A DNA stretch of 24,420 nt, taken from positions 1-24,420 of the IMG/VR virus record IMGVR_UViG_3300017912_002838; one strand, written 5' to 3'. Origin of the DNA: a virus (taxonomy: Duplodnaviria > Caudoviricetes). The position numbers were made by a program, and so were the translations under genes. The notes beneath the pieces were generated by a model. The model ran no database searches. It was not told where the DNA came from and saw only the letters and a list, made by a program, of their open reading frames with translations. Shown here one piece after another: positions 1 to 24,420 of this stretch. Each line of letters begins with the position of its first letter. Within the stretch, counting starts at the first letter, position 1.

Positions 1-1
1 A

Positions 2-1273
2 CTTTGTGTCTGGTGCGTACACCATGCCCGCTTCGAAAAGCACCGATACAGAGTGCACGCGCGTCACCTTATCATTACCTTTACTCGGTGTAAAGTTAAC
101 AACAGGTATACCCATGTTCCGTAGTTCGTGGGTCAAGGGCAATCCTGTTGCTTTCGCTTCTATTATCACCGTGTCCGGCTCCCAGTACTTATATTGATCC
201 AACGCCACCTGCTTTAACTCAGGAAAGTCCCACCGCTCTTTCTGACTATCAAGAAGTATCAGGGCCGGGGGTCCACCTGCCTCCTCCGGATAAAATACAC
301 CCCATGTCGTTATCGCACTAAAGTCCGACGTCTCTCTCTTCGTAAACGCTGTATCGTAGCTCTGTATTACAAACTCAAGATTAGGCACGTTCTCTTTGTC
401 CCAACGCTTCCACCACTCTCTAGGTATAATCGCGTTCTCCTCACCCGTCGGATTCTGTTGATACTGCGCGTTCCATTTACTAGGTGGAATAGAGGCACGC
501 ACCGCTGTCAAATCATCGAGGCTCCAGAACTCCGGCCAACAGGGTGAGCCATCATCAAATATCGCCGGTAATTCTACAACCTCCCATTGGTCCGCTAACT
601 CATCTTTTGCCATTGCACGCAGCAACTGTCCCGTCATATCCTTCTCGGACCAACGGGTCTGGACCAACACAATACTGCCGCCCGGCTGTAGTCTCTGTCG
701 GGGGCCCCCAGTGTACCAGTCCCATGCATCATCAAAACCCGTGTTTGACATCGCTGTTTGCTCCGAGTGCGGGTCATCTATAATCACCAAGTCTCCACCA
801 CGACCGGCTAAGTTCGAACCAACCCCAACCGCATAATACATACCACCCGATGTCGTGTCCCACCGACCGGATGCTTTACTGTCAGCAGATAAATTAACAG
901 ATGGAAAGATATCTTTATAATCATCACTGTCTATAAGGTTCTTGGTCTTACGTCCAAAGTTTACCGCCAACTCCGTGGTGTGTGTCGCCTGAATAATCTT
1001 CATCTTAGGGTTCTTACCCATCATCCACGCCGGAAACAAAAAACTTGCAAACTCCGACTTTGTGTGCCGTGGGGCCATGTTAATTATCAAACGCTTCAGC
1101 TCACCGCGTGCCACACGCTCTAATTTCTCGGCAATAATCTTATGATGCCGACCCGCAATAAAATCCGGCCACATATTTTTTACAAAAACTAAAAAGTCCT
1201 CTTGACACTTCTCGTGCTTTTCTATCTGCGCTAATCTTAATTTAAGCTTGGCTTCCTGTTCTGAAACATCCAT
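2..1273 (-). CDS. terL: Terminase large subunit (runs off left edge, C-terminus truncated)
   Basis: Not in the ORF track. Manual translation from the ATG at 1273 (overlapping the upstream TGA): MDVSEQEAKLKLRLAQ...KRLIINMAPRHTKSEF (Walker A-like), DLVIIDDPHSE (Walker B), VLVQTRW, WNAQYQQNP, IQSYDTAF (nuclease Asp), IIEAKATG. Open to the window end. Confidence 0.95.
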   Translation of the reverse strand, partial: MDVSEQEAKLKLRLAQIEKHEKCQEDFLVFVKNMWPDFIAGRHHKIIAEKLERVARGELKRLIINMAPRHTKSEFASFLFPAWMMGKNPKMKIIQATHTTELAVNFGRKTKNLIDSDDYKDIFPSVNLSADSKASGRWDTTSGGMYYAVGVGSNLAGRGGDLVIIDDPHSEQTAMSNTGFDDAWDWYTGGPRQRLQPGGSIVLVQTRWSEKDMTGQLLRAMAKDELADQWEVVELPAIFDDGSPCWPEFWSLDDLTAVRASIPPSKWNAQYQQNPTGEENAIIPREWWKRWDKENVPNLEFVIQSYDTAFTKRETSDFSAITTWGVFYPEEAGGPPALILLDSQKERWDFPELKQVALDQYKYWEPDTVIIEAKATGLPLTHELRNMGIPVVNFTPSKGNDKVTRVHSVSVLFEAGMVYAPDTK

Positions 1274-1728
1274 CAGGGGGCCCCTACAATCTTAAAAAAC
1301 ATATCGTCCCAACGAAACGGCTGCATACAATGAAACTCCGGCTTCTTATCTTTTAACCCATCTAACTTCAAGTCTACTGCATCTTCGGCCTTAAACAAAA
1401 ACATCTCTGCTCTGTCCGCCGGTGTCGGCTGCTTCTTAATCAAAATCCAACACGACGCGTGCTTATGTTTCGTGAGCCACGATACCTGGGACGGGCGCAG
1501 ATCTACTTTGTTCGTTTTCGTAAATTTAAGCTCCACAAAATGAAAACAACCATGGGTATCACAGAGGAGGACGTCTGGGATTCCGGCTCCGACCCAGTTC
1601 TCAATTCGCGTTAGCGACAGCTTTCGACTTACTCTTTGCGCCGCTTCCTTTACTTGTTTGTAAAAGCCGCTCTCCTTCTTCACGGCTATCGTTATCTTCT
1701 GGGGTGATGTCGATTGTGACTGGGGCAT
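1273..1728 (-). CDS. VRR-NUC / PD-(D/E)xK nuclease (Holliday junction resolvase-like)
   Basis: RIENWVGAGIPDVL...FVELK...LRPSQVSW motif typical of phage VRR-NUC proteins. The true start may be the GTG at 1683 (KKESGFYKQVK). Confidence 0.85.
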   Translation of the reverse strand: MPQSQSTSPQKITIAVKKESGFYKQVKEAAQRVSRKLSLTRIENWVGAGIPDVLLCDTHGCFHFVELKFTKTNKVDLRPSQVSWLTKHKHASCWILIKKQPTPADRAEMFLFKAEDAVDLKLDGLKDKKPEFHCMQPFRWDDMFFKIVGAP

Positions 1729-2218
1729 AACTCTCCTTTATCTCTTTCAATGCTTTCATAACTTCTTCCTTAGACATACTGTCTATGCTCCCGGTTCGTA
1801 TCTCTGATTTATTTACGTATATATCACCCTGCGCCATGCCACGACGAAACTCTGCCTGCACCGCTGCGGAGTAGGCCCCATTTGCCAGAGCCTCGTCCCG
1901 TATCTTTTGTAAATCTCTAATGTGACGATGAAACGTAATACCATACTTCTCATCCAAAGCACGCCGATATTCTTTGATAGCATGAACAACATGGGGCGAT
2001 ACATTTGGGTTCGTTAACTCATACGCACGTGTATGTGCACTCGATACACCGTACCCTGCATTCTCTGCTGCCTCTCTCATGGTTATCTGGCCATCCTTAC
2101 TGACCAACTCCCGAACAAACAGCTCCTGTTTTCGTGTCAATGGTGTGTGAATAGTTGCGGGTTTTCGACCGCGTGTCTCGTAGCGTATACCCGCTTTTCC
2201 TAGTTTTTTCTTCGTCAT
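1601..2218 (-). CDS. terS: Terminase small subunit
   Basis: LTRKQELFVRELV...REAAENAGY...AYEL HTH of TerS, plus AYSAAVQAE and C-terminal IDSMSKEEV; next to terL. Start moved to MTKKK (2218), which has GAGGG upstream. Confidence 0.85.
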   Translation of the reverse strand: MTKKKLGKAGIRYETRGRKPATIHTPLTRKQELFVRELVSKDGQITMREAAENAGYGVSSAHTRAYELTNPNVSPHVVHAIKEYRRALDEKYGITFHRHIRDLQKIRDEALANGAYSAAVQAEFRRGMAQGDIYVNKSEIRTGSIDSMSKEEVMKALKEIKESYAPVTIDITPEDNDSREEGERLLQTSKGSGAKSKSKAVANAN

Positions 2219-2313
2219 TCTCGGCCCTCGGATAAGTGAACAATAAACAGGCATAATATGCACGGTTTTTAGGCAGTTAACAAGAATCTTTTTTTTGCAC
2301 AAATAATAGGCAT

Positions 2314-2329
2314 TGTTTCACGTGAAACA
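2314..2329. promoter_or_regulatory. parS: parS site (ParB-binding palindrome)
   Basis: TGTTTCACGTGAAACA: perfect 16-bp palindrome matching the bacterial chromosomal parS consensus; intergenic. Confidence 0.85.
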
Positions 2330-2399
2330 TTGGTACGATTTTTTACGTAATTATTCGTGAAAAACATGGCCCATGCAAGCGCAGCACAGCACCACGGCG

Positions 2400-2866
2400 T
2401 CCGCTCCTGGACCGATCAAATCGGCAGTTTTTTACCTTAAACTGACCCGATAACCGGGGGCCCCTGGGCGTATATACTAGACTCCAGGACCTGGAAACGC
2501 GTTCCCTGGTGCATGATCTAAAGCGCTGCGCTTTTACCTGGACCGGGCGTCCTGGACCTGGGGCAGCTGCTGCGCGTAAATCGGCAGCTGCTGCGCGTAA
2601 ACTGATCCTGAACTACTGCTCCAGGTTTCATTTCCTGCGCGTAATTATTAAAAGTTTAGCTGCGGTTTTTGCCTGGACCGGGTGAAAGTTTAGCTGCGGT
2701 TTTTGCCTGGTCCTGGTGCCATGTTTCGGGGTTTTCTGTCCAGGATCCGCGCGACCTGGTACGTTTGGAGCTGCTCGAGGGCCTCGGTCCTGGGCGTGTT
2801 TAACTGTTAAAAAGTCAAAAAAAAGGCCCGTGAAAACGGGCCTGATTTATTAAAAGTTTAACCTGG
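2400..2866. repeat. GC-rich non-coding repeat block (candidate genome end / packaging / entry region)
   Basis: GGCAGCTGCTGCGCGTAAA x2 (2562, 2583); AAAGTTTAGCTGCGGTTTTTGCCTGG x2 (~2651, ~2685); CCTGGACCG x3; 16 CCWGG by hand count; no ORF in the track. Confidence 0.75.
2817..2843 (-). terminator. Rho-independent terminator
   Basis: Minus strand AGGCCCGT-TTTC-ACGGGCCT followed by a T-run, just after the stop of 2868..3065. Confidence 0.85.
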
Positions 2867-2867
2867 T

Positions 2868-3065
2868 TTATGTATGCGTGTAACCATTGTCTTCAACTAC
2901 CAGGTATTGATTCCGCGCCTTAACCACTATAGCAGCGTCATCACCTAGGACCACATTACAAGAGTCTATAAACTCTCCAAGTGTACCAGGAAAAGATCCT
3001 TTACTAGATTCCTCCTCGTATAACTCTAAAAGTTTTTCTAGTTGTTTTATGCTCGGGTTTTTCAT
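2868..3065 (-). CDS. Hypothetical protein (65 aa)
   Basis: ATGA overlap with the upstream gene; followed by a terminator. Confidence 0.75.
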   Translation of the reverse strand: MKNPSIKQLEKLLELYEEESSKGSFPGTLGEFIDSCNVVLGDDAAIVVKARNQYLVVEDNGYTHT

Positions 3066-3880
3066 CGTGCAGCAGGCCTTCCAATATTTAAATTGACTAG
3101 GGTATATTCTCCGCTCTTAATTTTGGCCTCGGTTTCTTTCCTGGTTTCATTCAAAAAGAGTGCTCTATATTTAGAGGTAGTTTTTGAAAAATCCCAGTGT
3201 ATGCGGTCCAGGTAAGTCTTCCCATCTGGCGCCTGGTAAACTATGCGGTGTTTATAACTTTGAAAAGTTCGGCTGCCGTCTTTGGTCCTAATCTCGTACT
3301 GGTTAAGACCTGCGTTAACTTTAGCAACCCAGGGAAGATTTAAGGCCTCTTCAGGTGTTGCAGCAGCTGCGGCAGGTACTTGCACACTTAAAGATATATT
3401 ACCGGGTTTATTGCTGCTTAAAGTGGCCTCTTCAACCTGGCCTTTTGCAGCTGATTGCGATGAGTCCAAAAACTGCTCCAGGTTTTCTTCCAGGTTCTTC
3501 TTGTACCTGGTCGGCAATCCTACGGCCTTTTTATTCAGCTCCTGGTCCATCTTCGATTGATCGCCCCGAGGATTAAGAATTAAAGTTGTTTTGCCGTCTA
3601 CGCCTACAACCTGCACAAAAGGATCTTTAATAAGCTTTAAATAACCCTTGTCTTCATTGCCTGGTTTATCCCAGTAATGATTTAAAGTTTTTTCCCAGGT
3701 ATAAAGTCCGTGCAAGTTTCTGCCGTTATAAATAACAACTGTCTTTATATGGTCCGCTGTGTATCTCCTGGAAGATTTGCAGCGTGATATAATATGATCA
3801 GTAATAGCTGAGATAGATGGCAGCTGCGGAAGCAAGTGATGCCCGGTTGAGTTGGTTAATTCTAAATGTCCATGATACAT
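3062..3880 (-). CDS. Hypothetical early protein; C-terminal domain of a widespread small phage family (FQSY...WDFSKTTSKYR..FL.ET)
   Basis: 272-aa ORF with a GGAG RBS and its own promoter; C-terminal motif recognised from small phage proteins. Confidence 0.75.
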   Translation of the reverse strand: MYHGHLELTNSTGHHLLPQLPSISAITDHIISRCKSSRRYTADHIKTVVIYNGRNLHGLYTWEKTLNHYWDKPGNEDKGYLKLIKDPFVQVVGVDGKTTLILNPRGDQSKMDQELNKKAVGLPTRYKKNLEENLEQFLDSSQSAAKGQVEEATLSSNKPGNISLSVQVPAAAAATPEEALNLPWVAKVNAGLNQYEIRTKDGSRTFQSYKHRIVYQAPDGKTYLDRIHWDFSKTTSKYRALFLNETRKETEAKIKSGEYTLVNLNIGRPAAR

Positions 3881-3923
3881 TTAATATTCTCCGTTAGTTA
3901 GTTTATGCATTATTGCAATATTG

Positions 3924-3951
3924 ATTATAGGTTTTTACGGGATTTAATCAA
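3924..3951 (-). promoter_or_regulatory. Sigma70-type promoter
   Basis: TTGATT-16-TATAAT upstream of 3880. Confidence 0.65.
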
Positions 3952-3956
3952 CTAAT

Positions 3957-3985
3957 AAAAAAAAAGGCCCGAATAAACGGGCCTT
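3957..3985 (-). terminator. Rho-independent terminator
   Basis: AAGGCCCG-TTTATT-CGGGCCTT plus T-run; stem nearly identical to the terminator at 2817. Confidence 0.85.
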
Positions 3986-4009
3986 AATCTAGTTTATGTT
4001 TAGCAGCGT

Positions 4010-5203
4010 TTAAGCAGCAACTTTGTCTAGCAGCTGCCCGGCCTTCTTTTCAAGATCAAATCGGCTATCCTGGTGGGGAATGTCACGAGCTACGGCGGTT
4101 ATTGCTTGCGCTGCATCCCAGGCATTTCTTGCAGGGTGCTGCTCTTCCTCTTCATGCCTCTTCAATGCCTCTTGTGCCATTCTTTCAGATAAGCCTACTC
4201 TTTTTCTGAAATAATCAATCATTTCTTCATCAGTACTAGCAAGCGTTGTTTCTTTTGCTTTAGTAACGCCGTCAATTAATGCCTGGCTGTTGCCATTGCT
4301 ATAATCTTTTAACGCAGGTGCTGCTTGTTCAACAAATCGAGATAATGCAAACTTTGTATGATTAATTTTAATCTCTTGAAAATTTTCAACTCCCCATAAG
4401 CAGCGGTTCATGCAAATACCACGCAAATACATGGTGCCAAGTCTAAAAGATTTTGCCCCTACTTCTGAATTAGAAACATAAAAGCCTCTAAACATTAAAT
4501 CAGGATCTCCGTTTGGAAGCTTACCCACTTCGATAGGATTTAGATCGTCAACCATAAACAAAAATATATCTCTATCGGATGCAAATAAAGTTGTGCTGCT
4601 TTTTTTGTTTACTCCATAAAAAGGATCATATTCCCCGTTATTATTTAACGCTCCAGGTACCTTAAACTGCGTATTGTAAATAGCATCTTTAACGCATTGT
4701 GCTACATCATGGTCATAAATTCGCCCGTAGTCCTGGCCTGTAATAGCAGCTAGCGTACCATTAGTTGAAGAGTAAGGTTTAACAAACTGACTCTTTCTAT
4801 TGTTAGCTATGCCCCAGTAAACGCATTCAGCTGCGAGCGATGCAGGTATTTTTCTCATGTAGGAGGCAGGTGCTGATCCTAAAGTTGCAACCTGGTTAAA
4901 TCCCCAGTTAGTCGGCTCTGTCTGATGCCATTGTCCTGTTGTTTCGTCTTTAAACTCAACAAACATTTTTCCTTGCATCAAATTTGTTTCGCTATCCTGG
5001 CCGATAACTTTAAAGTTTTTTGAGTTAACATCAACTATACAATCTGACATAGTCCTGGACTTTTCTCTCTTGCTGCTGATTAAATCATCAAGAGAAATAA
5101 AGCGCTCATCTTCTGGTCTGTTGGCCCAGTTGTTAGCTACAATAGCGCCCTCTTTAGATATGCCTTTTTGAAAAGCTGCTGTTTTATATGTAAATGTTTC
5201 CAT
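4010..5203 (-). CDS. DUF932-like protein
   Basis: WANRPEDERFISL, PTNWGFNQ, TGQDYGRIYD, TTLFASDRDIFLF, DLMFRGFYVSNSEVG, YLRGICMNR..WG, AITAVAR: the pattern of the ~400-aa DUF932 proteins of alphaproteobacterial mobile elements. Confidence 0.8.
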   Translation of the reverse strand: METFTYKTAAFQKGISKEGAIVANNWANRPEDERFISLDDLISSKREKSRTMSDCIVDVNSKNFKVIGQDSETNLMQGKMFVEFKDETTGQWHQTEPTNWGFNQVATLGSAPASYMRKIPASLAAECVYWGIANNRKSQFVKPYSSTNGTLAAITGQDYGRIYDHDVAQCVKDAIYNTQFKVPGALNNNGEYDPFYGVNKKSSTTLFASDRDIFLFMVDDLNPIEVGKLPNGDPDLMFRGFYVSNSEVGAKSFRLGTMYLRGICMNRCLWGVENFQEIKINHTKFALSRFVEQAAPALKDYSNGNSQALIDGVTKAKETTLASTDEEMIDYFRKRVGLSERMAQEALKRHEEEEQHPARNAWDAAQAITAVARDIPHQDSRFDLEKKAGQLLDKVAA

Positions 5204-5224
5204 TTTTTTCTCCGTTAGTTAGTT

Positions 5225-5255
5225 AAAAAAAAACGGGCTGAATTTCAACCCGTTT
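5225..5255 (-). terminator. Terminator-like hairpin directly upstream of the DUF932 leader
   Basis: AAACGGGTTGA-AAT-TCAGCCCGTTT followed by a T-run on the minus strand. Confidence 0.7.
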
Positions 5256-5287
5256 AAAATATCTCATAATATCGCGTATTGTGCAAG

Positions 5288-5719
5288 CTATTTTTCTTTT
5301 GGCAGCTGAACAGCAAAATGTCTCTCTGCCAGGCCTATCAAAGTTAAGTCTTCAAAACCTGACTCTTTGTTCCTGGATAGGCCCCATAACCTAAGCTTTT
5401 TCTCTAAAATTTTTTTCTCAAGATCATATAAGTCTCTTAATAGCGCATTCGATTTGAGTTTATATTTATGGTCGCGATTTAGCACAGTTAATCTTTCCCC
5501 ACCATTCTCTTTTAAATCTGCAAAAAATTTACGAAGTTTTGCTAGTCGGGTAGTTTGTGTAAATTCTAAAATCCTGGCAGGAATAACGGCCTCTCGGTTG
5601 CAGGATCCGCAACATTGTCCGTCCGCAAGCGGTTGTGCATTTTCTCCCTGGTCCCAATACATAACGCCTTTTTGATTATACTTTTTTTCAATCTCGCCAC
5701 CACATAAAATACAATCCAT
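5288..5719 (-). CDS. Hypothetical protein with N-terminal Cys-rich (Zn-binding) domain
   Basis: CILC...GENAQPLADGQCCGSCN...VIPARI motif common in marine phage early proteins; GGAG RBS. Confidence 0.75.
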   Translation of the reverse strand: MDCILCGGEIEKKYNQKGVMYWDQGENAQPLADGQCCGSCNREAVIPARILEFTQTTRLAKLRKFFADLKENGGERLTVLNRDHKYKLKSNALLRDLYDLEKKILEKKLRLWGLSRNKESGFEDLTLIGLAERHFAVQLPKEK

Positions 5720-5748
5720 TTACTTCTCCATAGTTAGTTAAAAAATAA

Positions 5749-5777
5749 AAAGTATTCTGTATAAGTGATATTGTCAA
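5749..5777 (-). promoter_or_regulatory. Sigma70-type promoter
   Basis: TTGACA-17-TACTTT upstream of 5719. Confidence 0.55.
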
Positions 5778-6494
5778 CTATTCTTTTCCGATATCGCCTG
5801 CTATGTGGTGACGTAATATAGTTCCAGGACGTAGGCTCTTAACAAACTTTCTTAACTTTTGAGCATCCGTTTCTTTCTGCTCTTGCGCAGCAGTTTCATC
5901 CCACCAAATTCTGGTGTTTCCGCCGTCAGCATAGCATCCGCCTTTTTGATCCTGCTCTATTTTTTTCTTTTGATTACCATGCGCAGTAAACCCAATAACA
6001 TAGTTTCTGTGCTGCCTGGCGCATAGTGGTTTATCGTTTCCGCAGTTCATGCATGAAATTTTATCAGGATTTGTCTCTTCCGGGCATCGAACAATTTTTA
6101 TACCACGCTCTGTTTTAGTTTTCTTTCCCTGCCAGTAATCTTTTTTCACTACATAAACAGTAGGAATATTATTGTGTTTAAACTGGTGCTCAACAGCAGC
6201 AATAGAGTCCGCAGAATAATTTATAGTGGTGTATTGATCTAGCCTGTATTTATTTTTAAACCAAAAGTAAGGGTTAAAATGTGTGTATGTAAACGCCTCT
6301 CCATTTTCTGGTTTGCTCTCTGCTAAGGCGTCAAGATAATCGTGATCTATCTGTATCTGCTCGCAGCCTTTTCCGCTCGCATTTAGTTTGCAGCTAATTG
6401 GGCAGGTGCCAAATTTATTTTTAGTTCCTGACCTGTAGGTTATTGCCAGGCCTTTTGTTTTTTTTCCTCGTGAGGACTCTACTGTCTTTAACAT
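5778..6494 (-). CDS. Cys-rich phage protein (GP88-like, possibly Fe-S/metal binding)
   Basis: TCPISC, AFTYTH, TINYSAD, VRCP...SCMNCG...LC...IGFTAHG, GCYA, LRHHIAGD. Confidence 0.6.
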   Translation of the reverse strand: MLKTVESSRGKKTKGLAITYRSGTKNKFGTCPISCKLNASGKGCEQIQIDHDYLDALAESKPENGEAFTYTHFNPYFWFKNKYRLDQYTTINYSADSIAAVEHQFKHNNIPTVYVVKKDYWQGKKTKTERGIKIVRCPEETNPDKISCMNCGNDKPLCARQHRNYVIGFTAHGNQKKKIEQDQKGGCYADGGNTRIWWDETAAQEQKETDAQKLRKFVKSLRPGTILRHHIAGDIGKE

Positions 6495-6525
6495 TATTTA
6501 CTCCGTAGTTGTATGTGAATTTGTC

Positions 6526-6565
6526 AACTTATCACAAACAAAAAAGGCCGTCAAGATAACGGCCT
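6526..6565 (-). terminator. Terminator overlapping a promoter
   Basis: AGGCCGTT-ATCTT-GACGGCCT plus T-run (6540-6565). TTGACG(6549-6554)-17-TAAGTT(6526-6531) with extended TG begins inside the hairpin. Confidence 0.7.
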
Positions 6566-6571
6566 AATTTT

Positions 6572-6682
6572 TTACTTTCGTTTGTTATTGTTAAAATAAT
6601 TGTCGGCTCTTCTTCTTAAATTTCTGTGGTCGGGGCCGTACAATAATCTACTCAACCAATTCAATAAAAATATTTTTCTCAC
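6572..6682 (-). CDS. Small peptide (33-36 aa)
   Basis: (VRK)IFLLNWLSRLLYGPDHRNLRRRADNYFNNNKRK*; strong AAAGGAGGTGA; fills the gap before the terminator. Start ambiguous (GTG 6682 or ATA 6673). Confidence 0.5.
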   Translation of the reverse strand: MRKIFLLNWLSRLLYGPDHRNLRRRADNYFNNNKRK

Positions 6683-6688
6683 CTCCTT

Positions 6689-6883
6689 TCATAAATCAAT
6701 ATCTGCCCATTCAACATTTAACTCCTCTGCAATCACCATCCTAACGTTTACGTGACAATCATCACAAAGATAAATGTTAACCCATTTGTAAGTCCAATTA
6801 TCCTTGTCATATTGATCTTCGACCTGGACACTTGAACCACAACATCCACAAGTTATTGTTTCTTTTTGAATTGTTTTAGTCAT
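6689..6883 (-). CDS. Hypothetical small Zn-finger-like protein
   Basis: CGCC...CDDC; ATGA coupling to the upstream gene. Confidence 0.7.
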   Translation of the reverse strand: MTKTIQKETITCGCCGSSVQVEDQYDKDNWTYKWVNIYLCDDCHVNVRMVIAEELNVEWADIDL

Positions 6884-7275
6884 AGCTCCGTTTCTGACCC
6901 ATCAGGTTCCTGCACATGAAAGCCTAGTTCCCAGACAAAATCTCCTTTGGACATATGTTCTTCATACAATTTTATTGCCTCACTTTGATACTTAACTCTA
7001 AGTGCGTCCATACCATCTTCAGACATAGCCTCTGCCTCTTGAGGTGTTAATGTAGTTTCGACCGATACAAATTGGTCACATTTAAAATCAAGAAATACTT
7101 TAGCTCTTGTTGGTTGACGATTCTGCAAATCTTTCAACAAAAAAGATAATCTTTCTTTATCTTCTTTTAAAAGAGTCTCAGTTCGTGCTATTGAATTTCT
7201 CAAATCATCAATAGTGTCCTGTAAAAACTCTCTTGTTTTTTGCTGATTTATGTTTTTTCTTTCCCGTAAATCCAT
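6880..7275 (-). CDS. Hypothetical protein, N-terminal coiled coil
   Basis: 131-aa ORF with AAGGAG RBS and an upstream TTGACA promoter. Confidence 0.75.
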   Translation of the reverse strand: MDLRERKNINQQKTREFLQDTIDDLRNSIARTETLLKEDKERLSFLLKDLQNRQPTRAKVFLDFKCDQFVSVETTLTPQEAEAMSEDGMDALRVKYQSEAIKLYEEHMSKGDFVWELGFHVQEPDGSETEL

Positions 7276-7304
7276 AGTTTTCTCCTTAATAGTTAGTGTA
7301 TGTG

Positions 7305-7334
7305 ATGTTATAGGAGGTTGTATATAGGTGTCAA
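7305..7334 (-). promoter_or_regulatory. Sigma70-type promoter
   Basis: TTGACA-18-TAACAT (or -16-TATAAC). Confidence 0.6.
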
Positions 7335-7339
7335 CATAA

Positions 7340-7579
7340 ATAATTTAATCTCCTTATATATATGGCTGAAACAAAAAAAATAAAAAAGACCCACGGCCCC
7401 AATAAGACCTTTTGCTAAATAAGAGGTAACACTAGTATTCTGATAAGTGTTACTGTGGTGTTACCTATAATCTCTATATATATCAAAAGCTTACAAGCGT
7501 GGTAACGCGGTAACACCGGTAACTGGGAGTTATGAAAAAATATTTTTTTTTTGTCAGATATATATAATGTTACTGTTAC
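7340..7579. repeat. Iteron-like GGTAACAC/GTGTTAC cluster in an AT-rich gap (putative replication origin)
   Basis: GTAAC/GTTAC-cored units at 7425, 7447, 7458, 7501, 7509, 7518, 7568, 7574 in both orientations, with TATATA and A/T tracts. Confidence 0.6.
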
Positions 7580-7758
7580 AACAAATGCCAGTAGTTTCGG
7601 AAGCGACCATCTCCGAACTCAATTTGTTTCTTAAGCATTTGTTCCGCGTCTTTTCGATTATCGACCTTGTTTGTGATAGGGTGGCCCGCTCCCTCTATAT
7701 AGTAGCGGACCTTTTTGTCAGGCCCGACTACTTCTTTGATGACGAATGCGTCAGCCAA
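7576..7758 (-). CDS. Hypothetical protein (60 aa)
   Basis: AAGGA upstream; overlaps the previous gene in an operon. Confidence 0.65.
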   Translation of the reverse strand: MADAFVIKEVVGPDKKVRYYIEGAGHPITNKVDNRKDAEQMLKKQIEFGDGRFRNYWHLL

Positions 7759-8038
7759 AATCCTTACAATCTTTTTTTAAATTTTCTAAAACTTTTTCGA
7801 GCGCTTCTACCGCCCCGACATTGTACGACGCTTCGTGAGCCGAGATATCCTGAGTATGAATATTGATCTTTTTATACTCCAGTATCATCTTTTCCACCTG
7901 ATCTCTGATAGTTTCAATCTTCAAACTGAGCTTACCCATGTGTTTGATGGCTTCTATATTATAATTACCGATACGCCTTACGCGGTATTTAGATCGTCTT
8001 ATGCTTGATTTATCTATTTTAGTGCTTCTTATATCCAT
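7751..8038 (-). CDS. Hypothetical protein (95 aa)
   Basis: GAGGA RBS; operonic overlap. Confidence 0.65.
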   Translation of the reverse strand: MDIRSTKIDKSSIRRSKYRVRRIGNYNIEAIKHMGKLSLKIETIRDQVEKMILEYKKINIHTQDISAHEASYNVGAVEALEKVLENLKKDCKDFG

Positions 8039-8210
8039 CTCTGTCCTCGTGTAGTATCATATCGGCTAAATTTTCAAAGTCTTGCGCTATATAAACTAGG
8101 TTAGTGTGCTGTACATATTTGGCTATTTTAATTATCTTTCGCGTTTCGTCATCATCGGGGAGCAAGCCACGCTCCCCGTAGGTTATGATATATCTAAGTA
8201 CTTCTTCCAC
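8019..8210 (-). CDS. Hypothetical protein (63 aa)
   Basis: GTG start overlapping the TAG of the upstream ORF. Confidence 0.65.
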   Translation of the reverse strand: MEEVLRYIITYGERGLLPDDDETRKIIKIAKYVQHTNLVYIAQDFENLADMILHEDRDGYKKH

Positions 8211-8368
8211 TAGAGTCCTAGTAACTCCCGTAAAATGCCGCTAGGTATGGGGCTATCTGTATCTATTTTACCTATTTTCAATGTTACATATCCATCATCA
8301 TCCATTGTTATGTATGATACATCGTCTGTTAGATTATTCAAAGCCTTGGTTAAATCATCCCAGGTCAT
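8210..8368 (-). CDS. Hypothetical protein (52 aa), not in ORF track
   Basis: MTWDDLTKALNNLTDDVSYITMDDDGYVTLKIGKIDTDSPIPSGILRELLGL*; AGGAG RBS. Confidence 0.7.
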   Translation of the reverse strand: MTWDDLTKALNNLTDDVSYITMDDDGYVTLKIGKIDTDSPIPSGILRELLGL

Positions 8369-8428
8369 ATTTTTCTCCTATAGTTGACAATATCCTATAT
8401 AAGCACGTATAAAAATGCAAGTCAACAC

Positions 8429-8499
8429 AAAAAAAGCCCCCCAGAACTCTGGAGGGCTTTCAACTAACTACGGGAGCAGGCCTATGATAACCTGTTCAT
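8429..8499 (-). ncRNA. Putative trans-acting anti-RBS small RNA
   Basis: Promoter TTGTAA-17-TATCTT, then 5' stem CAGG..CCUG, seed CUCCCGUAGUUAGUUG (8461-8476), and terminator AAAGCCCUCCAG-AGUU-CUGGGGGGCUUUUUUU (8429-8460). Confidence 0.6.
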
Positions 8500-8504
8500 C
8501 TACT

Positions 8505-8533
8505 AAGATAAGCGAATATATAAGATATTACAA
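8505..8533 (-). promoter_or_regulatory. Sigma70-type promoter of the putative sRNA
   Basis: TTGTAA (8528-8533), 17 bp, TATCTT (8505-8510). Confidence 0.6.
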
Positions 8534-8779
8534 GCTTTTTTTTCGTTTTTTATTATTAAAAGCGTCTGGCGTGATAAAACCCTTATTTATATCGGATTTT
8601 ATGCGCTTAATTGTCTCTTCATCGTCCATAATTTTAGAATAATCAACGTCTTTTTTCTTTTTACGGCGTGTCATACGCTTAAATTTATCCACGACGCTTT
8701 GACTAAAGTGACGGATCTGATGATCTGTGCTTGTTTTTTTAAGAAAATTATTAATGTGAAACATATCTTCTAATTTCAT
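8528..8779 (-). CDS. Hypothetical basic protein (83 aa)
   Basis: Start reassigned to MKLEDMF, whose ATG overlaps the TGA of 8776..9015. Confidence 0.6.
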   Translation of the reverse strand: MKLEDMFHINNFLKKTSTDHQIRHFSQSVVDKFKRMTRRKKKKDVDYSKIMDDEETIKRIKSDINKGFITPDAFNNKKRKKSL

Positions 8780-9015
8780 TTCATAAACTCGGGCTTGCGT
8801 AAAGGGATGCGTACTTCGGGATAGCTGTAATGGCTTTCGACAGCCACACAATTAGGTTTCTGCACCCAAGGATCTTTGTGTTGGTTAAACATCTTTGCAT
8901 GATACAGGCAATTTTCTTCTTTTTCAAAAACAATACGATGCACTAAATGTTCCTTTGCTTCTACATCGGGTAAAGTTATTAAAAATAATACATAGTATAG
9001 CACTTTAGGCGTCAT
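8776..9015 (-). CDS. Hypothetical small protein with hydrophobic N-terminus and a Cys pair
   Basis: VLYYVLFLI then F.KEENC...NCV. Confidence 0.65.
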   Translation of the reverse strand: MTPKVLYYVLFLITLPDVEAKEHLVHRIVFEKEENCLYHAKMFNQHKDPWVQKPNCVAVESHYSYPEVRIPLRKPEFMK

Positions 9016-9018
9016 AGT

Positions 9019-9186
9019 TTAGCTAATCTTGGGCCGTGGGTCTAGGTCATCCTTTAATTTATTATAGATCTGGGCCATCATTTTCAGCTGAGTGTTGATA
9101 GTACGGCCTCGTTCCTCTGCATCTTTCTTGATACTATTGTACACTTCACGCGGAGTGACGATAGATTTGTACTTTTCTGTGTCCAT
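9019..9186 (-). CDS. Ribbon-helix-helix (Arc/CopG-like) regulator, 55 aa, not in ORF track
   Basis: MDTEKYKSIVTPREVYNSIKKDAEERGRTINTQLKMMAQIY...: beta strand KSIVTP, helix, GRT turn, helix. Own promoter TTGATT(9239-9244)-17-TATATT(9216-9221). Confidence 0.7.
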   Translation of the reverse strand: MDTEKYKSIVTPREVYNSIKKDAEERGRTINTQLKMMAQIYNKLKDDLDPRPKIS

Positions 9187-9245
9187 GTAAACGCCTTTTA
9201 TATAATTTTTATAAGAATATATAGGATACTTTACATAAAATCAAG

Positions 9246-9270
9246 AAAAAAAGCCCCGCGAGGCGGGGCC
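9246..9270 (-). terminator. Rho-independent terminator after polA
   Basis: GCCCCGC-CTC-GCGGGGC plus T7. Confidence 0.85.
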
Positions 9271-9314
9271 AGGTGGGAGGAAAGAACCGAACAAATGCCG
9301 TTAGCAGACAGTTT

Positions 9315-11207
9315 TTATTGAGCAGTTCCCCAGTCGGGGCCAATTTCAACGTCACATTTGCTCGGTATCTCTAAGTCTACGGCATTTTCCATAATTTCTG
9401 CAATAGTTTTTGCTTCTTTTTCATCTTTTACGGACATAGCTATCTCGTCATGTATTTGTATAAGCGGTAATCGTCCTGTTTTATATATATCTACCATAGC
9501 TTTCTTAGTCATATCGGCTGCGGAGGCCTGTATTAATCTGTTCAGGGCCTTGTAGCTGTAAGCACGTTTTAATTTTGTCGTGGGCCCATATTCCCGGACC
9601 GCCTCGCTGTAGGGCAGGGCCTTGTTCATCTTAAAACTATCGGGTTCCCACAGATCAAAGCGGCATTTACGGCCAAGCAGCGAGCGTATAGATCCTTTTC
9701 CGCCTTGTTCGTTGAGTCTATTTTGCACGCCTGTCATCAATCCACGGACAAAAGGCACGCGGTCATTATACTGTGCGACAAGATCCTTGGCCTCATCGAG
9801 CGATATATCGAGCTGTTCGGACATTTTTTTCACGCCCATGCCGTATATGAGCCCTAAATTTATGGTTTTGGCCTGTTTTCGTGGTATTTTTGCCATCTCT
9901 GCGACCATGGTATGGAAATCCATGCTTGAATCATGCCGATAGCCGTGGACAAATTCGTCTATACCCTTGAGTGGTATGCCCCTGCTGTTGCCATATATAT
10001 AGGCATAGTGAACCAGGATTCGTGGTTCTTGCTGCGAATAATCGATAGCCGCCCATTGTTCTCCTTCTTCTGGCAGAAACAGAGAGCGAATCATGGGGCC
10101 AAGCTCAGGGTCACGGGCCGGGATCTGCTGTAAATTTGGATTATTCATAGAGATGCGCCCGGATACGGTGCCGCCGTCGTCGGAGCGTATCTGATTTATG
10201 TGGCTATGTATACGGCCATCGGACCGACAATGCTTCATTATAGTATTAATAAACGTGCCGGATGTTTTATTTAGGTTGCGTGCCTGGACAATAAGCTGCG
10301 GTAGTTCGTGTGTATGCTCGCTTAAAAACTGTTTTGTAAACGACGGGGCACCTTTGTCTGTGCGTGGATACTGTATGCTTAGCGCCTCAAACGCTTTTGC
10401 GATAGAGGCTGCTGCCCATATTTCTACGTCGTGACCTACAAGTTTTTTAATCCCACTTAATACTTCTTGCTCACGTTTGATAAGAGAAGTACGAGTACGT
10501 TCCACTTTATCCTGGTCCACGCGTACACCACGCCAGGTCATATCTATAAGGCAGGGCAGCAAGTCTAACTCTAAGTTAGCTACGTCCCATAGATCTTCTT
10601 TACCAAGCTGACCCGATAGATATCCCCATAACTCTAGGGTCAGGGAGGCATCACCCTCGGCATACGGTCCGACATACATGGCAGGCATTTTCCACAGCTC
10701 ACCTTTTGGATCTAAACCAAAGCTACGCGCGGCCTCTATAAGATTTTTCTCAGACTTCACCTTACCTATGTGGTCATAGGCTAAGGCATTCAGGCTATAA
10801 CTCATACGATTCTCGTCTAGTAGCGCCGCTATCAGCATAGTATCGATGATACGACCGTTTAGTGTAAAACCCATGCGCCGTATCCATCCTGCATCATACT
10901 GTGCGTTGTGCATGATTTTATCCGCAGGACTCTCAAATACTTTCTTCAGCCAGTTATTTACAATGCGCTCATCTAGATTACCACCGTATTTGTGACGAAT
11001 CGGTATATAGCCTGCCCAATCACTGACGGCAATAGCATAGCCAACAACCTCGCCATCGCCTGTTGGCCACCCTGGTCCGAGAGTCTTGATGTTAGGATCG
11101 CGTGTCTCTACATCAATAGCTATTTGCTTTGCGTCAAATATATTAGGAAGCTCGCTAGGTGGCAGCCATTCTGACTTTGGCGTGTCAAACGCTAACTGCA
11201 AAGACAT
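9315..11207 (-). CDS. polA: DNA polymerase family A (3'-5' exonuclease + polymerase, no 5'-3' exonuclease)
   Basis: IAIDVET (ExoI), HNAQYD (ExoII), YAEGDA (ExoIII), SGRISMNNPNLQQIP, DYSQQEPRIL (motif A), KTINLGLIYG (motif B), QIHDE (motif C). Confidence 0.97.
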   Translation of the reverse strand: MSLQLAFDTPKSEWLPPSELPNIFDAKQIAIDVETRDPNIKTLGPGWPTGDGEVVGYAIAVSDWAGYIPIRHKYGGNLDERIVNNWLKKVFESPADKIMHNAQYDAGWIRRMGFTLNGRIIDTMLIAALLDENRMSYSLNALAYDHIGKVKSEKNLIEAARSFGLDPKGELWKMPAMYVGPYAEGDASLTLELWGYLSGQLGKEDLWDVANLELDLLPCLIDMTWRGVRVDQDKVERTRTSLIKREQEVLSGIKKLVGHDVEIWAAASIAKAFEALSIQYPRTDKGAPSFTKQFLSEHTHELPQLIVQARNLNKTSGTFINTIMKHCRSDGRIHSHINQIRSDDGGTVSGRISMNNPNLQQIPARDPELGPMIRSLFLPEEGEQWAAIDYSQQEPRILVHYAYIYGNSRGIPLKGIDEFVHGYRHDSSMDFHTMVAEMAKIPRKQAKTINLGLIYGMGVKKMSEQLDISLDEAKDLVAQYNDRVPFVRGLMTGVQNRLNEQGGKGSIRSLLGRKCRFDLWEPDSFKMNKALPYSEAVREYGPTTKLKRAYSYKALNRLIQASAADMTKKAMVDIYKTGRLPLIQIHDEIAMSVKDEKEAKTIAEIMENAVDLEIPSKCDVEIGPDWGTAQ

Positions 11208-11461
11208 TATTTTTCTCCCCCAAGAGCACCATAGCCACAGATATCAAGCCAGGAATCTTCATGGTCCGGTGTTTCTATCAGGCGTGATAGCTTGACGGCT
11301 ATCATACATTGGTATACTTGCGCGACGGTGACTTCTCTTTCAAGCAGCACGGACCACATTTTGGCTATGCGCTCATGGTTCTCATGGGCATCGCCGTAGT
11401 CCTTGGCCCGTGGGCCGTTAATCATCTTCTCGGCTTTCTCTAGTATTTGTTTCCTGTTCAT
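11207..11461 (-). CDS. DUF6378-like small protein
   Basis: INGPRAKDYGD..ENHERIA.MWS...MIAVKLSRL...HEDSWLDICGYGAL. Confidence 0.8.
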   Translation of the reverse strand: MNRKQILEKAEKMINGPRAKDYGDAHENHERIAKMWSVLLEREVTVAQVYQCMIAVKLSRLIETPDHEDSWLDICGYGALGGEK

Positions 11462-12990
11462 ATGCTGTAACTCCTCAATGCATCTTCTGGCTCGATTAAA
11501 TATAAGTTTTTTTTAGTTCGTGTTACACCGACATAGAATACCCGGTGTAGCTCGTCAGGATCCTGCTCAGCGGCCTTTGACGCTGCCGGAGACACATCGG
11601 TAAAGAGAACGACGTTGTCGGCCTCTCCGCCCTTAGATCCGTGGATAGTGGACAAATGTATACGGGGCGTGCCGTTAAACTTCTCTCCACGCCTGAGCAG
11701 AGCGGTAATATAGGCCCGTTCTCCATCAGGTATTCTGTCCATGGCCTCATGCCATATCATATCTTTTGTAGCAAGTAGACCATGATTTACTTGTAATTGC
11801 TCTAATGTAATCTCGTCATCGTCCATGAGATGCGGTAGTTTTTTAAAACCACGCTTTACACGATTACCGACAGACATATAGCTATATACTGTTCTTGCCG
11901 ATTGTGCCGTTACAGATTTGCCTTTTCGCATTTGTTCCCATCCATTGACGGCCTCACTTATTTTTTGTGATATGGACCGTTTACCGTGATACGCAAACAG
12001 TAAGCCGCTGCTGCGTAGACTATCTATAACATTGTGCAGAAAGTAATTAGCCTGGGCCAGTATGAGCCAAGTGCCGTCAGATAAGTCTATATCACTAACA
12101 TCATTGAGGCGCTGCACCTCACCGTCCTCTTCTTTAGGTAAGTAACTCTTTGGCACCCGTCTATGTATACGTTTTGATATACGCGCGGCGATTGCATGGA
12201 TGTTTCGTGGTACGCGATACGATTGCTCTAGTACCTCATAACCCCCGTCGAGTCCTATAAGATGCTCCACCTCGGCACCTGCCCACTTGTATATGGCCTG
12301 GTCATCATCGCCTGCACAGTATATCTTATCGGAGTATTTTTCTATTATGTGCGCAACATCCCATTGCAGAGGTGAGAGATCCTGTGCTTCATCTATAAAA
12401 CTCACACTTAGATTCGGACAGAACTTAGAGCTTTCATTTACAAATATCTCAAGCATATCGGTAAAGTCATACAGCTGTAATCGTTTCTTGTAGTTAATTA
12501 AGGATTCGGCCACATAGGATAGTGTTACCCAGTCTATATCGGTATTTGATTGGTTGTACTGAGAGCGTAGAGGCACTTTACGCAGCCTAGCCAGGTTTAT
12601 AATACTTAATATGGGATCAGAGTTTGCGTTAGACTCTAATATATTGTCCTCTGCGTTGAATCTGTCCACAGTAATACTGACGCCTATGGCGCGTGATAAC
12701 TCTCTGTAATGCTCAGCCTGCATAATTTGTTCGGGGCGTATGCCTGACAAGCGCAGAGCAAAGCTATGCAAGGTACGAAACCATGGCAATTGCTTGGGCT
12801 CCAAACTAAATCGTTGACACGCACGCTCTATCGCTTCATATGCTGCCTGCCGCGTAAACGCAAAGTATCCTATCTTTGAGGGATGAATACCTTGGTTTAG
12901 TGCGTCATCAACCTTGTTCAGTAGAGCGGTGGTCTTCCCCGTCCCTGGTGGGCCGTATATCCTGAATATCTTTGTTTTCATTCTGCTCAT
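11458..12990 (-). CDS. UvrD/Rep-like superfamily 1 helicase
   Basis: GPPGTGKTT, IDEAQD, AGDDDQAIY, QSYRVP, STIHGSKGGEADNV, YVGVTR. Start may be MKTK at 12981. Confidence 0.93.
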   Translation of the reverse strand: MSRMKTKIFRIYGPPGTGKTTALLNKVDDALNQGIHPSKIGYFAFTRQAAYEAIERACQRFSLEPKQLPWFRTLHSFALRLSGIRPEQIMQAEHYRELSRAIGVSITVDRFNAEDNILESNANSDPILSIINLARLRKVPLRSQYNQSNTDIDWVTLSYVAESLINYKKRLQLYDFTDMLEIFVNESSKFCPNLSVSFIDEAQDLSPLQWDVAHIIEKYSDKIYCAGDDDQAIYKWAGAEVEHLIGLDGGYEVLEQSYRVPRNIHAIAARISKRIHRRVPKSYLPKEEDGEVQRLNDVSDIDLSDGTWLILAQANYFLHNVIDSLRSSGLLFAYHGKRSISQKISEAVNGWEQMRKGKSVTAQSARTVYSYMSVGNRVKRGFKKLPHLMDDDEITLEQLQVNHGLLATKDMIWHEAMDRIPDGERAYITALLRRGEKFNGTPRIHLSTIHGSKGGEADNVVLFTDVSPAASKAAEQDPDELHRVFYVGVTRTKKNLYLIEPEDALRSYSI

Positions 12991-13123
12991 CTATTTTTTT
13001 TACTATAACACGTATGCGCTCACGAGTGAGTCCATACATCTTTCCAATAGCCGTCAGCGTCATTAATTTATCTGTTCTAAGAGAATATATTTCGTTATTA
13101 CGCTGATTATATTTCAAGTGCAT
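12908..13123 (-). CDS. Small sigma70 region-4-like HTH protein
   Basis: RNNEIY.LR...TLTAIGKMYGLTRERIRVIV; GGAGG upstream of MHLKY (13123). Confidence 0.75.
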   Translation of the reverse strand: MHLKYNQRNNEIYSLRTDKLMTLTAIGKMYGLTRERIRVIVKKIDEQNENKDIQDIRPTRDGEDHRSTEQG

Positions 13124-13355
13124 CTTCAAGATCCTCCATACTTCCATATCTCTTTATAAATATGGGCGTAGTTTCTCCGACCCAAGCACCGGCAGTATTA
13201 AAATCAAAATACTCCACGGCTTCTTCGTAAGGCATACCATGACGCCGACACAGTATAGCTATACACTCATCTCTATCATAGGCAATAATATCTTTTTGAC
13301 CACACCGGCTGCCTATGCCTATTACAGCCTTATCAAATCCATCGGCTTTTAACAT
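13107..13355 (-). CDS. Conserved phage hypothetical protein
   Basis: ADGFDKAVIG...YD...EEAVEYFDFN..GAWVGE.TPIF, a widespread small phage family. Confidence 0.8.
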   Translation of the reverse strand: MLKADGFDKAVIGIGSRCGQKDIIAYDRDECIAILCRRHGMPYEEAVEYFDFNTAGAWVGETTPIFIKRYGSMEDLEDALEI

Positions 13356-14899
13356 TAAAATACCTCCTTCTTATCATTAATACCAAAATCAGGCGCAGAT
13401 ACTGTTACTTCCTTGTTTACAAAGGCCGGTATCTTCCAAACACGCACAGGACGCCCCTTGATCTTTATAAGCTTACTCTCACCGCCTCTGTCACGTAATC
13501 GTTGCGCCATCTTATATGTCTTATACTCAAAGAAGCGATGTTTCTTGAGATGGTTTTCAAAGTCTTTAAGACGAAAGTACGTTACGTTTTCTTCTTCATC
13601 TGTCCAAGGACGCTTCAATAGTATCTCTTCTTTATCTTGTGCCTGCTGCAAATGCGAACAAAACTCTTCAAGATGGTCATAAAACTGACCTGTGATGCTT
13701 GCATCTTCAGGCACCTCTATAATAGCACTCTCGTTTTCACGCATTTCACGCAGTAAACTGGATATGCGTGTCTCCCATATATTACGATTTACGGACTGTG
13801 GCATGAAGTTTAATTGTTCCATACAGGCCTTTTGAAAGGTAGTTTGGTTTTGTAATGCGTCTGTATCCAATTCTAAGGGCTCACTATTGACGTCTACGAA
13901 CCATACGGGTGGTACAGAATTATATTTACGCAAGTTGGCTATCATGGCCCCTTGTATGGCCGCTCCTATGCCATGGCGTCGTGTAAGACATAGAGTCTTG
14001 TTGCAATGCGCGTTGATAGGTGAGTCATTACATTTATAGGCATAATCTTTTTTCTGTAGCTGTTTTGCCACAATATTAACTTCGCCAAGCGGCAGAGGTG
14101 GCTCAAGATAGTTTGTGTTGTACACCTGTATCTCTGTTTCCCATGTGTCCGGGTATGCTTTGCGTAGATACACGCCAAGATTAAATAATCCATTGTTGCG
14201 CCCACCCTCTGATATCTTTTTTCGTGCTAATATTTGTAAGCACGGTGGGCCGTCAACCAATATGTCTTCTTTAATATTCTCGCCAATGCGTAGCTTGGAT
14301 AGTTGCTCAGGTGTCTGTTTATATTTTTCATACAGTTCTATAAACTCATCAAGCGTGGCGCCTGTGCCGTCGTCCTTGATGGCATATCGTAGACCACTCT
14401 CGGCATCAAAGTAAGGCAGATTAAGAAAGTTACCTACATCATCACGGTCAAGGTTTAGTTTTATCTGCTTAGGAAAGACCTCGCTACCGCCATATCCAAG
14501 TGCGGCCGATATTTGCTGTAATGTTTTCTGCATATCCTCAGCGTCAATCCACTCTGTGGAGAACAAGAAACAATGCGCTCCACCTGACTTAGATCGACAG
14601 ATCACCAAAGGCAGTTTTAGTTTTCGTATCTTTTTCACTAATACTTTATGGTCCAGGGGATATTGATCCACATCAATACATCCCCAGACACATTTGTTTT
14701 CTTCGTTTATGGGTATGATACCTACTGCCCGGCCCTTACCAGACAGGTGACCCTCCCATAGCTCTGTGGACCGTGGCTCGCGAATAATCGCGGCACGGCC
14801 CGTGCTCTTACCATTTAATTGCTTCTTGTCAATCTTAAACGTGCCATACGCCAACCGCAGGCCGTCAAAGATAGCGGCAAATTTTTCAGTTGTAGACAT
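13355..14899 (-). CDS. Archaeo-eukaryotic-type primase (prim-pol) with PriCT-like domain
   Basis: WGCIDVD (DxD), RSKSGGAH, GNFLNLPY, GPPCL, EGGRNNGLFNLG, Cys cluster YKC...HC...C. Confidence 0.82.
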   Translation of the reverse strand: MSTTEKFAAIFDGLRLAYGTFKIDKKQLNGKSTGRAAIIREPRSTELWEGHLSGKGRAVGIIPINEENKCVWGCIDVDQYPLDHKVLVKKIRKLKLPLVICRSKSGGAHCFLFSTEWIDAEDMQKTLQQISAALGYGGSEVFPKQIKLNLDRDDVGNFLNLPYFDAESGLRYAIKDDGTGATLDEFIELYEKYKQTPEQLSKLRIGENIKEDILVDGPPCLQILARKKISEGGRNNGLFNLGVYLRKAYPDTWETEIQVYNTNYLEPPLPLGEVNIVAKQLQKKDYAYKCNDSPINAHCNKTLCLTRRHGIGAAIQGAMIANLRKYNSVPPVWFVDVNSEPLELDTDALQNQTTFQKACMEQLNFMPQSVNRNIWETRISSLLREMRENESAIIEVPEDASITGQFYDHLEEFCSHLQQAQDKEEILLKRPWTDEEENVTYFRLKDFENHLKKHRFFEYKTYKMAQRLRDRGGESKLIKIKGRPVRVWKIPAFVNKEVTVSAPDFGINDKKEVF

Positions 14900-14905
14900 T
14901 GATAG

Positions 14906-15715
14906 TTAGAATACTTTTTTGTCTTTAGAAGTATCTTCAGCTACAGGTTCCGGATTACCCTCATTGTCAGCTTGATGCTTAACAGGCACTTCACCGGCTT
15001 TGATGCTTTGAGCAAAAGCTTTTGCCCGATTATAAACGCTCTCATCAGTAACCATACTGTCCTTTGCCATCTCCCAACCGTGCCAACTACCTTTGTCGTT
15101 TTTCTCTGGGACGGTGGTGAGTTTATAAATATGGCTAAAACGTGGTGGACTAAAGGCGCCATTAGCACTAGGCAAGACAATGGATTTTATTAACGTATTC
15201 CATTTCTTCGACTTTTTACGCTGCGTAGATTTCATTGTAATCAAGGCAGGCTCAGCAGCACCATCGTCTTTCAACAACAATACAAAATGCTGATGCGTTT
15301 CTTCAATGTAATCTCCGTCGGCACCCACAACCTTGTCCTGATTAGTGTTTTCGTCTCTCTGTGTTTCAGGTCTTTTTTCGTTAGGCAGGTATATAGCAAC
15401 CGGTGCTCCTGTGCCATTGCCACGTGGTGCCCATTGAATAAACCGAACTTGGTAAGAACACGGTATAACTCTAATACCGTCTTTACCTTTAAAGATCTCT
15501 TTACTGACCGTATTATAAATGTCACCTTTTTTGGCATTATCGTTTTCATTCATAATATCATCGTCTTGACCAGATATTATCTTGAGAAACGGTGTAGCCA
15601 GATCTTCTTGACCAACATTTTCGTTACCCATATCTTGGTCTTGTTCAAACATAGAACTTAAAGCGACCATATTTGCAGATTTAGGGTCTGCTACCTCTTT
15701 TTTTGCTTCAGCCAT
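14906..15715 (-). CDS. Putative single-stranded DNA-binding protein
   Basis: DLATPFLKI, ITMKSTQ.KKSKKWN, NDKGSWHGW, acidic tail ending in F; located in the replication operon. Confidence 0.6.
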   Translation of the reverse strand: MAEAKKEVADPKSANMVALSSMFEQDQDMGNENVGQEDLATPFLKIISGQDDDIMNENDNAKKGDIYNTVSKEIFKGKDGIRVIPCSYQVRFIQWAPRGNGTGAPVAIYLPNEKRPETQRDENTNQDKVVGADGDYIEETHQHFVLLLKDDGAAEPALITMKSTQRKKSKKWNTLIKSIVLPSANGAFSPPRFSHIYKLTTVPEKNDKGSWHGWEMAKDSMVTDESVYNRAKAFAQSIKAGEVPVKHQADNEGNPEPVAEDTSKDKKVF

Positions 15716-16325
15716 TTTTACCTCCTTTGGCTTTTTTGATTACTGCTCTTTGCCCTATAAAGGCTCCAAACAGCTCTGTTGGAAAAAACGAAGACTCTGT
15801 GCCTTCAATCATTTCCTTAATAAATTTGCGTAAAGTGCTTGGCTCAACTTTCTCTACCTGTTCTACCGGTAGTTGAAGTCCTTTCTCCTGGAGAAACTTT
15901 TTACAATGTTCTTTGAAATCTAGTGCCAGTTCATCTTCGCCGGAGCCAAAACTAACAAACACTTGATTTTTAATGTAATCACCATGACCATTATCACGCA
16001 ACCATTTAAAAGCTTCCACTCTATTGTCCACTCTAATAGATCCACCATACAATGGTTTAACAGAAACTTCTTCTCCAGTTGTTAAAACAAACTTTGAGCA
16101 GCCAACTTCTTCCATCATATTAGGTAAATCTTCGTCGGACATTTTGATAAGCTTTTTCTTTTCTTCCTTGGTTTGGTCTTCCAAGTTTGAAACATACTCT
16201 TCCTGTCTGAGAATAGCTTCTGCTAATCCTGTAAGTGTAGACAGGTCCTCGTTACTAAGTCTATGTTCGGAACTATCAGAGGATGGATTTGCATCCGCCT
16301 CCATTTGTTTAAAGATATCATTCAT
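15708..16325 (-). CDS. Conserved phage replication-module protein
   Basis: Coiled coil, then LPNMMEE, AFKWLRDNGHGDYIKN, VEPSTLRKF; AAGGAG RBS. Confidence 0.75.
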   Translation of the reverse strand: MNDIFKQMEADANPSSDSSEHRLSNEDLSTLTGLAEAILRQEEYVSNLEDQTKEEKKKLIKMSDEDLPNMMEEVGCSKFVLTTGEEVSVKPLYGGSIRVDNRVEAFKWLRDNGHGDYIKNQVFVSFGSGEDELALDFKEHCKKFLQEKGLQLPVEQVEKVEPSTLRKFIKEMIEGTESSFFPTELFGAFIGQRAVIKKAKGGKNG

Positions 16326-16361
16326 CTTTTTCTCCTTAAAATTAAAAGACCTTATCAGGCC

Positions 16362-16402
16362 TTGACATATACACTTATATATGTGTATAGTCGCATAGTC
16401 AA
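16362..16402. promoter_or_regulatory. Overlapping divergent sigma70 promoters
   Basis: Plus strand TTGACA(16362)-18-TATAGT(16386); minus strand TTGACT(16402)-17-TATAAG; central inverted repeat TATACAC-8-GTGTATA. Confidence 0.65.
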
Positions 16403-16411
16403 GAGGATAAA

Positions 16412-17860
16412 ATGAAAAAATATAAATTTAAAACAAAACCCTTTAAACACCAGAAGAATGCTCTGCGTGATTCGTGGGACAAGGAGTATTATGCCCTGTT
16501 TATGGAGATGGGTACAGGAAAATCTAAGGTTGCCATAGATACTATGGGTATTTTATATACAGAAGGTAAGATCAACGCTGCTCTAGTTATATCACCAAAA
16601 GGTGTTTACGATAACTGGGTACAAGGCGAGATACCTACACACTTATCTGACAAGATAAATACTAACATGGTGCGATGGCGGCCGTCCTTGGCACAATCTT
16701 TTCAGAAAGCTATGCGCACTCTAGTGTATAATAAATTTAAAGGTCTTAAAATATTTGTGATGAACACAGAGGCTTTGTCTACACCACGTGGTGCCTCTGC
16801 TGCACAAACATTTCTACAAGAAAATAAAAATAACATTGTTATTGTGGATGAAAGCACGACTATAAAAAACAGGTCTGCTAATCGCACACAAAATATTATG
16901 TCTTTAAAACAACTATCCAGGTACAGACGTATACTGACAGGTTCGCCTGTGACACGGAGTCCCTTGGATTTATTTAGTCAATGTATGTTTTTATCCTCTT
17001 ACGCCTTAAACTTTAAAACATTTTATGCTTTTCAAGCCAGATATGGAATCTTGCAGAAAAGAGTCATGGGCCCACGATCTTTTAACGAGGTAGTAGGCTA
17101 CAGGCGTTTAGATGAACTCAACATTAAATTACAAAGATTTAGTAACAGAGTCTTAAAAGAAGAGTGTCTTGATTTGCCGGACAAGATGTACACCACACGT
17201 TTGGTGCCGTTGTCTGCGGATCAAAAGAAAGCGTATGATGAGATGAAACAGCTTGCTTTGACCAGGTTAGATAATGGTGAGTTAAGCACTACACAAAGCG
17301 TTCTTACACAAATCATGCGGTTACAACAGATATGCTGTGGTCATATTCAGGATGACGAGGGCAACACAGTGAGTTTCACAAACGGACGCGTTAACGAATT
17401 GCTAGATGTTTGTGAAGAAGTACAGGGAAAAGCTATCATTTGGGCGACATTTACCTATGACATTCAACAGATAGCGAAGGCCCTGCGCGACCGTTTTGGG
17501 CCCGATTCGGTCGCAACCTACTATGGTGAAACCCCACAAGAAGAGCGTCAGGATATTGTAAAACGATTCCAAGATCCTGAACATCCCCTGCGCTTCTTTG
17601 TGGGGCAGCCTAAAACAGGTGGCTATGGTATTACACTTACAGCGGCTAACACAGTTATATATTACAGTAACAGTTATGACCTTGAGATTAGACTGCAATC
17701 AGAAGATAGAGCGCACCGTATTGGTCAGAAAAATAAGGTCACGTATGTAGATATAATATCACCAGGAACGACTGACGAGAAGATACGAGAGGCTTTAAAA
17801 AGCAAGGTAAACCTAGCGCAGCAAGTATTAGGAGAGGACGCTAAGTCTTGGTTTTCTTAG
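16412..17860 (+). CDS. SNF2-like superfamily 2 helicase
   Basis: MEMGTGKSK, IVDEST, LTGSP, GGYGITLTAA, QSEDRAHRIGQ. Confidence 0.92.
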   Translation: MKKYKFKTKPFKHQKNALRDSWDKEYYALFMEMGTGKSKVAIDTMGILYTEGKINAALVISPKGVYDNWVQGEIPTHLSDKINTNMVRWRPSLAQSFQKAMRTLVYNKFKGLKIFVMNTEALSTPRGASAAQTFLQENKNNIVIVDESTTIKNRSANRTQNIMSLKQLSRYRRILTGSPVTRSPLDLFSQCMFLSSYALNFKTFYAFQARYGILQKRVMGPRSFNEVVGYRRLDELNIKLQRFSNRVLKEECLDLPDKMYTTRLVPLSADQKKAYDEMKQLALTRLDNGELSTTQSVLTQIMRLQQICCGHIQDDEGNTVSFTNGRVNELLDVCEEVQGKAIIWATFTYDIQQIAKALRDRFGPDSVATYYGETPQEERQDIVKRFQDPEHPLRFFVGQPKTGGYGITLTAANTVIYYSNSYDLEIRLQSEDRAHRIGQKNKVTYVDIISPGTTDEKIREALKSKVNLAQQVLGEDAKSWFS

Positions 17861-17966
17861 ACTTCAAAACAGAACGTATAGTTTTTGCTTGTCGTGCGTG
17901 TGTTTTAGAGGCCTTACTTAAACCTTTTGCAACCTTTTTAAGTTTTTTTCGTATTTGCTTAGTCAT
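17841..17966 (-). CDS. Small basic protein (41 aa), not in ORF track
   Basis: MTKQIRKKLKKVAKGLSKASKTHARQAKTIRSVLKSKKTKT*; ATGA-coupled to 17963..18271. Confidence 0.65.
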   Translation of the reverse strand: MTKQIRKKLKKVAKGLSKASKTHARQAKTIRSVLKSKKTKT

Positions 17967-18271
17967 GCTTTTTTGGTCGTCCTCTTTTTCTTTTTATGCT
18001 TGGCTCTGATGTCTTCTTTGGCCGCCCTCGCGATTTGGGCTTGTCTGTTTTTCCCTTGAACTTTGGCTCTTTGCTCAAGGACGGTGAGGATTTGGATTTT
18101 CCTAGCAAACGGTTTATTAACTCTTTTAACCTTAGCAACAGTTGCTTGGGCATCTGCCACAGTGGCAAATTTAATAGAGACGGTGTCTTTTGGGTTTTCA
18201 TCGGTATATAATCTCCTTCCTGATCCTTTTGGTTTTTTACCAGTGCCTTTGAGCGGATCTTTCTTAGCCAC
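17963..18271 (-). CDS. Conserved basic phage protein
   Basis: KDPLKGTGKKPKGSGRRLYTDENPKDTVSIKFAT motif seen in marine phages; GTG start overlapping the upstream gene end. Confidence 0.8.
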   Translation of the reverse strand: MAKKDPLKGTGKKPKGSGRRLYTDENPKDTVSIKFATVADAQATVAKVKRVNKPFARKIQILTVLEQRAKVQGKNRQAQIARAAKEDIRAKHKKKKRTTKKA

Positions 18272-21200
18272 GTAAACTACCTATACCTTCTATTAAAGCG
18301 GCATCCTCCGGGAAAAGAGCCGCGAAGCGTTTCCTGTTTACGGGTTGTGTGTTGGGCACAGGATTAAGTGTTGGTGATACCATGGATATGTTTGTTGCCG
18401 GCGGCGCATCTCTCTGCACAGGTCTATTTTGATCGGTAATATCTTGAACACCTGATGTTGTTGCCTCTTCTTCCTCATCTACAGGAGGGACCATGGGCCC
18501 TGGTTCTATGGTAACACCGGCCGCTTTTGGTAACTGCATTCCAACGGTATATCCTCTTTTCGATACATAATCTAAGATATACTGAGCAATGGCTCTGTTC
18601 TCTTGTGGTGTTTTACCCTTACGCAAAGCAGCAACAAGCAAGGTAGGATTGGATATCATATCTTTTAATAAATCCATTTTCAAAATGTTTGGAGTATTAA
18701 GAAGAACACTTCTGTAGGTATCTCTAAACGCAGCAGCACCTCTACCGGCAGCAATCAACTGAGCGCCTGTGCCGCCACCTGTCAACATTTGTTGAACACG
18801 TGTACCGACGCTTGAACCAAGAACACTTAGAACCAAATCTGCTCCAGGTCCTAATTGTGCCATAAGACCCTCAACGTCTTCTCCTGAACCGCCTTGCATT
18901 ACAGTGCCCTCAAATTCAATCATGCGTAGAAACATCTCTTCAATGTTTTTCATCTCTACTTCACTAAACACTTTGTTTTTTACAGCCCAGTCAGCAATAG
19001 ATATTTTATCTTTAGACCTATCTCTAACACCAAACATTGTTCGATAGTAAGCTAAAGGATTTGGTTTTCCACCTCTACCGTTAAGCAACACTGATTCTAA
19101 CAAAGCTGATTTAAATCCTTGAATAGCGTCTTTCTTGAGAAACCCTACATTCTCATAACGTCCTTTAAACTCATCTGGTGCTTTTTTTACTACTTTCCAC
19201 AAAGCGTCCAGATTAGAAATAGGTCTATTCGACATAGGGTCTATAGCTTTTGCTATTACCGTAGTTGGCGACTCATCTTTATTACCAAGCAGCGCATAGA
19301 AGGAAAACATCTCTTTTTGCTCATTTGTTCTGGTGCGTGCTTGAATTTTAGCCTCTTCAAACATCGCCAATTTAGAGTCGTTTCCTTTTACAATATCATT
19401 AATGTCTTCAAGTAAGTCCGGATAAGATTTAAGTAATAGTTTATTTTCACTTTTTTGTGTCCATTTCAATAAACTTTGAGCCTGTACCTTCGCAGGATCG
19501 TCTTCATTAAAAGCCTCCGCCCGAATGATACGTAAAACATTTTCTTTTGTGGCACGTAAATCTATAGCGCCGTACACAGTGTTGAGAAGGTTGTTGTAAA
19601 GAGTATCGCCTTCTACAGCTTTTACTTTTTTGCCTACCTTAATATATTTAATACCAGGTATATTCTCTAATTCTTCTTTATTATTTTTAAGAAACTTTCT
19701 TAATTTTACAAAATCAAATGTGCCCGTTTTATTTTTTGTTTTATCTAATTGTTTTAACAGTTTATCTTTTTGCGTTTGAACTGCCGGTATTTGAGAAAAT
19801 CGTCCCAACCCAGATTCCATTGCTGCGGTAATTTGTGTGTTCATTTGGAACTGACCCATTTGATCTAATTCTAATGACCGCCTATAAGCAGCACCTCCTC
19901 CCATAAGATTTCTTGCGACTTGCTCAGGATCCATTTTAAGATTACCGGCCTTTGTTTTGGCAACAATATCGCCTACATAGCTTCGTGTATATACATCTTT
20001 TAAGGCTTTTGTGTATGCTCTTGCAATGTCATATTCTGTATTGGTGCCCTCCGGAAAACTGTCAAGATCGCGCTCAATTGCAGACGCAAACTGACCAACT
20101 ATATCGTTAATTTTATTACTGTCTGGATTAGCTCTACCAATGTCTAAAGCTGCACTTCGCATTGATATTAACTCGCCCACTGTGACGGGTTTAAATTCAA
20201 AATCGTCTCCGGAAACAGGTGCATCGGGCGTTTGTGATCTTTGTTGTTTTTCAATCAGAGCTTTCCTCACACTGTCTGCCAAACCAGAGGATATCTTCAT
20301 ATTTTTAATTTCAAAGTCTGCAAATACTTTTCTATCACTTCTATCCGGGCTTAATCTCTTGGCTAGTCTTCCTAACTTTTCAACAGCATCGTCTATACCT
20401 TCATTTGGCACAGCGTTTAATATTGTGTTTATGTCGGTGGCCTCTATGTTTTCATCGCTAATAATACCCTCTTCTACTAAACCTCTAAGGAACCTAGCGC
20501 GTCCATTAGTTCCTCTCGATTCTTCAAAAATCTTTTGAAAATTGGTAAAAGCCTTACCACTTCCAGGTGTCTGTATTCCCTCAGCAGAGGTGTTCAAAGG
20601 GACATTTAAACCCAACTCGTTTCGTTTTCTTTCCGTAAATCTAATTAAAGACGAAACGATCTGTGCCTCTTTTTCCCAAGATTCTGGTGCATCTTTTTTG
20701 TTGAATATGTCGTCCCAAACCGACATAAAGTTGGGAACATCAGTCTGATCACCGTTTTCGTCTATAAAAGAGGTAATTTCAATATCATCGCCGACTGCTT
20801 TCCAAAGCTTTCTACCCCTGGCAGCGTCCTCTATTTTATTTCGTAGTAAATTCTTTTGGATTGCGTCACCTAGATCTGAAAGAGATTCTACTGAAAACTC
20901 GTTATCTCTTCCGCCTTTAAGTTGAACAAAAGCTCGCATCAATGCATTGTTAGATTGATCCAAGCCTTTTTGAAGATCGTTCTCAAAAGCCATTTTTGTA
21001 AGCTCCGCAGCTTTTCTTACCATCAGTGGATCTCCTGTAGCGTACATGGCAAGAATAGAGTTTCTATAAGCCTCTATAGCTTGTTCATTAGCTTTACCTC
21101 TCTGCTGTCCAAGATTTAAACTCGTTGCTTCAAGTGCTTTTTCTAAACCAAGTATAATAGGACTTCTTGAGGCAACACCTGCTGTGATCTGCGGCACCGG

Positions 21201-22496
21201 TATACCTTTCTCTGCTGCATATGCACTTAACGCTTTATTGAGATTTTTATCCGACAGGTTGTTTATAATCTCGTTAATGTGTGCTTGAGCATCTTTTCGT
21301 CCCTCTGGTGAGTCGGGAAACTGTTTATATATTGTCTCGATAAGAAAATTTTGAACATTTCTTTGATTTCTACCTTTAAAAGAATCTTTTATATCGGACA
21401 GGGCAGGTAGTAATCCTTTCTCTGTAATGCCCTCATAGAGCATTGTGCCACCTTTAATGGTGGAGCCAATAGTACCAAATATTATGTCTGAAGCAAGTCC
21501 ACCTGAAACTCCGCCTCCAAGCTCTGATAATAATTGTCCGACAGGTCCGGCCCCGGCCTCTACAGCCGCTGTTCCGGCGGCAGTGGATCCAACTAATGCA
21601 GCTGTTTCAGTGCGATAAAATCTAAATGGGTTTGCCTTGGCTTCTGCTTTCATATTCATAAGTAAATTTTCGGTGCCTCTGGTTAGTTTAAAACCAAGCG
21701 GGATCTTTACTTTCATTTTTCCTGTAATTTTGCTTTTAACCATTTTTACTGGCGTGTATGCAGATTGATTATTAGATAAAATATTAAGAGCGCCTAAGTT
21801 AACCTTGTCACTAATAAATTTTGGTTGAAAAACATAAGGTAAATTTTCTGTTAAAATTTGACCAAAAGTTTCTCCTGCTGTAGTGCTCGGTAAAACAAGT
21901 CTTGTATCGGGAAAAATAGACTCTTGTAAATTTCTTGCAGTGGTCTGTGCCGCTACAGCTGCTATAGTACCGGTAACTAAAGGAGTGCCTGCTCTAATTA
22001 AAAACTGTGGTAAAGTCAAAGGAACAGCTGTAAGTGGATTAGCCTGTAGTAAAGCGTTTGTTTTTGCCGCAGCTAAATTAAAGGCTGCAAAACCGGCAGC
22101 ACCTGGCACAGTGCCTTTTTTTGCACCTTGTAAAAAATCACCTGTTTGTACAAAATCTCCAGTGTCTTTATTTTTAACAAAAAGCTGTAGTATTTGCTGT
22201 GATGTTAAAGCTCTTTGATTAGGTGGTTTATCTTTTTCGTCTGGTAAAGTGTCAAACCATCCCGCCGTACCATTAACCAATCCTTGATAGCTTATAAAAT
22301 CAGGTAACCCAGGATTAAATTTTTGCAGTTGATTAGCCACAACTTGAGATACAATTGTTTCTGGGTCCATACCAAAATATTTTGATTGTTTATTTTCAGA
22401 CTCGGAACCGGCAACCTCTAAGCTTCTCTCAAACTCTTGTTTAGAATAATTAAGCGTTGGATACGGATTAGTTATCATAGGTACATTCATATCCAT
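18264..22496 (-). CDS. Large putative internal virion / ejection protein (1410 aa)
   Basis: Long helical ORF with Gly/Ala-rich hydrophobic segments and C-terminal RFAALFPED...GIGSL; end of the structural module. Function inferred. Confidence 0.6.
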   Translation of the reverse strand: MDMNVPMITNPYPTLNYSKQEFERSLEVAGSESENKQSKYFGMDPETIVSQVVANQLQKFNPGLPDFISYQGLVNGTAGWFDTLPDEKDKPPNQRALTSQQILQLFVKNKDTGDFVQTGDFLQGAKKGTVPGAAGFAAFNLAAAKTNALLQANPLTAVPLTLPQFLIRAGTPLVTGTIAAVAAQTTARNLQESIFPDTRLVLPSTTAGETFGQILTENLPYVFQPKFISDKVNLGALNILSNNQSAYTPVKMVKSKITGKMKVKIPLGFKLTRGTENLLMNMKAEAKANPFRFYRTETAALVGSTAAGTAAVEAGAGPVGQLLSELGGGVSGGLASDIIFGTIGSTIKGGTMLYEGITEKGLLPALSDIKDSFKGRNQRNVQNFLIETIYKQFPDSPEGRKDAQAHINEIINNLSDKNLNKALSAYAAEKGIPVPQITAGVASRSPIILGLEKALEATSLNLGQQRGKANEQAIEAYRNSILAMYATGDPLMVRKAAELTKMAFENDLQKGLDQSNNALMRAFVQLKGGRDNEFSVESLSDLGDAIQKNLLRNKIEDAARGRKLWKAVGDDIEITSFIDENGDQTDVPNFMSVWDDIFNKKDAPESWEKEAQIVSSLIRFTERKRNELGLNVPLNTSAEGIQTPGSGKAFTNFQKIFEESRGTNGRARFLRGLVEEGIISDENIEATDINTILNAVPNEGIDDAVEKLGRLAKRLSPDRSDRKVFADFEIKNMKISSGLADSVRKALIEKQQRSQTPDAPVSGDDFEFKPVTVGELISMRSAALDIGRANPDSNKINDIVGQFASAIERDLDSFPEGTNTEYDIARAYTKALKDVYTRSYVGDIVAKTKAGNLKMDPEQVARNLMGGGAAYRRSLELDQMGQFQMNTQITAAMESGLGRFSQIPAVQTQKDKLLKQLDKTKNKTGTFDFVKLRKFLKNNKEELENIPGIKYIKVGKKVKAVEGDTLYNNLLNTVYGAIDLRATKENVLRIIRAEAFNEDDPAKVQAQSLLKWTQKSENKLLLKSYPDLLEDINDIVKGNDSKLAMFEEAKIQARTRTNEQKEMFSFYALLGNKDESPTTVIAKAIDPMSNRPISNLDALWKVVKKAPDEFKGRYENVGFLKKDAIQGFKSALLESVLLNGRGGKPNPLAYYRTMFGVRDRSKDKISIADWAVKNKVFSEVEMKNIEEMFLRMIEFEGTVMQGGSGEDVEGLMAQLGPGADLVLSVLGSSVGTRVQQMLTGGGTGAQLIAAGRGAAAFRDTYRSVLLNTPNILKMDLLKDMISNPTLLVAALRKGKTPQENRAIAQYILDYVSKRGYTVGMQLPKAAGVTIEPGPMVPPVDEEEEATTSGVQDITDQNRPVQRDAPPATNISMVSPTLNPVPNTQPVNRKRFAALFPEDAALIEGIGSLRG

Positions 22497-24419
22497 TTAG
22501 TTTGTCTCCCCTGCTGCGCCCCGTGCTATGGATTCTAATTCTTGAATATTCTCAATGGTAGACTGAGAAACACCACCAGTGCTACCTGTGTTTACGCCTC
22601 GTAGCAATGAAAGCAATCTTCTTATCTCTAAATTGTTGGCCTCAACATCTTTTCTTAAATCTTTACTAAGACCTCCCTCCGCAATCTTTTCTAAGTTTAT
22701 TCGTAAAACTTCTTGCGCTCTCATTTTAAGATTTATAAATTTTTGTGCTTCACTTTCAGGGTCTTTTAAGAAAGCATCTGGATCAGGAAATAACACACCG
22801 ACTTGTGCCATTTCTGCAACAGGAAACTTGTTGTTTACAACAAGTGCAGACCTACCTAACACACGTATGGCCCTCAAATATTGCTTAGCTTGTTGTGTTT
22901 TTGTTCCAAAATTACGTATAAAATCTGGTGTTAAAAACCCAGGAATAATACTACTAGCATTATCAAGTAAAGCAGTAATCGCGGAATAAAAACCTGTGCC
23001 CTTTCTAGCCATTTCAAGTGCATCTTGCACCGCTACAATATCAGCACGTGTTTGACCCGTTCCACCGGTATTGGTGCTGTTGTTTTCAGGACTCCACTCA
23101 CCAGATACACCACTTCTTGTGATTATATTTAATACTGTTCCGTCTAATGCACGCAATTCTTCCTTAGCTTTTCGTACAGCTTTTGTGCTCTTTACAACGT
23201 CAAAGGTTGTGGTGTCACTGAGCGGCACCGCTCCTTTTGGTATTGCTTTGACATTCCCGCCTTCATCAGTAAAAGTTTTACCATTGTCGTAGCTAACAAA
23301 TAATTCATTGTCTTTATAGAATGCTTTAGGAGTAACCTCTCCCGTTACAGTTGTAACATTTGCTGATCTATTTGGATCGGCAAGAGCTTTGTTAAAATTC
23401 TTTAAGAATGCATCAAAGTTTGGATCATTAATATCAATTACTTGTTCAACGCCATCTATTGTAAATTTCCTAATATTTGCCGGTTTACCAAGCTTTTCAC
23501 CACCGATAACTTTTGGAGCTTGTCCCTCGACAACCTCATATATCTCACCGTCAATGACTTTAATGTCTCTTTCTGGGGCTAAACCAAGCAACTTATTCTT
23601 AAACTCACCAGAAAGATTATTAAATGCCTCTTGATCCATACCAAATTTTTGGAAATAATCTTTTCCGGTCACTACAGGAAGACCTTGTAGGTATTGTCTT
23701 GTCTCAAGCGGCAACGCCTCAAAAGCCTCACGTTTCATACCAAACTTACTAAAGAAGTCTTTTTCTGTGATTACGGGCAACCCTGTTAAGAAAGCTTTGT
23801 TCTCTGGACTAAGAGCCTCAAACTCTTTTTTGTTAAATCCAAACTTAACAAAATAGTCTTTATCGGTTATGACAGGCAGTCCTGCAAGTATCTTCTTTTC
23901 AGGTCCGGATAACGCATCGTACTCTGCCTTAGACATTTTAAATGTTTTTCTATAATAATCTTCGCCATAAACCGGTATACCCTGTAAAAGTTTCCTGGTA
24001 TTTTCGTCTAAGGCAAAAAAGGTATCTTTGTCCATTCCAAACTTGTTAAAGTAATCTTTATCAGTAACTGCTTCCTCTTCTTTTAAAGTAATAGGCTTGC
24101 CCTCTTGCCAATCGCCCGGATTGTTCTCTAACCATTTATTGAAATTTATTTCAAAGTTCGCATCGTTTTTATCAAAAATAGGAGAAAACTCGCCTGTTTT
24201 TTTGTCTTTAAATTGTACATTGAAAGCTTTTGTACTACCGGCAGGCTTAGAACTAACCTTATATATAACGCCTCCGGCTTCATTTACCTTTTGTTTTACA
24301 GCTTTTGCATCTGCACCTGTTTCATAAAAGTATATATTCTGCCCTCCAGGGATTTCTGCAACCATCAAATCACCACTTGCCACCTTTGCTTTTGCGTTAG
24401 CTAACGCTATTGCATCAGC
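22497..24419 (-). CDS. Putative internal virion protein, N-terminus beyond window
   Basis: Frame stays open past 24383 (ADAIALANAKAKVASG) to the window edge; contains five 33-aa repeats. Confidence 0.6.
   Translation of the reverse strand, partial: ADAIALANAKAKVASGDLMVAEIPGGQNIYFYETGADAKAVKQKVNEAGGVIYKVSSKPAGSTKAFNVQFKDKKTGEFSPIFDKNDANFEINFNKWLENNPGDWQEGKPITLKEEEAVTDKDYFNKFGMDKDTFFALDENTRKLLQGIPVYGEDYYRKTFKMSKAEYDALSGPEKKILAGLPVITDKDYFVKFGFNKKEFEALSPENKAFLTGLPVITEKDFFSKFGMKREAFEALPLETRQYLQGLPVVTGKDYFQKFGMDQEAFNNLSGEFKNKLLGLAPERDIKVIDGEIYEVVEGQAPKVIGGEKLGKPANIRKFTIDGVEQVIDINDPNFDAFLKNFNKALADPNRSANVTTVTGEVTPKAFYKDNELFVSYDNGKTFTDEGGNVKAIPKGAVPLSDTTTFDVVKSTKAVRKAKEELRALDGTVLNIITRSGVSGEWSPENNSTNTGGTGQTRADIVAVQDALEMARKGTGFYSAITALLDNASSIIPGFLTPDFIRNFGTKTQQAKQYLRAIRVLGRSALVVNNKFPVAEMAQVGVLFPDPDAFLKDPESEAQKFINLKMRAQEVLRINLEKIAEGGLSKDLRKDVEANNLEIRRLLSLLRGVNTGSTGGVSQSTIENIQELESIARGAAGETN
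23571..24065 (-). repeat. Five tandem 33-aa (99-bp) coding repeats
   Basis: Consensus TDKDYFxKFGMxKxxFxALxxExKxxLxGLPVI. Confidence 0.9.
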
Positions 24420-24420
24420 A

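Follow-up and report, generated by a model that had tools for sequence, protein, structure and literature searches.

Phages without an RNA polymerase of their own still need to switch off or limit their early genes, and the multi-gene solutions to early-gene shut-off known to us are proteins such as T4 RegB. A second T4 protein, RegA, is a translational repressor. In bacteria, the AbcR1/2 and the CcsR or cuckoo RNAs combine a C-rich single-stranded seed with a terminator and target several ribosome-binding sites (RBSs), the cuckoo RNAs by means of repeated CCUCCUCCC hairpin loops.

RegB itself is described as an endoribonuclease that cuts early mRNAs at GGAG within the Shine-Dalgarno (SD) sequence (PMC9409239). 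Among phage-encoded RNAs, the 77-nt c4 antisense RNA of P1 and P7 is reviewed as acting in trans on phage mRNA around the RBS via exposed stretches, controlling one antirepressor mRNA in temperate phages with a specificity that differs between related phages, while lambda PreS and VP882 VpdS are presented as trans-acting small RNAs (sRNAs) of lytic growth that address host mRNAs or compete for Hfq (PMC12197685). The SAS/ESAS elements of cluster K mycobacteriophages consist of an asymmetric SD-containing repeat located before non-structural genes, with long upstream gaps and with inverted repeats further upstream, and four genomes hold a single copy in the opposite orientation to which no gene start is attached; the pages of this 2011 description that deal with the repeats do not suggest that the inverted copy gives rise to an antisense RNA, and they leave open whether the ligand is an RNA or a protein (PMC3203893). 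The phage locus analysed here probably encodes a trans-acting sRNA that pairs with the leaders of six accessory cassettes over their SD sequences and jointly lowers the output of these genes, which are probably early ones.

Setting and anatomy of the predicted RNA

The window, that is, the whole stretch of 24.4 kb of viral DNA that was analysed, encodes a family A DNA polymerase (pol), UvrD and SNF2 helicases, an AEP primase and a small terminase (terS). As its pol shares 49-55% identity with the polymerases of DSL-LC04, 023Pt_psg01, HTVC023P and HTVC027P, the window is assigned by sequence to an uncultured HTVC023P-related marine phage; no host is assigned because the bins containing the 39 GTDB loci carry the labels of many unrelated taxa. 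The interval between pol (11207-9315) and terS (2302) is filled with minus-strand accessory cassettes separated by terminators. Most cassette genes are without an assigned function, the named ones being DUF932, DUF7227 and phrog_21575, and none of 12 cassette-region proteins was named by NCBIfam above its cut-off. One stretch without ORFs (7400-7545) carries short GTTAC/GTAAC repeats, both direct and inverted, and is possibly a replication origin or a protein-binding array.

The sRNA unit, as read from the sequence, extends on the minus strand from 8533 to 8429. It starts with a sigma70-like promoter, TTGTAA-17-TATCTT (8505..8533, with TTGTAA at 8533-8528 and TATCTT at 8510-8505), whose spacing places the 5' end of a predicted 71-nt non-coding RNA (about 8499-8429). 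This RNA would be composed of a 5' hairpin (8477..8494), deduced from the fold and from the subclade alignment, a single-stranded seed CUCCCGUAGUUAGUUG (8461..8476), antisense to leader and SD as judged from pairing and covariation, and an intrinsic terminator (8429..8460) with 13 pairs (8461-8432) followed by U7, in which the G-U pairs are possible on the minus strand only. The sole ORF within it is MNRLS; its single CUCCC sits in the linker and the loop of the 5' hairpin is AUCAUA. The promoter, the 5' stem-loop, the exposed seed, the terminator and the five-codon ORF had been listed in a first-pass annotation of the window and are present as described there. The predicted fold has an energy of -29.8 kcal/mol (z -4.05) that none of 200 shuffles equals, most of the stability coming from the terminator, and the accessibility calculation leaves seed bases 8473-8462 unpaired.

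A consensus promoter scanner did not list the sRNA promoter, and promoter-like sites occur across the region at chance frequency (18 vs 19.2 expected), so that the promoter call rests on conservation: all 15 close relatives in the alignment keep TTGTAA unchanged. Over these 15 relatives 92% of the helix cells are paired, with two-sided changes at three pairs and with frequent G-U pairs, which fix the minus strand as that of the RNA. The terminator helix is paired in 100% of cells over 12 pairs, five of which vary one-sidedly (G-U) and one two-sidedly, and the 5' hairpin shows two-sided changes at 2 of 7 pairs with 79% of cells paired. No Rfam family reached its gathering score between 2300 and 9400 of the window, where 15 weak, terminator-driven matches all stayed far below it, or in 13 related loci. 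The unit has the general features of trans-acting anti-RBS RNAs: a promoter (by conservation only), a short non-coding body, an intrinsic terminator and a conserved seed that is accessible and can pair with several RBSs at a distance.

Two further elements lie near the unit. An inverted pair, GTTGAC...GTCAAC, spans 8384-8422, and its plus-strand TTGACA (8384-8389) faces the sRNA gene, from where an antisense transcript across the sRNA is possible. An anti-SD stretch, TTTCCTCCC (9276-9290, minus strand), immediately precedes the pol terminator (9270-9252), the first after pol; CCTCC or CTCCC is found ahead of the first post-pol terminator in 28 of 53 loci, and the stretch could be a second, 3'-UTR-derived anti-SD RNA.

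Predicted target leaders and their covariation with the seed

The six leaders that the first-pass annotation had named as targets were all found on the minus strand, upstream of the 272-aa ORF 3880 (3889..3903), the DUF932 gene 5203 (5210..5224), the 143-aa ORF 5719 (5726..5739), the DUF7227 gene 6494 (6501..6511), the 131-aa ORF 7275 (7282..7297) and the 52-aa ORF 8368 (8375..8386). They share the form AACTA-N1-4-GGAG. To call the seed complement essentially their consensus was a slight overstatement: AACTA and GGAG are common, with a spacer of 1, 1, 2, 2, 2 and 4 nt. The motif occurs only once on the plus strand of the window, in agreement with the earlier claim, and a search of the 24.4 kb with the 15-mer, allowing up to three mismatches, returned three matches (8462-8476 on the plus strand, 3889-3903 and 5210-5224 on the minus strand) for a chance mean of 0.77.

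Pairing energies, corrected for accessibility by including the cost of opening the RNA, amount to -15.0 (3880), -14.4 (5203), -16.4 (5719), -12.2 (6494), -14.5 (7275) and, for the weakest leader, -10.9 kcal/mol (8368). All six were expected at the top when 28 gene starts were ranked; ranks 1-5 did go to 5719, 3880, 7275, 5203 and 6494, but the leader of 8368 came eighth, outranked by two non-cassette starts, 22496 and 11207 (pol). The mean over the six leaders, -13.9, was attained by 0 of 300 shuffled and 0 of 300 randomised versions in which the 12 nt beyond CUCC were altered. Partial seed matches are also present on the minus strand at 8226-8236 (TTTACGGGAG, near the end of ORF 8368) and at 7260-7270 (TTTACGGGAA, directly past the 7275 start codon). 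A terminator-like hairpin with a U run (5231-5255, minus strand) separates the leader of the DUF932 gene from a putative promoter; because it precedes this leader, the gene may depend on read-through or attenuation.

Related loci were collected with pol-anchored and DUF932-anchored scans plus two pattern scans, yielding 236 loci with 122 distinct elements, of which five pattern matches (L189, L222, L243, L259 and L279) were discarded before counting as chance matches with no fitting promoter context. At loci with several promoter-terminator units, the anti-SD-bearing one was chosen, and the units of L041, L042, L052 and L009 were delimited by hand. The invariance of seed columns, circular in elements selected by pattern, was excluded from the evidence. 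In the unbiased pol set of 53 informative loci, each extending at least 1.5 kb downstream of pol, a hand tally places the unit just downstream of pol in 40, with a UCC(C)GUAG seed in 26 promoter-terminator units and a variant seed in 14; eight loci have nothing but a C-rich unit whose status is uncertain, and five (L005, L028, L056, L066 and L072), some of them possibly too short, have none. HTVC027P, 023Pt_psg01 and the SAR11-bin relatives yielded no comparable unit.

Relatives with the leaders also carry the inverted copy, in a like promoter-seed-terminator setting; its absence had been named in the first-pass annotation as an argument against an sRNA. The seed remains exposed on a scaffold that differs between relatives: it lies in the linker in the window and in L019, in a hairpin loop in L023 and L074, and at the 5' end in L015, a 48-nt RNA without 5' hairpin. 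In one clade the seed has U in place of C. Two relatives are cultured: DSL-LC04 (L160) has four copies of CATAC[AT]GGA oriented as in leaders and a single inverted one directly ahead of a terminator (17236-17244), and HTVC023P (L161) contains AACTAACAA in four leaders, once inverted and once elsewhere, the inverted copy (10862-10871) being situated in a 3' UTR before a terminator and folded into a stem. In L007 the first cassette after the sRNA is a long ORF (about 14320-15680) with repeated helix-turn-helix-like segments. On this comparison the unit is a candidate for an uncatalogued, conserved small-RNA gene, and the comparative support for leader pairing is strong.

Covariation of seed and leader, the principal prediction for related phages, holds across lineages. 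Distinct leaders of phages with two-C seeds read ACTACGGAG in 49 cases and ACTACGGGAG in none, and with three-C seeds outside the window's subclade (non-W-type) 51 read ACTACGGGAG and one ACTACGGAG (Fisher counts, relatedness uncorrected); orthologues of the DUF7227 gene switch leader with the seed type. The whole motif is switched in six separate pol lineages, in which the seed mirrors the phage's own leaders over 9-13 nt: L004 (seed UUCCCGUAAU, leader TATTACGGGAG), L041 (CUCCGUAAUAA, TTATTACGGAG), L073 (CUCCAUGUA, TACATGGAG), L060 (UCUCCAUUGUUAA, TTAACAATGGAGA), L052 (CACCUCAUAAAAA, TTTTTATGAGGTG) and L359 (AGACUCCUU, AAGGAGTCT). The pol tree behind these lineages is a quick version with many inner branches open, so the six are not put forward as a formal count of independent switches.

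In a cognate test each RNA was paired with the leaders of every locus, the leaders being picked solely by position and SD and relatedness being handled by thinning only; five of the 31 loci offered fewer than three leaders and were left out, so that the test covered 26. The centred diagonal was -2.26 (0 of 100,000 permutations), and the window RNA ranked first of 26 on the window's own leaders. With one locus per lineage (14 loci) the diagonal became -3.48 kcal/mol (0 of 200,000 permutations), and starts upstream of pol (replication genes), used as a control in 10 of these loci, gave -0.04 (90,398 of 200,000). Restriction to the 11 units from a blind promoter-plus-terminator scan gave -3.07 (0 of 200,000). 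Seed-leader covariation is confined to the cassette genes. By raw energy some RNAs rank poorly on their own leaders (L003 and L194, 17 of 26; L074, 23 of 26), and the window's subclade matches less tightly, having a three-C seed although, of 45 leaders, 22 have a spacer of 1 nt and 13 one of 2 nt. Pairing in trans close to the RBS through exposed stretches is predicted, and the predicted partners covary.

The covariation reaches cassettes up to 7 kb away, behind terminators of their own, which bears on whether the unit could act in cis only, with upstream read-through pairing the anti-leader with the adjacent 8368 leader or with the unit being the terminator or 3' UTR of a ribbon-helix-helix (RHH) operon. 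The unit does lie 59 nt upstream of the first cassette start, and in DSL-LC04 and HTVC023P the anti-copy is within a 3' UTR. However, the adjacent leader is the weakest match of the six and the promoter is kept at a fixed distance, so that we regard action in cis alone as highly improbable.

The relatives likewise bear on the opposite strand, where, as the first-pass annotation had noted, the motif might simply be the RBS of a translated ORF at 8484. It might also belong to a leader peptide there or be an inverted cassette header, with no function for a minus-strand RNA. Read in this direction, the DNA gives hairpin-TTT-leader-GGGAG-7 nt-ATG, like the 5203 header, downstream of the TTGACA at 8384-8389, and all 21 W-type elements keep the ATG at SD distance. 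The 52-aa ORF (8484..8642, plus strand) is nevertheless judged non-conserved as a gene: its frame varies between 5 and 55 aa in 21 close relatives and is broken by one-base indels, its only protein homologue is itself, and a start at SD distance is lacking from 42 of the 49 other three-C elements. Of these 49, moreover, 44 have a U opposite the last SD G in place of the C that a plus-strand SD would require; the plus strand would then read GGGAA, and pairing of the RNA is kept via G-U. Variants in L006, L016 and L050 retain RNA pairing in the same way. The U tract and G-U pairs also belong to the minus strand. The frame variation, the one-base indels, the want of a homologue and the starts missing in relatives speak against a plus-strand gene at 8484, and the plus-strand reading as a whole is very unlikely; an inverted cassette header, itself plausible, may be the origin of the RNA.

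Other parts of the RNA may contact targets as well. The loop and first closing base of the 5' hairpin, UCAUAG, do not vary in the subclade (15 of 15 aligned close relatives) and could pair with a CUAUGA start context. CTATG is found in 19 of 45 leaders of the subclade vs 10 of 138 elsewhere (Fisher count, relatedness uncorrected) and, in the window, in one of the six targets (7275); that UCAUAG may pair with start codons is a lead. The terminator loop of the two-C clade reads UUGCCC(CC), and the matching GGGCAA/GGGGGCA is present there in 13 of 17 DUF7227 leaders, against 0 of 23 in other loci, and in 12 of 31 leaders of an RHH-like gene, against 0 of 35 (counts from this one clade, uncorrected for relatedness). 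This second seed would reach two further leaders, those of the DUF7227 and the RHH-like genes.

Several additional loops and sites were observed. Second conserved C-rich loops are found in the 5' hairpin of L008, L065, L109 and their relatives (GCCCCCAAG) and in the terminator of L166 and L217 (CCTCC), and GGGGGC is present in a few DUF7227-like leaders. In L131 the 5'-hairpin CAUGGUGAAC is a 10-nt complement of GTTCACCATG at a target start codon (leader +1566), beside a 10-nt seed match.

That many relatives possess a second C-rich loop, for which a partner was found in one clade only, would suit an RNA directed mainly at G-rich host SDs. The leader could likewise be a protein or nuclease site (RegA/RegB- or CsrA-like) or a translation enhancer to which the RNA sets access, a view to which the cleavage by T4 RegB of GGAG in early-mRNA SDs lends some colour (PMC9409239). 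A decoy, however, would copy the motif in sense and not in antisense, and the lineage-specific covariation points to the phage's own leaders; we consider this pair of readings most improbable.

Shared promoter box, timing and proposed mode of action

A TC[CGT]YATA box, a motif chosen after inspection, is present in 105 of 113 sRNA promoters, upstream of 198 of 263 leaders and in 166 of 6014 background windows. It often occurs as an inverted pair, and a copy lies inside the sRNA promoter of the window (8505..8533, minus strand). As the box is common to both, the RNA belongs to the promoter class of its targets and is therefore probably co-expressed with them rather than late. A damper made together with its targets is thus favoured over an off-switch with a timing of its own. 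The related string ATATCYYATA is seen three times in the window (8519-8528, 8390-8399 and 5259-5268), each time in a cassette or sRNA promoter region, and the relatives show inverted TATG[CG]GAT / ATC[GC]CATA pairs resembling ESAS repeats.

Just upstream of the sRNA, a gene at 9019..9186 (minus strand) encodes a 55-aa RHH-like protein with a 60%-identical homologue carrying PF07878 (RHH_5). The gene was matched in 226 loci, and the RHH lead comes from 11% of the cluster members in the atlas. The protein is a candidate regulator that might bind the shared promoter box, a link that we infer. In the two-C clade, complementarity between the RHH-gene leader and the terminator loop of the sRNA suggests a feedback link.

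The mechanism that we propose builds on the established anatomy, complementarity, position downstream of pol, cassette-confined covariation and shared promoter box. Host sigma70 RNA polymerase would transcribe the sRNA and the cassettes together from the start of infection; the stable, terminator-capped RNA would build up, while the cassette mRNAs, of the same promoter class, would be short-lived. The seed would pair over the AACUA-N1-4-GGAG leader and the SD and block 30S binding, forming a delay or damping circuit in which a pulse of early protein is followed by repression or a limited level is held, probably alongside transcriptional control by the neighbouring RHH protein. Unequal pairing strengths (-10.9 to -16.4 kcal/mol) would grade the response, and a newly acquired cassette would join the regulon by carrying the leader. 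That the RNA is made appears highly likely, that it pairs in trans with these leaders very likely, and that it represses translation quite likely; that it acts mainly as a timer or damper of the phage's own early genes is the interpretation towards which we lean.

The labels 'early' and 'anti-host' for the cassettes are themselves tentative. The cassettes are called early because of their host-type promoters and of the analogy with unrelated cassettes of HTVC027P, for which gp35, gp36 and gp38 are classed as Early and pol as Middle in the timing data of PMC12753301. This timing serves as an analogy only, since the window cassettes have no homologue in HTVC027P, whose early genes lie on the other side of terS.

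The same RNA and the same pairing could serve chiefly for the immunity conferred by a phage that is resident or arrived first, silencing the early cassettes of incoming relatives or maintaining a quiescent carrier state, in which case the seed switches would mark immunity groups. Seeds are common within and different between lineages, three-C phages show strong cross-pairing of seeds with each other's leaders, and c4 is reported to set P1/P7 heteroimmunity by pairing near the RBS (PMC12197685). Against this, the cultured relatives are described as lytic (PMC12753301), no integrase or antirepressor is present among the 26 proteins scanned in the window, which is only part of the genome, and the promoter box is common to the sRNA and its targets. 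Immunity as the main task is therefore unlikely, and the damping of co-expressed cassettes is the reading retained below.

Comparison with known regulatory systems

As proposed here, the system resembles T4 RegB and RegA in the coordinated post-transcriptional shut-down of many early mRNAs at the SD. Those two are protein-based, however, and nothing RegB-like is found among the window proteins scanned. The comparison with AbcR/CcsR-type RNAs made in the first-pass annotation is borne out as a functional likeness only, namely a C-rich unpaired seed with a terminator and, in some relatives, a second C-rich loop; membership of these families is not, given that neither the window nor 13 relatives gave an Rfam match. 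Unlike cuckoo RNAs, the window RNA has no repeated CCUCCUCCC loops, and unlike AbcR/CcsR its predicted targets are the phage's own genes and its seed extends 5-11 nt beyond the SD. With PreS and VpdS it shares a phage origin and a predicted trans action; it differs in addressing a leader common to the phage's own genes and not host mRNAs or Hfq competition.

The SAS arrangement is matched by an SD-containing repeat before non-structural genes, one inverted copy and upstream inverted repeats, a likeness of arrangement only: the 13-bp SAS consensus GGGATAGGAGCCC is not matched by the AACTA-N1-4-GGAG leaders, and the SAS hosts are actinobacterial. A literature search, mainly of openly accessible papers, found no description of this sRNA or of an antisense reading of SAS, and the accessible text of PMC9599517 contains neither 'small RNA' nor 'noncoding'. 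The SAS question, namely what binds the repeats and why one copy is inverted, becomes directly testable, and a test system may exist in the cultured DSL-LC04, which has the motif in four leaders and a single inverted copy ahead of a terminator.

For a wider proposal we see the chances as evenly balanced: that widespread marine phages run an RNA regulon in which the leader is a 'zip code' plugging acquired early cassettes into a translational timer, that extra loops (anti-start codon, anti-GGGCAA) reach further targets including the phage's own transcription regulator, and that the same logic explains mycobacteriophage SAS and its inverted copy. If true, the RNA regulon would be a general, overlooked layer of phage gene control, and the leader would provide a sequence rule for recognising regulated accessory genes in uncultured phages.

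The closest analogue remains c4, which is likewise phage-encoded, of similar size and of lineage-differing specificity, and with which the predicted trans action at RBSs of the phage's own mRNAs is shared. Unlike c4, the RNA addresses six or more unrelated cassettes with a co-evolving leader, has its own promoter and terminator and is found in apparently lytic relatives; it gives no Rfam match at gathering score in the stretch and the 13 loci searched, and its targets are DUF932, DUF7227, phrog_21575 and unassigned ORFs, with no antirepressor matched. By analogy, the sRNA would work like c4 widened to a regulon, yet it is not a member of the c4 family.
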